Assembly: GCA_963744145.1 (NCBI GenBank) | Contig: CAVUSO010000001.1 | Location: 2,656,001 to 2,720,000, forward strand | Origin: an uncultured cyanobacterium | GTDB taxonomy: Bacteria > Cyanobacteriota > Cyanobacteriia > Cyanobacteriales > CAWUOF01 | DNA length: 64,000 nt | Direction: 5' to 3' | Part shown: positions 1-64,000 of the stretch, piece by piece | How positions within the stretch are numbered: the first letter of the stretch is position 1 | Layout of the letters: every line of letters starts with the position of its first letter | Position numbers and translations under genes: made by a program | The notes under the pieces: model-generated | Seen by the model: only the letters and a program-made list of their open reading frames with translations | Databases searched by the model: none | Told to the model about the DNA's origin: nothing

Positions 1-531
1 GATTCCCATGAGTCGGTGTTGACCATCTAGCGCAAAAATTGAGACATCCTTCAGTTTTAAAAAACCGACTGTCTCTTGACTATCTAAGCTAGTAAAATCT
101 ATAGCATTTTTCCGCGATCGACCTCTTTTATCCCATTCTGGTGCTTCTGGATCATCTACCCAATCCGGACTAATTACCACTAACACCGCTGGAAATTTAT
201 GGGTTTTTCGCGTGACTAAATACTGAGTTAAAGGTGCTTGACGCGACCAATCGAGAGGACGTTGCTGAATTTCCTCGATCGTTTCGATATCTCTGATTGT
301 GTTTTTAGTTTGTGGATCTAATTTTTCGCGAAACAGTGGTAAATCGGAAGCAAATTTTACCCAACGATCTAACCATTCCAGTGTCACTGACCCAATAAAA
401 GCTTCTGTACTTCCCATTTGGGTTTTCTGAACCAAAAGCAAATCATCTTTTGCTAAATATCGATCTAATAATCCTGTCAGCGCTTGTTTTTCTCTGTTTT
501 TTGGTTCTAGTAGGTCGGTAGGGCTATTCAT
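1..531 (-). CDS. DGQHR-domain protein (DndB-like), runs off the left edge
   Basis: Not in the ORF track. My translation from ATG at 531 is MNSPTDLLEPKNREKQ...IQQRPLDWSRQ...KFPAVLV...FALDGQHRLMGI and stays open to position 1. QR, FP and DGQHR motifs are present. Confidence 0.85.
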   Translation of the reverse strand, partial: MNSPTDLLEPKNREKQALTGLLDRYLAKDDLLLVQKTQMGSTEAFIGSVTLEWLDRWVKFASDLPLFREKLDPQTKNTIRDIETIEEIQQRPLDWSRQAPLTQYLVTRKTHKFPAVLVVISPDWVDDPEAPEWDKRGRSRKNAIDFTSLDSQETVGFLKLKDVSIFALDGQHRLMGI

Positions 532-762
532 GGACAAAGGTTTTAATAAACAATAAATGTTTATTAAATTACCATTTGAAAGTCCTGATGTCAATTTCTA
601 GTAAGCGGTCAAGCAGAAAAATTTTTGGTTAAGATCCAGAAACCGGAAAGCAGATGTCCAAATCTTTATATTCAGGTAGGTTTTGTGAAGTATGTTCTCA
701 TTTTTCTTAGTGTTACCAGTGGTTGGTGTTCAGGATTGAGTTAAAACCAAATCTCGAGAAAT

Positions 763-2520
763 CTACATTTTTTCCAACAAGGGAATTCCCAGTAAAGATA
801 ATCCTAACTTCAAAGTCTGAGCAGTTAAATCACAAAGTAATAATCGGGAAATTCGCTCCTGTGCTTCAGCTTGTAACACTGGACAGCGATCGTAAAACTG
901 ATTAAATTTCTGACTGAGTTCAAACAAATACTGACATAGACGATTTGGAAATAAATCATGAGCGACTTGATGAATAATTTCTGGTAATTGCACCAAATGT
1001 TTAGCTAATGCTAATTCTGTTTCTGCTTCCAGTTTAATTTTTGCATCTGCTCCTAAATGAGCAAAATCAATTTCACCTTTGCGACCAATTCCTTTAATTC
1101 GGACATAAGCATAAAGCAGATAAGGTGCGGTATTACCTTGTAATGCTAGCATTTTATCAAAGTTAAATATATAACTGCTAGTGCGATTTTGACTGAGATC
1201 AGCATATTTAACAGCACTCAATCCTACTACCTGAGCTACATGAGCAATAAATTCTTCAGATTCAGAACGATTTTCACTTTGAAGTCGATTTTCTAAATCA
1301 GTTCGAGCGCGAATAATAGCTTCATCTAATAATTCCTTTAATTTGACTGTTTCCCCCGAACGAGTTTTTAATTTTTTGCCATCTTCTCCTAATACTAATC
1401 CAAACGGAACATGAATAATATCAACTCCTTCAGGAATCCATCCTGCTCGTTGAGCTACTTGGAAAACTTGACTAAAATGATTAGATTGTCCCGCATCTGT
1501 TACATAGATAATTCGCTGGGCACCATCTTGTCCAATGCGATAACGCAATGCGGCTAAATCGGTAGTAGCATAATTATATCCACCATCAGTTTTTTGAATA
1601 ATTAAGGGTAAAGGTTGTCCTTCTTTATTAGTAAATCCTTCTACAAATACACATTTAGCACCATCATCTTCAACCAGCAAACCTTGGTGATTTAGGTCTT
1701 CCACAATACCTGGTAATAAATTATTATAGAAAGATTCCCCTCTTTCCACTAAACTAATATTTAGCAAATCATAAATAACTTGAAATTCCCGTCTGGATTG
1801 GTTACATAATAATTGCCAAGCATGACGAGAATCTGCTGCTCCAGCTTGGAGTTTTACTACTTCTTGTCTAGCTGTTTCTTTAAAAGTTGCGTCTTGATCA
1901 AAACGTTGTTTAGCTTGACGGTAAAAACTAACTAAATCTCCTAAATCTAGAGCATCAGCTGTAGTTAAAGCATCTGGGTATACTTCTCTAAGATAAGCGA
2001 TTAACATCCCAAATTGAGTACCCCAGTCACCCACATGGTTAAGTCTGACTAGATCATGATGTTGAAATTCTAAAATCCGAGCGATACAATCACCAATAAT
2101 GGTAGAACGCAAATGACCAACGTGCATTTCCTTAGCGATGTTAGGACTGGAAAAATCCACCACTATTTTTTGGGGAGTTTTGACGATCGGGACACCAAGA
2201 CGCTCATCTTGGTGGATGTTAATTAGCAGTGTTTCCAGGTATGATGGTTTGAGGGTAAGGTTGATAAAACCTGGTCCAGCAATCTCGATCGGTTCACAGA
2301 TGTCAGTAATGTTTAGCTGTTCGACTAGCTGTTGTGCGATCGCTCGTGGTTTTTGTCCCAGTTTTTTCGCCAGAGACATCGCTATATTAGACTGATAATC
2401 ACCAAATTTCGGATTATTGGTGGGAACTAATAGGGGGTCAGTCCCAGCAACACCCGGACCAAAAGCAGTCACTAAAGCTTGTTCAAATTGAATTTTGAGC
2501 TGTTCTAAGGGAGAATTCAT
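763..2520 (-). CDS. argS: Arginine--tRNA ligase
   Basis: [26 protein letters not shown] (HIGH-like), [15 protein letters not shown] and [11 protein letters not shown] motifs. Likely start MNSPLEQ at 2520. Confidence 0.97.
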
Positions 2521-2597
2521 AAATAATCTGTCATGCACCAAGAATAAGGGCGCTTGTTTACTATAACAATCTATGGATATAAGTTGACAAAGAAATT

Positions 2598-3626
2598 ATG
2601 AAGCTCCAAGATTTTATCGGCAAAAATTTTAAGTATGACCAAAAAGCGATCGCAGCTAATGATGAGCTTTCACGTCAAATTCAACAAAGACTGATTGACT
2701 TAAATTTGCTAGCACCTCCGGTTGATGGGGTTTTTGGTCCAGTTTCAGCTTTTGCGCTCCAGCAGTTTCAAATTTTGTTAAAGTGTGGAGAAACTGATTA
2801 TTTAGGTGCGCTGACTGCGAAAAAGCTGATCGAAGCTAAACGTAGTGATGTTCCCGCGTTACCAGCGATTGTGAAAACCCTCAGAAATACCTTTTTTAAA
2901 ACCAGACCCCTTGATTCTACCGAACTAACTAATGCTGAAAAACAAGCGATCCCAGGTAATTCCCAGTTTGAACTGATTGCTTATCAGCTCGAACGACAAC
3001 ATATCAGGATTATTCTGCTTAAAGATGCTTTTAATGGGATCAAGGTTTGGTATGCTTATGGTCCCCATGTCACGATTACCCAAAACGGAATTCAGGTTTA
3101 TCCGAAAATTAGACCAAAAACCGTTAAGTTACAAGTTCCCTATCTATCTCAATTGGATAATTATTATAGTCCCACAGGTACTTGTAATGTGACTTCTCTG
3201 GCTATGTGTTTCCTCTATTTAGGAATTCCCCAGAAAGATGATCAAAATGATTTTCCTGATGAGCTTTATCTCTATGCTTTGGATCATAACTTAAGCAGAC
3301 ATGAACCTTTAGATTTAGCTAAGATTGTCACAGCTTATGGTGCTCGTGATAATTTTACTAAAATTGCTACCATTGAAGATGTCCAAAATTGGTTAGCTGG
3401 TGGTAATCCTGCTGTTGTCCACGGCTATTTTACCGCTTATGGTCATGTGATTGTTCTGATTGGTTACGATGAAGATGGCTTTTTTGTTAATGATCCCTAT
3501 GGAGAATGGTTTGCTGATGGATATGATAACAGTTCTAGTGGTGCTGGTCTTCATTATTCCTACAATTTAATTCGTCGTGTTTGTATCCCTGATGGCAATT
3601 TCTGGGTACATTTTATTTCTAAATAG
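2598..3626 (+). CDS. Peptidoglycan-binding domain + C39-like cysteine peptidase
   Basis: N-terminal IQQRLIDL...VDGVFGP...ALQQFQ (PG-binding). C-terminal VPYLSQ...TCNVTS...GHVIVLIGYD...NDPYG (Cys-His-Asp). Confidence 0.8.
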   Translation: MKLQDFIGKNFKYDQKAIAANDELSRQIQQRLIDLNLLAPPVDGVFGPVSAFALQQFQILLKCGETDYLGALTAKKLIEAKRSDVPALPAIVKTLRNTFFKTRPLDSTELTNAEKQAIPGNSQFELIAYQLERQHIRIILLKDAFNGIKVWYAYGPHVTITQNGIQVYPKIRPKTVKLQVPYLSQLDNYYSPTGTCNVTSLAMCFLYLGIPQKDDQNDFPDELYLYALDHNLSRHEPLDLAKIVTAYGARDNFTKIATIEDVQNWLAGGNPAVVHGYFTAYGHVIVLIGYDEDGFFVNDPYGEWFADGYDNSSSGAGLHYSYNLIRRVCIPDGNFWVHFISK

Positions 3627-3692
3627 TGGTCGGGGTAGATGACAATCCTGATGGAGTGTAAAATCCCACTATAATTAGGTAGTTTCTCGAAA

Positions 3693-5531
3693 ATGAGCGT
3701 TTTTCTGATTTTGAAAATCAAAATTTCAGCAATGGTTAACAAATGGCTTTTGGAAATTTGGACAAGCAAGTTTTTGCCAAATCATCAGGATTCTATCCCG
3801 CAAGTTTATGATGTGGAAGCGCGATCGCTTTTTTCCCAACCCACCAGGTCGATCGCTAAATCAATCTGGGGGAAAATGAGTAGCGCGATCGCTCTGATTA
3901 TTATTGCTGCTACGGGAATTACCTATGGGCAAATTAGAGATTTTTTTACCTCGATTACTCTAGCACAATTGCGCCAAACTGTCAATGAACGTGCCCAGCA
4001 AGAACAATCAATATTGTTGTTAGTAGAAGAACACCATGCTCTCCTGAAAAAAGAATTACTCCAACGACTAAAAGAACACCCCGATCGCAATGCTCAAAAA
4101 GAACTCCAACAAGAATTTGACCGTTTATTGGTGAAGGAGCGAGATGGGACAATTCGGACGCGCAAAGTAGGATTTGATCTGCAACAACAAGCAGGTGTAT
4201 ATATTAGTAATCGGGTGAAATTAACTGCTGAAATAGTCCAGCGAGTGTTAATATTTAATGATTTAGCTAGTCATCATGGTTCAGCTTGGAGTCAGAATTT
4301 TCAGAATCTATATTTTACTGCTCCAGAAAATATTATGGTTAGTTATTGGTCAGCATTTCCCTGGACTGAAAATATCAGCAATAGTACAAATATCTTTAAT
4401 CAAGAATATGTTCATTTTGGTGAAAAAAAGAATAATTCCCAGCGTCAAACAGTTTGGACGAGACCCTATGACAATGAGTTAGTCAAGGAATTAATGATTT
4501 CTTGTGTGACTCCAGTTGATTTTAATGGTAAGCATATTGCTAATATTACGACGGACTTATTTTTAGATGATCTGCTGAAGCGATCGCTAAAAAAGAATCT
4601 ACCCAAAACCTATAATATAATCTTTCGCAGTGATGGTGATTTAATCATTCACCCAGATTTTATGAATCAGCTCCAGAAGAAAAAAGGGAAATTAAATATT
4701 AATCAAATCCATGATCCTCAAATCCAGCGGATTTTTCAACTTGTCAAAAATCACCCGACAGGAGAGGTAGTATTAGATAATAAACTAGATGATCAATATC
4801 TAGCTGTCACTAAGATTAACGGTCCAGATTGGTATTTAGTTACAGTCTACCCCAAATCAGTATTGATGCAACCAGTTTGGGAAATATCAAGGTTGGTTTT
4901 GCTATTAGGACTGCTGTCATTGTGTCTAGAAATAATTATCTTATATTGGTTACTTCGTCAACAAATATCTACACCTTTAAATAAATTAATTAAAGTAGCT
5001 GAAATAGTTGCTCTGGGAAAAGATCAGAACAAATTAACACTACCGATCCATCAACATCAAGATGAAATTGGCTGTTTGATATCTTTATTTAAAGCGATCG
5101 CAACACAAGTTCGCGATCGACAGGAGCAGGAAAAAGTAGCAACTTCTTTGAGTGGGATTTCTCCCGAAGTACATGATTATCTCCATCTAATTATCGATAA
5201 TTTAGTCGATGGATTTATGGTAGCGGATATCGATAATAAAATTAAAATGTTTAATCCAGCGATCACCAATTTATTTAAGTTGGATAGTAAAGATTTATTA
5301 GGACAAGATATTGAGAAAGTTTTTGGAAGTCAAGTGGCAAATTTAGTCACTCAAACTAGAACTAATTTAGGACAGTTATTTAAGACCGAGATTCTCTTAG
5401 AGGGAGATCGTATTGGTCAGGTATTAGCCACATCGATGAAAATAAATATTGTTCCTGAAGATCATAATACCATAAAAACCAACTGGATTGCTTCAGTAGT
5501 AATGATCCAAAATAGTAACGGACACTTATGA
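3693..5531 (+). CDS. Membrane sensor with Cache-HAMP-PAS domains and no recognisable output domain
   Basis: Two TM segments flank a Cache-like region (WTRPY...MISCVTPV, WYLVTVYP), followed by HAMP (PLNKL...DEIG) and PAS (IIDNLVDG...FNPA). Ends without an H-box or GGDEF. Start codon uncertain. Confidence 0.7.
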   Translation: MSVFLILKIKISAMVNKWLLEIWTSKFLPNHQDSIPQVYDVEARSLFSQPTRSIAKSIWGKMSSAIALIIIAATGITYGQIRDFFTSITLAQLRQTVNERAQQEQSILLLVEEHHALLKKELLQRLKEHPDRNAQKELQQEFDRLLVKERDGTIRTRKVGFDLQQQAGVYISNRVKLTAEIVQRVLIFNDLASHHGSAWSQNFQNLYFTAPENIMVSYWSAFPWTENISNSTNIFNQEYVHFGEKKNNSQRQTVWTRPYDNELVKELMISCVTPVDFNGKHIANITTDLFLDDLLKRSLKKNLPKTYNIIFRSDGDLIIHPDFMNQLQKKKGKLNINQIHDPQIQRIFQLVKNHPTGEVVLDNKLDDQYLAVTKINGPDWYLVTVYPKSVLMQPVWEISRLVLLLGLLSLCLEIIILYWLLRQQISTPLNKLIKVAEIVALGKDQNKLTLPIHQHQDEIGCLISLFKAIATQVRDRQEQEKVATSLSGISPEVHDYLHLIIDNLVDGFMVADIDNKIKMFNPAITNLFKLDSKDLLGQDIEKVFGSQVANLVTQTRTNLGQLFKTEILLEGDRIGQVLATSMKINIVPEDHNTIKTNWIASVVMIQNSNGHL

Positions 5532-5926
5532 ATATGATTTTAGGATTTGATCCAGGACGAGATAAATGTGGTTTAGCGGTAATGGGAAGCGATCGTCAAA
5601 TTTATGATCACCAAGTTGTCCCAGCGATCGCAGCTTTGACGGTAATTACATCTTTATGTGCAAAATTTCCTATTTCCTTAATAGTTATGGGTGATCAAAC
5701 TACTGGGAAAGAGTGGAAACAAAAGGTGATGGAAATTTTGCCGACTTTACCGATCGTGATGATTGATGAACGTTATTCCAGTTTAGAAGCTCGCGATCGT
5801 TATTGGCAAATGTATCCTCCAACTGGTTGGTCTGCTTTGATTCCCCAAGAAATGAGGTTACCACCAGGTCCCATTGATGATATCGTAGCAATTGTTTTGA
5901 TTGAAAGATATTTGCAGAAGAGTTAA
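5528..5926 (+). CDS. yqgF: YqgF/RuvX family pre-16S rRNA nuclease
   Basis: ILGFDPGRDKCGLAV, DERYSSLEAR and IDDIVA motifs. Confidence 0.85.
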   Translation: MNMILGFDPGRDKCGLAVMGSDRQIYDHQVVPAIAALTVITSLCAKFPISLIVMGDQTTGKEWKQKVMEILPTLPIVMIDERYSSLEARDRYWQMYPPTGWSALIPQEMRLPPGPIDDIVAIVLIERYLQKS

Positions 5927-5963
5927 AATCTTCTAATTAGTGATCTAAGCTAGAGGAATTTTT

Positions 5964-7193
5964 ATGTCTTTGTCTAATCCCAATCAACCTCGTCTCTTAT
6001 CTTTTGCTCTCGACGATTCTCCTGTTCTCGGTAGACGAGTTTCCTTGTCATTGACCAACGGATTTGGAGTATTGGTTGGTCGAAATGGAGCTGGAAAATC
6101 AGCTATTATCGAAGGGTTGGAAGCTATATCATTAAGTGCTACTGGTAGAACTAACCAGAGAAATCTACCAAAGGATAGCGATAGCATTCCCAAAAAATTA
6201 GATATCGAAATTTTGACACCGACTGGTCGTCAGTTACAATACCATTATGAGCTGATAACTACAACTATATCTGCTGACGATCCAGACATAGATGACTCCA
6301 CAAATGATAGATCAGAAGAGAGCCAATTTTCCTGGAATGACTACTGTCAATACATTGATGGACAGAAAGAAGTTCTATGGACTACTAACACTGGAGTAAC
6401 GACCTTCAATCAGGAAGATGATCCAATTATTCTTGGTCGTATTAGCTCACTTGTACTTGAACGATTGTATCTACCAAAAAACTTACAACAAATAAAGTCA
6501 ACTAATGAAATGCAGTGGGTTTACGCTGTTTTGAAAGGAATTCGTATTCTGGGAAAGGTTCCTGTTCGTAGAACTTCTAGACGTAGACCATCTCAGATCA
6601 GAGTATTCCATAAACGTACTATTATTGGTGTTGATGATATAATAGATAGACTGACTCATAAAATAATTCGTCTAGATCTGGAAGAACTTGATGAACTTAA
6701 AGCAGTTTGTCAACGAATTGGACTTGGAAACGAGATCACTATACAGAAGTTTGTTTTAAGTGGGACATCTGGAGAGAAACTTGAAAGTGAAGATGAAGAA
6801 CATTTCATTTCAGTATTATTAGATGGGGTCAATATCGGGTTGCTCTCTGACGGAACACTTCGGATTTTATCGATTCTGTTAGAAATAATTCCATCATCTT
6901 CTAGTACAACGACAATAATTGAAGAACCTGAAACACAAATTCATCCAGGTCTGCTCTCAAAATTACTAAATGAGATTGAGAGCTATACTTTTGGAGAAAA
7001 TTTAGTTATCTCTACTCATTCGCCACAAGTAGTCTCATGGACTAGTCCAGACAAAATTAATTTAGTTTATCGAAATCATGGACAGATATTTGTGCGGAAA
7101 CTAGGTAAAAACGAAATCCAAAGGGTTGTCGAATATCTTTCAGAAGATGGCAACTTAGGTGAATGGATTTACGGTGGTATAATCGATGAGTAA
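5964..7193 (+). CDS. ABC-type ATPase (AAA_21/AbiEii-like), defence-associated
   Basis: Walker A GRNGAGKS, signature LSDGT, Walker B IIEEPE and H-loop STHSP. Its stop overlaps the start of a decayed partner gene. Confidence 0.85.
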   Translation: MSLSNPNQPRLLSFALDDSPVLGRRVSLSLTNGFGVLVGRNGAGKSAIIEGLEAISLSATGRTNQRNLPKDSDSIPKKLDIEILTPTGRQLQYHYELITTTISADDPDIDDSTNDRSEESQFSWNDYCQYIDGQKEVLWTTNTGVTTFNQEDDPIILGRISSLVLERLYLPKNLQQIKSTNEMQWVYAVLKGIRILGKVPVRRTSRRRPSQIRVFHKRTIIGVDDIIDRLTHKIIRLDLEELDELKAVCQRIGLGNEITIQKFVLSGTSGEKLESEDEEHFISVLLDGVNIGLLSDGTLRILSILLEIIPSSSSTTTIIEEPETQIHPGLLSKLLNEIESYTFGENLVISTHSPQVVSWTSPDKINLVYRNHGQIFVRKLGKNEIQRVVEYLSEDGNLGEWIYGGIIDE

Positions 7194-7582
7194 TTGCGTG
7201 ATTGGCTTGATTGCTGAAGATGATACAGATTGTGATACAACCGAAAGAAAAATTAATAGATTTGTCGATTGGTGCAAATAGGAAACCACGTTATAGCACA
7301 ATCCGGTTCAGTTAAGATTTTACTATATATAGTTGATCTGTTTGTTGCATAAATGGTGGGCAAAGCATTTCGGTAATATTCTTCTTCCCTTCGACTTCGC
7401 TCAGGGCAAGCGTTTTAACCATCATTTATGCGCCGAAATGCTTTGCCCCTACAGTGAACTGAACCCTATTGCGTTATAGTACAAATATGAATGTTGAACT
7501 AGCGGAAAAACTAAATATAGAAATTTGCTCCGATCGCTGTCCTTCATTTAAAAAACTGCGTGATTTTCTTCTATCATTATAG
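7186..7582 (+). pseudogene. Remnant of a DUF4276/TOPRIM-like ATPase partner gene (internal deletion plus MITE insertion)
   Basis: The 5' end encodes MSNCVIGLIAEDDTDCD. After removing 7299-7471 and one TSD copy, another frame reads QPKEKLIDLSIGANRKPRYSTNMNVELAEKLNIEICSDRCPSFKKLRDFLLSL* (TAG 7580-7582). The family call rests on the termini only. Confidence 0.7.
7299..7471. mobile_element. MITE (173 bp) with terminal inverted repeats and a 10-bp TSD
   Basis: Ends are CAATCCGGTTCAGTT and AACTGAACCCTATTG (13/15 IR). Flanks are CGTTATAGCA (7289-7298) and CGTTATAGTA (7472-7481). Internal hairpin GGGCAAAGCATTTCGG...CCGAAATGCTTTGCCC. Confidence 0.8.
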
Positions 7583-7838
7583 AGATATTGATAATTTGTT
7601 TTATTGATAAAATGGCAGAATAAAATTATGTTATTTAAGCTAACTAAAAGGTTTACTGAAAAAGTAATACCAATTTCATAGATTACAATACTTCGGGCAG
7701 TTTTTGGTTGCCAACGGTAGAATAAGGGTTTCATCAACCTATTACTTTTGCTGTGTCAATGAAAAATCAAGGGTTTCAGGCTATGACCTAAAAACGGTTT
7801 GGACTATTGATATCTGACATTCTTTTCAGAAAAGATTA

Positions 7839-7867
7839 TTGACATTCCTCAAAAGGAATATTATCAT
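7839..7867 (+). promoter_or_regulatory. Sigma70-type promoter with an overlapping palindromic operator for the TA-CHAT operon
   Basis: TTGACA (7839-7844), 17 bp, then TATCAT (7862-7867). The spacer contains ATTCCT-caaa-AGGAAT. A second IR, TCTTTTC-a-GAAAAGA, lies just upstream. GAGGT RBS precedes ATG 7883. Confidence 0.7.
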
Positions 7868-7882
7868 TAGAGGTAAGATGTA

Positions 7883-8284
7883 ATGTGGACTTGGGAGTTA
7901 TACCAAAACATCAACGGAGAAGTCCCCAAAGAGCTACTGGCTTTCTTTATTAGAATGATCCCAGAGGATGAACTGCCAATTGCCCCACCGTCACCAGTGC
8001 TGACCCCAGCAGAAACTAAGAGGCTCCAAGTCAATCTCGGATACCTCTGTTCTAAAGGTTTAGCGTCTCTGATGAGCGACATTTTCGAGAAACTGGAGGA
8101 TGACCTGTACGAGTTACGCATGACCAAAAGCGAACATAACCCTAGATTTATCCTAACTCCTGTGACTCCCCAGCGATTTGTAGTGCTGCACGCTTTTATG
8201 AAGAAATACAACGGTGCTATTAAAGATAAAGATAAAGAACCAGCAAGACAAAGACTACGCGAACTTAAGACGCGAGAAAATTAA
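7883..8284 (+). CDS. RelE/HigB-like (Gp49/DUF891-type) toxin
   Basis: LYELR...PRFIL...FVVLHAFMKK...ARQRLREL pattern. Toxin-first order, with TAATG overlap into an HTH gene. Confidence 0.75.
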   Translation: MWTWELYQNINGEVPKELLAFFIRMIPEDELPIAPPSPVLTPAETKRLQVNLGYLCSKGLASLMSDIFEKLEDDLYELRMTKSEHNPRFILTPVTPQRFVVLHAFMKKYNGAIKDKDKEPARQRLRELKTREN

Positions 8285-9030
8285 TGAGCAAGCAGTACAA
8301 CTTTCAAAATTGGCTCCAAACCAAAATAAGTGATGACCCAGAGGTGGTTTTGGCTGAAAAATTAGAGTATCTGCGGCTTTACCTGACTGATACAATGCGG
8401 GAGTTACGGATTAAAGCGGGATTGACTCAAGCACAGTTAGCTGAAAAATTAGAAGTACAACAAGCAGCAGTATCTAAGCTGGAGTCAGCACTTAAAGATC
8501 ATGAGTTAGAGTCGGTCCTAAACTATTTGCATAAATTAGATGCAGATTTACTGGTAGCTGTCAAACAGGGAGATGAACTTTATCAAGTAAGTGACAATTC
8601 TGGGACGGTGCTAGTAGACATACCAATTGAAGTCCAAGAACTAGCAATCTCAAAAGGGATGAGTCTGCGCGATTATGTTCAGACAGCAATCAAGCACTTT
8701 TCACCCAAGAGTAGAACAGTTAGAGAATCAGTGACAGCTTTTTTGGAGAGTAATGACCCAGTTGCTGTACAGGTAAGGGAGAGATTGAAAGCTAAATCCT
8801 CAGAAGAAATTGCGATCGAGTTGGAAAAATGTCTGAGCATTTCCGATGAAGAAGACCGGATTTTCGCTGTTAAAAATGCTTTAGCTGGAGGGATTAGAAT
8901 TCGTGATAATAACCGCGATATTAGTGATAAAAATGATGAAATTGAATTGCTGGATTTAGCTGAGAGTCTGTTGGAAAAATTGACAGATATTTGGGATTAT
9001 ACTGTTGAGTATTTGGGGAATAGCGAGTAA
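8284..9030 (+). CDS. XRE-HTH (HigA-like) antitoxin with a long C-terminal extension
   Basis: MRELRIKAGLTQAQLAEKLEVQQAAVSKLES HTH. The C-terminal 73 aa are homologous to the C-terminus of 9476..10060. Confidence 0.8.
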   Translation: MSKQYNFQNWLQTKISDDPEVVLAEKLEYLRLYLTDTMRELRIKAGLTQAQLAEKLEVQQAAVSKLESALKDHELESVLNYLHKLDADLLVAVKQGDELYQVSDNSGTVLVDIPIEVQELAISKGMSLRDYVQTAIKHFSPKSRTVRESVTAFLESNDPVAVQVRERLKAKSSEEIAIELEKCLSISDEEDRIFAVKNALAGGIRIRDNNRDISDKNDEIELLDLAESLLEKLTDIWDYTVEYLGNSE

Positions 9031-9095
9031 TTTTGAATCTAGGAAACAATCCATAAAAACCTATAAATAAGCAGATTAGGACAGGTAAAATTAAA

Positions 9096-9479
9096 TTGAT
9101 TTTTGATGAAGTTAAGCGAATAGCTGTTGTGCAAGCAATTAGGAGAGTTAGAGAGCAAATTATTTGGAAACAGGGAAAAGCTAATCCTCATCTGGTCAAA
9201 AGAATTCGCTTAGGTCATTTGCCAGAAGATGCTACTATTGAACAATATAATGCCATCATCACTTTTGTAGTTAATAACAATGATTCCAATGTTTATGTAT
9301 ATGTTTTTGGAGAAATGATTTATCCCACAATAGTAGCTAATATGGAAAATAGAATTTGGCTAGTAATGATAGGATTAGATGGGGTTTTAGAAACTTCCTT
9401 TCCTCCCGATGACCCCGAAGGTTATCTAGCTAAATCAGAGTTTATTTATCTAGGTTCAGTTAAGGAGTTAGAAATATGA
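9096..9479 (+). CDS. Hypothetical protein, possible small RNase-type toxin
   Basis: 127-aa ORF (HLVKRIRLGHLP...WLVMIGLDGVLETSFPPDDPEGYL) with ATGA overlap into the next gene. The toxin role is inferred from size and gene order. Confidence 0.5.
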   Translation: MIFDEVKRIAVVQAIRRVREQIIWKQGKANPHLVKRIRLGHLPEDATIEQYNAIITFVVNNNDSNVYVYVFGEMIYPTIVANMENRIWLVMIGLDGVLETSFPPDDPEGYLAKSEFIYLGSVKELEI

Positions 9480-10060
9480 ATCCTCTCTTAAAAAACTATT
9501 GTGTGAGTGTCGAGTTTCCTGATGTCAGTGGTGCGGAGCATTTAGAAATGCTGCTAATTCGCGATCGCTTAACAAAGATTGAGTCTCAATTCACTGATGA
9601 AGAAAAAAACTTACTGACAAAAGCAGATCGTCTATTAGTTGAGAAAGCCAATGATTTTTATCAGGAATTATCGCGCTTTGTCAATTTAGCAGAGAGACGA
9701 AAAGCTCAAATGATCCCTCCTCAACGTTGGTGGTGGTATTTAGATGCAATCCAGGTTGTAAAAGGATTTTTAGCAAGCGATTATCCAGCAGCCGTTTGGG
9801 TGCGAGAAAGTCATAGTTCTCTAGCTGTTAGAGTACAACAGCGACTAGAAAATGAGGGATTGCCTCAAATTGTTGCATACTTAGAACAATGCTTAAGTAT
9901 TACCGATGAATTTGACAGACTTGGTGCTGCACAAAAGATTTTGGCTGGGAACTTGCTTAATGCCGATAATAATCGCAATTTAAGTGATAATAATGATTCA
10001 ATTGAGTTACTAGATTTAGCTGAAAGCTTGTTAGAGAAATTAGAAAAATTTCATCAATAA
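9476..10060 (+). CDS. Hypothetical protein: acidic helical N-domain (WWWYLD) plus the shared C-terminal domain; putative antitoxin
   Basis: Translationally coupled to 9096..9479. The C-terminus aligns ungapped with that of 8284..9030. Confidence 0.6.
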   Translation: MNPLLKNYCVSVEFPDVSGAEHLEMLLIRDRLTKIESQFTDEEKNLLTKADRLLVEKANDFYQELSRFVNLAERRKAQMIPPQRWWWYLDAIQVVKGFLASDYPAAVWVRESHSSLAVRVQQRLENEGLPQIVAYLEQCLSITDEFDRLGAAQKILAGNLLNADNNRNLSDNNDSIELLDLAESLLEKLEKFHQ

Positions 10061-10074
10061 AAAATACACTTTAT

Positions 10075-13000
10075 ATGGGAAAGAGATCGGATTATACTAG
10101 CAAAAAAACACAGAATTTACAGTCCCAAGAAGTATATCGCAAGTTAATTAAAGCGTTACTAAACTGTTCTGATGAGCAAAGACCTAAGATTTTTGATGCT
10201 CACCTAGAAATAATTGATACTGGATTTATCCAAACAATGGAACAGGTGGCATTTGAAATGGCTAAAGAAGGTGATGAAAGTGCTTCGTACTTTTTGAGAA
10301 ACTTTGCCGCACAGTTAGCTGCACAAACTGTTTGGATGGAGCTATTAAAAGCTACCTATAACAATAGTAATCGACAGCAAGTAGTCTATTCTATTTTGGA
10401 TGCTCACCAAGGTAAACTTAATAATAGTTTTGCTGAAGTAATAGAAAATTGGGCAATAGATACCTGGCCTATAATCTCGTTAGAGCAGGCAGTTGTTGTT
10501 GCGGGAACAATGATCATTTTCAGTGACTTGATTATGAAGTTTCCTAGAGGTAGCAAATCTGGCAATTTGGAAATTGCACTCACTTGCTGTCAAAGTGCCT
10601 TGCAAATTCTTACTAAAGAGGCTTTCCCTGAACTTTGGGCTATGGCTCAACAAAATTTAGGCAATGCTTACTGTAATCGCATCCGTGGAGACAGAGCAGA
10701 AAATATAGAACAAGCAATTAACTGCCATCAAAATGCTTTGCTAGTTCACAATTATGAAGCTTTTGTCTATGACTGGGCTAGTATTAAAATTGATCTGGGA
10801 AATGCCTATTATTTTAGAGTACGAGGTAAGCAAGCAGAAAACATTGAATTAAGTATTCACTCCTTCAATGATGCCTTACAAGTTTTGAATCAAAAAAAAT
10901 CCCCAGAACTATGGGCTATGGCTCAAAATAATTTGGCAAATAGTTACGGCTATCGTATCTTTGGAGATGTTGCAGAAAATATCGAACAATCGATCATTTG
11001 CTATGAAAATGCTTTGCAGGTCTACACTTTTAAAGCTTTTCCTGAATTATGGGCTATGGCTCAACAAAATTTAGCAGGTGCTTATGGGAAACGTCGCCGA
11101 GGCAACAAAGCAGATAATCAGGAACAGGCAATTTCTTGTTATGAAAATGCTCTACAAGTTTACACCCGCGAAGTTTTTCCAGAAATGTGGGCTTTGGTAC
11201 ATCGTAACTTAGTATGTACTTACTGCGAACGTATCTATGGAATACGAGCAGAAAATATAGAACGAGCTATAATCCACTGTAAAAATTCCTTACAGGTTCG
11301 TACTCGTGAAGCTTTTCCCCAAGATTGGGCTATGGCTCAAAATAGTTTAGCGAATGCTTACCTAGCTCGTATTTATGGAGAACGAATTGCTAACCTAGAA
11401 CAAGCATTTGCCTGTTACAATTATGCCTTACAGATCTATATTCGTGAAACTTTTCCAAATGATTGGGCTTTAATCCAGAGTAATTTAACAGTTGTATATA
11501 AAGAATTACAACAAATTTCAAAAGCCATTCAATCCGCCCAATTAGCTTTAGAAATTTATACCCCTACTTCAAATCCTTTGGAGTGCTTCAGAACTGGATG
11601 CAATCTTGGTATAATTGCCTTCACCGATAAAAGATGGTCTGAAGCTATTATGGGATTTAGTGTAGCTATTGAAGCAGTCGAAACTAATCGTAGTTGGACA
11701 ACTTCTGAATCTCGCCGTCAACAAATTTTGGAAGAAGCTAATATTATCTATATGCGGATGGTGCAAGCTTGTATTAATGCTAGTCAACTAGATAAAGCAA
11801 TTGAAACTGTCGAACGTTCCCGGTCTAAAAGTCTTGTAGACTTAATGGCAAGTAATGACCTTTACTCTGGGGGCAATATACCTTCGGAAGTGCAAGAATT
11901 ATTGCGGCACTATGAAGACTTACAAAAGCAAATTGACTCTGAACTTTTTTCCAATAATTCTGATATTAACCGAGAATTTAGGGAAGTAGAAAGTAGCATT
12001 CAGAAACGTGCTGCTTTTCAAGCTTACAATGAAGCGATCGCCACCCTAGAGATCCAAAAAACTAAAGTCTTTGAACAAATCAGAAAATTAGACCCTGTGC
12101 TTGCAGGTGGAATTCAAGTTAGCGTTATCAGATTTGACCAGATGCAGAGACTCATTGATCAACCAAATACTGCTATTCTGAGTTTCTATACCACTACCGA
12201 AAACACTTATATCTTTGTTCTACGGCAAAATCAGTCAACTCCCTATCTGCATACTTGTATAGGACAAGGAATAGAAACATTACAAAATAAGATTTCTCTC
12301 AATTGGTCGCAGCCATATCTTAAAGATAAAAGCACTTGGCAGTCTCAGCTAAATGATTTCTTGGCTGAACTAGCTCAACGTCTGCAAATCGATAACCTGA
12401 TTGACCACTATCTCCAAGGTATTGAAGAACTAATTTTAGTACCTCATCTTTTATTGCACCAAATTCCTCTTGCAGCTTTACCGATTCAGGATACTGAACA
12501 TTCCTATCTGGGTGACAAATTCCAAATTCGCTATGTCCCCAGTTGCCAAGTTCTAGAATTCTGTCAAGAACGAGAACACCAACACCCAATTGGAGATTCT
12601 CTTCAGTATGGTGTCATTGCAAATGCTACGGAAGACCTGCCCTGTGCCAGTTTTGAAGCGGAGAAAATTGCTAATCTATTCAACATCCCTAAAAGCCAAA
12701 TTTTGCAAGGTCGCAGTGAAGCCACAAAAAATAACTATCGTCAGTTAGCTTCAAAAGTTCAGGTGCTACACTCCTGTCACCATGCCGAATCTCGTCTTGA
12801 TAAACCATTAGAATCAATACTAAAACTGGCAGATGAGACTCTGACACTGGGAGAACTGCTGACTCCAGGTTGGCGATTCCCGAACCTATCAGATGTATGT
12901 CTTTCCTGCTGTGAAACAGGTTTGGGAATACCCAAATCTCTATCCGATGAAATTATGACGCTCTCAACAGGTTTTTTATGTGCTGGGGCAAGAAGTGTTA

Positions 13001-13353
13001 TCAGTACCCTATGGTCAGTAGATGACTTGGCTACAGCCCTGTTTTTTATTTTCTACTATCAGAATCGACAACAAGGTAAAACCAGACCACAAGCTTTGCA
13101 GTATGCACAGAAGGAATTGCGATCGCTTACCCAAGAATATATCAACAAACTATATTTAGAAATAAAAGAAAAGTGTCAAAATGCTAGAAAAAACCGCAAT
13201 CAATATCCAGATGACTATTTAAAATGGAATACTGAATATCGCAAGTATGCCGCAGTGAGACTTGCCATTAACAAAGTGCTTGAAACTCGCGACAATAAAC
13301 CTTTCTCACATCCTAGATACTGGGCAGCATTCACCTGTTCCGGTTTGCGCTAA
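10075..13353 (+). CDS. TPR-repeat + CHAT (caspase-like) protease
   Basis: About eight 40-aa TPR-like repeats (FPELWAMAQxNLGNAY...ENIEQAI.CY.NALQV), ERSRSKSL, LVPHLLLHQIPLAAL, VLHSCHHA (His), LSCCETG (Cys), GARSVISTLWSVDD and HPRYWAAF. Confidence 0.92.
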   Translation: MGKRSDYTSKKTQNLQSQEVYRKLIKALLNCSDEQRPKIFDAHLEIIDTGFIQTMEQVAFEMAKEGDESASYFLRNFAAQLAAQTVWMELLKATYNNSNRQQVVYSILDAHQGKLNNSFAEVIENWAIDTWPIISLEQAVVVAGTMIIFSDLIMKFPRGSKSGNLEIALTCCQSALQILTKEAFPELWAMAQQNLGNAYCNRIRGDRAENIEQAINCHQNALLVHNYEAFVYDWASIKIDLGNAYYFRVRGKQAENIELSIHSFNDALQVLNQKKSPELWAMAQNNLANSYGYRIFGDVAENIEQSIICYENALQVYTFKAFPELWAMAQQNLAGAYGKRRRGNKADNQEQAISCYENALQVYTREVFPEMWALVHRNLVCTYCERIYGIRAENIERAIIHCKNSLQVRTREAFPQDWAMAQNSLANAYLARIYGERIANLEQAFACYNYALQIYIRETFPNDWALIQSNLTVVYKELQQISKAIQSAQLALEIYTPTSNPLECFRTGCNLGIIAFTDKRWSEAIMGFSVAIEAVETNRSWTTSESRRQQILEEANIIYMRMVQACINASQLDKAIETVERSRSKSLVDLMASNDLYSGGNIPSEVQELLRHYEDLQKQIDSELFSNNSDINREFREVESSIQKRAAFQAYNEAIATLEIQKTKVFEQIRKLDPVLAGGIQVSVIRFDQMQRLIDQPNTAILSFYTTTENTYIFVLRQNQSTPYLHTCIGQGIETLQNKISLNWSQPYLKDKSTWQSQLNDFLAELAQRLQIDNLIDHYLQGIEELILVPHLLLHQIPLAALPIQDTEHSYLGDKFQIRYVPSCQVLEFCQEREHQHPIGDSLQYGVIANATEDLPCASFEAEKIANLFNIPKSQILQGRSEATKNNYRQLASKVQVLHSCHHAESRLDKPLESILKLADETLTLGELLTPGWRFPNLSDVCLSCCETGLGIPKSLSDEIMTLSTGFLCAGARSVISTLWSVDDLATALFFIFYYQNRQQGKTRPQALQYAQKELRSLTQEYINKLYLEIKEKCQNARKNRNQYPDDYLKWNTEYRKYAAVRLAINKVLETRDNKPFSHPRYWAAFTCSGLR

Positions 13354-13366
13354 AAGCAATATTTGT

Positions 13367-14155
13367 TTAAGTTAATTCTCCCCGAAAAACTGTCACTGCT
13401 TGTCCACCTAAATATATCCGATCGCTAACATTACGAACTCTTACTATCCCTCCCCGTGAGGATGCTTGATAAGCTAAAAATTCATTTTTATTTAATCGCT
13501 CACTCCAGAACGGACCTAAACAACAATGAGCTGAACCGGTCACAGGATCTTCATTAACACCTGCGATCGGAGCAAAAAACCGTGAGACAAAATCATACTC
13601 AGATGAACTGGCTAAACTCGTAACAATTATACCGCGTACTGGTAGAGTTTTTAGTAACCCAAAATCTGGCTGAATTTGGCGAACTATTTCTTCTGACTCA
13701 ACTTCAACTAAATAGTCAAATTGGTTCTTCCCGACGGTGTTGATTTTTACTCCTAAAGCTGTCGCTAATTGCTCTGGTGCAGTACAAATTATTGGTGGTT
13801 TAGCGGGAAAATTCATTTCGATCCAATCACCTTGTTTTGTCGCACTAAGTAAACCACTCCGAGTATAAAATCTGGCTACTGTTTCTGGGTTTAAATAGGA
13901 TAATTCCCATAAAACATGAGCGCTAGCTAGAGTAGCATGACCACAGAGATCCACTTCTACAGTCGGAGTAAACCAGCGGAGATTAAACCCATCATCTTGC
14001 GGAACTAAAAACGCTGTTTCTGATAGGTTCATTTCCTGTGCTACATTCTGCATCCATTCTGGAGTTGCGGGTTCCTTTAAAATGCAAACTGCGGCTGGAT
14101 TACCGCTAAAAACTTGATTGGTAAAAGCATCTACTTGAATTAATATTGTACCCAT
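13367..14155 (-). CDS. PhzF family isomerase/epimerase
   Basis: QVDAFT...GNPAAV, EMNLSETAF, EVDLCGHATLA and EDPVTGSA motifs. Likely start MGTILIQ at 14155. Confidence 0.92.
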   Translation of the reverse strand: MGTILIQVDAFTNQVFSGNPAAVCILKEPATPEWMQNVAQEMNLSETAFLVPQDDGFNLRWFTPTVEVDLCGHATLASAHVLWELSYLNPETVARFYTRSGLLSATKQGDWIEMNFPAKPPIICTAPEQLATALGVKINTVGKNQFDYLVEVESEEIVRQIQPDFGLLKTLPVRGIIVTSLASSSEYDFVSRFFAPIAGVNEDPVTGSAHCCLGPFWSERLNKNEFLAYQASSRGGIVRVRNVSDRIYLGGQAVTVFRGELT

Positions 14156-14172
14156 AACTGAATATTTGTGGA

Positions 14173-14721
14173 TTATCTTTTTAAAATTAACTCTGATAAA
14201 ATTAAGGCAATATTCCAAGCATCATCTGATCCGCGATGGTGAATACCTTCGGGAACTAACCCTAATAACTCCATTGCTTCTAACATTCCTACTTCCTGGG
14301 GCCAAGCATGAATAACTGCAAACAAGTTTTTCACATTAATATGACTATAGCCAAAAGGATAACTAATATTTCGGCTGTGACATTGTTTTTCAAATTGCTG
14401 TCGATCGTAGTCTCCATAACTAGCCCAAACTCGATCTTTAGAAAAATATTTATTTCGCAAAATTGAACAAGCATTAGCAAAACTAAGACCTTGATCAACA
14501 TCTTTCTGGGTTAATGTGGTCAGTTCCGTACAAAAATTACTGACCTTTGAACGTTCTGGTTTGACTAAAATACTTCTTTTTTCCAGCCGCTTTCCTGACG
14601 CAATATCTACTGGACAAATCCCAATCTCAATAATCTCACTTTCCTGCCCCATCGGAGGATTGCCTTGCCAGCAAGTTGATTCTACATCAATGACAATAAT
14701 CTGATCTAGTTTTTTAGCCAT
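14173..14721 (-). CDS. DEDDh 3'-5' exonuclease (KapD/ERI-1-like)
   Basis: VIDVESTCW, EIIEIG and HHRGSDDAWN motifs. Likely start MAKKLD at 14721. Confidence 0.88.
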   Translation of the reverse strand: MAKKLDQIIVIDVESTCWQGNPPMGQESEIIEIGICPVDIASGKRLEKRSILVKPERSKVSNFCTELTTLTQKDVDQGLSFANACSILRNKYFSKDRVWASYGDYDRQQFEKQCHSRNISYPFGYSHINVKNLFAVIHAWPQEVGMLEAMELLGLVPEGIHHRGSDDAWNIALILSELILKR

Positions 14722-14817
14722 GCTTACCTCAATAATGAAATCATGCCACATCGATTTTCTTTGGCTCCAAAACTAACAAATTTATCTTGTGAGCAAATTC
14801 AGCGATCGGATTTTTTT

Positions 14818-16218
14818 CTAATGGTTGGGAGAATCGCAATCAGGAAGTCCGGAAACAAGTTCAGCCCGAAGTTGTTCCACAACTTGGTCTAGTTCGACTG
14901 CGTGGGAAGCTTTGAATAAAAGGCGATCGCCCGGTTGGACAAACTCTTTTAAGCGCTGCACTAATGATGGACGAACATGATCAACATCTAGCTCATAGAT
15001 TTCGATCAAGGGTAATCCTGTAGCACCAGTGGCCATAGCTTGAGCTTCAGCCCGATCGGCTATAATAAATAAAGCATCAAGTTGGAGCTGTTGAGCATAA
15101 GTTCCCACCTGTTGATGAAACTCGCTAGATCGCTCACCTAATTCCTTCATCGTCCCCAAGATCGCCAGATGACGTTTACCTGGAGCTTGGACTAACAGGT
15201 CTAAGGCTGCTAACATTGATTCTCGGCCAGCATTATAGGTTTCATCCAGAATCACAATATCATTAGCTAATTCATAACGCTGCGATCGCCCTGGTGGCAT
15301 TGGCACCGTAATACCCTGACTTAATGGTTCCCAGCTTACTTGCAGAACTTGCGCTACAGCTAAAGCGGCTAAGTAATTGAGAGCATTATGACGACCTGGT
15401 AGCGGTAAGGGCAACTCTACCCCATCTACTTGTAAAATATTTTGATCAATCAAAGTCCCTTGGAGATCACCACCTGCTAAACCATAAGTTACGGTTTTTC
15501 CTGACCAAACCCTAGCCGCAGTATCAATTAATCTTTGGTTATCCTGATTGAGAATCGCGGTTTGACTAGAAGACATTTCCGCTAATAATTCACATTTAGC
15601 TTCAGCGATCGCTGCTTCTGAACCCAGTAATTCAATATGTGCTGTCCCGACATTCGTAATTAAGCCGATGGTCGGTTCAGCAATTTGGGTCAGGATCGCT
15701 ATTTGACCCCGACCTCGCATGGCCATCTCAATCACGGCATAATCATGTTCTGGTGTTAGTTCCAGCAGAGTTTTGGGCACTCCTATTTCATTATTGTAAT
15801 TAGCGTAAGTCTTCAGAACAGCACCTTTTGTGCCCAAAACTGCGGCAATTAGTTCTTTAGTCGTAGTTTTACCAACCGAACCAGTTACAGCGATCACCGG
15901 AATCGAGAATTGACGACGCCACCAATTAGCGATATTTTGATAAGCCGCTAGGGTATCTTTGACAATGAATTGTGGAACTTTAATTGATAGGAGATGGTCA
16001 GTAATGACAGCGATCGCCCCTTGATCAATGGCGGTGCTCACAAATTTATGGCCATCAAACCGTTCTCCTCGAAGTGCCACAAATACTTCACCAGGTTGAA
16101 GACTACGACTATCAGTAGCAACTCCAGTAGCGACCAGCTGCATCTGATCATCAGAACAATTCACTGGGGTAGTTTTCAGGATTTGGATGAGTTGAGCTAG
16201 AAGTAAATGACAGGACAT
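14818..16218 (-). CDS. murF: UDP-N-acetylmuramoyl-tripeptide--D-Ala-D-Ala ligase
   Basis: TDSR, GERFDGH, AVTGSVGKTTTKE, NYNNEIGVP, DETYNA and LFKASH motifs. Confidence 0.96.
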   Translation of the reverse strand: MSCHLLLAQLIQILKTTPVNCSDDQMQLVATGVATDSRSLQPGEVFVALRGERFDGHKFVSTAIDQGAIAVITDHLLSIKVPQFIVKDTLAAYQNIANWWRRQFSIPVIAVTGSVGKTTTKELIAAVLGTKGAVLKTYANYNNEIGVPKTLLELTPEHDYAVIEMAMRGRGQIAILTQIAEPTIGLITNVGTAHIELLGSEAAIAEAKCELLAEMSSSQTAILNQDNQRLIDTAARVWSGKTVTYGLAGGDLQGTLIDQNILQVDGVELPLPLPGRHNALNYLAALAVAQVLQVSWEPLSQGITVPMPPGRSQRYELANDIVILDETYNAGRESMLAALDLLVQAPGKRHLAILGTMKELGERSSEFHQQVGTYAQQLQLDALFIIADRAEAQAMATGATGLPLIEIYELDVDHVRPSLVQRLKEFVQPGDRLLFKASHAVELDQVVEQLRAELVSGLPDCDSPNH

Positions 16219-16854
16219 GCTGAAAGATTCTATTTAATAAGGCCATCTAAGGTTATTATCCCAAGTAGGGAACTTTTGGATTACTTATTTTCCTCGTCTT
16301 CAGCAAATTTCTTTTGATCACAGTCCTGATTGGGTCTAGATGAGTTATTCATCTCCGGGATCACGATCTTGCTATCATCAGTATAAACACTGATATCTTT
16401 ATGAAAAGTTTAAAAATCCGATGGAAGTCTTTGGCTATTCTTTAAACAAGGAGATTGCTAATGTTGTAACCTTAAAAGTGTAGACCAAAGGGAATTTTTT
16501 GCTATTATTGATTAAGTCAGCAATGGCCACAAGCAGCTAACCTAAGGGGACGGGTAAAAATGAGCAAAAAAGACTAGAACTAAGTAGTCAAATTGTTTTT
16601 TCCCAGTTTAAGTGTTATAAAACACTGGTGTTAGATGATAAAAATCACATAGCAAGTTGATTAAAACAGTTAGACTTCAGTGAAATACGTTATGTAGAGG
16701 ACAAGAAAGAGGAAAATTTAAAACCTATGAAAATTGGTATGTTGATTAGCGGATCTCAGAATAATTAGCAGCAGCTAAAAAAAAGTTGGTTAGGAGTTTA
16801 AGTAAACAGGAGTAGCCTCACTTGGCTCTAAAAAGTGAGCAGGGGGTACAAAAA

Positions 16855-18154
16855 ATGAAACCTTTAACAGAACGTTACCATCGCCATACAATTGGCCCGG
16901 AAGAACAACTAATTTATGACCACTTCCTCGGTTTAGTGGAAGCAGAAGCACCCTCTCAAGTTCTAGAGCGGTTCCATAACTTATTTATCGAAGGTACAGG
17001 CTATCAAGACCAAAAGATTGTAGCAGCTTTAGAGAAGATTACCGCATCAACTCAAGCTGAACAAGAGTTTAGGTTTTTCGTTAATCGTTGCTGTCATATT
17101 TTAATTAACCGTTGGCAAATGCACCCACAAATGGCTGGGTCACTTGTTGATTTAGTAAATTTATTTGAAAAATCGGGTAACAGATTAGGAGGAGCAACTT
17201 GGACGTCCTCGTACTGCGAGACGTTTGCACGAACTAGTTCAAGGTTTTGTCCAAAGTGAGCAGTATCTAACGATTAAACGTTTGGCCACAGTAATCAATC
17301 AAGGGGTAGAAGCAGCTAATAATCCCACTAACAAACCATTGGGTACATTAATTCGCCGCTATCCCTATTTATACGCCCATTGTTTACTGAATGAAGATAG
17401 TGCCTACGAACATCAACAAACCGTGCGGCAGATTCAAGCCCAAGTCCAGCGGCAATATGAAATCAATTTGTCGCAATATGTAACATATCAAGTCAGACGA
17501 TCAGCGCGAGTGAATCGCAACAGTGTCAACCCACCACCAGGGCAAATTATCCAAACTATCAACAATCCTACCCTGTTGAGCGATCGGGAGTTATTCTCAG
17601 CGATTAAGCAATTTGTCGGCAAAGCAGAAGGTCCCTATAGTTACCGAGACTTAGCCCAACGCTTCATCACCCATTCCAGTCAAACCAACTCATTTGGAGC
17701 ATTTAAAGACGATCTATATGAATATTTAACATCTTCTGTCGATCCAGCCTATGGCAAAAGACAGTTTAACGATCGCTTATATAAACAATTACAAACCACC
17801 TTACCTCAGAGCGACTCACAAAAGTTAAGTGACTTCCTGATTGTGAGGACTTGTAGTCAGCTTTTAAACTTTGTAGTTGTCGATAATCCCCAAAAGCCAA
17901 ATCACTTTGTCTTCATTGACTTAATGACAAATTTAGGTGCAACTCTCACCACTGGTTTATTAATCAAAATTGTCCTAATTTGTCGGAAAGTCAAACCATA
18001 TCTAGAAAAGAGATTCTCGATTTTGTTTGATCATTATGAAACTCATACAGGAGATTCAATCAATTGGCTAGTTAAAGGACTAGAAAACTTAAATATAGCC
18101 CTGAGTATTCATTTTGGCTCTTTAGATTTGTCTTTTATGAGTAAAGTTGCTTAG
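16855..18154 (+). CDS. Conserved-looking cyanobacterial hypothetical protein split by an apparent frameshift near 17200-17225
   Basis: ORFs 16822..17259 and 17225..18154 overlap in different frames. The second lacks a convincing start, and the two read as one continuous helical protein. Confidence 0.6.
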
Positions 18155-18293
18155 GACTTCTCAGTAATCTTACTTAATTTTCCGAGGTGGCCAAATTTTC
18201 AATTCTTAATCTATTCCTGTTCCCAACTAAAATCAAAACAGCACCTGGTGAGGTGAATCGTCAAGATCAAAGCGGTTAACAGGAGATCCACCA

Positions 18294-19785
18294 TTGACAG
18301 AGCCGTTACCTGACCCTAACCCAAGACCAAACAATTTACCTACCCTACCTTCCAATGTCACCGTTGGAGAAACAGGATGGGAAAATTTAGTTTTGAGTTT
18401 TGAAGATATTCAGGCAGAATTAAATTATAAACAAGCCAAAGATTCCCTGCGTGAAATCGTGGGTAATTTGGACTTAACTCCCCAAGAACGAACTGGGTTA
18501 GAACCTGTAATTGGGAGTTTAGCAATTATGCTCGACAAACTAGAACGTTCTGTCGTGCAAATTGCTGTATTTGGTATGGTAGGACGGGGGAAATCCTCAA
18601 TTCTGAATGCTTTACTTGGTCAACCAATCTTTGAGACTGGACCATTGCATGGTGTGACCCGTACAGCTCAGGTGGGAGAGTGGGCTGTAAATACCCTGAG
18701 CGAATCTGCAACTAACTCCCAGTCAGCAATTTCCTATCGATTATCCCAAATCGAACTAATTGATACTCCAGGAATTGATGAAGTAGATGGTCAAAGTCGG
18801 GAAGAATTAGCCCGTCAGGTAGCTAAACAGGTAGATTTAATTTTGTTTGTTGTGGCTGGGGATATTACTAAGGTAGAGTATGATGCTCTTTCCCTGATGC
18901 GGAATGCAGGTAAGCCAATTTTACTGGTATTTAATAAAATTGACCAATATCCAGATGCCGATCGACAGGCAATTTATGAAAAAATTCGGGATGAGCGAGT
19001 CCGAGAACTACTTTCTCCCGATGAAATTGTGATGGCTGCTGCTTCTCCGGTCGTAGCGAGAGCTACTCGTAGAGCAGATGGGACGATGGGGGTACAGTTA
19101 AGTCGAGGAAAACCCCAAATTGAAGATTTAAAGCTGAAGATTTTGGAAATTTTAGACCGAGAAGGAAAATCTTTAGTAGCTCTCAATAGTATGCTTTATG
19201 CGGGTGATGTGAATGAGCAATTAGTCCAACGCAAAATGCTGATTCGTTCTAGTAGTGCTAATCAGGTGATTTGGAATGCGGTGATGACTAAAGCTGTCGC
19301 GATCGCTCTTAATCCGATTACTGCGCTTGATCTGCTCAGTGGTGCGGTGATTGATGTTGCCATGATCTTGACATTATCAAAGCTTTATGGTATATCGATG
19401 ACCGAACAGGGAGCATTAGCACTGTTGCAAAAAATCGCGATCGGGATGGGTGGGATTAGTGCTAGTGAACTACTCGCAACTCTGGGATTAAGTTCTTTGA
19501 AGGGAATTTTGGGGTTAGCAACACCTGTAACTGGTGGTTTATCTTTAGGTGCTTATATTTCAGTAGCTTTAACTCAAGCTGGTGTAGCAGGAGTTTCTTG
19601 TTATGGAATTGGTCAAGTGACTAAAGCTTATTTAGCTAATGGTGCATCCTGGGGACCGGATTGGACCGAAAGCTGTCGTTAGTCAAATTCTCGCTACTCT
19701 AGATGAAACATCAATTCTGAGTCGGATTAAGGATGAACTGTGGGAAAAATTAGATGTCAATGCGGTTAGAAGGAAATCTTCGTAA
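18294..19785 (+). CDS. Era-like GTPase with DUF697 C-terminal domain; apparent +1 frameshift near 19661
   Basis: GMVGRGKS, DTPG and NKID GTPase motifs. After SWGPD the alternative frame continues GPKAVVSQILATLDETSILSRIKDEL...* (TAA 19783-19785). Confidence 0.85.
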
Positions 19786-19789
19786 AGAA

Positions 19790-20737
19790 TTACAGTGATT
19801 GTTGCTCACTAAAGGTTCTCACGGTTTTTTCTAGACCTAAATCAGCTGCGATTAAATCAATTCCATCAATAATTTTAACGCGATCGCTAATTCCCAAAGC
19901 CGAAAAACATTTATCGCGATAATTGGGATGATTTTGAAAAAAAGATAGGGCTTTTTTTAATGGTTCAATTACCGGATAAGCTGTTTCTGCTTTCTCAATA
20001 GCTGCTTGAGGAATAATTGATTTAAGTCTTTGGATCGCTAAATCCATTAAATCTCGTGACTCTACTGAGGAGTCATTCCATCGATCGGAATTAGCTAAAA
20101 GTTTTTCAGCAAAACTATCGATTTCATTCAAACATGGTACGGGAGACCAATCTGGATAATCTGGTTTTCCTAATTCAATCCTTCCCTCCCTAACAATTTC
20201 AAATTTAATCAGAGTTTCATCAACTCTAATGGCAAATCTTACACCATATTGGTCAGCTTTAATTTCTCCAGATAATTCAAGATCATCTTGAGTATTAAAG
20301 AGCGCATTATATTGATTTTCAAATATTTTTTTTCGGAGCAAACGATACCCAGCACTACTAGCACAGAGAAAAGCTAGATCTTTGCTTAATCTATATTCTC
20401 CATGATTTAAGCTAATCATACTACCACCACCAAAATAGATCTCACACTCTAGGAACAAGTCAGCTTTTAATTGATGGAGAATCTTGAAAATATTTTGCCG
20501 AAATTTCTGCTCCAACATTTCTGTTTCTAACCATGAATTATAGAATTGAGCCAAATGTTTAATAAATAATGATTCGACTGGGTTTAAATCCGCTAAAACT
20601 CCTTGGTATCGCCAACCTCTTTCATATATTCTCAGCATTTCTAACCGGGTTAGATTTTCAATATTCAGTCTTTGCCAACATAATTTTTCTAAAAATGGCA
20701 ATTGATCAGGAATGTCAATTTCTGGTTCAATAAACAT
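19790..20737 (-). CDS. AbiEii/AbiGii-type nucleotidyltransferase toxin with an N-terminal antitoxin-like domain
   Basis: YFGGGS...EYRLSKDLAF, ADQYGVR, IKFEIVREGR, EKLLANSDR and SRDLMDL motifs, plus a ~73-aa N-terminal extension (LCWQ...IYERGWRY). Confidence 0.75.
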   Translation of the reverse strand: MFIEPEIDIPDQLPFLEKLCWQRLNIENLTRLEMLRIYERGWRYQGVLADLNPVESLFIKHLAQFYNSWLETEMLEQKFRQNIFKILHQLKADLFLECEIYFGGGSMISLNHGEYRLSKDLAFLCASSAGYRLLRKKIFENQYNALFNTQDDLELSGEIKADQYGVRFAIRVDETLIKFEIVREGRIELGKPDYPDWSPVPCLNEIDSFAEKLLANSDRWNDSSVESRDLMDLAIQRLKSIIPQAAIEKAETAYPVIEPLKKALSFFQNHPNYRDKCFSALGISDRVKIIDGIDLIAADLGLEKTVRTFSEQQSL

Positions 20738-20747
20738 TGGCTTTGCT

Positions 20748-20978
20748 CTAATAGTTTTGGTTCAGATATTTAATGATTAACCTCCACTTTTCATTAATCC
20801 GATCGCTGAGTTGATTAAAAGTCTCTTCGTCCCCATCTTTAATCACATAACCAAAACCAGCTAGTCTAATTAATTGTTCTAGACGGTGACGAGAGATTAA
20901 ATATCTCCCACCTCTTTCACGGAAAGTATTATAGATATAAGTAACAACATCTTGAGCAACAAGATCCAAATCAATCAT
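20748..20978 (-). CDS. Small hypothetical protein
   Basis: 76-aa ORF with a GGAGG RBS upstream, ending 10 bp before the AbiEii-like gene. Confidence 0.6.
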   Translation of the reverse strand: MIDLDLVAQDVVTYIYNTFRERGGRYLISRHRLEQLIRLAGFGYVIKDGDEETFNQLSDRINEKWRLIIKYLNQNY

Positions 20979-21143
20979 CGGAATTTCCTCCTTTTGTACC
21001 CAATGATATTATCCATCTCTTGAGCGAAAATTTATCTGATTAGCGATCAATATTTTTTAGCGATCGCTTGCGTTTATTTAAAAAATTTTCCTAAAAATAC
21101 AGCATCTAGTTTTATTTGTCAAGGGTCTACTCAATTTAGATTA

Positions 21144-23377
21144 CTATTTGTGATTAGTGACTAAATCAGCTAAGATTGAGGTTAGCTCAGGTGGAATTAG
21201 GGTAAACCGGATGTAAAAACCTTTATTACTATCTGCTAATTTTCCAGAAACTTTGGCATATATATCTCCGAATTTCTGATTCATTTCTGGTTTGATTAAT
21301 AGTTGAATTTTAATATTACTAAATGGCTCAACTGCATATTCTGAATGGATTTCAGCACTATTGATTGAGAGTTTGACTAAATTTCCTGGGGAAAATTTTT
21401 CATCGATATGCTTACCCTGAATAATCGCAAAATTGAGGGGAATCTCGGTTTTTAGATGCACCAGAATATCTTCTTCTTTAGGCAAAAATAGCTGATATTT
21501 ACCAGCAATACCACCAACGTCATAGATAGTAATATGCTCATCAAAACCTTTGGGTTGTACGGACATTAATTTATGAATTTTGATCACATCTTTAATCTCT
21601 TGGAGCGTCCACTCAGAAATGAATATTTCTCCACCTGCTGTATAAGATTCAATCCGAGAAGTTAGATTAATTGGACTCCCAATTACATCATATTTAGCGC
21701 GTTTTTTTGAACCAATATTCCCGACAATTACCTCACCCGTATTCAGTCCAATTCCCATCTGGAGTTTGGGTAAACCTAATCCTTCTAATTGCTCATTAAG
21801 TGGAAACATTGCTTGTTGCATAGCGATCGCACAAGCAACACCTCGTTCCGGATCATCTTTTCTTTGGGTTGGAGCACCAAATAGGACTAAAATTGCATCA
21901 CCAATAAAATCACCTATCGTCCCCTGGTATTCGGTAATCACATCCGTCATTTTTTCCAGATAGATGTTTAACATTTCTACCACTTTTTCTGGTGATAATC
22001 TTTCCGATATTGCCGAAAAACCCCTTAAATCAGACATGAGAATTGTAATTTTTCGTCGCTCACCTCCTAATTTTAATCCTGTAGGTGTTTCTAATAAACT
22101 CTCCACTACTTCATCGGTGAGATAACGACTAAAAATATTGCGGATATTGTCAGCAGTACGCGCAATATAAGCATTGATGGTGATTGCTGATCCTAATAAA
22201 GCTAAAGTTGGTGGGATTAAGGGAATCCACCATCCTGATAAGAAAGCTAAATAACAAATTCCCAATAAACTTCCGAAAGGTAATAAAACTCCTACTACAA
22301 ACTGGAATAAAAACTTAGTAAATCCCCCCGTATATCTCCATTTCCAACTGAGCGTAGCACCGACCACAGACCAAGCAAAAATCCACCAAAATTCTAGGGA
22401 TTTAGTCCAGGTTTGAATTAGCGATCGCCCGGAAAGTACACTACTCAATATTTGACTAATTAAGTTGGCATGAATTTCTACCCCGGAAGTTTCATCAGGT
22501 ATGCCGATCGGTGTGCTACTATAGGGAGTCAGGAAGAAATCTTTTTGACTTTGGGTAATGGAACCAATTAAAACAATGCGATCGCGTAGAAAATTAGCAG
22601 GAATTCGATCTTCTAAAACATCTGTCACTGAAATCATCGAAAAACTGTTAGCTGGTCCTCGATAGTTCAATAAGATCTGATATCCTTGAGCATTAGCATG
22701 AACATAACCCCCATCATTTTCTTTAAACGGAACAAACACAGTTTGACCGAATTGCAAATAATCCGCATTGATTGCTGATGGTTTCGCCAAAATCCCTAAC
22801 TTATTTAGATAAATTTCTGCTAATCTAAGCCCAAAACTAGGTACAATTTCTCCAGTTTTACTTGCTAAATAAAGAAAATATCGCCGAATCTTCGTATCCG
22901 CATCCAGGAGGACGTCATTTGCACCAATTTGTCCGAGCTTACTTAATTCTGGTGGAGGATTAATTGGTGAGTCTTTATTATTACCAACAACTTTCCTAAT
23001 TCCAATTAAATTAGGAGTAGATTGAAACACATGGGCTAACTTTTCAGCTCCTGTTCCTTCTGGTAAATCCCGAAACAATTTAGACCAATAGCGATGGGTT
23101 GTTGTTGTTTTAACTTTTCCAGTAGTTGGGCTAATATTTCATCGGGCATCACAGCCCGACCTAGTTTTTGAATATCAGATTCAGCAATCCCTACAATGAC
23201 AATACGTGAATCAATCGGCTCTCGTGGACGTAGACAAAATAATTGGTCAAATGCTGCTAATTCAAATATATGCAATAGCCCAATCATCCGCAACCCCATC
23301 ACCAATCCTGTGATGGTTGGAGCTGTGATTAATGGGCCACGCCATTCCCACAACAGCTTATTCAGCTTTGCCCACAT
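21144..23377 (-). CDS. CHASE2-domain class III nucleotide cyclase, split by an apparent frameshift near 23079
   Basis: 23036..23377 gives the CHASE2 N-terminus (RIVIVGI.E.DI...AIGL). 21144..23078 continues FRDLP...GVEIHAN, three TMs, SDLRGFS, FIGDA, GIGLNTG and NLTSRIES. Confidence 0.88.
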
Positions 23378-23384
23378 AAAATGT

Positions 23385-24251
23385 TTAGGGTGTGATTGGT
23401 TTGGATTGAGTGGTTTGAGTTTCGAGTTGACAACAATTAACTAAAGGCTCTTTAATAAAAGGTTGCAAGTTAACCGAGGTTAACAAATTGTCCCAATCAT
23501 TCAACAACTTTGAGTTATTAGGATCATTACGACGCAACTCAGCTAGACTAGCTAAAGCTTCATACCAGATCCCATCGTTTGCGTAAAAATTGGGAATATC
23601 AAGTGGTTTTGCTGTTTTTAGCTGACCTACCAGGTTGTCACTAGGATTGCCGATTTGGACCCAACCAGGGTTACTTACTTCATCACCACTGCGATCTGTA
23701 GGATTACATATTAATACCAAATACCATTCATAAGTTTTGCCACTTTCTAAAGACTTGTCAGAGGGTAAATTAATGCTCGCAATACCAGACGTACTAGGAA
23801 CAGCGAAGCTATTTCTGTAAATTAACTGATTGTTTTCATCAATGAGGATAAATTCCCCAGTGGTAGCTGTTGATTGCGGAATATAGGCCAAAAATGTTGG
23901 AGATTGAGATACTGTTAATCCGATTTTATCGGTTAGTGCTAAAGCGGTCAAACTCTTGTCATTTGATGAAATACAGGAACCACCTCTTCGCGATCCAGCA
24001 CTTTCTGTGGTCGGAGGTGCCCCAATATCAGATCTAGGTACAAATTGAGCAATTTCCCAACCATTGGTTATTCTTTGGTTAAAGATTGTCTGATCTGACA
24101 ATTCTTGTCTTTGTGCTGCAAATCCAGGACTAATAAATATCTCTAGAGATAGAGTTACGGAAAGAGTCACAATCGGGAATGGGGATTTTCTCAAAACCAT
24201 AACAAAGTTTGGGATAAATTTAGGTTTTATGTTTATTATAAATCTCATCAA
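23385..24251 (-). CDS. DUF928 domain protein
   Basis: GAP...AGSRRGGSC, GLTVSQSPTFLAYIP and YANDGIWYEAL...WDNLLTSVNL motifs. Directly upstream of a CHASE2 gene, the usual context. Confidence 0.88.
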   Translation of the reverse strand: MMRFIINIKPKFIPNFVMVLRKSPFPIVTLSVTLSLEIFISPGFAAQRQELSDQTIFNQRITNGWEIAQFVPRSDIGAPPTTESAGSRRGGSCISSNDKSLTALALTDKIGLTVSQSPTFLAYIPQSTATTGEFILIDENNQLIYRNSFAVPSTSGIASINLPSDKSLESGKTYEWYLVLICNPTDRSGDEVSNPGWVQIGNPSDNLVGQLKTAKPLDIPNFYANDGIWYEALASLAELRRNDPNNSKLLNDWDNLLTSVNLQPFIKEPLVNCCQLETQTTQSKPITP

Positions 24252-24397
24252 TAGTTGATCGCCTTAATTTTTAGCCTTTTTTTCAATTTTTTTGATAAAA
24301 TTTAACAACCGGAAAATGTAAGTGTTATTTAGTGATGAAAAAGTTACAGCCGATCTTAATGCCCACTAATTGTGCAGATGCTAAAATTTTTGTGAAA

Positions 24398-25579
24398 ATG
24401 AATCGGAGATGGTTTTTAGCTAGTATGGGGGCTTTGGCTTTTAGCCCAATTATTTCTGGATGTAATAGTCAGGAACAGAAAAATCTCCTCATTCGACTAC
24501 TCAAAAATGCTGTTCCTCCTCAATTTGTCAATGAATTTAGTAAAAGAATAAATTCAGCACCGAATTTAGATTTTACTTCAGTTGCCCAATTAAAAGATTT
24601 ATTTGATCAACTCCAACAAGGTCAACAAGAATCAGCTCTGGGAGGAAAACCAAAATCTAAACTACCCTTTCCCATTCCTTTAATTAGTTCTCCGATCGTA
24701 ACGATTCCTGATTTAGTCATGTTAGGTGATTATTGGTTGAGTCTAGCGATTAAACAAGGTTTGATTCAACCTTTAGATGTGAAACAGTTATCTTTGTGGT
24801 CTACATTACCAAGTCGTTGGCAAAATTTTGTTAAACGTAATGAACAAGGTGAATTAGATCCACATGGACAAATTTGGGCTGCACCTTATCGTTGGGGAAC
24901 TACTGCGATCGCTTATCATCGAGAGAAGTTTAAATCCTTAGGATGGACTCCTACCGATTGGTCTGATTTATGGAGAAGCGAATTGCGCGATCGCATTTCT
25001 TTATTAGACAGTCCCAGAGAAGTAATTGGGTTAACTTTAAAAAAACTTGGTTATTCTTACAATACACAGGAATTAGGGAAAATTCCGCATTTAAAACAGG
25101 AATTAAGCCAACTACATAAACAAGTTAAACTTTATAGTTCCACTGCTTATTTAGAACCTTTAATTTTGGGAGATACTTGGTTAGCAGTAGGTTGGTCTAC
25201 TGATATATTACATCAGATGGAAACTATGTCTGATGCGATCGGTGCAATCATTCCTCAATCTGGAACTGCTTTATGGTCAGAGTTATGGGTACAACCAACT
25301 AATATTAATCCAGATCATAGTAGTAAATTAAATTCTTTTGCTCAAGCATGGATTGATTTTTGTTGGCAACCTGATATTGCGGCTAAGATTTCGCTCCTAA
25401 CTCAGGGAACTTCTCCAGTTTTAACAGATATTACCCAAGCTGATTTACCAACAGAAATAAAGCAAAATAAATTGTTATTTCCCAGTCCTGAAATTTTCCA
25501 ACATAGCGAGTTTCTTGAACCTTTATCTACTCCAGCTATTAATCAGTATCGCTCCTTATGGGAGGAGATTCGGAGTTAG
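24398..25579 (+). CDS. Extracellular solute-binding lipoprotein (PotD/PotF-like)
   Basis: Twin-Arg lipoprotein signal MNRRWFL...SGC; PYRWGT, DWSDLW, LLDSPREVIG and GTALWSELW motifs. Confidence 0.85.
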   Translation: MNRRWFLASMGALAFSPIISGCNSQEQKNLLIRLLKNAVPPQFVNEFSKRINSAPNLDFTSVAQLKDLFDQLQQGQQESALGGKPKSKLPFPIPLISSPIVTIPDLVMLGDYWLSLAIKQGLIQPLDVKQLSLWSTLPSRWQNFVKRNEQGELDPHGQIWAAPYRWGTTAIAYHREKFKSLGWTPTDWSDLWRSELRDRISLLDSPREVIGLTLKKLGYSYNTQELGKIPHLKQELSQLHKQVKLYSSTAYLEPLILGDTWLAVGWSTDILHQMETMSDAIGAIIPQSGTALWSELWVQPTNINPDHSSKLNSFAQAWIDFCWQPDIAAKISLLTQGTSPVLTDITQADLPTEIKQNKLLFPSPEIFQHSEFLEPLSTPAINQYRSLWEEIRS

Positions 25580-25619
25580 TTGATTTTGGTGAGGGCGATC
25601 GTATTATTCCCATAAAAAT

Positions 25620-25999
25620 CAATACGGTTCAGTTAAGCGTAGGGGTGAAGCATTCGGGCGACAATAGAACAATCAAGCCAGAATATTATACCCGAATGCT
25701 TCACCCTTCTTCTGTGCCGAGGTCTCAAAAATATCCTTATACCAATTCACCATGAAGATACATTGATAAGATTGATCTGTGGGTGAGGGTGGGTTTTGAT
25801 GATTAGTAGGTAAATGTCAAACATCTCGGTGAACCCACCCCTACAGAAATCCGCAAATTGAGGATAAAATTGGTAGGGGCAGGTTCACCAGTCAATTTTG
25901 CCACCAACAGATCACCATTATAAACCTGCCCTGGCCTAACAGATCAACCTCAGATTAAGTGCAATTTCATAGTTAATTGGTATTAACTGAACCGTATTC
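25620..25999. mobile_element. Composite MITE (380 bp), same TIR family as 7299-7471, carrying a nested element and REP-like hairpins
   Basis: Perfect 16-bp IR AATACGGTTCAGTTAA / TTAACTGAACCGTATT. Flanks are CCATAAAAAT and CCATAAAAAC. Nested ATACCAATT...AATTGGTAT at 25739-25983. GTAGGGG-type hairpins inside. Confidence 0.8.
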
Positions 26000-26010
26000 C
26001 CATAAAAACA

Positions 26011-26050
26011 TAATAATCGCCTCAATTTAACCTGGTTGAGGCGATTATTA
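26011..26050. terminator. Probable bidirectional terminator hairpin
   Basis: Perfect 15-bp IR TAATAATCGCCTCAA / TTGAGGCGATTATTA between convergent genes. Confidence 0.7.
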
Positions 26051-26098
26051 TTTCTATGCTTAAGCTAGATCATTTTTGGTTTTAATGAGTCTCCCTGA

Positions 26099-29062
26099 TT
26101 AAGGAGTTGTAGTAGCTGGAGTTGTGGTTGAACTGCTAGGAGTGTTTGAACTGCTAGGAGTGGTTGAACTGCTAGGAGTGGTTGAACTGCTAGGAGTGGT
26201 TGAACTGCTAGGAGTTGTGGTTGAACTGCTAGGAGTGGTTGAACTGCTAGGAGTGGTTGAACTGCTAGGAGTGGTTGAACTGCTAGGAGTTGTGGTTGAA
26301 CTGCTAGGAGTTGTGGTTGAACTGCTAGGAGTTGTGGTTGAACTGCTAGGAGCGCTTGTATCGCTAGGAGTTGTAGTGGTAGGAGTTGTAGTGGCAGGAG
26401 TTGTAGTGGTAGGAGTTGTGCTACCAGAAGGAATTTGCTGGATACCAGTAGTTCCTGTGGGGGCTGGGGTAGAAGGAGATGAACTAGGGGTGCTAGGGGC
26501 TGGAATTTCTTGTAAACCTACTAAACCAGGGAATACACGACTAGGAGCACCAACTACAACATAAGTATGGCTATGACCGAAAGCTAGATGATGATGATGT
26601 TCTACACGGAAGTGCATTTTACCTTCACCTTCATCGTTATCAGCTCCATATACCTTGTATGAAGAATCAGGGTCAGAAAGATTAGACATTGCGAAAACGT
26701 TGATTGCAGATGCGGTGGAAGTAGTCTCCTGTGAGTTTGTGTTAGGACTGAGAACACTAGCTAAGGTGAGTGTATTATTAGCTGCTGGTTGATTAGATAG
26801 TGAAGAACCTAACAGTATTTGCAATGTAACTTGACCAGAAATATTTCCAGTGCTAGCTGTTGTTGTACCGTTTGTACCTGTACTACCAGTGGTTGTGCCT
26901 GTTGTACCGTTTGTACCTGTGCTGCCAGTGGTTGTGCCTGTTGTACCGTTTGTACCTGTGCTACCAGTGGTTGTGCCTGTTGTACCGTTTGTACCTGTGC
27001 TACCAGTGGTTGTGCCTGTTGTGCCGTTTGTACCTGCACTACCAGTGGTTGTGCCTGTTGTGCCGTTTGTACCTGTGCTACCAGTGGTTGTGCCTGTTGT
27101 ACCGTTTGTACCTGTACTACCAGTGGTTGTGCCTGTTGTACCGTTTGTACCTGTGCTACCAGTGGTTGTGCCTGTTGTACCGTTTGTACCTGTACTACCA
27201 GTGGTTGTGCCTGTTGTACCGTTTGTACCTGTGCTACCAGTGGTTGTGCCTGTTGTACCGTTTGTACCTGTGCTACCAGTGGTTGTGCCTGTTGTGCCGT
27301 TTGTACCTGTGCTACCAGTGGTTGTGCCTGTTGTGCCGTTTGTACCTGTGCTACCAGTGGTTGTGCCTGTTGTACCGTTTGTACCTGTACTACCAGTGGT
27401 TGTGCCTGTTGTACCGTTTGTACCTGTGCTACCAGTGGTTGTGCCTGTTGTACCGTTTGTACCTGTGCTACCAGTGGTTGTGCCTGTTGCACCGTTTGTA
27501 CCTGTGCTACCAGTGGTTGTGCCTGTTGTGCCGTTTGTACCTGTGCTACCAGTAACTCCAGCTCCACCTGTCGGACCACTATTAGTAGTAGTGCTAACAG
27601 GAGGGGTCACAGTACCACTGATACTAGAAGTAAATTGAGTTGATGTACCAGGGTTGCTAGAATTGCTGCTAGAACTGCTACTAGAATTGCTGCTATTTAA
27701 AGCACTAGAGCTGCTAGAACCAGTGTTATTGTTTTGGATGCTGCTACCGCTTAAACCTACAGCAGCTCCTATATTAAAGGATGTTGCGCCATTTCCTTGG
27801 GCACTAACCCCCCAGCCAAGACCTGTAACCAGTACACTAGAATGGCTTTTATCGCTATTAAAGCTGATTCCAGATTTGGCAGAGTCAAATACAGTAGTAC
27901 CGTTACCATTACCTTGGAGTTGATAGCTCGCTGGTGCATTAATATTAGCTTGAACACCATTGGTATTGACACCGCTAACATCAAAGTTTACTGGTCCGTT
28001 AATCGTTCCTTGAATCCGGAATTGGCTACCAACACCTGCAAGCTCGGTTTGAGCATTATTGCTATTGTTTTGATTATCGGTACTGGATATAGTAGTATTA
28101 TTAGTGCTACTGCTACCAGTGCTACTGCTACCAGTGCTACTGCTACCGCTGCTGCTGCTACCAGTGCTACCAGTGCTACCAGTGCTGCTGCTACCAGTGC
28201 TACCAGTGCTGCTGCTACCAGTGCTACCAGTGCTGTTGCTACCAGTGCTGTTGCTACTACTATTTTGAGAGTTATTAACTGTACCTTGAATCTGGAATCT
28301 GGTTACACCTGCATTGGTGTTAAAGCTGACTTTACCACCACCAGAATTGTCAGAGCTAATACTGGTAGTACCTCCTGCACTACCAGTTGTATATCCATAT
28401 AGTGAGAATTGAGTATCAGCTTTAGCTGTTAGACTATTACCGTCATATTGGATGAAATCGTTGGCAGCGGTAAATTTAGCATCAGGTGGAAGAGCGATAT
28501 TACCACCAGGTAAGTTCGCAGCAAAGGAACCTACATATAATCCACCTGGCTGAGATTGGTAGCTGTTACCTGATACACTAACGTTAGATACAGGTAAGAA
28601 AACTATTGGAGCTGAACCTGTTTGTTGTGGACTAAATAGGGTGCCGCCAAAAACTTGGCTATAGTTAAATGATGTTAGTTGAAAGTTCAGTGTGGTGGCA
28701 ATATTTTGGAAGAAGAAAGGCTGACCACTAGCCGAAAAAGCCCGACCTGCTAGACTTCCTTGTAAAATACCAGTTTCTCCACCTTTGGGAACTCCTGTGG
28801 TAGGATCTAAACGAGCAGCGCTGGGAGTAAAAATAGAATTAACTGTAACTCCGTTTGGGGTTTCCAGTCTGAGTGTATTAGTATTGACATCGAAAATAAC
28901 TGTATTGCCTTGTTGGGGTACGAAGAATGCTGCATTACCGCTAGTCCGACCACCTGTAACAGGGATATCTGCGTAACTTGCTGGCGCAATCGCGATCGCT
29001 AAACTTCCTGCTAAACTTAGACAAACTGCATATTTCATTGATTGGCTAGTCATGATTATCAT
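26099..29062 (-). CDS. Large secreted Ser/Thr/Gly-rich repeat protein
   Basis: Signal peptide ([23 protein letters not shown]), beta-rich N-terminal domains and long low-complexity repeat tracts. Confidence 0.8.
26124..26350 (-). repeat. 18/21-bp coding tandem repeats ([13 protein letters not shown])
   Basis: Repeated GTGGTTGAACTGCTAGGA(GTT) units. Confidence 0.95.
26860..27555 (-). repeat. 39-bp coding tandem repeat, about 18 copies ([13 protein letters not shown])
   Basis: Near-identical units GTTGTACCGTTTGTACCTGTGCTACCAGTGGTTGTGCCT with no spacers. Confidence 0.95.
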
Positions 29063-29279
29063 CCTCAGTAAATAAAATCTTGATTAGGTAAAAAGCTATT
29101 TGCAGTAGCTTTTTTCGTTAAAAGTGTCCTGATTATGACCAGTTGAGCGCGTATTTAGATTTGACAATCGTTACTTGCAACTGGTTTAATCTTTTTTTTC
29201 ATCAGTTACCTACCCTGACGCAGGTGTTTTACTAAAGGTTCCCACCAGGTTAAAAAATTTTGGTCAGTTAATCATCCCA

Positions 29280-29327
29280 AAATAGATATAGGCAACTAAC
29301 TACTAAGTTAATTGCCTATATCTATTT
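29280..29327. terminator. Long hairpin downstream of 29402..29821
   Basis: AAATAGATATAGGCAAcTAACT / AGTTAaTTGCCTATATCTATTT inverted repeat. Confidence 0.6.
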
Positions 29328-29401
29328 ATAGATCCACTGATTTAAAAAAAAACTTGACTAGTTGATATTTTCTGGTATAATAGCGCCAAACTTAAACTCT
29401 C

Positions 29402-29821
29402 TTACTCTGAAAACTTCTTAAATTCAGAAAAAGAAAAATTTGTCGAATTCCTAACTTTTTGTAACCCGGTCAATCCTGGAAATATCCGACTAGGTACTCC
29501 CACGGGAAGGTAGAGGGAGTCAGTAGCTAAATGATTCTCTTGAATGAGGTTAAGTGTAGGATTAAATTGAAAGAGAAAGCTCGGATCGTTAATAAACTGA
29601 TTGTGGGGTGTTTCTAGTTGAGTTAACCCAGATAATTGTCCAGTTTGGGTTGAGGTGAAATCTACATTTAACCTTGGCAATGTGGTGTTAAAGCGACTGG
29701 AATTGGTGGCAGTATTATTGATAACTTGAGCTAGGGTTGGGTGAGGTAGTAGGATAAGTTCTAAAAAACAGCTTATAACTAAACCCAATCCTACACAAAA
29801 GCTGGTAGATGGACTAAGCAT
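29402..29821 (-). CDS. Small putative secreted protein
   Basis: Hydrophobic N-terminus ending PTLAQ. The C-terminal VGVPSRIFPGLTGLQ motif is shared with the large neighbour. Confidence 0.65.
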   Translation of the reverse strand: MLSPSTSFCVGLGLVISCFLELILLPHPTLAQVINNTATNSSRFNTTLPRLNVDFTSTQTGQLSGLTQLETPHNQFINDPSFLFQFNPTLNLIQENHLATDSLYLPVGVPSRIFPGLTGLQKVRNSTNFSFSEFKKFSE

Positions 29822-30121
29822 AAATCACACCATGTATATTTTTATGGGAATCTGTAAAAAATAAACGGGTCTACCCGGGTGCTAGAATTAGCGCAGCGGT
29901 ATTTAGTTTCTTATATTCACTATGACTCCGATTTAAAAGAAAAAACCAGCTAGAAAATATCTTTTTATTAAGAAAAGAATATATAAAGACCTAGAGCAAA
30001 GTAAAAGTCGGGATGGGATAGATAAAAAACCGATCGCTCAAAGGGTCAAGCGATCGGATTCCAATGAAGAGCTGACACTGGTTAGAGCTACTGAAAATAT
30101 CACAGTAGAGTAACTCAATTA

Positions 30122-31981
30122 TTAGAAGGTGAAAGTAGTGCGGAGAGCTCCGATGGTAATAGTATCACTAGCAGGGGTATGACCTGGATTGAAAATAACT
30201 AACACCCCAGGAGTAATACTAATATTATCGGTCACGCGGAACCGATAAAAAGCCTCTACATGAGTAGTAGTTCCTGGTTCACCACCGGATTTTCCGGGTC
30301 CACCTGCGAGGAGATTAGGAATATTTTTTCCCAAGGGAAGATCACTATCAATAATCTTAGGAGGTTGACCGACATAAATTCCCCCTAAATTACCACGTCC
30401 AAACAAATCTGGGAAATTAGCAAACACCATCCAATTAGTAGTTTCTACACTCCCAGAGCTTTTGGGGATAGAAGAAGTAGTATAACCTCCCCAAGTACCC
30501 AGAGTAAACTTAGGTGAAACACGCCATTCTAAAGTACCACCAAAAGCATGAGTTTTAAGTGGGGTATTGACCGTGGTCAACTGGTCATCACCGAGTCCCG
30601 TACCCAAAACACCTGGGGGAGAATAGGAATGAATGTAATCTAAAGCCAGGTCAACCGTATCTGTAGGGGCGAAATTAAACTGGACACCCTCAGTAGTTTG
30701 CCCAGATGGACCACCAGATATCCCACCATTAGTAGGATCTTGCGGGGTACTAGCCGAGTATACAGCCTGCATACTGATCCGAGGGATAATTTGCCAGTCA
30801 AGACCGATCCCACCACGTCCATTACCAATATTCAAGATCGCGTTACGTTGAGCTAAAGCAGAAATGGGACCTTGACCAGCACTTTCCACCCGATTAGCAC
30901 CCCGGAAAACGTTAACTGGACTAACACCTGCTGGACCAACAATCAGCGCTAACTTATTACCGATGAGTTGACGATAGTTTAAATCGCTGATGACGAGTTG
31001 GTTTTGAGTATCTCCTTCATAAGCTAGTCTGCTATCATTACTCAACCGAGGAGCCGTGCTACCGCTACCCATTTGGATACCAGTAAGTAACAAACTACGA
31101 GGACTGAGCTGGGTAAATAAGCTCAACTGGACATTGCTGATCATGTTAGTATTAGTACCAGGATCTTTAGTGTCTTTGTGTCCATCTACCGGAAAAAAAT
31201 CAGCACGGTTGGGATTACGAGTTTGAATCCCAAAAATTGCTTGTCCAAATAGTTTCGTCGTTGGTGAAAACTGATGAGCTTTAAGTTCAGCATTCCGAGC
31301 TTCTAAACTGTCTACCCGTCCCCGTAAACTCGCAAGTTCAGCAGCAAATTCTTCTTGCAATCTTTGTAAAGATACTAGATCATCTTTTTTGAGCCGATTA
31401 GCACTAGATGATTGAATTAACTGGTTGACTTTATCCATACAAGCATTTAATCCTGCGGCAAATTCATACCGACTCATCGGTTTATTACCACGGAAAGAGC
31501 CATCTGGATAACCTGCTATACAACCATAGCGTTCCACTAAGGATTGGAGCGCTTGAAAAGCCCAGTCGGTCGGCTGCACATCTCGCAGTTGAGAGACAGA
31601 AGTGATTTGTTCCATCGAATCATCCTCTGTACCTGGGAGTGCTTGATCCGAATCGGTCGTTTCTGATGGTAAAGTCCCATCATCGGTAGAAATATTTTTT
31701 GCTGGTATCTTAGTTGTAGTTGATTGCGCTAAACTGTCTATACTAGCCTGTTTATTTTCACTGGATGCGAAAAAATATACAGGATTTGGATCTGCTGGTT
31801 TTAAGCTTGGTAATAAATCTGTTTTTTTTATGACATTCAGAGAGGATTTAATCAGGTAATCTGAAGGGACGATCGGCGGATTTTCAGCCCGAGCTGAGGC
31901 AAAATTGGCCATCAACCACCCAAATGTGGCCAAAAATAAAACGGAAGTAGCTGATTGATCTAAACTTAGTTGGGGTCTCAT
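30122..31981 (-). CDS. SLH-domain OprB-family outer-membrane porin (iron-uptake/carbohydrate porin type)
   Basis: QITSVSQLRDVQPTDWAFQALQSLVERYGCIAGYPD, RYEFAAGLNAC and terminal GALRTTFTF. Start uncertain; MRPQLS at 31981 preferred. Confidence 0.92.
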   Translation of the reverse strand: MRPQLSLDQSATSVLFLATFGWLMANFASARAENPPIVPSDYLIKSSLNVIKKTDLLPSLKPADPNPVYFFASSENKQASIDSLAQSTTTKIPAKNISTDDGTLPSETTDSDQALPGTEDDSMEQITSVSQLRDVQPTDWAFQALQSLVERYGCIAGYPDGSFRGNKPMSRYEFAAGLNACMDKVNQLIQSSSANRLKKDDLVSLQRLQEEFAAELASLRGRVDSLEARNAELKAHQFSPTTKLFGQAIFGIQTRNPNRADFFPVDGHKDTKDPGTNTNMISNVQLSLFTQLSPRSLLLTGIQMGSGSTAPRLSNDSRLAYEGDTQNQLVISDLNYRQLIGNKLALIVGPAGVSPVNVFRGANRVESAGQGPISALAQRNAILNIGNGRGGIGLDWQIIPRISMQAVYSASTPQDPTNGGISGGPSGQTTEGVQFNFAPTDTVDLALDYIHSYSPPGVLGTGLGDDQLTTVNTPLKTHAFGGTLEWRVSPKFTLGTWGGYTTSSIPKSSGSVETTNWMVFANFPDLFGRGNLGGIYVGQPPKIIDSDLPLGKNIPNLLAGGPGKSGGEPGTTTHVEAFYRFRVTDNISITPGVLVIFNPGHTPASDTITIGALRTTFTF

Positions 31982-32299
31982 ATTTCCAAAACTCCTACAA
32001 ACACCACTAATGCTCGAAATTTCATACAACCAATTTCGTGGATGTACCCCATATATGTTGCGAATAGCAATCAATTATAATGTGGATAAAGTTTGACTGA
32101 TTTTGTTCCCAGTTTCAGGTTACTTTCCCAATCATAAATCTGGATGTCAGAATTGTCTGTAGGTAATTATGTAAATAGATGTTCAGTTTTCATCCGTTTA
32201 ATTATAGGAGTAGGAAAAAAAGCAGTTTTTTTGGTAAAGAAATTCTGGTAACTAAAAATTAAGTTAGACTAATTTACAAGGGGAGGTTTAAGAAAAAGC

Positions 32300-32920
32300 A
32301 TGGAAACCGATGAAAGTCCCTACGCTAAACTTGGGTTAACGGAAAATGCTTCTTTTGAAGCTATTCAAGAAGCTCGTGTTCGCTTAATGCAAGAATATAG
32401 TGGCGATCGCAAACGTTTACAAGCGATCGAAACCGCTTACGATGCGATTCTGATGGATCGTCTCCGACTACGTCAGGAAGGAAAAATCAAAGTCCCGGAA
32501 CGGATTCGTTTTCCGGAACGGTTAACTCCGATGACTACCCAAGTCGCGACCACTACTCATCCGAAAACTTTGACTTGGTTCAAAAATTTCCTCGACCAAC
32601 CCAGTCAACCGGAGTTGTTATGGACTTCTGGTGTATTTATTACCCTCAGTACCATTAGCATTTTCTCACCCAATGGTGATGCTTCGCTCATCCCTTTAGC
32701 TTTAGCGATCGGTGGTGGTGCTACTCTTTATTTTCTGAATCAAAAAGAAAATAAGTTTGGTCGAGCTGTGGTCCTTACTCTGGTTGGGTTAATCACAGGT
32801 TTAACCTTGGGTGGACTATTGGGTAGTGTCTTAATGACTGCTATTCCTTGGACAATAGAGACAATTAGCGCTTTAGCCACTTTTATCATCCTCTGGATGG
32901 TAAGTAGCTTTCTGAAATAA
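32300..32920 (+). CDS. CPP1-like (J-like domain) membrane protein
   Basis: PYAKLGL.E.ASF..IQ.AR...AYDAILMDRLRLRQEGKIKVPERIRFPE followed by TM helices. Confidence 0.85.
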   Translation: METDESPYAKLGLTENASFEAIQEARVRLMQEYSGDRKRLQAIETAYDAILMDRLRLRQEGKIKVPERIRFPERLTPMTTQVATTTHPKTLTWFKNFLDQPSQPELLWTSGVFITLSTISIFSPNGDASLIPLALAIGGGATLYFLNQKENKFGRAVVLTLVGLITGLTLGGLLGSVLMTAIPWTIETISALATFIILWMVSSFLK

Positions 32921-33001
32921 ACACTAAAGAGTGAATTGTGATTGTCACTTTTCACTTTTTACTGTTTGATTAATGCTACCTGCACTTACTGATCAAAATT
33001 T

Positions 33002-34120
33002 GTGACAGAACGAATATACTGGTTAGCCTGGTCGCAAATCTCTGGTGTTGGTCCAGTTTTAATGGAGCGTCTAGAAAGGCATTTTAGCACATTAGCCGCA
33101 GCTTGGCAAGCAAAACCAGCTGATTTGTTACAAGTATCGGGATTGGGTCAGCAGACGGTGACTGCAATTATAGCCCAGCGATCGCAAATTAATCCAGAAC
33201 AATTTCTGGAGGAACATCAACAAAAAAATCCTGATTTTTGGACTCTAGCTGATCCAGATTATCCCCGTTTATTACGAGAAATTCCCAATCCACCCCCGGT
33301 ATTATATTATCGTGGGGAAGTCAATCTATTAGAAAATCAAGGTATAACTCCAGCGATCGCGATGGTTGGGACTCGTCAATCCTCCGAATATGGTCGGAAA
33401 TGGACAAGAAGAATTAGTATATTATTAGCGAAACATGGCTTTACGATTATTTCTGGGATGGCGATCGGGATTGATACAGAAGCTCATCGTAGTTGTGTAG
33501 ATGTGGGTGGAAGGACCTACGCAATTTTAGGGACGGGAGTAGATGTGGTTTATCCCCCTAGTAATAAAATTCTGTATGAACGGATTATCCACCAAGGATT
33601 AGTAGTGAGTGAATATCCTCAAGGGACTCAACCGAAACGGGAAAATTTTCCCCGTCGGAATCGGATTATTGCTGGTTTAAGTCGTGCTGTTTTAGTGATG
33701 GAAGCACCACAGAAATCTGGTGCTTTAATTACAGCTTATCAAGCTAATGAATTTGGTCGGGATATTTATGCACTGACGGGAAGATTAGATGATTACCAAT
33801 CCCTCGGTTGTTTACAGCTAATTAATAAGGGAGCCCAGATCATTCTGTCGGAGGAGGAGTTATTACAAATGTTAGGAGCAATCCCTCAACTTAATTTAGC
33901 ACCCAATACAGCGATCGCACCATCAGTTCCTCCACCCGCACCTAATTTAGACCCAAAATTAGCCCAAGTATTACAAGCGGTAACTACAGAAGGAATACAC
34001 TTAGATCTCATTGTCAATGCTACTGGGTTACCAGTTGGTTCTGTTACAGGTACTTTGTTAGAGCTAGAGTTATTAGATTTAGTTGTCCAATTACCAGGAA
34101 TGCGTTATCGACGTTGTTAA
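33002..34120 (+). CDS. dprA: DNA-processing protein DprA
   Basis: YPRLLREI.NPPPVLY, VGTR, ISGMAIGID..AH, FPRRNRIIAGLS and SGALITA motifs. Confidence 0.96.
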   Translation: MTERIYWLAWSQISGVGPVLMERLERHFSTLAAAWQAKPADLLQVSGLGQQTVTAIIAQRSQINPEQFLEEHQQKNPDFWTLADPDYPRLLREIPNPPPVLYYRGEVNLLENQGITPAIAMVGTRQSSEYGRKWTRRISILLAKHGFTIISGMAIGIDTEAHRSCVDVGGRTYAILGTGVDVVYPPSNKILYERIIHQGLVVSEYPQGTQPKRENFPRRNRIIAGLSRAVLVMEAPQKSGALITAYQANEFGRDIYALTGRLDDYQSLGCLQLINKGAQIILSEEELLQMLGAIPQLNLAPNTAIAPSVPPPAPNLDPKLAQVLQAVTTEGIHLDLIVNATGLPVGSVTGTLLELELLDLVVQLPGMRYRRC

Positions 34121-35433
34121 GTGACAAAAATTGTAAATGCAGGTAGGATAATTGTAACAGTTGTGCCCATTTGGAGTTCGCTCTCTATTTGGATTTGACC
34201 GTGGTGATTTTCTACGATCGCTTTCGCAATTGCTAATCCTAAACCTGATCCGGTGGGACTTTGCGATCGCTTATGGTTATAAGTTCGAGCGGGATCGATG
34301 CGATAAAATCGATCAAAAAGATAGGGTAAGCTATCAGTTGGAATTCCCCCACCAGAGTCAGTAATTTTTACTTGTAAATAAAACTTAGGCGATCGCCCAA
34401 TATACTGTAATTCTACATTAATTTTACCAGCTTCGGGGGTATATTGTACTCCATTGCTGACAATATTCGTAAATAAACGCGCTAATTGATCCCAATCTCC
34501 TTGGAGGGTAAAAGCTTCAGGATTGGATGTGGGTGGATCGACTAAATTTAAGCTGATCGTGATATTTTTTTCCTGAGCGATCGCTTGTTGTTCTTCAATA
34601 ATTTCAATGAGTAAAGCATCGAGGGGAACGGGGATAAAACGGAGGGGTACTATTCCACTATCTTGTCGAGCTAAAAATAATAAATCGTCAACTAAACGAC
34701 CTAAACGACGAGTCAAACGCTCGATTACTTGTAATTGTTGTTGAGCGAGAACTGGATCTGCTAGACTTGCTTGGACATTAGTTTGAATAGTAGCGATCGG
34801 ATTTCTTAATTCATGAGAAGCATCAGCAGTAAATTGTTTTAATCTTTGATAAGATGCTTGAATTGGTTCGATCGCTAATCCTGACAGTAACCAACCGATC
34901 GCTGCTACAGAAATAACTGTTAAAGTAATTCCAATAGTTAAATCCAAACTTAGTTGACGGATCGGTTTGGTAACTTCAAACCAGGGATGACTAACCCGTA
35001 AATATCCCAAAACCTGACGTTTGTTTTCAATTCTTTGGGTAATTTGTCTCAGGAGTTGGTGATGGTTCAGATGAACTGTTTCCCCAATTAAACGAGGATG
35101 AAGGGGAATAGTTAAAGGTTGAGATAGAGTAGACCAAAGTAATTCACCAGTCGGACTAAACCATTCTACATCAATATGATCATCTTCTACCTTGTCGGTA
35201 TTATTGTGAAAACTAGCTTCCACATTAACATGAAATAAATGAGGATCAGTAGTAGTTGGTTCAATGACTAGCGATCGCTCAATAATTTCAATGACATGAT
35301 TTAGAGTATCGTCTACTCGTTCAATTAAAGTATGACGAACATAAGTATAGACTCCGATCGCAAATACGAGGAGCAAGACTGCGGTAACAATAGTATACCA
35401 TAAAGCCAAACGTCGGCGAGTCGCAATAAACAT
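34117..35433 (-). CDS. Two-component sensor histidine kinase
   Basis: Two TMs; H-box FTADASHELRNP; N, G1, F and G2 boxes (GSGLGLAIAK). Confidence 0.93.
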   Translation of the reverse strand: MFIATRRRLALWYTIVTAVLLLVFAIGVYTYVRHTLIERVDDTLNHVIEIIERSLVIEPTTTDPHLFHVNVEASFHNNTDKVEDDHIDVEWFSPTGELLWSTLSQPLTIPLHPRLIGETVHLNHHQLLRQITQRIENKRQVLGYLRVSHPWFEVTKPIRQLSLDLTIGITLTVISVAAIGWLLSGLAIEPIQASYQRLKQFTADASHELRNPIATIQTNVQASLADPVLAQQQLQVIERLTRRLGRLVDDLLFLARQDSGIVPLRFIPVPLDALLIEIIEEQQAIAQEKNITISLNLVDPPTSNPEAFTLQGDWDQLARLFTNIVSNGVQYTPEAGKINVELQYIGRSPKFYLQVKITDSGGGIPTDSLPYLFDRFYRIDPARTYNHKRSQSPTGSGLGLAIAKAIVENHHGQIQIESELQMGTTVTIILPAFTIFVT

Positions 35434-35632
35434 GGGGAAAAATTATGTCTTCTATTGACAATACTACAGACCAAATGGTGTTGCACATATATGGTGCGAT
35501 TAGGCTATTTTCCTTTTTGTAGTTATATACTTATGTGTTACATTTTGTGTTTCAGAATGTAGGTGATAAATATTACTTGACTTTTGGGTGCCGTTAACTG
35601 ATACTATAGTCTTCAGTGATACTCAATGGTAT

Positions 35633-36316
35633 ATGTTCTACTACTACGGCAGAAAAAAGCAAATAGCAAAATACTACCCCTCTCCTAATTTTGATATCAT
35701 TATAGAACCGTTTGCTGGTTCAGCAGCTTACTCACTATATGGAAATCATTGGAAAAAAGAAGTTATTCTCATTGAGAGAGATGAGCAAGTAGCTGAAATT
35801 TGGCAGTGGTTGATCGATGAAGCCACCCCATCAAAAATTAGTAGCCTGCCTGATTTAGAAGTTGGTGAAAAGAGTTCTGAATTCCTTCATATTATTCATG
35901 CTGCTACAAAAATGGCTTTTCACTACAAGACCATTAAAGTAACTCCTGTTCTAGCGAGAAATTGGGAGATCAGCAAACGATACATGGCTGAAAATTTATT
36001 TAAGGTTAAGCATTGGAGAATTATTAGCGGAGATTACACATTAACTCCTAACATAGAAGCAACTTTGTTTATTGATCCACCATATAAAGAAGAAGCTGGT
36101 AAAGGTTACCGATATGGTAGTAACCTTATTGATTACAAAAAATTAGCGGAATGGGCAAAAAATCGGAAAGGAGAAATTATATTTTGCGAAGGAGATTGCG
36201 GTGATTATTTGCCATTCAAGCCGCTATTAAATCTAAAAGGTGTGGCAGGTAAAACCAGCAAAGAAGTTATTTATTACCAATCTAAAAAAGGAAACAAACA
36301 ACTTGAGCTTTTTTAG
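35633..36316 (+). CDS. Compact DNA amino-methyltransferase (Dam/D12-like, motif I before DPPY)
   Basis: YYGRKK, EPFAGSAA (motif I) and FIDPPY (motif IV). Likely start MFYYYG at 35633. Confidence 0.85.
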   Translation: MFYYYGRKKQIAKYYPSPNFDIIIEPFAGSAAYSLYGNHWKKEVILIERDEQVAEIWQWLIDEATPSKISSLPDLEVGEKSSEFLHIIHAATKMAFHYKTIKVTPVLARNWEISKRYMAENLFKVKHWRIISGDYTLTPNIEATLFIDPPYKEEAGKGYRYGSNLIDYKKLAEWAKNRKGEIIFCEGDCGDYLPFKPLLNLKGVAGKTSKEVIYYQSKKGNKQLELF

Positions 36317-36323
36317 CTTGCTA

Positions 36324-36990
36324 CTAAGTAGAAAATTTCATAAGCTTCTGATAAATCTTTTTGTATTGTTGGTTGTCAATTAGAGCTATCCAACCTTGTC
36401 CCATCTTGATTTTTCCACTAGCTGTCATCCCTGTCACTTTAGTATTTCTGCCTTCAGTTCCACTGATATTACCCCAGTCATCAGTAACAAGATTGTCGGC
36501 ATAAAATATAGCTGTAATTTTAGGATAGTTGAAATCATGTTCACTCTTAATAAAGTCCCATACTAATCCCAGAAGTTTTTTGACCTCTCGATGATGAGCT
36601 TGTCCAGGTAATTCCCTCTAAACAATCAATTCTGGGTTGTCCTGCCCGTAAATTTGCACCTTGTCTGGTGTTACCAATAGTACATTTAACTTCCAAACCC
36701 ATAGGATAGTTGCGTAACAACTCCTCCGAAGGATGATCTGCTAATTTAGGAATAACATCGGGATGTCCCTTCTCAATTGGATTAACCATAGCTCCCGTTA
36801 CATCAGCAATCGAATGGCAGAATATTGCGCCAATAATTGAACTTGTAGTTTTATAGTCAACATTTTTATAAACATTTGAGGGAATCGTTTTTAAAAAGAG
36901 ATTTGTTGTACTCAATACAGATTCAATATGCTGACTGTTCACCTCAAATCCACAATCAATATTAAAATTAGGGTTAATGGTATAATTCAT
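36324..36990 (-). CDS. Putative type II restriction endonuclease (PD-(D/E)XK); apparent +1 frameshift near 36603
   Basis: GHPDVIP...GLEVKCT catalytic-type motif. Removing one base after ITW gives QAHHREVKKLLGLVWDFI...KLMKFST* (stop at 36324). Lies between a C-protein gene and an MTase. Confidence 0.7.
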
Positions 36991-37213
36991 CTATGTTTTT
37001 TTCTACTTCAGCAATCAAGCTACTGGCTGTGGTGTTTAAAGATATTGATATTTTCAATAAAACGGACAAAGTAGGAGATTTCAAACCGCGCTCAATTTGG
37101 CTAACATAAGTGCGGTGAATCCCTGCGCGATCGGCAAGTTCTTCTTGAGATATTTTGGCGATGGTTCTATACTTAGCTAACACTCTACCTAGAGCTTGAT
37201 TAATGTTCGTCAT
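36974..37213 (-). CDS. Controller (C) protein, XRE HTH
   Basis: ISQEELADRAGIHRTYVSQIERG.KSPTL, containing the HRTY recognition helix of C proteins. Overlaps the endonuclease start. Confidence 0.85.
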   Translation of the reverse strand: MTNINQALGRVLAKYRTIAKISQEELADRAGIHRTYVSQIERGLKSPTLSVLLKISISLNTTASSLIAEVEKNIDELYH

Positions 37214-37237
37214 GTTTAAAAGTATCTCAATTAAAGA

Positions 37238-37262
37238 GACCATCAGTCTACAGACAATAGTA
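37238..37262 (-). promoter_or_regulatory. C-box operator
   Basis: Minus strand TACTattGTC-TGTA-GACTgatGGTC, 24 bp upstream of the C gene ATG. Resembles the GACT-N3-AGTC-TGTA-GACT-N3-AGTC PvuII-type box. Confidence 0.7.
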
Positions 37263-37483
37263 TTCAATTTAGAGCTAAATTTGTTTTGAAAAAGTCGGTT
37301 ATATCCAACTAGCGATGCCAAAAAGCCTTATATTTAAGGTTAAATATAAACAAAAAAAATTTACTTGGGATTCAACTATAAGTGTGTGAGCAACAGATGC
37401 GATCGTGATTATCTGTCTAAATAACAGCTCAAAAACAGCGATCGCATTCTGTTTAAAAATTCAAACCTGACAACCCGAAAAAA

Positions 37484-38782
37484 TTAGAGACTTGACAGGA
37501 CATCACGAGCAGCTTGCAAAGTGCGCTCAATATCTTCATCAGTATGAGCGAGGGAAGTAAAACCAGCTTCAAACTGAGAAGGAGCCAAATAAATCCCACG
37601 TTCTAACATCCCACGATGAAAACGACTAAATTTAGTCAAATCTGACTTTTTCGCATCTTCATAGTTATGTACTGGTCCATCGGTAAAAAATAACCCAAAC
37701 ATGGCACTAATTTGACCACCACAAACTGCATGACCAGTTTCACGAGCAATTTGTAATAATCCATCTGCTAGTTTTTTGGTAATCCGATTTAATTGCTCAT
37801 AGCTACCTGGTTTATGTAATAACTCCAGAGTCTTAATTCCTGCTGTCATTGCTAAGGGATTACCAGAGAGTGTCCCAGCTTGATACATCGGACCAGCAGG
37901 AGCGACCATGGACATAATATCACGACGTCCACCATAAGCTCCCACAGGTAAACCACCACCGATTACTTTACCCAAAGTAGTTAAATCGGGAGTAATCCCA
38001 AATTTTTCTTGAGCACCACCATAAGCAATTCGGAAACCAGTCATGACCTCATCAAATACCAGCAACGCTCCGTTATCCTGAGTAATTTCTCGTAAACCTT
38101 CTAAAAATCCAGCATCAGGGGGAATAAAACCAGCATTACCAACCACAGGTTCTAAAATGACACCAGCAATTTCATTGGGGTTTTGAGCAAATAAAGCTTT
38201 GACAGCTTCTAAATCGTTATAGGGAGCATTGAGGGTATCACTGGTGACAGATTTGGGTACACCTGGAGAATCGGGTAAACCCAAGGTCGCTACACCAGAC
38301 CCAGCTTTGACCAGGAACATATCTGCGTGTCCGTGATAGCAACCTTCAAATTTAATGATTTTTTCCCGTCCCGTAAAAGCGCGGGTCAAACGCAAAACCG
38401 CCATACAAGCTTCTGTCCCGGAATTGACAAATCGGACCATTTCGATGCTCGGGACAGCACCAATTACCATTTCCGCGAGAACATTTTCCAACAATGAAGG
38501 AGCCCCGAAACTCGTACCTTTTTCGAGAGCTTCATGTAAAGCTTTGATCACATCTGGATGGGTGTGACCACAAATAGCAGGTCCCCAGGTCCCTACATAG
38601 TCAATATATTGATTACCATCCACATCCCAGATATAAGCTCCTTTCACCCTGTCAAATACAATCGGTTGACCACCTACCGATTTAAACGCTCTGACCGGAG
38701 AATTAACACCTCCGGGCATTAATTTTTGGGCAGCAGCAAAAATTTCTTCAGATTTTGTGGTTTTTAAGGTATTGGAACTCAA
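37484..38782 (-). CDS. hemL: Glutamate-1-semialdehyde 2,1-aminomutase
   Basis: [43 protein letters not shown] and [10 protein letters not shown] motifs. Confidence 0.97.
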
Positions 38783-38851
38783 AGTATTCTCCCAAATATG
38801 TCAGCAAGTAAATTATCATGGTTATTTGTCCAATAATACCTAACTGAATGT

Positions 38852-39502
38852 ATGGTTGCTTCTGTAGTTCATCCCCTGTCCTTATCTGTCCCAGTTGAAC
38901 AAATTCGTTATAATGAGCAGGGACTCGTGCCAGCGATCGCCCAAGATTATCTTGATGGGACGGTATTAATGATGGCTTGGATGAATCGGGAAGCACTGGA
39001 AAAAACTCTCCAAACTCAAGAAACTTGGTATTGGAGTCGCTCCCGTCAGCGATTATGGCGCAAAGGAGAAACTTCTGGTCATATTCAAAAGGTGCGATCG
39101 ATCCGTTATGACTGTGACAGTGATGCTTTATTAATCACAATTGAGCAAGTAGGTGATATTGCTTGTCACACTGGGGAACGCAGTTGTTTTCATCAAGTGG
39201 AAGGTCAAATTGTACCTCCCCCAGCTGATATGCTGTCTCAGCTATTTGAGATCATTTGCGATCGCCGTGATCATCCCCAGGAATCTTCCTATACTTGTAA
39301 ATTATTGGCTGGTGGTGATAATAAAATTCTCAAAAAAATTGGGGAAGAATCAGCCGAAGTAGTCATGGCTTGTAAAGATCATGAGCCAGATGCGATCGCT
39401 GGCGAAGTCGCAGATTTATTTTATCATACTTTAGTGGCGTTAGCTTATCATCAAGTAGATTTGCGAGCTGTTTACCGTAAATTAGCAGAACGTCGTCGCT
39501 AA
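38852..39502 (+). CDS. hisIE: Bifunctional phosphoribosyl-AMP cyclohydrolase / phosphoribosyl-ATP pyrophosphatase
   Basis: WSRSR...[27 protein letters not shown] and EVADLFYH motifs. Confidence 0.96.
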
Positions 39503-39551
39503 GAGCAATTGATGATTTAGTTGCCAAAAATAACTATTTTAATAGCTATTA

Positions 39552-40094
39552 CTAATTTACTTTGCTACTAATTGCAGTAGCGGTAAAATAGCGAACAGCT
39601 TTAATCTGAAGCAATGCAGAAAGACTAAACCAATATCTGATTCCGGCTGGGATATTAATATAGTCCTCAGCTTGGAGCAACAATTCCATCACCGACCCAT
39701 CTGGATGAGAAAAACCAAAGATACACTCTCCAGCTAACATATAAAGCGCTTCATCATTAGTATGAAATTGTGGGCGACTTCCTTGAGCTAGTAAATGATA
39801 AAGGTGAGATGACGAGGGGTTAACCACCATCAGTTCGCAGCAAGTGGAACTATTGGTATGTTTGGGAGTAGCGAACTTAGGACTAAGAGCTTGCAAAATT
39901 TGTTGCTTCTGAGCCAGATCAAGAATTTCGTAACTCAGCAGATTCTGTAACGACCGACTAATCTGTGGATTGACCAGATATTGTTGCAAGGGCAACTTTT
40001 CAATCCGAATATTTAATCTACTGAGCTGACGGTTGATTTCCCCCAGGTCAGTATAGGTATTTCCATCTTCGAGCCGCAAAACAGCCATATTCAA
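39552..40094 (-). CDS. Acireductone dioxygenase-like cupin with degenerate metal site
   Basis: ARD-like layout (MAVLRLEDG...GECIFGF...EDYINIPAG..WF...IKAVRYF). HxH reads QFH and the distal His reads Y. Confidence 0.7.
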   Translation of the reverse strand: MNMAVLRLEDGNTYTDLGEINRQLSRLNIRIEKLPLQQYLVNPQISRSLQNLLSYEILDLAQKQQILQALSPKFATPKHTNSSTCCELMVVNPSSSHLYHLLAQGSRPQFHTNDEALYMLAGECIFGFSHPDGSVMELLLQAEDYINIPAGIRYWFSLSALLQIKAVRYFTATAISSKVN

Positions 40095-40251
40095 CCATCC
40101 TCATCAATAGCTAGAACTCATCAGCATGGGACATTGGGTAATCTACGGCAACTTGATGGAGAGACCGTAGATTCTTTTTGTGATCTTAGCACAGATCTGC
40201 TAATGTCAATGGATATAAATACCAATAGTCAATCGGAAAACCGTATTAATT

Positions 40252-40752
40252 TTGCCTAAAAACCTGATTTCCCTCAAACCATTCAAGGTGTATAACTTGC
40301 TGCCAGAATTATCTTCTCGGCTCGAATATGCCATTTTAGCTCTGCTAGAACTATCCGATCGTCAGCCCAATCCTTACCCCCTCAAAGCTTGGGAGATTGC
40401 AGCAGCCCAATCTATACCCTGTCGTTACCTTGATCAAATACTGATTGCGTTGCGACGTAGTGGATTAGTCCAGGGTCAAAGAGGGGTGAAAGGGGGTTAT
40501 TTGTTAGCAAAAAACCCTCAGCAGATTACCCTATTAGAGATTATGGAAGCAGTGGAGGGGAAGTCAAATGAGGATGAATCCGATGAGGGGGAGTCCAATC
40601 ACCCTCAGTTAGAAGTAGATCGGACTCCCACCGTAGAAAGAAAAGTTATTATTGCTGCTTGGAAACAAGCATCCCAAGCATTCCAGATGGCTTTAAGCAA
40701 TTATACCTTGGAGGATTTGCGGATACAGCGAAATACTGATCAACCAACTTAG
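40252..40752 (+). CDS. Rrf2 family transcriptional regulator (CymR-like; no IscR Cys triad)
   Basis: EYAILALLEL, EIAAAQSIP.RYLDQIL..LRRSGLV...RGVKGGYLLA and ITLLEIMEAVEG motifs. Confidence 0.9.
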   Translation: MPKNLISLKPFKVYNLLPELSSRLEYAILALLELSDRQPNPYPLKAWEIAAAQSIPCRYLDQILIALRRSGLVQGQRGVKGGYLLAKNPQQITLLEIMEAVEGKSNEDESDEGESNHPQLEVDRTPTVERKVIIAAWKQASQAFQMALSNYTLEDLRIQRNTDQPT

Positions 40753-40754
40753 TT

Positions 40755-40993
40755 TCATGACAATTTCTGTCCACATTGCTGATTAGCTGGTAGTGCTTCG
40801 GCAATTTTTTTTGGTAAGAACAACTTATAAATTTAAACCTAACTCTTGCAACAATTGCCGATCCCGCTCCACCTCTTTCACTACGGGGTCTACCAAAATC
40901 GCATCTCTGGTTTGTCGATCGGCTAACAGGTAGGTGGATGTACAGGTTTCTCGATCAAACGACTTGCTCCTTGTTAGAGTCGGATATTTCCAT
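40755..40993 (-). pseudogene. Internally deleted remnant of an ETHE1-like persulfide dioxygenase (MBL fold)
   Basis: The minus strand encodes FDRETCTSTYLLADRQTRDAILVDPVVKEVERDRQLLQELGLNL*, then LPKKIAEALPANQQCGQKLS*. These match the N- and C-termini of the family; the HxHxDH core is missing. Confidence 0.78.
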
Positions 40994-41040
40994 TCCTATT
41001 ATTTAGATATAAGCAGACAATTAATCAAAAATTTCCCTGT

Positions 41041-41213
41041 AAATTAACGGCTAGTAACCGTTAATTTACCTCTTCAAGTTCATCAAAATAACGAGGATCA
41101 ATGAATTAAAATTAACGGCTAGCAACCGTTAATTTAATCAATTTGATGCTCCGAATTAATCGGATTAATCCGAATCTATGAACCTGAATTTAACGGATTA
41201 GAACCGTTAATTA
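41041..41213. promoter_or_regulatory. Three 27-bp palindromes (AATTAACGG-N7-CCGTTAATT), putative operators
   Basis: Copies at 41041-41067, 41109-41135 and 41187-41213. Confidence 0.6.
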
Positions 41214-41585
41214 ATAGTCATTAAATCTCCGAAAATTAAATCAGAATATGTGAGTTTTAATGTTTAACTTTTGTAAAAAATAATAGTAATTGAGAGAAGA
41301 AATAGAAAGATTCATGCTATGGTTAAATCTGTCAAAAATAACCGATTAGCATTCAGCCATTTATGGCTTGGCTAAATGTAAAGTTAATGGCTAAATCAAG
41401 ACGTAATTTCTATCTGACCAATGCTTTTCAGTAAGATTGATTAGCTTCCTTGGTCAAATAAAAAGGTGAGTTATTTTCAATAAAAATAATCTCAACTGAC
41501 AGGATTGCAGTTAAATATATGCCTGAAATCCTAGTAATGAAGTCAAGATTTTAGCAGTTTGGAAAGATTGTTGGAAGGAGATCTT

Positions 41586-43091
41586 ATGGTTACAAGAGTT
41601 ACAACTCAAGAAAGTCGTCAATTGCAAAGCAGTCAAGCACCAGATGCTAATGCTGCTAATGCTGCTGAATATCGTCCATTGCAAAGTGTAACCACAGAAG
41701 CGGCTCGTCAGTTAGCGGTTACGAATAATACAGTTCCCCAAATGGTGGGAATTACTCCTCGATGGTTACTACATTTCTTACCCTGGGTGCAAGTAACATC
41801 AGGAACTTATCGCGTCAATCGCACCAAGGTTGTACTAAAACACAATCCCAAGATTTCTGTCAATAACAACAATGGCTTCTCAACAGTGGCACCAGAAGAT
41901 TTACGAGTGATCTCGATGCTCTCCCCGTTAGCAGCTAATGAAGCTTTACCAATTGCTAACGCTTTCCAACCTGAGCATTTTGCCATTGGAGCAACTCCAA
42001 TCACAGTAGGACAAACTAGTGATAAGTTCTACATTGTGATTCAGGGTAAATTGGAAGTTTTAGTACGAGGCGCTCATGGGGAAAACTTACGTCGTACCGT
42101 ACTGGGTGCAGGGGACTACTTCGGTGAAGAAAATCTCTATCAAGATACACCTAGTGATGCCACAGTTCGCGCCCTGACCGATGTTGATGTGCTCACGATT
42201 TCGAGAGCTAGTTTTGAGCAGATTACCAATCAGTTCCCAGGACTGCGCGATCGCCTGCGACAATCAAGGGAAGAGCGAGGACAAATGAAGCAATTCCTCA
42301 ACAAACATGGGGAAGAAAAAATTGCTTTGATCAGTGATTACGAAGGAGAAAATGAAGTCCCAGCGTCATATATTGACTATGAAGGCGATCCGCAAGAATA
42401 CGAATTAAGTCTTGTCCAAAGTATTCTGCGCGTACATACCCGTGTCAGCGATCTTTACAATGAACCCATTGATCAATTGCGCGAACAGTTGCGATTGACA
42501 GTAGAAGGGATGAAAGAGCAGCAAGAATGGGAAATCATCAACAACCCAGACTTTGGCTTGCTGAACAACGTTTCACCGTTAATGCGGCTGCAACCTCGCT
42601 ACGGTCCTCCTACCCCCGATGATTTGGATGATATGTTAGCTCGGGTGTGGAAAAAACCCGCTTTCTTCCTCGCTCATCCTCAAGCGATCGCCGCTTTCGG
42701 ACGTGAATGCACCCGTCGCGGTGTACCTCCAGTAGCATTGAATTTGTTTGGTTCTCCCTTCATCACCTGGCGTGGTGTGCCCCTAGTCCCCTGCGATAAG
42801 CTAGAAATCCGGGGTGGCAATAGTAGCATCCACGGACCAGGTAAGACCAGTATTCTACTGATGCGAGTAGGGGAAAGCGACCAAGGTGTAGTTGGATTAC
42901 ATAAGATCGGTATTGCTGGCGAACAACTGCCTGGTCTATCTGTCCGCTTTATGGGACTTACCAATGACGCGATCGCTTCATACTTGATGACCCTGTATTT
43001 CTCCTGTGCAGTGCTAACGGATGATGCTTTAGCTGTCCTCGAAGATGTTGAAGTTGGATATTACCATGACTATGTCTATTCAGGGTCTTGA
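41586..43091 (+). CDS. Family 2B encapsulin shell protein with internal cNMP-binding domain
   Basis: AARQLA...PQM..ITPRWLL.FLPWV.V..GTYRVNR, an inserted cNMP domain (FYIVIQGKLEV...GDYFGE...ATVRALT), then YELS..Q..LRVHTRVSDLYNEP.DQ..EQLRLT, GPPTPDDLD and AHPQAIAAFGREC. GAAGGAG RBS before ATG 41586. Confidence 0.92.
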   Translation: MVTRVTTQESRQLQSSQAPDANAANAAEYRPLQSVTTEAARQLAVTNNTVPQMVGITPRWLLHFLPWVQVTSGTYRVNRTKVVLKHNPKISVNNNNGFSTVAPEDLRVISMLSPLAANEALPIANAFQPEHFAIGATPITVGQTSDKFYIVIQGKLEVLVRGAHGENLRRTVLGAGDYFGEENLYQDTPSDATVRALTDVDVLTISRASFEQITNQFPGLRDRLRQSREERGQMKQFLNKHGEEKIALISDYEGENEVPASYIDYEGDPQEYELSLVQSILRVHTRVSDLYNEPIDQLREQLRLTVEGMKEQQEWEIINNPDFGLLNNVSPLMRLQPRYGPPTPDDLDDMLARVWKKPAFFLAHPQAIAAFGRECTRRGVPPVALNLFGSPFITWRGVPLVPCDKLEIRGGNSSIHGPGKTSILLMRVGESDQGVVGLHKIGIAGEQLPGLSVRFMGLTNDAIASYLMTLYFSCAVLTDDALAVLEDVEVGYYHDYVYSGS

Positions 43092-45138
43092 AGGTGAAAA
43101 CGGTAGGCAAGCACCTCAAGTCAATCCCTTACCAACATCGGCTTGGGGCAGTGACGCTTATGATCCGCACAGCATTGAAACCTTAGCCAATCAGCTTTAT
43201 AGCGCGGTTCCGGGCTCGCATAGTGGGGCAAACCAAGTTCACCAGGCTAAATCAGTTGGTGAAACCACAACGACCATGCCCCATGAGACATCGACTCAAG
43301 CTCCAGCGGTAACCATCCCATCCAGTCCAGCTGTTCCCGCAGCACCTGCCACTCCAGCAACAGGAACTGAAATTCCCGCTGGGCAGGGAGTCACTGGCAT
43401 AACTCCCACCTCCGCCGATCCACTAGGCCAAATTATCCAGCAGTTGCACGCCCAGATGTATGTGGGCAACTTGGATAGTGCCATGAAACAGGCGATCGCT
43501 GGACTGAGTACCCCGACTCAACCAGCGATCGGTGGACTAAGTACCCCCAACCAATCGGCGATCGGTGGACTAAGTACCCCCAGCCAACCAGCGATCGGTG
43601 GACTAAGTGCCCCGACTCAACCAGCGATGAGTGGACTGAGTACCCCTAGTCAACCGGCGATCGGTGGACTAAGTACCCCCAACCAGGAAGCTGTTGCTCA
43701 ACCAAAAGTGGCAACTGTGCCCAGTAGCACTTTCAGTCAGGAAGCTTTAAATGGGATTGCACAACAGATGCTGCAATCGGTGCCACAGCTTTTCGGCGAC
43801 CCAACTCAGAAGTCTGCTGTGACAACACCTGGTCTGACCGAAGCTCCAGGGACAACAGCCGATCAATCGAATTTCTACTTCATCTCAACTCCACAGGTAG
43901 AAAAACAGGGGTTGAAGTCGGATACTCCGTTTGATGTCCATATCGTTCGCCAAGATTTTCCGATCTTGCATCAGAAAGTAAATGGGAAACCATTGATCTG
44001 GCTAGACAATGCGGCTACCACCCAAAAGCCCCAAAGTGTGATTGATAGTATTTCCCGTTTCTACGAACGAGACAACTCTAACATTCACCGTGCCGCCCAC
44101 ACCCTAGCTGCCAGAGCAACGGATGCTTATGAAGCAGCCAGAGAAACGGTACAACGGTTTTTGGGAGCGAGTTCAAAGACTGAGATTATCTTTGCTCGGG
44201 GTACTACCGAAGCGATCAACTTGGTCGCCAAAACTTACGGACGTCAGCAAATCCGCAAGGATGATGAAATCATTCTCTCAACCCTGGAACACCATGCTAA
44301 TATCGTGCCCTGGCAAATGTTAGCCCAGGAAACTGGCGCGATTTTAAAGGTAATTCCAGTTAATCAGTCTGGCGAAGTTATTCTGGAAGAATACGCGAGA
44401 CTGTTAGGTCCTCGGACTCGGATCGTTGCTGTCACTCATGTGTCTAACGCTCTGGGTACGATCTTGCCAGTCCAAGAAATCACACATATGGCGCACAGAC
44501 ATGGCGCGATCGTGCTGATCGATGGAGCGCAAGGGATTCCTCACTTATCGGTCAATGTCCAAGCTTTAGACTGTGACTTCTATACCTTTTCTGGTCACAA
44601 ATTGTTTGGACCGACAGGGATTGGTGTCCTGTATGGGAAACAGGAACTCCTGGAAACTATGCCCCCTTGGCAGGGTGGGGGCAGTATGATCCGTCATGTG
44701 ACGTTTGAACATACCGTTTATGAAGATCCACCAGCAAAATTTGAAGCGGGAACACCTAATATTGCTGATGCGGTCGGACTAGGTGCAGCGATTGACTATA
44801 TTACCCGTTTGGGAATGGTTAATCTAGAACGTTATGAGCAACAACTGACGGAATATGCCACAGAGCGTCTGCTCGAAATTCCCGGATTGCGTTTGATTGG
44901 GACGGCTGCCCATAAAGTTGGTGTGCTATCCTTTGTGTTTGACGATATTCCTCCGGAAACTGTAGGTAAACGTTTAGACCAGGAAGGGATCGCAGTACGC
45001 GCTGGTCATCATTGTGCCCAGCCCACGATGCAGCGGTATAATGTGATCGGGACGGTTCGGCCTTCTCTGGCTTTCTATAATACTTATGAGGAAATCGACA
45101 CCCTCGTAGAAGTTCTGCGAAATCTGCGCTATCGTTAG
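43066..45138 (+). CDS. SufS-type cysteine desulfurase with a long disordered N-terminal cargo-loading region
   Basis: WLDNAATTQKP, SNIHRAAH, EHHANIVPWQ, FSGHK (PLP Lys) and VRAGHHCAQP (catalytic Cys). About 280-aa Pro/Thr/Ala/Gln-rich N-terminus. Start overlaps the end of the encapsulin gene. Confidence 0.93.
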   Translation: MTMSIQGLEGENGRQAPQVNPLPTSAWGSDAYDPHSIETLANQLYSAVPGSHSGANQVHQAKSVGETTTTMPHETSTQAPAVTIPSSPAVPAAPATPATGTEIPAGQGVTGITPTSADPLGQIIQQLHAQMYVGNLDSAMKQAIAGLSTPTQPAIGGLSTPNQSAIGGLSTPSQPAIGGLSAPTQPAMSGLSTPSQPAIGGLSTPNQEAVAQPKVATVPSSTFSQEALNGIAQQMLQSVPQLFGDPTQKSAVTTPGLTEAPGTTADQSNFYFISTPQVEKQGLKSDTPFDVHIVRQDFPILHQKVNGKPLIWLDNAATTQKPQSVIDSISRFYERDNSNIHRAAHTLAARATDAYEAARETVQRFLGASSKTEIIFARGTTEAINLVAKTYGRQQIRKDDEIILSTLEHHANIVPWQMLAQETGAILKVIPVNQSGEVILEEYARLLGPRTRIVAVTHVSNALGTILPVQEITHMAHRHGAIVLIDGAQGIPHLSVNVQALDCDFYTFSGHKLFGPTGIGVLYGKQELLETMPPWQGGGSMIRHVTFEHTVYEDPPAKFEAGTPNIADAVGLGAAIDYITRLGMVNLERYEQQLTEYATERLLEIPGLRLIGTAAHKVGVLSFVFDDIPPETVGKRLDQEGIAVRAGHHCAQPTMQRYNVIGTVRPSLAFYNTYEEIDTLVEVLRNLRYR
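43492..43689 (+). repeat. 33-bp coding tandem repeat x6 (AIGGLSTPxQP)
   Basis: Six units GCGATCGGTGGACTAAGTACCCC... in the desulfurase N-terminus. Confidence 0.9.
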
Positions 45139-45150
45139 CTCCACCATGCA

Positions 45151-45190
45151 GACCTAACCCCCCAACCCCCTTCCCTATAAGGGAAGGGGG
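45151..45190. repeat. Short dispersed palindromic repeat
   Basis: GACCTAACCCCCCAACCCCCTTCCCTAtAAGGGAAGGGGG, with a near-identical copy at 62713-62752. Confidence 0.85.
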
Positions 45191-45218
45191 AGTTTTTGAG
45201 GTAATTACAGAAAAGATT

Positions 45219-45647
45219 ATGATCGAGTTTAACTGGATCACCGCTTTACTCGGTGGGCTGCTGATTGGCACAAGTGCAACTATAATGCTCGCTTTTAATG
45301 GTCGCATCACTGGAATTTCTGGCCTACTTAATACTGCCATTACTTTTGCCCCTGGTGAAGGTTGGCGCTGGTTATTTCTGATCGGGCTATTATTGGGGGG
45401 AGCTTTCTATGAATATGTGATTGCATCCCAACCAACCCCAACTTCGGAATTTGCTCCTTGGACCATGATCGCAGGAGGTTTTCTCGTCGGGTTTGGCACC
45501 AGGATGGGTAAGGGTTGTACCAGTGGTCATGGAGTGTGTGGTTTGGGACGCTTGTCCGGACGATCGCTGGTTGCTGTCTTAACTTTTCTTACCACTGGGA
45601 TGGTCACGGTTTTGATTGTTCGTCACCTGCTGTCCTGGTCGATTTGA
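45219..45647 (+). CDS. YeeE/YedE family sulfur-compound transporter subunit
   Basis: GGLLIG...NGRITGISG and GFGTRMGKGCTSGHGVCG.GRLS.RS motifs. Confidence 0.92.
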   Translation: MIEFNWITALLGGLLIGTSATIMLAFNGRITGISGLLNTAITFAPGEGWRWLFLIGLLLGGAFYEYVIASQPTPTSEFAPWTMIAGGFLVGFGTRMGKGCTSGHGVCGLGRLSGRSLVAVLTFLTTGMVTVLIVRHLLSWSI

Positions 45648-45659
45648 GGTATAGGACAA

Positions 45660-46067
45660 GTGAAACAAAATTTAATTACTCTGATTGCTGGGATATTGTT
45701 TGGTTTGGGTCTAGGTCTGTCCCAGATGATCGATCAGCAACGGGTCCTCGGCTTTCTCGATGTTACTGGTCATTGGGACCCGACGTTACTGTTTGTGCTA
45801 GGTGGGGCAGTAAGTGTGACAGTAATTGCATTTCAGTTGATTTTGCGCTTACCCCACCCACTCTGGGATGAGAAGTTCCATTTACCCACCCAAACCAATA
45901 TCGATCGCCCTCTAGTTATCGGAGCTGTGATCTTTGGGATCGGCTGGGGGATTGCTGGTTACTGTCCTGGACCAGGTATTACAGCGCTAGTGCTGGGGAT
46001 CTGGAATCCTGTATTGTTTTTAGTCGCAATGATTGTTGGCTCACTGACTTATAAGAGGTTTAGTTAA
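45660..46067 (+). CDS. YeeE/YedE-like partner subunit
   Basis: GILFGLGL..S.M....V.GFLD..G.WDPTL and FGIGWGIAGYCPGP motifs. Confidence 0.9.
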   Translation: MKQNLITLIAGILFGLGLGLSQMIDQQRVLGFLDVTGHWDPTLLFVLGGAVSVTVIAFQLILRLPHPLWDEKFHLPTQTNIDRPLVIGAVIFGIGWGIAGYCPGPGITALVLGIWNPVLFLVAMIVGSLTYKRFS

Positions 46068-46332
46068 TGATAATCTCTTTGAAATAATTAGGTGGTAATG
46101 CCAATGTTGTTTCATCAGGTATATAGCTAATCTGCTCTGCTTCACAAGTAATATGCCATTTGTCACCGACATCTTCGATATAATCTTTGGATGTATGACT
46201 AGGGCAGTGTATAGTAATATGGTTGCAGAAGTTTTCTAGACCACTCACGATCACACGCCATTCTTTGCTTTGGGGATCGGTGGGAGAATATTTGGTGTTG
46301 AAACGGATTTTTACTAGCGTTTTTTTAGACAT
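46060..46332 (-). CDS. Hypothetical protein
   Basis: 90-aa ORF with ATG start and AGGA upstream; no recognised motif. Confidence 0.55.
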   Translation of the reverse strand: MSKKTLVKIRFNTKYSPTDPQSKEWRVIVSGLENFCNHITIHCPSHTSKDYIEDVGDKWHITCEAEQISYIPDETTLALPPNYFKEIIIN

Positions 46333-46441
46333 AGTTGATTCCTAGTAAATATACTTTTATAGTATAGTCTAAATTTAGTAAAGTAGATGATTTTTAACAG
46401 TAAATTTTGGTTTAATCGCTAGATATTGATTATTCAGAATT

Positions 46442-46484
46442 TCCCGTGCGATCGGCAAAGTTAACTATTACCGATCGCACGGGA
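46442..46484. terminator. Hairpin downstream of 46529..46888
   Basis: TCCCGTGCGATCGG / CCGATCGCACGGGA perfect 14-bp IR. Confidence 0.55.
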
Positions 46485-46528
46485 GATAATGGGATGTTAT
46501 TCTAGATGTTTCAAACCTATATACAGAT

Positions 46529-46888
46529 TTATGACTGATGGTGAAATTTTTCTCCATAATATGCTGCTTCAACTGTAATTTGACCGATAATATGCAGGTT
46601 GAATTCTGGGAGTTGTTCAGCTGGCACCCATAGTTCTTGATGAATGCTACTTCCAACTGTTTGAATTTCAAACTGATTGATATAGTCATCATCTACCTCA
46701 AATTTAGTCACAAATCCAGCAAAACCATTGCTCTGAGTATTCCATTTTTCAGCAATTTGGGCAGCATATTCAAAATTGAGAACTGGGTAGAAAATAGGTT
46801 GTTCAGGAAGTCGGGGAGGAAAAGACCGGAAGTTTGTTTGAGCAATTAATTCAAGTTCCTTAACTCCCACAGGACGATAAAGTAACAT
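46529..46888 (-). CDS. Conserved small protein (family often labelled ADP-ribosylation/crystallin J1)
   Basis: LYRPVG..ELELI...FPPRLPEQPIFYPVLN..YA.QIA..WN...HQELWVPAE pattern. Confidence 0.7.
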   Translation of the reverse strand: MLLYRPVGVKELELIAQTNFRSFPPRLPEQPIFYPVLNFEYAAQIAEKWNTQSNGFAGFVTKFEVDDDYINQFEIQTVGSSIHQELWVPAEQLPEFNLHIIGQITVEAAYYGEKFHHQS

Positions 46889-47184
46889 AGCTTTCTGATG
46901 ATGGGATTAGAGTAAATTTTATCACCAATCTATTTGATTCATAAATTACGGTAGGCTAAACTTGCTAATACTTCTCAAACTGCCATTACTATTAGTTTTT
47001 TAGTAATAAATATTTCTCGCATCCTACGGCAGTTTCTTTGGGCTTTTTTATGTCTATTTCCGAACATAACATCGGTTTCATGACTAATTAATCCTTCCCT
47101 TGCTTTTTCATTACTTTTTCAGCAAGCCCTAAATAGTGTCGTAGGCGGAAATAGTAGCATATTCCCCTACGACTTGTTTTAAAA

Positions 47185-48411
47185 TTAACCTTCTTCCTCA
47201 GTTTTTAGAGCCGCAGTTTTTATGGATAAAGCTAGTTTTTGATTACCTCGATAAACTTGTACTTGTAACTTTTGTCCAAGCTTACTCTTTTCCACAATAC
47301 TTTGCAGTTCTTCAGCTTTAGCTGTTGGTTGTTCATCTATTGCTACAATTACATCTCCTACACGCAATCCTGATGTTGCAGCTGGAGTATGAGGTATGAT
47401 TCTGACTACTAATACTCCATTAATTTCTGGAAGAATGATTAAAGAATTGGGATCACTATTATTTTCTTGAGCGAGAGTTGGTGTCAAATTGGCGATTTGT
47501 ACTCCTATATAAGGATGGGAAATTTTTTTACCTTGCGCTAACTCAGCTTGAATTGCTTTAGCTGTGTTGATGGGAATTGCAAAACCGATTCCAGTTGCAT
47601 TAGCACGAATTGCGGTGTTAATTCCAATTACTTCTCCTTGATCGTTGAGCAATGGTCCCCCAGAATTACCCGGATTAATTGCTGCATCAGTTTGAATGAA
47701 GTCGATCCGTTTATCAGGTATTCCCGCTTGGACACTGGAACGATTGAGGGTGCTAATTATCCCCAAGGTCACGGTGTTATTTAATCCAAAGGGATTACCC
47801 ACAGCGATCGCCCAATCTCCTACTTGCACTTTTGACGAATCACCTAATGGTGCTACTGGTAAATCTTCACCATTATTATTGATTTTCACGATCGCTAAAT
47901 CCGTGACTCCATCTGTACCTTGAACTTTTCCTTTGAGCGTCCGTCCATCCTTGAGGGTGACAGTTACTTTGTCAGCATCATTGACAACATGAGCATTTGT
48001 GAGTATAATACCGCTTTTATCAATAATAAAACCGGAACCTTCTCCACGCAAAAGTTGCTGTTGTGGTACTTTAGGAGCAAATTCATCGCCAAAAAAACGC
48101 CGAAAGAATGGATCATCAAGTAAGGGATCGGTTTCACGACTGGTAATAGTCTTCTCAGTCTCAATTAAAACTACTGCTGGACCAACTCGGTTGACTGCTG
48201 CGGTCACAAAACTACCACTTTTGATTTCTGCTGGTAGTTTGGGGGGAGCGACGGTTTCTTTTGATGGGGTAGGAACGACAGTTGGCAGAGTTAAGGCAGC
48301 TTGAGATGGTAAGATATAGATACTCATCGCTGCGATCGCAGAGCTTAAAATAATCGCGCAAGCGGAGGTGCTAATTTGACGCACAAACTGAAAAAATTTC
48401 TGGCATTTCAT
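47185..48411 (-). CDS. HtrA/HhoA family serine protease with PDZ domain
   Basis: GSGFII, LTNAHVV, TDLAIVKI and IQTDAAINPGNSGGPL motifs; C-terminal PDZ. Confidence 0.95.
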   Translation of the reverse strand: MKCQKFFQFVRQISTSACAIILSSAIAAMSIYILPSQAALTLPTVVPTPSKETVAPPKLPAEIKSGSFVTAAVNRVGPAVVLIETEKTITSRETDPLLDDPFFRRFFGDEFAPKVPQQQLLRGEGSGFIIDKSGIILTNAHVVNDADKVTVTLKDGRTLKGKVQGTDGVTDLAIVKINNNGEDLPVAPLGDSSKVQVGDWAIAVGNPFGLNNTVTLGIISTLNRSSVQAGIPDKRIDFIQTDAAINPGNSGGPLLNDQGEVIGINTAIRANATGIGFAIPINTAKAIQAELAQGKKISHPYIGVQIANLTPTLAQENNSDPNSLIILPEINGVLVVRIIPHTPAATSGLRVGDVIVAIDEQPTAKAEELQSIVEKSKLGQKLQVQVYRGNQKLALSIKTAALKTEEEG

Positions 48412-48514
48412 GGTATGAGTTTTCTGATTTAGGTGAAGTAAAGAGAGAATATTTTAGCTAATTTTGCTTCTTCAGATAGATAATTGAACAGTTGTAATTA
48501 AACCTTAGAGCTAC

Positions 48515-48862
48515 ATGACCATATCCCAACCTCCCATTGACCAAGATCCTGATCATTACCATCATCGAGATCCTCATTCTCACCATGCTCATGTTCACAG
48601 TGAGGATTCCCTCCGACGAATTATCAATCGATTATCACGGATTGAGGGTCATGTGCGCGGGATTAAAACCATGATCCAAGCAAGTACCCCTTGTCCAGAT
48701 GTTTTAGTCCAAATTGCCGCAGTGCGTGGAGCTTTGGATCGGGTAGCAAGAATTATTCTAGATGAACATTTAACTGAATGTATTGCCCGTGCTGCCAAAG
48801 AAGGTAACATTCAAGCAGAAATTGAAGAACTAAAAGCGGCTTTAGATCGATTTTTGCCTTAA
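48515..48862 (+). CDS. CsoR/RcnR family metal-sensing repressor (InrS-like, His-rich N-terminus)
   Basis: HAHVH, NRLSRIEGHVRGI, CPDVLVQIAAVRGA and EHLTEC motifs. Confidence 0.92.
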   Translation: MTISQPPIDQDPDHYHHRDPHSHHAHVHSEDSLRRIINRLSRIEGHVRGIKTMIQASTPCPDVLVQIAAVRGALDRVARIILDEHLTECIARAAKEGNIQAEIEELKAALDRFLP

Positions 48863-48927
48863 CATTATGATCCTGGCTATGACTGAAGTATTTCAGTAGA
48901 ATATATTAGGTCAAACCCCGATCACGA

Positions 48928-49716
48928 TCAAGATTTGGTTGGTTTTTTTAACTCTTCCTGCAACATTTTCTGATAAATCTTCGGCAAATTATTAGTCATG
49001 GAATTCGCTTCACTCCCCATTTCCAAACTTGTCCAAGTATTAGATAATAAGTGGAAGACCTCAGTTAATTTTCCCTGATGCAACAACTCAGGAATATTTG
49101 CACCCCAAGCTGAACGATCGATTAACCATTTATAAACTACTTGATCTTGAAACTCTGGTTCAAAACTATAGGATTGCCACAGCCAAAATTTCTGTGGTCG
49201 AGGATGATATAATTTGGCTTTTTCTTCCCAAGTAGTAGTCAGCATTTGATAACGTCCTGCTGCTGTAGTACAATAGTTTTTATTTGGTCCAGTAACTATC
49301 TTGATACAAAGATCGGGATGGTGGGAAAGATCGCTGACATATCGACCACCATAGACAACTGCGTATGGACGAGATACATTGGATTCACTTACAGAAATAG
49401 TTCGCATCAGGGCTCTCACGTAGGGATCACCCCCTTGCATCGCTAAGGATGGTAAGGTGTGAGTAGAATGAGAAACAGAATGGGAAACAGGCGATCGGGG
49501 CACAAAGCACCATTTGATTAATGCAATCAAACCAAGAGTAACAATACCACCAGCAAGAATCCGACGGATTTTGGTATCCCGTAACCGAGCAGCGGTAAAC
49601 TTAGCCTGACGATATTCTAGTAGAGAAGACTTATGCAGCAACCCCGATTTCGCTCCATCAGCAAGAGTGATTATTTCATCAACTATTTTACCACACCAGC
49701 AAATAATTGTTCCCAA
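48928..49716 (-). CDS. Membrane-anchored lambda-lysozyme-like muramidase (GH24/GH104)
   Basis: ALMRTISVSES, TAAGRYQML.TTW, F.PE.QD and WTSL motifs after one TM. True start probably lies downstream of 49716. Confidence 0.82.
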   Translation of the reverse strand: MGTIICWCGKIVDEIITLADGAKSGLLHKSSLLEYRQAKFTAARLRDTKIRRILAGGIVTLGLIALIKWCFVPRSPVSHSVSHSTHTLPSLAMQGGDPYVRALMRTISVSESNVSRPYAVVYGGRYVSDLSHHPDLCIKIVTGPNKNYCTTAAGRYQMLTTTWEEKAKLYHPRPQKFWLWQSYSFEPEFQDQVVYKWLIDRSAWGANIPELLHQGKLTEVFHLLSNTWTSLEMGSEANSMTNNLPKIYQKMLQEELKKPTKS

Positions 49717-50348
49717 TCTGGGCTTACCTGGTCTGCTTGAGCAACTATTTCCACAATTTTATTTTGAGCTGCGGGTTGAAACAAAGCTGCGATCGCTACT
49801 TGTGCTACTTTAGTCCGGGGGATGCTTCCTTCAAACAAGGTATCAGCAGAAGACATGACGATCCCAAAATCATTATCTTCATTTTTCAAGCCACCTGGTC
49901 GGACAATAGTATAAGTAATGCCACTTTTTTGTAAATATGCTTCTGCTTGCTTTTTCCACACCAGAATCAACCAAAATAAATTGAGGGGATGAAACAACTG
50001 AGAAACACACAGAGATGAAACAAGAACGAATTGCTCAATCCCTTTAGACTGAGCGACATCGACTAGATTTTTAGTACCTTGATAATCGACCATAAATGGT
50101 CCGGTCGGGTCAAAACTTGGTTGAGCACCAGTCGCACATAATACCACTGTACTATCACCTAACGCAGCAGGCAAACTATCTACTTGGGAGACATCTCCGA
50201 CTACTAATTCAGCCTCTGGTGGTAAAATGGAGCGAGCTATTTCTAAATTACGGACTAAGGCTCGCACAGGAATGTCACGTTTGACTAATTCTTGCACAAT
50301 CCGACGACCTGTTTGTCCTGTTGCTCCTGCTACAAATGCTTTCATCAT
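49683..50348 (-). CDS. Atypical SDR, NAD(P)H-binding protein
   Basis: VAGATGQTG, VDYQGTKNLV and YTIVRPGGL motifs. Confidence 0.9.
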   Translation of the reverse strand: MMKAFVAGATGQTGRRIVQELVKRDIPVRALVRNLEIARSILPPEAELVVGDVSQVDSLPAALGDSTVVLCATGAQPSFDPTGPFMVDYQGTKNLVDVAQSKGIEQFVLVSSLCVSQLFHPLNLFWLILVWKKQAEAYLQKSGITYTIVRPGGLKNEDNDFGIVMSSADTLFEGSIPRTKVAQVAIAALFQPAAQNKIVEIVAQADQVSPDWEQLFAGVVK

Positions 50349-50568
50349 TTGACCTAACTCCGATAGTTGTTAATTATGCCAACTAATCTTGTACATCGTA
50401 ATTTCATAATTATGACAAATTAAATACACAATTATTTACTTTTTTCTGTTTATGCTTAATCGACTTACCAATATTCTTGCTCAACCAAATCAAAATGGTG
50501 ATCTTGATCATAAGTGTTGGCAGTTAGAGATGAGATGTTAGATGTCGGTTATCTGAGGAAAATAGACT

Positions 50569-51288
50569 ATGAAATCAGACTCTTTGAATGAAATGTCAAA
50601 GGAAGAAGCAGGGGATTCACAAACACCACAACCTGTCGTTCAAGAGCTAATTTGGTTTCGGACTGAATTTGTCGGCTGTATGGAAATGTATGCTAGTTTG
50701 GAGACGGTGGCTAATTATCTGGATGCTCATCAAGCTTGGTTTCGCAGATGTGCCCACCCCATGCAAACCGAGCCATTAGGTGACAATGGTTATGCTTTGA
50801 CGATTGGTCGTTTTGGGGCTCTGGGTTATGAGGTTGAACCGAAAATTGGCTTAGATTTAACCCCTCAAGAAGCAGGAGTTTATCGAATTGCTACGATTCC
50901 TGTGCCAAATTATGTTCCTCCCGGATATGAAGTTGATTTTCAAGCTCGTCAGGTATTAGTAGAAGTACCAATCTCAGAATTGTCCATCCTGGATCACTCC
51001 CTAGCGCAAGTTTTACCGAGTTTGGTGACTCGGGTTGAATGGCATCTTTACTTAAATGTTGGTGTTTTGTTTCCGAAATTTATTCAGGTTTTGCCCAAAA
51101 AAACTATAAAAAAAACAGGCGATCGCCTGTTAGCCCAAATCGTCAAACAAATTTCCCGACGTTTAACTTATAAAGTTCAAGAAGATTTTCATACTACCTT
51201 GGGATCTGAGGTCTTAGAATTCTTTCACCAAAATCGCTCTTTCCAAAAGAAGAAGGTAGTTTGTGAACAAGTGTTTGAATCTACTTAG
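50569..51288 (+). CDS. DUF1997-like protein
   Basis: YLDAHQAWFRRCAHPM...GRFGALGYEVEPKIGL...QISRRLT.KVQEDFH pattern. Confidence 0.75.
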   Translation: MKSDSLNEMSKEEAGDSQTPQPVVQELIWFRTEFVGCMEMYASLETVANYLDAHQAWFRRCAHPMQTEPLGDNGYALTIGRFGALGYEVEPKIGLDLTPQEAGVYRIATIPVPNYVPPGYEVDFQARQVLVEVPISELSILDHSLAQVLPSLVTRVEWHLYLNVGVLFPKFIQVLPKKTIKKTGDRLLAQIVKQISRRLTYKVQEDFHTTLGSEVLEFFHQNRSFQKKKVVCEQVFEST

Positions 51289-51329
51289 GGTTTGGGTTTA
51301 GCTGGGTATTCGGATTTGGTGGCAATTGA

Positions 51330-51824
51330 TTACATCTTGGATATAATGTTCTGCACAATCCCGATCCCGGTCACAGCCTGCCAACCAAACAGCCCTAATA
51401 AACCAATATTGAGAAAAATATGGGTATATCGAGCCCAATCCTGACCTTTTTGCATATAGGGAGATAGGGAAGCAGAAACCGCAATGAGCCCGGTCATGCT
51501 TAATCCGACTAGCAAATGGGGACCAAAAAACAGTTTCCCATTATTAATATAGGTAACCGCCATCCCACCGATACTAGATAGGACCATCAGTGCTAAAAGC
51601 AATGAGCCAATTTTGTGATGACGGAGCGGAAATTGCCCTTGAATCAAACCCTTTTTTGTATCTCCTTCAGCAGTTCTGGTTCTCCGGATTTGAATACCCA
51701 GATACATGGCATAAATTGCAGTAGCTAGTAGTGTCCACATCACTAGGGGATGGGCAAACTGACTCCATGTTTTCAGCGATGCAGTAATTTCCGTGTCCAT
51801 AGGTTTGATTGAATTATCTCGCAA
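51330..51824 (-). CDS. DUF4079 membrane protein
   Basis: HPLVMW, RHHKIGS, GPHLLVG and YTHIFLN: four TMs with conserved His residues. Confidence 0.82.
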   Translation of the reverse strand: MRDNSIKPMDTEITASLKTWSQFAHPLVMWTLLATAIYAMYLGIQIRRTRTAEGDTKKGLIQGQFPLRHHKIGSLLLALMVLSSIGGMAVTYINNGKLFFGPHLLVGLSMTGLIAVSASLSPYMQKGQDWARYTHIFLNIGLLGLFGWQAVTGIGIVQNIISKM

Positions 51825-51930
51825 GACTTAATAAAAGTTAGCATAATATCGGTCAGTTCTCATCTTGTAATTAATAAACCATTATCAACACTTCTCAAAA
51901 TTTTCATTTAAGCAGAAGGAATCATTAAGT

Positions 51931-53418
51931 ATGGCAGCGACTAGAAAAGATATTTTATTATTACAGGCGACTAAAGATGGCAATATTAACCAAGTAGAAG
52001 CGCTGCTAGCGATGGAAGCAGATGTTAATGTTACCGATCGCGATGGCACCACCCCTTTAATGTTCGCTGCTCAGTTTGGTTATACCGAAATTGTCAAAGT
52101 TTTGGTCAAAGCTGGAGCAAAGATTGAGCAGTCCAGAACTCAGTTTGGGATTACAGCCTTAATGATTGCTGCCGCAGCTAATCAGATTGACACAGTAAGG
52201 TTTTTAGTGTATAGCGGCGCTAATGTCAATGCTATTAATGAAGATGGTAGCACAGCTTTAATGATTGCAGCTTTACAAGGTCATTTGCAGATTGTGCAAA
52301 TCTTGGTGGGTGCTGGGGCTCAAGTGAATTTAAAAGATTTAGTTGAAGATAATGCTTTAAATTTGGCTGCTCAAAAAGGTCATACAGAAGTAGTCCAAGT
52401 TTTATTAGCTGCTGGTGCCCAGATAAATTTAACAAGAGAATGCGATCGGGTTTCTGCTTTATTTTTAGCGATCGCTGTGGGTCAAGTTCAAACTGTCCAA
52501 GTTTTATTACAGTGGGGTGCTGATCCTCATGTCGTTAGAAAAAATGGCAAAACTTGTCTAATGCAAGCGGCAGAAATTGGTAATTTAGGAATTACGCAGT
52601 CGTTACTCGCGAAAAGTGTTGATGTTAATGCTCAAGATCAAGAAGGGGATACAGCTTTAATTTTGGCAGCAGAGGTCGGTCATCTTGACATTGTCAAATT
52701 ATTAATAATTGCTGGAGCTGATCTGAATATTAAAAATCAAGATGGGTGGTCAGCTTTGAGTGTTGCTGCTGCTGGGGGTTATAGGGAGATTACTAAAGTT
52801 TTAATTGGTGCTGGAGCCGATATTAATACTAAAAATCAAGAAGGTGAAACAGCTTTAAATCTAGCTGTAATCGAAGGATATAATCAGGTAGTAGATTTAC
52901 TGTTAGAACGAGGAGCAGATGTAAAAACTACCAATAACCTAGGTGATACAGCTTTGATTATAGCAGCTTGGCATGGTCAAAGTAAAATCGTTGTTTCTTT
53001 ATTAAATAAAGGTGCTGAAGTTAATCAAAAAAATCTCGGAGAAAGTCCTTTAACTATAGCTGCTACTCATGGACATAGCGAAACAGTTCGTTTTTTGTTA
53101 GAATATGGTGCTGATCCCAATATCAGGGATGAACAACAAAAAACCGCCTTGATCAAAGCTGCCGATCGCGGTCATACTCAGGTGATTCAACAATTATTAG
53201 CTAAAGGTGCTGATCCTAATCTTCAAGATCAGAACCAAACAACCGCTTTGATGTGGGCAGCTCAAAGAGGGAATGGGGAAGCAGTACGTTTATTGTTAAA
53301 TGCTGGTGCGGATGTGAATAAAAAAAATTGGGGTGGATATTCAGCTTTGATGTTAGCAGAAGCTAATGGACATAAAAATCTGGTGCGATCGCTCAAAGTT
53401 GCTGGTGCTGAAGAATAA
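51931..53418 (+). CDS. Ankyrin repeat protein
   Basis: About 14 G.TAL..AA..G....V..LL..GA.VN repeats. Confidence 0.96.
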   Translation: MAATRKDILLLQATKDGNINQVEALLAMEADVNVTDRDGTTPLMFAAQFGYTEIVKVLVKAGAKIEQSRTQFGITALMIAAAANQIDTVRFLVYSGANVNAINEDGSTALMIAALQGHLQIVQILVGAGAQVNLKDLVEDNALNLAAQKGHTEVVQVLLAAGAQINLTRECDRVSALFLAIAVGQVQTVQVLLQWGADPHVVRKNGKTCLMQAAEIGNLGITQSLLAKSVDVNAQDQEGDTALILAAEVGHLDIVKLLIIAGADLNIKNQDGWSALSVAAAGGYREITKVLIGAGADINTKNQEGETALNLAVIEGYNQVVDLLLERGADVKTTNNLGDTALIIAAWHGQSKIVVSLLNKGAEVNQKNLGESPLTIAATHGHSETVRFLLEYGADPNIRDEQQKTALIKAADRGHTQVIQQLLAKGADPNLQDQNQTTALMWAAQRGNGEAVRLLLNAGADVNKKNWGGYSALMLAEANGHKNLVRSLKVAGAEE

Positions 53419-53466
53419 TATTAATTAATTCCACGAGGGTCAAAATTTTCTCGACGATCAGAGCTG

Positions 53467-53523
53467 AAAAAAAATCCCCAAGTGGTTAAACTTGGGGACA
53501 TTTAATATCAGGGTGCATCTATC
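53467..53523 (-). ncRNA. nsiR1: NsiR1-like sRNA, copy 2
   Basis: Minus strand GATAGATGCACCCTGATATTAA, then hairpin TCCCCAAG...CTTGGGGA and a T-run. TCCCGA lies about 30-35 bp upstream. Family identity is from recall. Confidence 0.7.
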
Positions 53524-53584
53524 CTATTTATTCTTAGTGTTAGTTTCATCATCGGGATAAATTTCCCCAAAACTTCAAAAAATA

Positions 53585-53637
53585 AAAAACCTCCAAACCG
53601 TTAAGCTTGGAGGTGTTAATATCAGGGTGCATCTACA
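53585..53637 (-). ncRNA. nsiR1: NsiR1-like sRNA, copy 1
   Basis: Minus strand GTAGATGCACCCTGATATTAA, then hairpin ACCTCCAA...TTGGAGGT and a T-run. A perfect TCCGGA sits at 53668-53673 (about -35). Confidence 0.75.
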
Positions 53638-53807
53638 CTTTGGTTATTCGCCCCTAAAATCAGACGATCCGGATTGATTTGTGAAAAGACTAGAAAATTA
53701 AAAAACTTTTTTCTGATGGGGGTGGACGCAGATTGTCCCAGAGCGATCGCCATTGATGGGACAGACCACAGTTCTGCCCCACTAGAGCATTGCCCCCATT
53801 GATGACA

Positions 53808-54347
53808 TCAATAATTAATATTAACGAGAAGTACATCTACTGGAATGTGACGAATTAAATCATCATATAAAACTTGCTGAGATGCTAGGGAACGACAAAA
53901 GCTAGGAACCATAGGCCCAGACCAGGTCTGATCAAATTCTTTCCATAATTGTTGTAACTGCGGATTAATTGCACTATCTGCTAAAATTTCTAATCCGATA
54001 CTATACATATCGATTAATTCTTGTAAGTTAGCACTGACATATATTTTGCCATTTATTACAGCTCCATCTATGGTTAATAAACCAGCCATAATATCGCGCA
54101 ATGTTTCGGTATCACTGCGAAAATTAATTACTTGCTCTTGCACAGGTGTAATATAAATTTGCAAATCATTTCCACCTTCAGCACGTAATTGTAATTGAAT
54201 CCCATCTAGCTCAATTATAGAAGTTTTTCCCGCCGCCGCTAATCCTAAATTTCTCCAAGTAGAACCTTGTTGAACTCGTAATATTTCGATCAGACGGTAA
54301 AATAATTGAGCTAATAAATCGGCTCGATCGCGAGGAGAATTACTCAT
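53808..54347 (-). CDS. Hypothetical protein with SCP2 sterol/lipid-binding-like domain
   Basis: FRSDTETLRDIMAGLLTIDGAVINGKIYVSAN resembles the SCP2 C-terminal pattern. ATGA-coupled to the glycosyltransferase. Confidence 0.55.
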   Translation of the reverse strand: MSNSPRDRADLLAQLFYRLIEILRVQQGSTWRNLGLAAAGKTSIIELDGIQLQLRAEGGNDLQIYITPVQEQVINFRSDTETLRDIMAGLLTIDGAVINGKIYVSANLQELIDMYSIGLEILADSAINPQLQQLWKEFDQTWSGPMVPSFCRSLASQQVLYDDLIRHIPVDVLLVNINY

Positions 54348-55711
54348 AAACTCATCACATGACTATTCAGATAAGTTTCCAGAGCATTAGCTGCGGTAAC
54401 TGCACCATTTTCTGTTTGCACTTGTTGACTTACTTGGGCTGCTTTAATAGCATATTTAGGATCAAATAGCAAGTGTGCCAACTCTTTGATCATGCGATCG
54501 ACATGACAGTCATGGACAGAAATAGTGCGAGCTACTCCCAACCGAACTAAACGAGCGGCATTATCTGGCTGATCGTGAGCGTAGGGAACTACTAGCATCG
54601 GTTTACCAGCTTGCAATGCTTGTCCAGTTGTGCCCACACCCCCATGATGGACGATCGCTACTGCGCGGGGAAAGATTTGGGAGTGAGGGGCATAGTCAAC
54701 CACCATGATCCCATCGGTCAGTTGGTCTAAAGGAAAACTCGGTGCTGCTGATCCAACCAATAAAACAGCCCGATAGCCTAACTGTTGGGCAGCTCGCGCA
54801 CCTTCTAAGTAAAAATTTCCCGGACTCAAGACATATAAGGAACCCAAGGTAAACACAATCGGAGGCTCTCCTGCGGCTAAAAATGCCTCTAGTTCAGGAG
54901 ATAAAGTGTGATTGTCATTTTTTTGATCATAGAAGGGAAACCCAGTAATCCGGGTTTTAGCTGGCCAATCTGGCTGAAAAGATGCTAAAACTGAGGAAAA
55001 TAATGCTAGCACTAAGTTGGGGGAATGTTGACCCTCAAAAATCGGATCACCACTAGGTAATAAGTCTAAATCAGCTCTTAGTTGACGGGCTGTAGCACTG
55101 AAAAAGCGAGACTGCCATCGGAAATGGCGGAGCATGGTATCATTAGTTACTAATGCTAAGGCTTGTTCATAAGCTGAAGCTTGACTAGATGTATGATTGG
55201 GTAGATCATAAGCAGACATAAAGGAGCAAGGTGAAAGGATACTAGACGCCCAAGCAATTCCTGTGGTTTCTGCTAGTAAAGCACTAACAAAAGAAAGGTG
55301 ATGGGTGAGCAGCAAATCCGCTCCGGTGATCGCTTGTTTCAAATCTCTATACATAGAACGCAAGTGAGGCATCAAAATATAGGCAATGATATATTCACTA
55401 TCCCTGTGGCGCTCACTTAAGGCTTGAACTAAAGCCCAGTCTTGGGTCATGGTGAGGGTATCTGCATCTGGTCTAACCGGATAAAAATCAAGTCCAGTAG
55501 CGGCGATTTTAGACTGATAGTCCTTACTAATTGCCATGATCACCTGATGACCTCTAGCCCTTAATTCCAGTCCGATCGCGATGTAAGGATGAAGATCACC
55601 CAAGGAACCATAAGTATGTATTACAATCCGTTTCCCCCTCACTGGCTCTTTCACCTGTAAGAGGGAATCGGCAATCTGCTCTGCTATCATTTTTGAGTTA
55701 TTTTTGAACAA
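54344..55711 (-). CDS. GT1 family (GT-B) glycosyltransferase
   Basis: GSLGDLHP, VFTLGS and HHGGVGTT..AL.AGKPMLVVP.AHDQPDNA motifs. Confidence 0.92.
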   Translation of the reverse strand: MFKNNSKMIAEQIADSLLQVKEPVRGKRIVIHTYGSLGDLHPYIAIGLELRARGHQVIMAISKDYQSKIAATGLDFYPVRPDADTLTMTQDWALVQALSERHRDSEYIIAYILMPHLRSMYRDLKQAITGADLLLTHHLSFVSALLAETTGIAWASSILSPCSFMSAYDLPNHTSSQASAYEQALALVTNDTMLRHFRWQSRFFSATARQLRADLDLLPSGDPIFEGQHSPNLVLALFSSVLASFQPDWPAKTRITGFPFYDQKNDNHTLSPELEAFLAAGEPPIVFTLGSLYVLSPGNFYLEGARAAQQLGYRAVLLVGSAAPSFPLDQLTDGIMVVDYAPHSQIFPRAVAIVHHGGVGTTGQALQAGKPMLVVPYAHDQPDNAARLVRLGVARTISVHDCHVDRMIKELAHLLFDPKYAIKAAQVSQQVQTENGAVTAANALETYLNSHVMSL

Positions 55712-56108
55712 TTATCTGGGCACTGAGTAATGCTGTTCCAGTCGCACCGATCCACAGATCACCACCCTGTTGGTTTTTCCATTGGGCAGCGATCGCATAA
55801 TTTCCTGGTGAGAATTCTTTCACGGTTGAGATGGTGATGGGAATTCTTTGATTAGGAATAGCAGACTGATAAACACCATCAACAATGATTTCGTTATTCA
55901 CAGCGATCGCCAAAGAATTATAGTCTCCTGGTTGACTACTCCAAGTATCAGGGATATTCAGGGTTAGTAACATTTTGCTAGGGACGGTTAGCTCAATGTT
56001 GAGGGGATTAAAATCGGGAATATTAACAAAATCTTTGGCTTGAGTTTTGCCTTCTATTCCTTGGTGCAAGCTATACCAGAAATTATTCATATTTCCTTCT
56101 TCCAGCAT
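55698..56108 (-). CDS. Small beta-sandwich-like protein; stand-alone copy of a domain in the upstream gene
   Basis: WYSLHQG...VNIPDF...LLTLNIPDTW...QRIPITISTV...IGATGTALLSA matches approximately aa 186-307 of 56215..58461. Confidence 0.75.
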   Translation of the reverse strand: MLEEGNMNNFWYSLHQGIEGKTQAKDFVNIPDFNPLNIELTVPSKMLLTLNIPDTWSSQPGDYNSLAIAVNNEIIVDGVYQSAIPNQRIPITISTVKEFSPGNYAIAAQWKNQQGGDLWIGATGTALLSAQIIVQK

Positions 56109-56214
56109 GACTATGTTTCAGGTTTAACAGCGATCGCCAACAACCTAGGTAAATTCAGTAGCTCTAATCGCGGGTGAATTACCTAGGTAAATTGAAGCAT
56201 TAAATGGTGATATT

Positions 56215-58461
56215 CTAGGCTACCGTAAATTCGGAGATCTGAATTTCTTCCTGTTGCCAGGTGGCACCGTTAATGGTGCCATTATTCCCTTTACCAGTTT
56301 TATCACCAGCAATATGACTTGAACCTTCATTTAAAGAACGCCAGTAGCAATTTAATCCGATTTCACTACCTGTAAGTCTGTAAAGAAGATCCTTGCGGAT
56401 TTCTTCTTGGGTACGTGCGATACTCCAGATGCGTACATCTGCTATTTTGCCAATTAAGAAATTATCTACACGTCCAATCCAATAGCTAGTATTTTGATCG
56501 GTGTAGAAGTTTTCTGGTGCTGGTTTAGTCGCAAATAATGTCCCATTGCGGTAAACATTATACTCGGTTCCTTTCTTTACCCAAGCAATATGCACCCATT
56601 GATCTGTTGAGGTGAAAAAGTTATTAAATTGATTACCGTAACGCACACCAGAGCGATCGTAGGAATCGCAATAGAGTCCATTACTATCTGGACAAATCCA
56701 CATTCCTGGTTTGCGCCGGGCATCTCCCTGTTTACCGATAAATCCATGCCAACCATTATTGAGAATACCAGGCTTAAGAAACAAAGAAATGGTAAAATCT
56801 GTAGTATTAGCAAACGGATCTTTGACTTCTATATAGTCATCACCATCAAAACTCAATAGCTGTTGTAATTTTTCAATCTTTTCTCCCACTGGCAAGGATT
56901 CACTCAATGAGCCGTCAAAGACTGCAATTAATCCTTGTCCATCGTTATACCTGTGGATAATAGAGTTTTTCGGATCGTTTGGTTGCAGATTAGTAATGGA
57001 ATTACCATTGCTTTGATAGAGAGCTTTTACTCCGACTAAAAGGGGATGTAAACTATGAACCGCTATATTACCCCCAATTTGGTTATATTGGTTGCCAAAT
57101 TCTAACCCAAAAGCAGCTAGAAAAGTATTCCAGCGAGCTGCTTCGGCTGCGGCACCACCGTCTCCAGTACCACCCATGAGATAAACATTACCACCAGCTT
57201 TGATATATGAGATTAGCACTTGGTTATCAACAGTGTCTCCACCAATAAAGATGCCATCGTAAGTTAATAGAGTTGGCAAATCGAATTTAATATTTAGCCC
57301 TTTTGTCCAAGTATGACCTGCGTTGGTCATAGTTTCTTCTAACTTAGATTCAACTAAACCAAAATTGGTTGAGTAAGCATGGAATTTACCAGGACTTCCA
57401 CCAGTAAACCACTTGGCAATATTTGTAGCAAAAATAGCTGTATCGGGTGCATTATTAAATCCAGCATTACCTAATGTCCATTCATCATGGTTGACTATAA
57501 TCCGACCTAATTTTTTAGTAATCTCTGCTGATGTACTGACTAAACTAGCACTTAAAAATGCTGTACCAAAGGCTCCAATTGCTAATTCTCCACCATTGTC
57601 AGTTTGCCATTTAGCTGTGACTGTATGAGTACCTTTGGTGAGCTTTTGAACGGTAGATACCGTAATTGGTAAGCGTTGACCGGGGGTAGCACCATTGTAT
57701 ACTCCTTTGGCAACTATTTGTTCATCAACGGCGATCGCGAACCAGCTAAATATGCCTTCTTTATTGTTCCAAGTATCTGGAACATTTAAAGTTAACAACA
57801 ATTCAGCATCTGTGGATAAGTCGATGTGCAATTGCTCAAAATCGGGAATATTGACATAAGTATTTGATGTGGTGGTACTACTTTTCCCTTGATGCAAACT
57901 GTACCATATTGGTTGAGCTAAACTATTATTTTGTTCTGTAGTTAATGTGACACCAGTCAGGTTCGCACCTGTTAAGATTGCACCTGTTAAGATCGCACCA
58001 GTCAAATTCGCATCGGTTAAATTAGCATTGGTTAAGTCTGCTCCGACTAAGTATGTATAACTTAAATTAGCTTTAATCAGGTTGGTTTCTCTCAATTTAG
58101 CTGCATCTAAATAAGCATAGCTCAGGTCAGCATAATTGAGGTTGGCATAGCTAAAATCAGCATCAGCTAAATAGGCATGACTCAAATAAGCATAGTCTAG
58201 ATTAGCATAACCAAAATAAGCGTAGCCCAAATAGGCATATCCTAAATTTGCAGCCAGTAAGTTACTCACAGCAAAATTGCTAGCAAACAACCCAGAACCA
58301 CTCAGATCAATCGAAGCTAGTTCTTGCTGACTTAAATTAGCAGAGGGAAGATAGCTAGAGCGAAAATCTCGCTGTTGTTTGTCTTGATATAATCCTAGGA
58401 GAATTTTTACCAACTCCTCTGTATTCTGGGCGGGAAATGGCCAAATAATATCTCCGGTCAT
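56215..58461 (-). CDS. Multidomain protein: pentapeptide repeats + unknown beta domain + GATase-like domain + LamG-like domain
   Basis: A(N/Y)Lxx pentapeptide repeats; [12 protein letters not shown] domain; C-terminal [11 protein letters not shown]...WVHIAWV...[16 protein letters not shown] (LamG). Confidence 0.8.
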
Positions 58462-58785
58462 AAGTTACCTCTTGACATTAGATTTACAATTCATTATGCG
58501 TTTCAAGGTATCACTAATTAGTCCCAATAGTTGATAAAAAATGTTAAAATTTAGGCGATCGAACAGAATAGGCAACCATTATGTATTGATGTGACGATGA
58601 CAACCAGGAGCGTTTACTACCTAAAAAATTGTCCCAGATTTTTTGGCAAAATCAACTAAAAAAACTATGCTTCAGGAATTTTTCAGGACAGAACTGCTAT
58701 ACAAAAGTACCTCATCGGGAGATAATCGAGATCCATTGAACTACTTAGTTCTTGCGAACATAAGACAAATTACTCAGAAAACATA

Positions 58786-59881
58786 ATGTTTGATCAGAAT
58801 ATCATCAATGAGGCATTACAGACTTCTCGCTCAGTGATCGTCAGTACAATTGAGAAAACAATTACTAACAAGAGAGCAATGGGCAGGAGCCTATACATCT
58901 TTATATGACTTATTGATTGATTATCCTTTGCGGGTGGGCAAAATGCTACGTCCGACCATCTGTATTAGTGTAGCACGAGCGAGCGGTGGACTGGGTCATT
59001 TAGCAGTAAAAACTGCTGCGGCACTTGAACTATATCATAATGCGTTTTTAATTCACGATGACATTGAAGATGGTTCAGAATCGCGACGAGGTAAAGATAC
59101 GTTACACCAGAAGATTGGAATTCCCCGTGCGATTAATGTCGGAGATGCGACTAATGTATTAGCAGTGGGGTTATTATTAGAAAATTTATCAGTAATTGGG
59201 GTATCAAAGACCCTAAATGTTCTCCATGAAATTGAGTTCATGGCCCAGCAATCGGTCGAAGGACAAGCAATGGAACTGGATTGGGTCACAAATAATATTG
59301 CCAAAATTACAGATCAAGATTATTTTAATATGTGTGTAAAAAAGACCTGTTGGTATTCCTTTATTACCCCTTGTCGTCTGGGGTTAATTATTGGCTATCC
59401 CACAGATAATCCCACCGAATTAGTTAAACCTTTAGCCAATTTAACTAGGTTTGGAATGATTCTTGGAATTGCTTTTCAGATCCAAGATGATTTATTAAAT
59501 CTGCAAGGAGAAATGAAACCCTATGGTAAAGAAATTGGGGGAGATATATATGAAGGAAAACGCACATTGATGCTGAATCATGTTATTGCTAACAGTGGTA
59601 AAGCCGCTGAGGAAATTCTTGATATTCTTGCCCAACCAAGAGAGAAGAAGACCCCTAATCAAATTGCTTTTATTTTAGAAAAAATGCAAGAATGTGGTAG
59701 TATTGAACATAGTTGGAATGTCGCCCGAAATCTAGCTATTGAAGCAAAAACTATCTTTGATACCTTAGATTTTTTGCATCTAGAAACCCCCTTAAAACCA
59801 GAAGAAGAAGGGGTTTGTGCTAGGCAAGATCGAAGATTTCTCAAAGAATTAATTAATTATGTGATTTATCGAAATTTATGA
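58786..59881 (+). CDS. Polyprenyl diphosphate synthase; apparent frameshift near 58850-58905
   Basis: GKMLRP, AFLIHDDIED...RRG (FARM), GQAMEL, KT and FQIQDD (SARM). ATG 58786 (MFDQNII...) is in a different frame from the catalytic ORF. Confidence 0.88.
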
Positions 59882-61392
59882 GCCAATTACCACAGATCGA
59901 TCTGAAAGTTTCCCCAGGTATAACAGTGAGCTTGGAACTATTACTCCGTAACCAAGGTACAGAAACACTAGTGTTACACCCAAAATTAGAGAATTGGGTA
60001 ATTGATGGAGAACAAATTATTACACCTGTTAGTTCTGTTGATCCGGTTTGCATTTTATTATCAGAAAAAGCCGAACAAACTCAAATCATGAAACTGAGCA
60101 TACCCTCTGATTTACAACCAGGACAGATTCTGACAAATTGGCTCAGATTTCCTGGAACTCAGGAAGAAGGTATTTTTATGCGAATTGAAATTAGTAAATT
60201 AGACCAACAGCAACCATCTATAATTAATTTAGTTTTGCCAATTAATTTACCTTTTTTCTCCCCTAACCATCAACGAGATGGAATTTCAGGATTGATCTTA
60301 GGATTGATGGAACTTGACTATATCCCTACCCGGTGGATGGTAGCAGAAATTTTAGTTAAATTATGTCAATTTGGTGAGGAATATAGTCAATCTCAATCTG
60401 GAAGAGATTTAATTCAACAATTAAGTAAAACATCTTTTTTTCAAATTGGGGTTATTGCTTTAGAACAGACCCAATTGGTTAACTGGATTACTAATACTTT
60501 AAGAAATATTAAATTAAGTATTCCCATTAATAATAGTCAACAATCTCTGCTGGATGCTTGGACATTTTGGTGGTTCAGTTTAAATGAATTAGATTTAGAA
60601 ATAGACGCAGAGAGCCACCTAATTGCTCCCTCTCTTCTTTTAGCTGAAAATTTTATTAATCACATCGGAAAAAGGGGAGAAAAGTGGTTTGCTAATTTGC
60701 TTTTGGGATTAGTTCAATTATCACCAACAATTGCTCTAAATTTAAAAAAAATTGCCACCCAACCCCCAAAAGATTCACAAATATTAACAGAGTTATCTAC
60801 CCAATCTAGTTATAATTTAGCCACGGGATTATCAGGATTTGATTTACTTCCTGTCCGTTGGTTAGTGCTAGAAATTTTACTTTTACTTAATGATGTGGGC
60901 AGAGAATATATGACCACGGAAACGGGTGAAAAATTATTAAATCAGTTGAGTGGTACTCGTTTATTTAAAAATTTAGTAATTGCTTTTATCTCAGCTCAAC
61001 TACCACGTTGGATAGCAATTAGTCAAGGTGCTGCAAATGCTTATTACGAGTCTCTCGGTATTGCTCATCAGCATCGTGGGATATTATATTACTGGGAAAA
61101 TTGGTTATGGAGTTTAACTGGGATAGAATTAAACTCAGCCGGAATTAAGCATATCACTTCTAGTAAAAATATCTTTACTGTGCTGAAACAAGAGCAAATC
61201 AATGTCGAAGAGTTGGTTGGTTCAATGATCATGGGACTGGTAAAAATTTCACCCCGAATTGCTGCCCAAGTCCAACAGATAGCCGCAAAATCTCCCCATT
61301 TATCGCGATCGATTAATCAAATACCAATCAAAGTAAATCATCCCATTGATGATATTATTAATCAATCCGGTAATGGGGGTTTAACTAGGTAG
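59878..61392 (+). CDS. Hypothetical protein: Ig-like N-terminus plus an internally duplicated helical domain
   Basis: GLMELDYIPTRWMVAEIL..L...GEEY....SG..L..QLS.T..F versus GLSGFDLLPVRWLVLEIL..L...GREY....TG..L..QLSGT..F. ATGA-coupled to the prenyl synthase. Confidence 0.7.
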   Translation: MSQLPQIDLKVSPGITVSLELLLRNQGTETLVLHPKLENWVIDGEQIITPVSSVDPVCILLSEKAEQTQIMKLSIPSDLQPGQILTNWLRFPGTQEEGIFMRIEISKLDQQQPSIINLVLPINLPFFSPNHQRDGISGLILGLMELDYIPTRWMVAEILVKLCQFGEEYSQSQSGRDLIQQLSKTSFFQIGVIALEQTQLVNWITNTLRNIKLSIPINNSQQSLLDAWTFWWFSLNELDLEIDAESHLIAPSLLLAENFINHIGKRGEKWFANLLLGLVQLSPTIALNLKKIATQPPKDSQILTELSTQSSYNLATGLSGFDLLPVRWLVLEILLLLNDVGREYMTTETGEKLLNQLSGTRLFKNLVIAFISAQLPRWIAISQGAANAYYESLGIAHQHRGILYYWENWLWSLTGIELNSAGIKHITSSKNIFTVLKQEQINVEELVGSMIMGLVKISPRIAAQVQQIAAKSPHLSRSINQIPIKVNHPIDDIINQSGNGGLTR

Positions 61393-61484
61393 TCAGGAAG
61401 AGAAATTAAATCACTCTATATTTATTTTTCATTCCTAAACCAATTAAATGAGCGAGTGATTAAAGCGATAAAATTTCGATATTT

Positions 61485-62609
61485 ATGAGTATAGAACAAG
61501 AATTAATTGCCCTGGTAGAAGCATTACGGATTCCTCCATTAGATCCCCTATCTCCCCCAGATTATTCCCTGGTAGAAGCATTACGGATTCCTGTATTAGA
61601 CCCCCTATCTCCCCCAGATTGGAAGGATTGGTATCACTTTATTGTGATCAATAAACTAACGGGAATGCGATCGCTGATCAATATCAACATGATGGGGAGA
61701 CCAGAACAAGGAGAAATTCAAGTTACCTTGATTGTTAACTTACCTTCAGAGCAACTTCCCGAACCTATTCGACCCCATACCACTTTAGCGACCTTTTCCC
61801 AAGTATTTTCCCTCCAATGGAAACTAGGGATAGTCCGTCAATTTCCGTTTCAATTACAAGGAGATCAGGTTCATTTAGAGATTAATGAGGGAAATTATAT
61901 CGTCGAAGTTAGTGATCCGCGATCGCAAATATCGATTAGTTTTCAAGGAGAAGCACGAGCAACACCATTATTAGTTACAGAAGCTTCACCATTTGGAAGT
62001 GGTTTCATTGGTTGGGGTTTAGTCCCAGGTTTTGCAGTAGTTGGGGAATTATTAATTGGAGGAAATTCTTACAGTTTAGATCAAAATTGTTTTGGGTATC
62101 ACGATCATAATTTTGGTCGATTTCGCTGGGGTGAAGATATTGGTTGGGAGTGGTTTGTAGTAACAGCTACTTGTCCAGACGGTAGAGAAATTACTCTAAT
62201 TTTAGACCAACGTACTAATAAAGATCACTCAGCCCGAGGTTTAGCCTATATCTTTGTTTATATTGATCATAAATTGAGAAAAATATTTTTGGGTAATAGT
62301 ATTAGAATTGATTGGAATTGGTCTAATTCGATTGAAAAACCCTTACGTTTACCAGGAATTATGGCTTCCCTATTTTCTCATCGAAGTGCAAGAATCCCCC
62401 AAAATTTGCAAATTGAAGCAGCAGATGACCAAGATGATCTATCAATGCAGGTGAATTTTGATGGGATGATTGAACTAATTGTACCTGATAATCAAGCCCG
62501 TCAATATACCTTCATTGAAGAATTGACTGGTGAGATTGAAGTTAGTCTGTCTCTGAAGGATGAATCCTATCAAGGTCAAGGGTTTATTTACGCTGAATAT
62601 GTGCATTAA
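61485..62609 (+). CDS. CrtC/tocopherol cyclase/AttH-like beta-barrel enzyme
   Basis: WKDWYHF, GYHDHNFG.F.WG...GWEW motifs. Confidence 0.65.
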   Translation: MSIEQELIALVEALRIPPLDPLSPPDYSLVEALRIPVLDPLSPPDWKDWYHFIVINKLTGMRSLININMMGRPEQGEIQVTLIVNLPSEQLPEPIRPHTTLATFSQVFSLQWKLGIVRQFPFQLQGDQVHLEINEGNYIVEVSDPRSQISISFQGEARATPLLVTEASPFGSGFIGWGLVPGFAVVGELLIGGNSYSLDQNCFGYHDHNFGRFRWGEDIGWEWFVVTATCPDGREITLILDQRTNKDHSARGLAYIFVYIDHKLRKIFLGNSIRIDWNWSNSIEKPLRLPGIMASLFSHRSARIPQNLQIEAADDQDDLSMQVNFDGMIELIVPDNQARQYTFIEELTGEIEVSLSLKDESYQGQGFIYAEYVH

Positions 62610-62712
62610 TACTTAATACCAATTTAATGTGAAGTTGCATAGATTTACAATCCCCCTCGTATCCCTCTTCAAAAGGGTAAGGCTGTTTCATGCTCGATTC
62701 TCATATAATCTC

Positions 62713-62752
62713 GACCTAACCCCCCAACCCCCTTCCCTACAAGGGAAGGGGG
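62713..62752. repeat. Short dispersed palindromic repeat (copy of 45151-45190)
   Basis: GACCTAACCCCCCAACCCCCTTCCCTAcAAGGGAAGGGGG. Confidence 0.85.
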
Positions 62753-62892
62753 GGTAATTAAGATGATTAAATTGATGGAAGATTGAATAGCGGGTCAATC
62801 TTGCACCCCTTTCCTATGGGTCGAGGGGTTGAGGGAGAGGTGGTTCTGGTGGGATAAAACCGTACTGCTACTGATAGCGCAGAGTGCAAAAG

Positions 62893-62997
62893 CTACTCTT
62901 CACTACCTTGTAGTTTGAGGAGCAGATAACCTGCGGATAATCCGATCAGTGTTAAAGTAAAGCACAAGAAAGCCACACTAAAGATTTCAGCGCCCAT
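62893..62997 (-). CDS. petM: Cytochrome b6f complex subunit PetM
   Basis: Below the ORF-track cutoff. MGAEIFSVAFLCFTLTLIGLSAGYLLLKLQGSEE* with an AGGAG RBS, divergent from pdxA. Confidence 0.9.
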   Translation of the reverse strand: MGAEIFSVAFLCFTLTLIGLSAGYLLLKLQGSEE

Positions 62998-63196
62998 TTT
63001 TTCTCCTTGGTGGATAGTCTTAAATTGAGGACAAAATTAATTTTCATCTCATCTCAATTTACTATGAAAGGATGTATTGCTATCTATGTCTAATCAAGAT
63101 CCCTTCTCAGTCAGTCCAGTTTCCTTACCAGTTGGCCCTGAAAGAGAAATGGGGCGATCGCCTGACTAGGCTGGTATAATACTAATTTAGGATAAA

Positions 63197-64000
63197 ATGA
63201 AAAATTTAGCCGCTAATCATAATTTACATTTAGCCGTGACTCTGGGAGATCCAGCGGGAATTGGACCAGAAGTAGTATTAAAAGCTTTAGCTGATCGAAC
63301 GCTCACATCTAATCGTCAAGTTACGGTGATTGGTAGTCGAGCAGTATTAGAAAAAACCTATCATCATCTCAAATCTGGTTGTCAACCTTTAGCAGATCCA
63401 GCCGAATTAAATATTTGCGATGTGGATTTTGAGGGAATTAGAGGAAATTTTGTGCTAGGAAGTGGAAACGAAACCAGTGGAGCAGCTAGTTTTGCTTATT
63501 TAGAAACAGCAATTGCAGCTACTTTAGCAGGAAACTTTCACGGCATCGTCACTGGACCAATTTCTAAAACTTACTGGCAAGCAGCCGGTCATTTTTATCC
63601 TGGTCAAACCGAACTTTTAGCCGAGAAAGCAAAAGTAAAGGAATATGGGATGTTATTTGTAGCGCGATCGCCTATTTCTGGTTGGGTCTTAAGAACATTA
63701 CTAGCTACTACTCATGTTCCTTTATGTCAAGTATCAGGAATATTAACCTGGGATTTATTAAGTAGTAAATTGGGATTATTAGTGAAGAGTTTACAGCAAG
63801 ATTTTGGGATTGTAACACCGAGAATCGCGATCGCCGGATTAAATCCCCACAGTGGAGAAAATGGTCAACTAGGATGGGAAGAAAAAGACTTAATTATTCC
63901 TTGGTTAGAATGGGAGCGGGTCCAGAAACCGGATTTAATTCTAGAGGGTCCAATTCCACCAGATACGATGTGGGTTAAACCCGGACAAGCTTGGAATGGT
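63197..64000 (+). CDS. pdxA: 4-hydroxythreonine-4-phosphate dehydrogenase, runs off the right edge
   Basis: LAVTLGDPAGIGPEV, VTGPISK, YPGQTELLAE, LATTHVPL, AGLNPHSGENG and GPIPPDTMW motifs. Confidence 0.95.
   Translation, partial: MKNLAANHNLHLAVTLGDPAGIGPEVVLKALADRTLTSNRQVTVIGSRAVLEKTYHHLKSGCQPLADPAELNICDVDFEGIRGNFVLGSGNETSGAASFAYLETAIAATLAGNFHGIVTGPISKTYWQAAGHFYPGQTELLAEKAKVKEYGMLFVARSPISGWVLRTLLATTHVPLCQVSGILTWDLLSSKLGLLVKSLQQDFGIVTPRIAIAGLNPHSGENGQLGWEEKDLIIPWLEWERVQKPDLILEGPIPPDTMWVKPGQAWNG

Follow-up and report, generated by a model that had tools for sequence, protein, structure and literature searches.

In animal apoptosis, caspase-3 cuts the inhibitor ICAD and thereby frees the nuclease CAD. 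In bacterial toxin-antitoxin-chaperone (TAC) modules, the term 'chaperone addiction' is used for the C-terminal extension of the antitoxin. These tripartite modules occur with HigB-type toxins (PMC11980606). In Microcystis aeruginosa PCC 7806, the orthocaspase MaOC1 cleaves the neighbouring antitoxin of a ParE/ParD-like pair, the C-terminal part of the antitoxin being the most likely site, and E. coli growth stops upon co-expression (Klemencic et al. 2021, PMC7935541). In the type III-E Craspase, the TPR-CHAT protein Csx29 cleaves Csx30, a protein that binds RpoE, a sigma factor (Wang et al. 2022, PMC9825189). An association of ECF sigma factors, DUF1822 and EACC2-caspases in gene neighbourhoods is given in one sentence by Kaur, Iyer, Burroughs and Aravind (2021, PMC8195603), where DUF1822 is called a TPR protein and autoproteolysis of the caspase protein is proposed.

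Here, we analyse a locus of an uncultured, filamentous cyanobacterium in which two predicted toxin-antitoxin pairs precede a TPR-CHAT protease gene. Coordinates refer to the window, the whole stretch of 64,000 nucleotides that was analysed (contig CAVUSO010000001.1, positions 2,656,001 to 2,720,000).

7883..8284, + strand: G1, toxin of the Gp49/HigB type (RelE superfamily), 133 aa, by Pfam PF05973
8284..9030, + strand: G2, HTH_3 antitoxin-like protein, 248 aa, with a C-terminal tail, by HTH_3 match
9096..9479, + strand: G3, 127 aa, TTG start, predicted BECR-type RNase-toxin fold, from a structure model
9476..10060, + strand: G4, all-helical protein, 194 aa; N-domain at residues 1-94, tail at residues 95-192
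10075..13353, + strand: G5, TPR-CHAT protease, 1092 aa; CHAT at residues 766-1090 (PF12770, clan CD; E 2.1e-44)

The first-pass annotation, made from the letters alone, had recognised no described system in this architecture, a claim that does not survive comparison: DUF1822 contains the tail as its central module, the sigma/DUF1822/caspase association is published (PMC8195603), and antitoxin cleavage has been shown for MaOC1 (PMC7935541). As in Microcystis, the gene of a cyanobacterial cysteine protease of clan CD has a type II toxin-antitoxin pair as its neighbour. However, MaOC1 is an orthocaspase, an assignment that we rejected for G5, in which only CHAT and TPR models match and Peptidase_C14 does not; the Microcystis pair is single and lies 3' of the protease gene, whereas two unrelated pairs lie 5' of G5; and the MaOC1 abstract describes no shared portable domain, whereas one conserved tail is present here and recurs on other protein classes. 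With the neighbourhoods of Kaur et al. the locus shares the DUF1822 central module, the taxa and a caspase-type protease. In their account of the association (PMC8195603), the module is not described as separable or antitoxin-fused, as it is here; conversely, our locus has neither a sigma factor nor the DUF1822 N-domain, and G5 carries N-terminal TPR and C-terminal CHAT, unlike the order EACC2-caspase-variable.

Craspase resembles the locus in pairing a TPR-CHAT protease with an adjacently encoded protein that holds an effector or regulator (PMC9825189), cutting being known for Csx29 and proposed for G5. It also possesses an adjacent Cas7-11/gRAMP gene, whereas no Cas7-11-sized ORF was found within 5 kb and G5 is the only ORF above 620 aa between 3693 and 17259. 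G5 was rejected as a Csx29, scoring 82 bits against the cut-off of 300 (NCBIfam NF041237), and at E <= 0.01 the tail profile matched none of the solved chains, among them Csx30. TAC modules likewise combine a Gp49/HigB-family toxin with an antitoxin C-terminal extension that creates dependence on a third adjacent gene product; there, a SecB-like chaperone protects the antitoxin (PMC11980606), whereas here a protease would be expected to destroy it. The likeness to caspase-3, ICAD and CAD is one of logic only, a caspase-fold protease releasing a nuclease, with no sequence relationship.

Locus layout and promoter region

All five genes run in one direction from 7883 to 13353: the gene of the Gp49/HigB-type toxin comes first, then those of the HTH antitoxin, the 127-aa protein, a 194-aa partner and the TPR-CHAT protease. 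The layout first described, including every junction, matches the sequence: G1 and G2 overlap by one base at 8284 (TAATG), a 65-bp gap separates G2 from G3, G3 and G4 overlap at 9476-9479 (ATGA), and G4 and G5 are spaced by 14 bp. This short gap, together with a search of 7000-14500 that found no terminator-like site on the + strand, suggests that G5 may be co-transcribed with the upstream genes. Three elements precede G1.

7822..7834, + strand: perfect palindrome CTTTTC-A-GAAAAG, just 5' of the -35 box, read from the sequence
7839..7867, + strand: promoter-like site TTGACA-17-TATCAT, 11/12 positions matching
7844..7859, + strand: perfect palindrome ATTCCT-CAAA-AGGAAT, within the promoter spacer, read from the sequence

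The strong promoter of the first-pass annotation corresponds to the site at 7839-7867. Overall, the region holds no excess of promoter-like sites (25, versus 22.5 +/- 4.5 in shuffles). We give the site weight because it is conserved in related loci, and not from site counts: the -35 box is retained in seven of nine aligned upstream regions and reads TTTACA in an eighth. The palindrome at 7844..7859 is present in 8/9 aligned loci, and both of its arms are changed in compensatory fashion at locus L025 (ATTCTT/AAGAAT); it is a candidate operator to which the HTH antitoxin G2 may bind. A related ATTCTT-N4-AAGAAT-like element occupies the position of the 7822..7834 palindrome in Nostoc and Okeania loci, and this palindrome is a candidate second operator half-site pair.

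Two predicted toxin-antitoxin pairs

The initial reading of the first two genes as a RelE/HigB-like toxin and an HTH antitoxin is borne out by family models; G1 matches Gp49 (PF05973, E 2.4e-8, 34.4 bits against a cut-off of 23.9) and G2 matches HTH_3 at residues 38-69 (E 2.1e-7). The arrangement, toxin first and overlapped by an HTH_3 antitoxin gene, is that of type II Gp49/HigB-HigA pairs, and toxin/antitoxin order is listed for PF_gp49 pairs (PMC11980606). By family and gene order, G1-G2 is a putative type II pair in which G1 would be toxic and G2 would neutralise it.

Neither G3 nor G4 matched a family model, and G1 and G3 gave no alignment with each other. The G3 structure model is of high confidence, and the nine top-ranking structural matches are, without exception, RNase toxins of the colicin D / CdiA-CT / MqsR / BrnT type; residues K25, K28, H32, K35, R36 and H41 are conserved in the alignment. 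As modelled, G3 may be a colicin-D/RelE-type RNase toxin. The N-domain of G4 (residues 1-94) is likely its immunity partner, as free-standing overlapping pairs of G3 and a tail-less G4 N-domain are found elsewhere: in six of seven other genomes, the N-domain alone (104-127 aa) adjoins full-length G3 homologues, with no CHAT match within 6 kb. In the remaining genome, a tail-bearing G4 is immediately followed by a 982-aa TPR-CHAT gene. The proposal of two tandem toxin-antitoxin pairs gains support from the toxin-like G3 model and the recurrence of the G3/G4 N-domain pair on its own, and the second pair stands as a prediction.

The first pair behaves alike. Each of the five close relatives of G2 has the tail and is followed by CHAT sequence (one intact gene in three, split in two at L119, a fragment only at L117), and all six distant, tail-less relatives have no co-oriented CHAT downstream. 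The tail is gained or lost together with CHAT in two unrelated gene pairs.

A shared tail with varied fusion partners

G2 and G4 had been described as unrelated N-termini joined to a common C-terminal domain, and both halves of that description hold. The N-terminal parts show no relationship; residues 161-233 of G2 and 117-189 of G4 align ungapped with exactly 42/73 identities, both copies ending in IELLDLAESLLEKL. BLASTP aligns the two proteins with 49/95 identities and one 11-residue gap (E 2e-24); the tail spans ~90 aa, about residues 148-241 in G2. Its family is small and cyanobacterial (133 of 1.84 billion representatives) and was found only in filamentous or multicellular cyanobacteria. 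The tail profile matches Pfam-DUF1822 proteins (PF08852) at about residues 161-260, with E down to 7.6e-29, and no DUF1822 match was found in whole G2 or G4 at E <= 0.1.

At least six types of N-terminus are fused to the tail: HTH_3, the DUF1822 N-domain, a TRADD-like N, TPR, the G4 N-domain and a 'T3N' N-domain. For three of these, an upstream partner gene recurs, with G1 homologues directly 5' of HTH-tail genes in 51/51 cases, G3 in 2/2 and a third, Nostoc partner X in 25/29; for the DUF1822 type, a partner was found in only 4/13. In a rival explanation, the locus is a signalling switch and not a death switch: CHAT would trim the tail and so alter regulators, such as the HTH protein or the sigma-like partners of DUF1822. 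It would thereby set off a transcriptional programme or a reversible arrest of growth as filaments develop, and would not serve in phage defence. DUF1822 is indeed the largest class of tail proteins (58/77 scanned matches), and at five loci of this genome a DUF1822-tail protein is paired with a sigma-like ORF and accompanied by a CHAT protein. The restriction of the family to filamentous or multicellular forms fits such a role, as do the lack of any PADLOC model matching G2, G3 or G4 and of any tail encoded in viral contigs; a transcriptional output is also what Kaur et al. proposed (PMC8195603). Against it, the partners at this locus are a Gp49/HigB toxin and an RNase-toxin-like fold and not regulators, and Nostoc partner X points to restriction-endonuclease folds, which is a lead only. 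We regard this explanation as improbable.

In the G4 model, one internal segment of the tail stands out.

9956..9985, + strand: disordered loop of the G4 tail, residues 161-170, with a conserved Asn-Arg (R167), from the structure model

The segment is the sole low-confidence internal loop of the model (block-mean pLDDT 38; flanking helices 83-92) and separates a bundle from the last helix, both of them modelled with confidence. The loop of G2 contains Arg211 within NNRDISD (8908-8928), and among 99 distinct tails, 93% have Arg at the corresponding place of the profile. On the strength of the model, the G4 loop is a candidate site of cleavage; that the Asn-Arg itself is cut is a guess, since CHAT-type enzymes vary in cleavage specificity. 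Conservation along the tail is highest in the last, amphipathic helix (ELLDLAExLLEKL) and not in the loop.

Linkage of the tail to CHAT proteases

G5 possesses about seven 46-residue TPR-like repeats, and the catalytic motifs initially singled out are present, VLHSCHHA at residues 897-904 and LSCCETG at residues 943-949; all 26 tail-linked CHAT proteins in the alignment have the same His-His and Cys-Cys. By domain match and the conserved His/Cys dyad motifs, G5 is a predicted CHAT peptidase.

A profile search of the tail had been suggested as the comparative test of the first-pass annotation, and its outcome agrees with expectation: the family lies upstream of CHAT genes far above chance and is fused to varied N-termini. 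We surveyed 100 tail ORFs at 75 loci, on contigs of one genome per species, for a same-strand CHAT ORF starting within 3 kb downstream. Such an ORF was present for 76/100, or 76/92 evaluable once the eight that reach a contig end are set aside. The 16 others have no CHAT downstream despite at least 4 kb of room; in three of these, a TPR ORF follows and runs off the locus end, and the other 13 are followed on their strand by neither a CHAT match nor a TPR ORF. Eight of the 13 are Nostoc-type loci with G1-G2 or X-T3N directly beside conserved flank, and tail-bearing pairs can therefore persist without the protease. Long DUF1822 proteins with the same module have downstream CHAT proteins without TPR repeats; the common denominator of the linkage is the CHAT domain. 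Of the six CHAT proteins of the G5 subfamily in this genome, one has no tail gene upstream.

Could the linkage lack mechanistic meaning? Toxin-antitoxin modules gather in islands, and pairs and CHAT genes could pile up together in variable regions, with the tail serving as an oligomerisation domain. The 85 CHAT matches in this genome and the 13 tail genes without a same-strand CHAT match or TPR ORF downstream would suit such an account. However, the background rate in this genome is 127/6438 ORFs of at least 100 aa (2.0%), far from 76/92; order and strand are fixed, and the median distance between the final tail gene at a locus and the CHAT ORF is 96 bp; only seven ORFs in the genome match the tail HMM, all of them near CHAT (within 3 kb downstream in six, 3.7 kb in the seventh); and presence or absence of the tail tracks CHAT in two unrelated gene pairs. 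Because of these linkage data the account is already disfavoured, and we consider it very improbable.

Linkage shows coupling and not its direction, and the same data would be expected if the tail were a docking or inhibitory subunit instead of a substrate, much as securin sits on separase. Tail proteins would then keep CHAT inactive or localised, and the signal would be reversed: loss of labile antitoxins, for example upon shut-off of host expression, would let the protease cut other targets, with the toxins as a parallel output. The last helix, as the most conserved part, is what a docking element would lead one to expect, and the CHAT proteins are large and could have room for several partners. 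Such an arrangement does not account, however, for the fact that every tail is joined to a binder of a different effector-like protein, and in both experimental precedents the protease cuts a neighbour-encoded protein (PMC7935541, PMC9825189). We hold it to be unlikely. Tail identity over the last 36 positions is 0.67 within a locus versus 0.62, a difference that is small and confounded by shared ancestry or gene conversion.

A proposed model for protease-gated toxin release

The placement of the tail in the cyanobacterial genomes surveyed, mostly just upstream of a caspase-like protease gene, suggests that the protease frees the toxins via the tail. We put the chances that the locus is a protease-gated double toxin-antitoxin module at about even. 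In this module, G1, a Gp49/HigB-type mRNA interferase, would be restrained by G2, composed of an HTH domain, a linker region and the tail, with the HTH domain probably also repressing the operon at the promoter palindromes; G3, a colicin-D/RelE-fold RNase, would be restrained by G4, a helical N-domain followed by the same tail. The tail, a predicted three- to four-helix bundle with an exposed loop in which the Asn-Arg is nearly invariant and a last helix that is amphipathic and very conserved, would be the element by which G5 recognises both inhibitors. Upon sensing of a signal by its TPR part, the CHAT domain would cut the proteins that bear the tail, the exposed loop being the most likely site; G2 and G4 would be inactivated or destabilised, and both RNases would be freed, leading to growth arrest or cell death. 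We infer physical docking and cleavage, where the cut falls, which way the signal runs and what follows for the cell.

More tentatively, and with somewhat less than even confidence, the DUF1822-derived tail may be a tag that can pass from protein to protein and is recognised by one clade of CHAT proteases, a plug-in system of multicellular cyanobacteria in which one sensing event frees several unrelated effectors. Any inhibitor that gained the tail would fall under the TPR-sensor caspase-like protease: the antitoxin of a HigB mRNase, the immunity protein of a colicin-D-like RNase, the partner of a nuclease-like protein, an anti-sigma-like DUF1822 or a TRADD-N protein.

Significance

Substrate choice is known for very few CHAT-type bacterial caspase-like proteases, and how chromosomal toxin-antitoxin systems are activated is an old open question. 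The locus offers a compact test system for both, with a 90-residue module that could be moved to a reporter, two toxins with separate inhibitors and one protease whose catalytic residues are clear. Should recognition run through the tail, it would account for the published sigma/DUF1822/caspase association, extend the single MaOC1 case to a family-wide rule and furnish a sequence signature that predicts CHAT substrates in cyanobacterial genomes, which carry dozens of CHAT genes each. If the plug-in reading is true, bacteria would have arrived at the logic of caspase, ICAD and CAD.

A putative five-gene operon encodes two proteins with a common C-terminal tail

The 7.7 Mb genome that carries the window encodes five co-oriented open reading frames in a row, and renewed gene calling reproduced both this arrangement and the overlapping or closely spaced junctions described in the first-pass annotation.

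Genes of the operon, in order (7883-13353, +)
G1, 133 aa: Gp49/HigB-family toxin (Pfam PF05973, E 2.4e-8, above the gathering score)
G2, 248 aa: antitoxin-like protein with an HTH_3 motif at residues 38-69
G3, 127 aa: candidate RNase toxin by predicted fold, no match in Pfam, NCBIfam or PADLOC
G4, 194 aa: likely partner of G3, no match in Pfam, NCBIfam or PADLOC
G5, 1092 aa: TPR-repeat protease that ends in a CHAT domain (E 2.1e-44)
10075-11750, +: TPR part of G5, residues ~158-470, about seven 46-residue repeats

Members of the Gp49/HigB family are ribosome-dependent mRNases encoded in the order toxin-then-antitoxin (PMC11980606). G2 and G4 end in a common module of ~90 residues, the tail, which BLASTP aligns at E 2e-24; the 42 identities over 73 gap-free positions previously counted by hand were recovered exactly. 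PADLOC holds no models for the G2 tail, G3 or G4, and its sole match to G5 is a weak one to BovA (E 4e-5). Relatives of G5 range in length from 792 to 1811 aa, with up to ~18 of the 46-residue repeats, and the nearest relatives of the tail genes are found in Floridaenema, Microcoleus and Kamptonema.

A conserved promoter-like site precedes the operon

The strong promoter proposed ahead of the operon corresponds to a promoter-like site, TTGACA-17-TATCAT at 7839-7867 on the forward strand, whose match (11/12) is better than that of any other site in the region; the region shows no enrichment of promoter-like sites in general. The site carries weight because it is conserved in related loci. In a nine-region alignment, for which the upstream region of locus L010 was unalignable, the -35 box is kept in eight of nine regions (one reads TTTACA), from this lineage to Nostoc and Okeania, and in the same eight a palindrome, ATTCYK-N4-ARGAAT, follows the box directly. 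At locus L025 both arms of the palindrome are changed and the palindrome is retained. The window itself holds two perfect palindromes at the promoter, both shorter than the thresholds of our repeat search and taken straight from the sequence.

Palindromes at the promoter
7844-7859: perfect palindrome ATTCCT-CAAA-AGGAAT
7822-7834: second perfect palindrome

Judged by sequence, the promoter and its palindromes resemble those of an autoregulated type II operon, in which G2 would be the binding protein. No terminator-like sites were found on the forward strand across the operon.

The 690-bp spacer upstream of the operon contains nested inverted repeats at 7347-7448, with perfect 16-nt arms (GGGCAAAGCATTTCGG and CCGAAATGCTTTGCCC) separated by 59 nt, which look like a small repeat element or MITE. 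Beyond the spacer lies one further gene.

Gene upstream of the spacer
5964-7193, +: lone AAA_21/AbiEii-type ATPase, 409 aa

This ATPase is similar to AriA, HEC-01A and AbiLi in PADLOC (E down to 7e-21) and matches MAD3 in NCBIfam below the cut-off. We considered it as a sixth operon component and rejected it because none of the related loci contains a relative; it is possibly a defence-related gene, separate and without an obvious partner.

The tail corresponds to the central module of DUF1822

A profile built from 26 diverse tails was searched against 1.84 billion representative proteins, returning 133 representatives at E <= 0.001, 83 of them at E <= 1e-10. We scanned 77 of the 133 against Pfam, hand-picked among the longer matches and all at least 152 aa in length; fragments below ~130 aa and some matches of 147-172 aa were left out. 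DUF1822 was present in 58 of these 77 proteins, and in the long DUF1822 proteins the tail occupies positions ~161-260, within the Pfam envelope. HTH_3 alone accounted for three proteins, a TRADD-like N domain for two (one also with HTH_3) and TPR repeats for two, with 12 of the 77 assigned to no family. G2 and G4 themselves gave no match to DUF1822 at E <= 0.1, and the central module is all that they have in common with it. None of 56 pattern matches in viral contigs proved to be a relative of the tail, and the best match of the tail profile among PDB sequences was a designed protein (E 0.08).

Two proteins from this search stand apart. The top match to the profile, P0071 (245 aa, E 2e-37), has two matched stretches and may consist of two tandem tails. 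P0136 (873 aa) is a fusion of DUF1822, DUF4114 and a subtilase domain (Peptidase_S8).

Tail genes are linked to a distinct subfamily of CHAT genes

In a pattern and tblastn scan that covered a single genome of each species, 105 matches were confirmed. The best 80 define 75 loci, and apart from two contigs binned as Acetobacteraceae all of these stem from cyanobacterial records. These loci were annotated with HMMs built from the components of the window's genome. Among the 100 tail ORFs so found in the loci of the best 80 of 105 matches, the N-terminal part was G2-like HTH in 51, a further domain type, T3N, in 29, DUF1822 in 14, G4-like in two and unrecognised in four. Of the 100, 76 are followed on the same strand by a CHAT ORF that begins no more than 3 kb away, and a median of 96 bp separates the last tail gene from the CHAT ORF. 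The expectation that tails would be found beside CHAT genes and on varied N-termini was thus upheld.

The contig ended first for eight of the 100 tail ORFs, and for 16 a CHAT gene was absent despite at least 4 kb of room. Three of these 16, at L021 and L046, precede TPR ORFs of 1286-1483 aa that exceed the fetched stretch, three are long DUF1822 genes, and ten belong to Nostoc, Okeania or Fischerella loci. At eight of those ten the tail gene adjoins a conserved flank comprising a 200-aa ORF, a 209-aa ORF with Sigma70_r4_2 (E 2.8e-4) and a 360-aa TPR ORF.

Conserved flank to the right of Nostoc modules
L057:9973-11783, +
L018, L019, L032, L042, L050, L071, L083, L038, L068: same flank

The flank is retained at loci that have no CHAT gene.

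In the window's genome an improved tail HMM detects seven tail ORFs, whose nearest co-oriented CHAT ORFs lie 15, 24, 50, 144, 211, 1045 and 3733 bp downstream; among all ORFs of at least 100 aa in this genome, 127 of 6438 (2.0%) are followed by a CHAT ORF within 3 kb. The tail-linked CHAT proteins form a distinct subfamily, with six ORFs scoring above 570 bits against the subfamily HMM and the next at 366 bits, and a tail gene stands upstream of five of the six.

Subfamily CHAT gene lacking a tail gene
G000:C1:2802571-2810658, - (window's own genome): with an HTH-like ORF and a subtilase-like ORF (832 aa) ahead of it

Tail/CHAT systems may also involve a second class of protease. Across the whole genome the CHAT model gives 85 matches, many in tandem clusters such as those at 6.96-7.00 Mb, 3.95-3.98 Mb and 2.40-2.43 Mb.

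Two unrelated gene pairs gain or lose the tail together with the protease gene

Among 401 cyanobacterial genomes sampled, 11 contain a homologue of G3. Gene context was compared in seven other genomes with a full-length match; three genomes in which short contigs gave partial matches only were set aside. Six of the seven have G3 overlapping a gene for a 104-127-aa protein that corresponds to the N domain of G4 alone, the tail being absent, and no CHAT gene was found within 6 kb of G3 in these six. In the seventh (L096), G4 bears the tail, and a TPR-CHAT gene encoding 982 aa begins 67 bp further on.

The N-terminal 149 residues of G2, used as a query, matched in 12 of the 401 genomes. Five close relatives (E <= 1e-57) all have the tail and a downstream CHAT gene, fragmentary in one case and split in two in another. 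The tail and a co-oriented downstream CHAT gene are both missing in six distant relatives (E 1e-13 to 1e-18; 120-174 aa); a CHAT gene in convergent orientation lies 2.7 kb from one of them. In four of the six the next gene overlaps and encodes a 472-571-aa ParA/AAA_31-type ATPase, so that the toxin-HTH core is here part of a different three-gene module.

G1/G2-like pairs with a ParA-like ATPase
L120:6313-8620, -
L122:6735-9365, +
L124:5725-7995, -
L125:6742-9339, +

From the G3-pair and G1/G2-pair comparisons, which concern related genomes and not independent samples, we conclude that two unrelated pairs have gained or lost the tail alongside the protease gene.

Each type of tail protein has its own upstream partner

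Across the 75 loci from the best 80 of 105 matches, a G1 gene lies directly upstream of all 51 HTH-tail genes, and G3 directly upstream of both G4-type genes, as it does in the window and at L096. In the same 75 loci, 25 of 29 T3N-tail genes directly follow a gene for a conserved, family-less protein of ~231 aa, X.

Partner of T3N-tail proteins
L116:7369-8100, -: X; 28 further ORFs lie in L011-L082

Atlas places X near restriction-endonuclease folds (SinI family 0.90, MjaI and TaqI 0.88-0.89), which we take as a lead only. A narrow HMM recognised a sigma-like ORF upstream of four of the 13 DUF1822-tail genes in these loci (best 80 of 105 matches); the ORFs upstream of long DUF1822 genes are larger and resemble the sigma-like ORF more weakly. 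At paralogous loci the sigma-like ORFs gave sub-threshold sigma matches (NCBIfam E 0.05-0.13, SigW E 0.22, Sigma70_r4_2 0.085 and r3 0.058), and the label is used mainly because of Kaur et al. 2021. In two 375-aa proteins the sigma-like ORF is naturally fused to a DUF1822 part (E 4.6e-30 for DUF1822), which supports the view that they normally act as partners.

Sigma-like/DUF1822 fusions
L062:8761-9888, +
L063:14429-15556, +

Structure models and a proposed mechanism

The G3 model, a confident one (pLDDT 89.1, pTM 0.83), consists of three helices followed by an antiparallel sheet; Foldseek found no PDB match at E <= 0.001, the top probability being that of MqsR (0.72). The G4 model is all-helical (pLDDT 74.8), and no neighbour stands out in structural comparison. 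Its tail comprises a bundle at residues 95-160 (pLDDT ~90), a loop at 161-170 (block mean 38) that contains Asn166-Arg167, and a confident last helix at 171-193. The loop Arg is present in 93% of 99 distinct tails, and the positions around it vary.

Taken together, our comparisons show that the tail is functionally coupled to the CHAT domain, which, and not the TPR part, is the feature common to partners of the TPR-CHAT type and to those of the long DUF1822 proteins, which lack TPR repeats themselves. In the most likely mechanism, to which we give an even chance, the CHAT protease would cut the tail-bearing inhibitors and thereby free their partners. We favour cleavage because the CHAT catalytic motifs are invariant, because a conserved Arg lies in the single exposed loop of the tail, and because both experimentally studied relatives act in this way: the caspase homologue MaOC1, the one experimental case in print for antitoxins, cleaves an antitoxin encoded beside it (PMC7935541), and Csx29 cleaves Csx30, which binds RpoE (PMC9825189). 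The same conserved tail could instead serve as a securin-like docking or inhibitory element, which we consider less likely, as we do a signalling outcome in place of a lethal one.

Tails of one locus resemble each other slightly more closely than those of different loci: over the last 36 positions, identity is 0.67 within a locus vs 0.62 between loci (0 of 5000 shuffles reach the observed value), and in Okeania the two tails are 97% identical over this stretch. Such likeness would be accounted for as well by gene conversion or shared ancestry as by co-adaptation to one protease.

Published precedents include the Craspase switch and a sigma/DUF1822/caspase neighbourhood, described in one sentence of the text consulted, which does not raise a separable module (PMC8195603). 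In the main texts of the literature searched, we found no description of the DUF1822 central module as a portable tail carried by antitoxins, by TRADD-N proteins and by further protein types, of a tail that tracks CHAT genes, or of TPR-CHAT genes coupled to HigB-type and colicin-D-like modules; supplements of these papers may contain neighbourhood tables relevant to these points.

The picture that emerges is one of modular order, in which an effector or regulator is followed by a tail-carrying binder and then by a CHAT protease, which would release the effector or regulator by cutting the binder.
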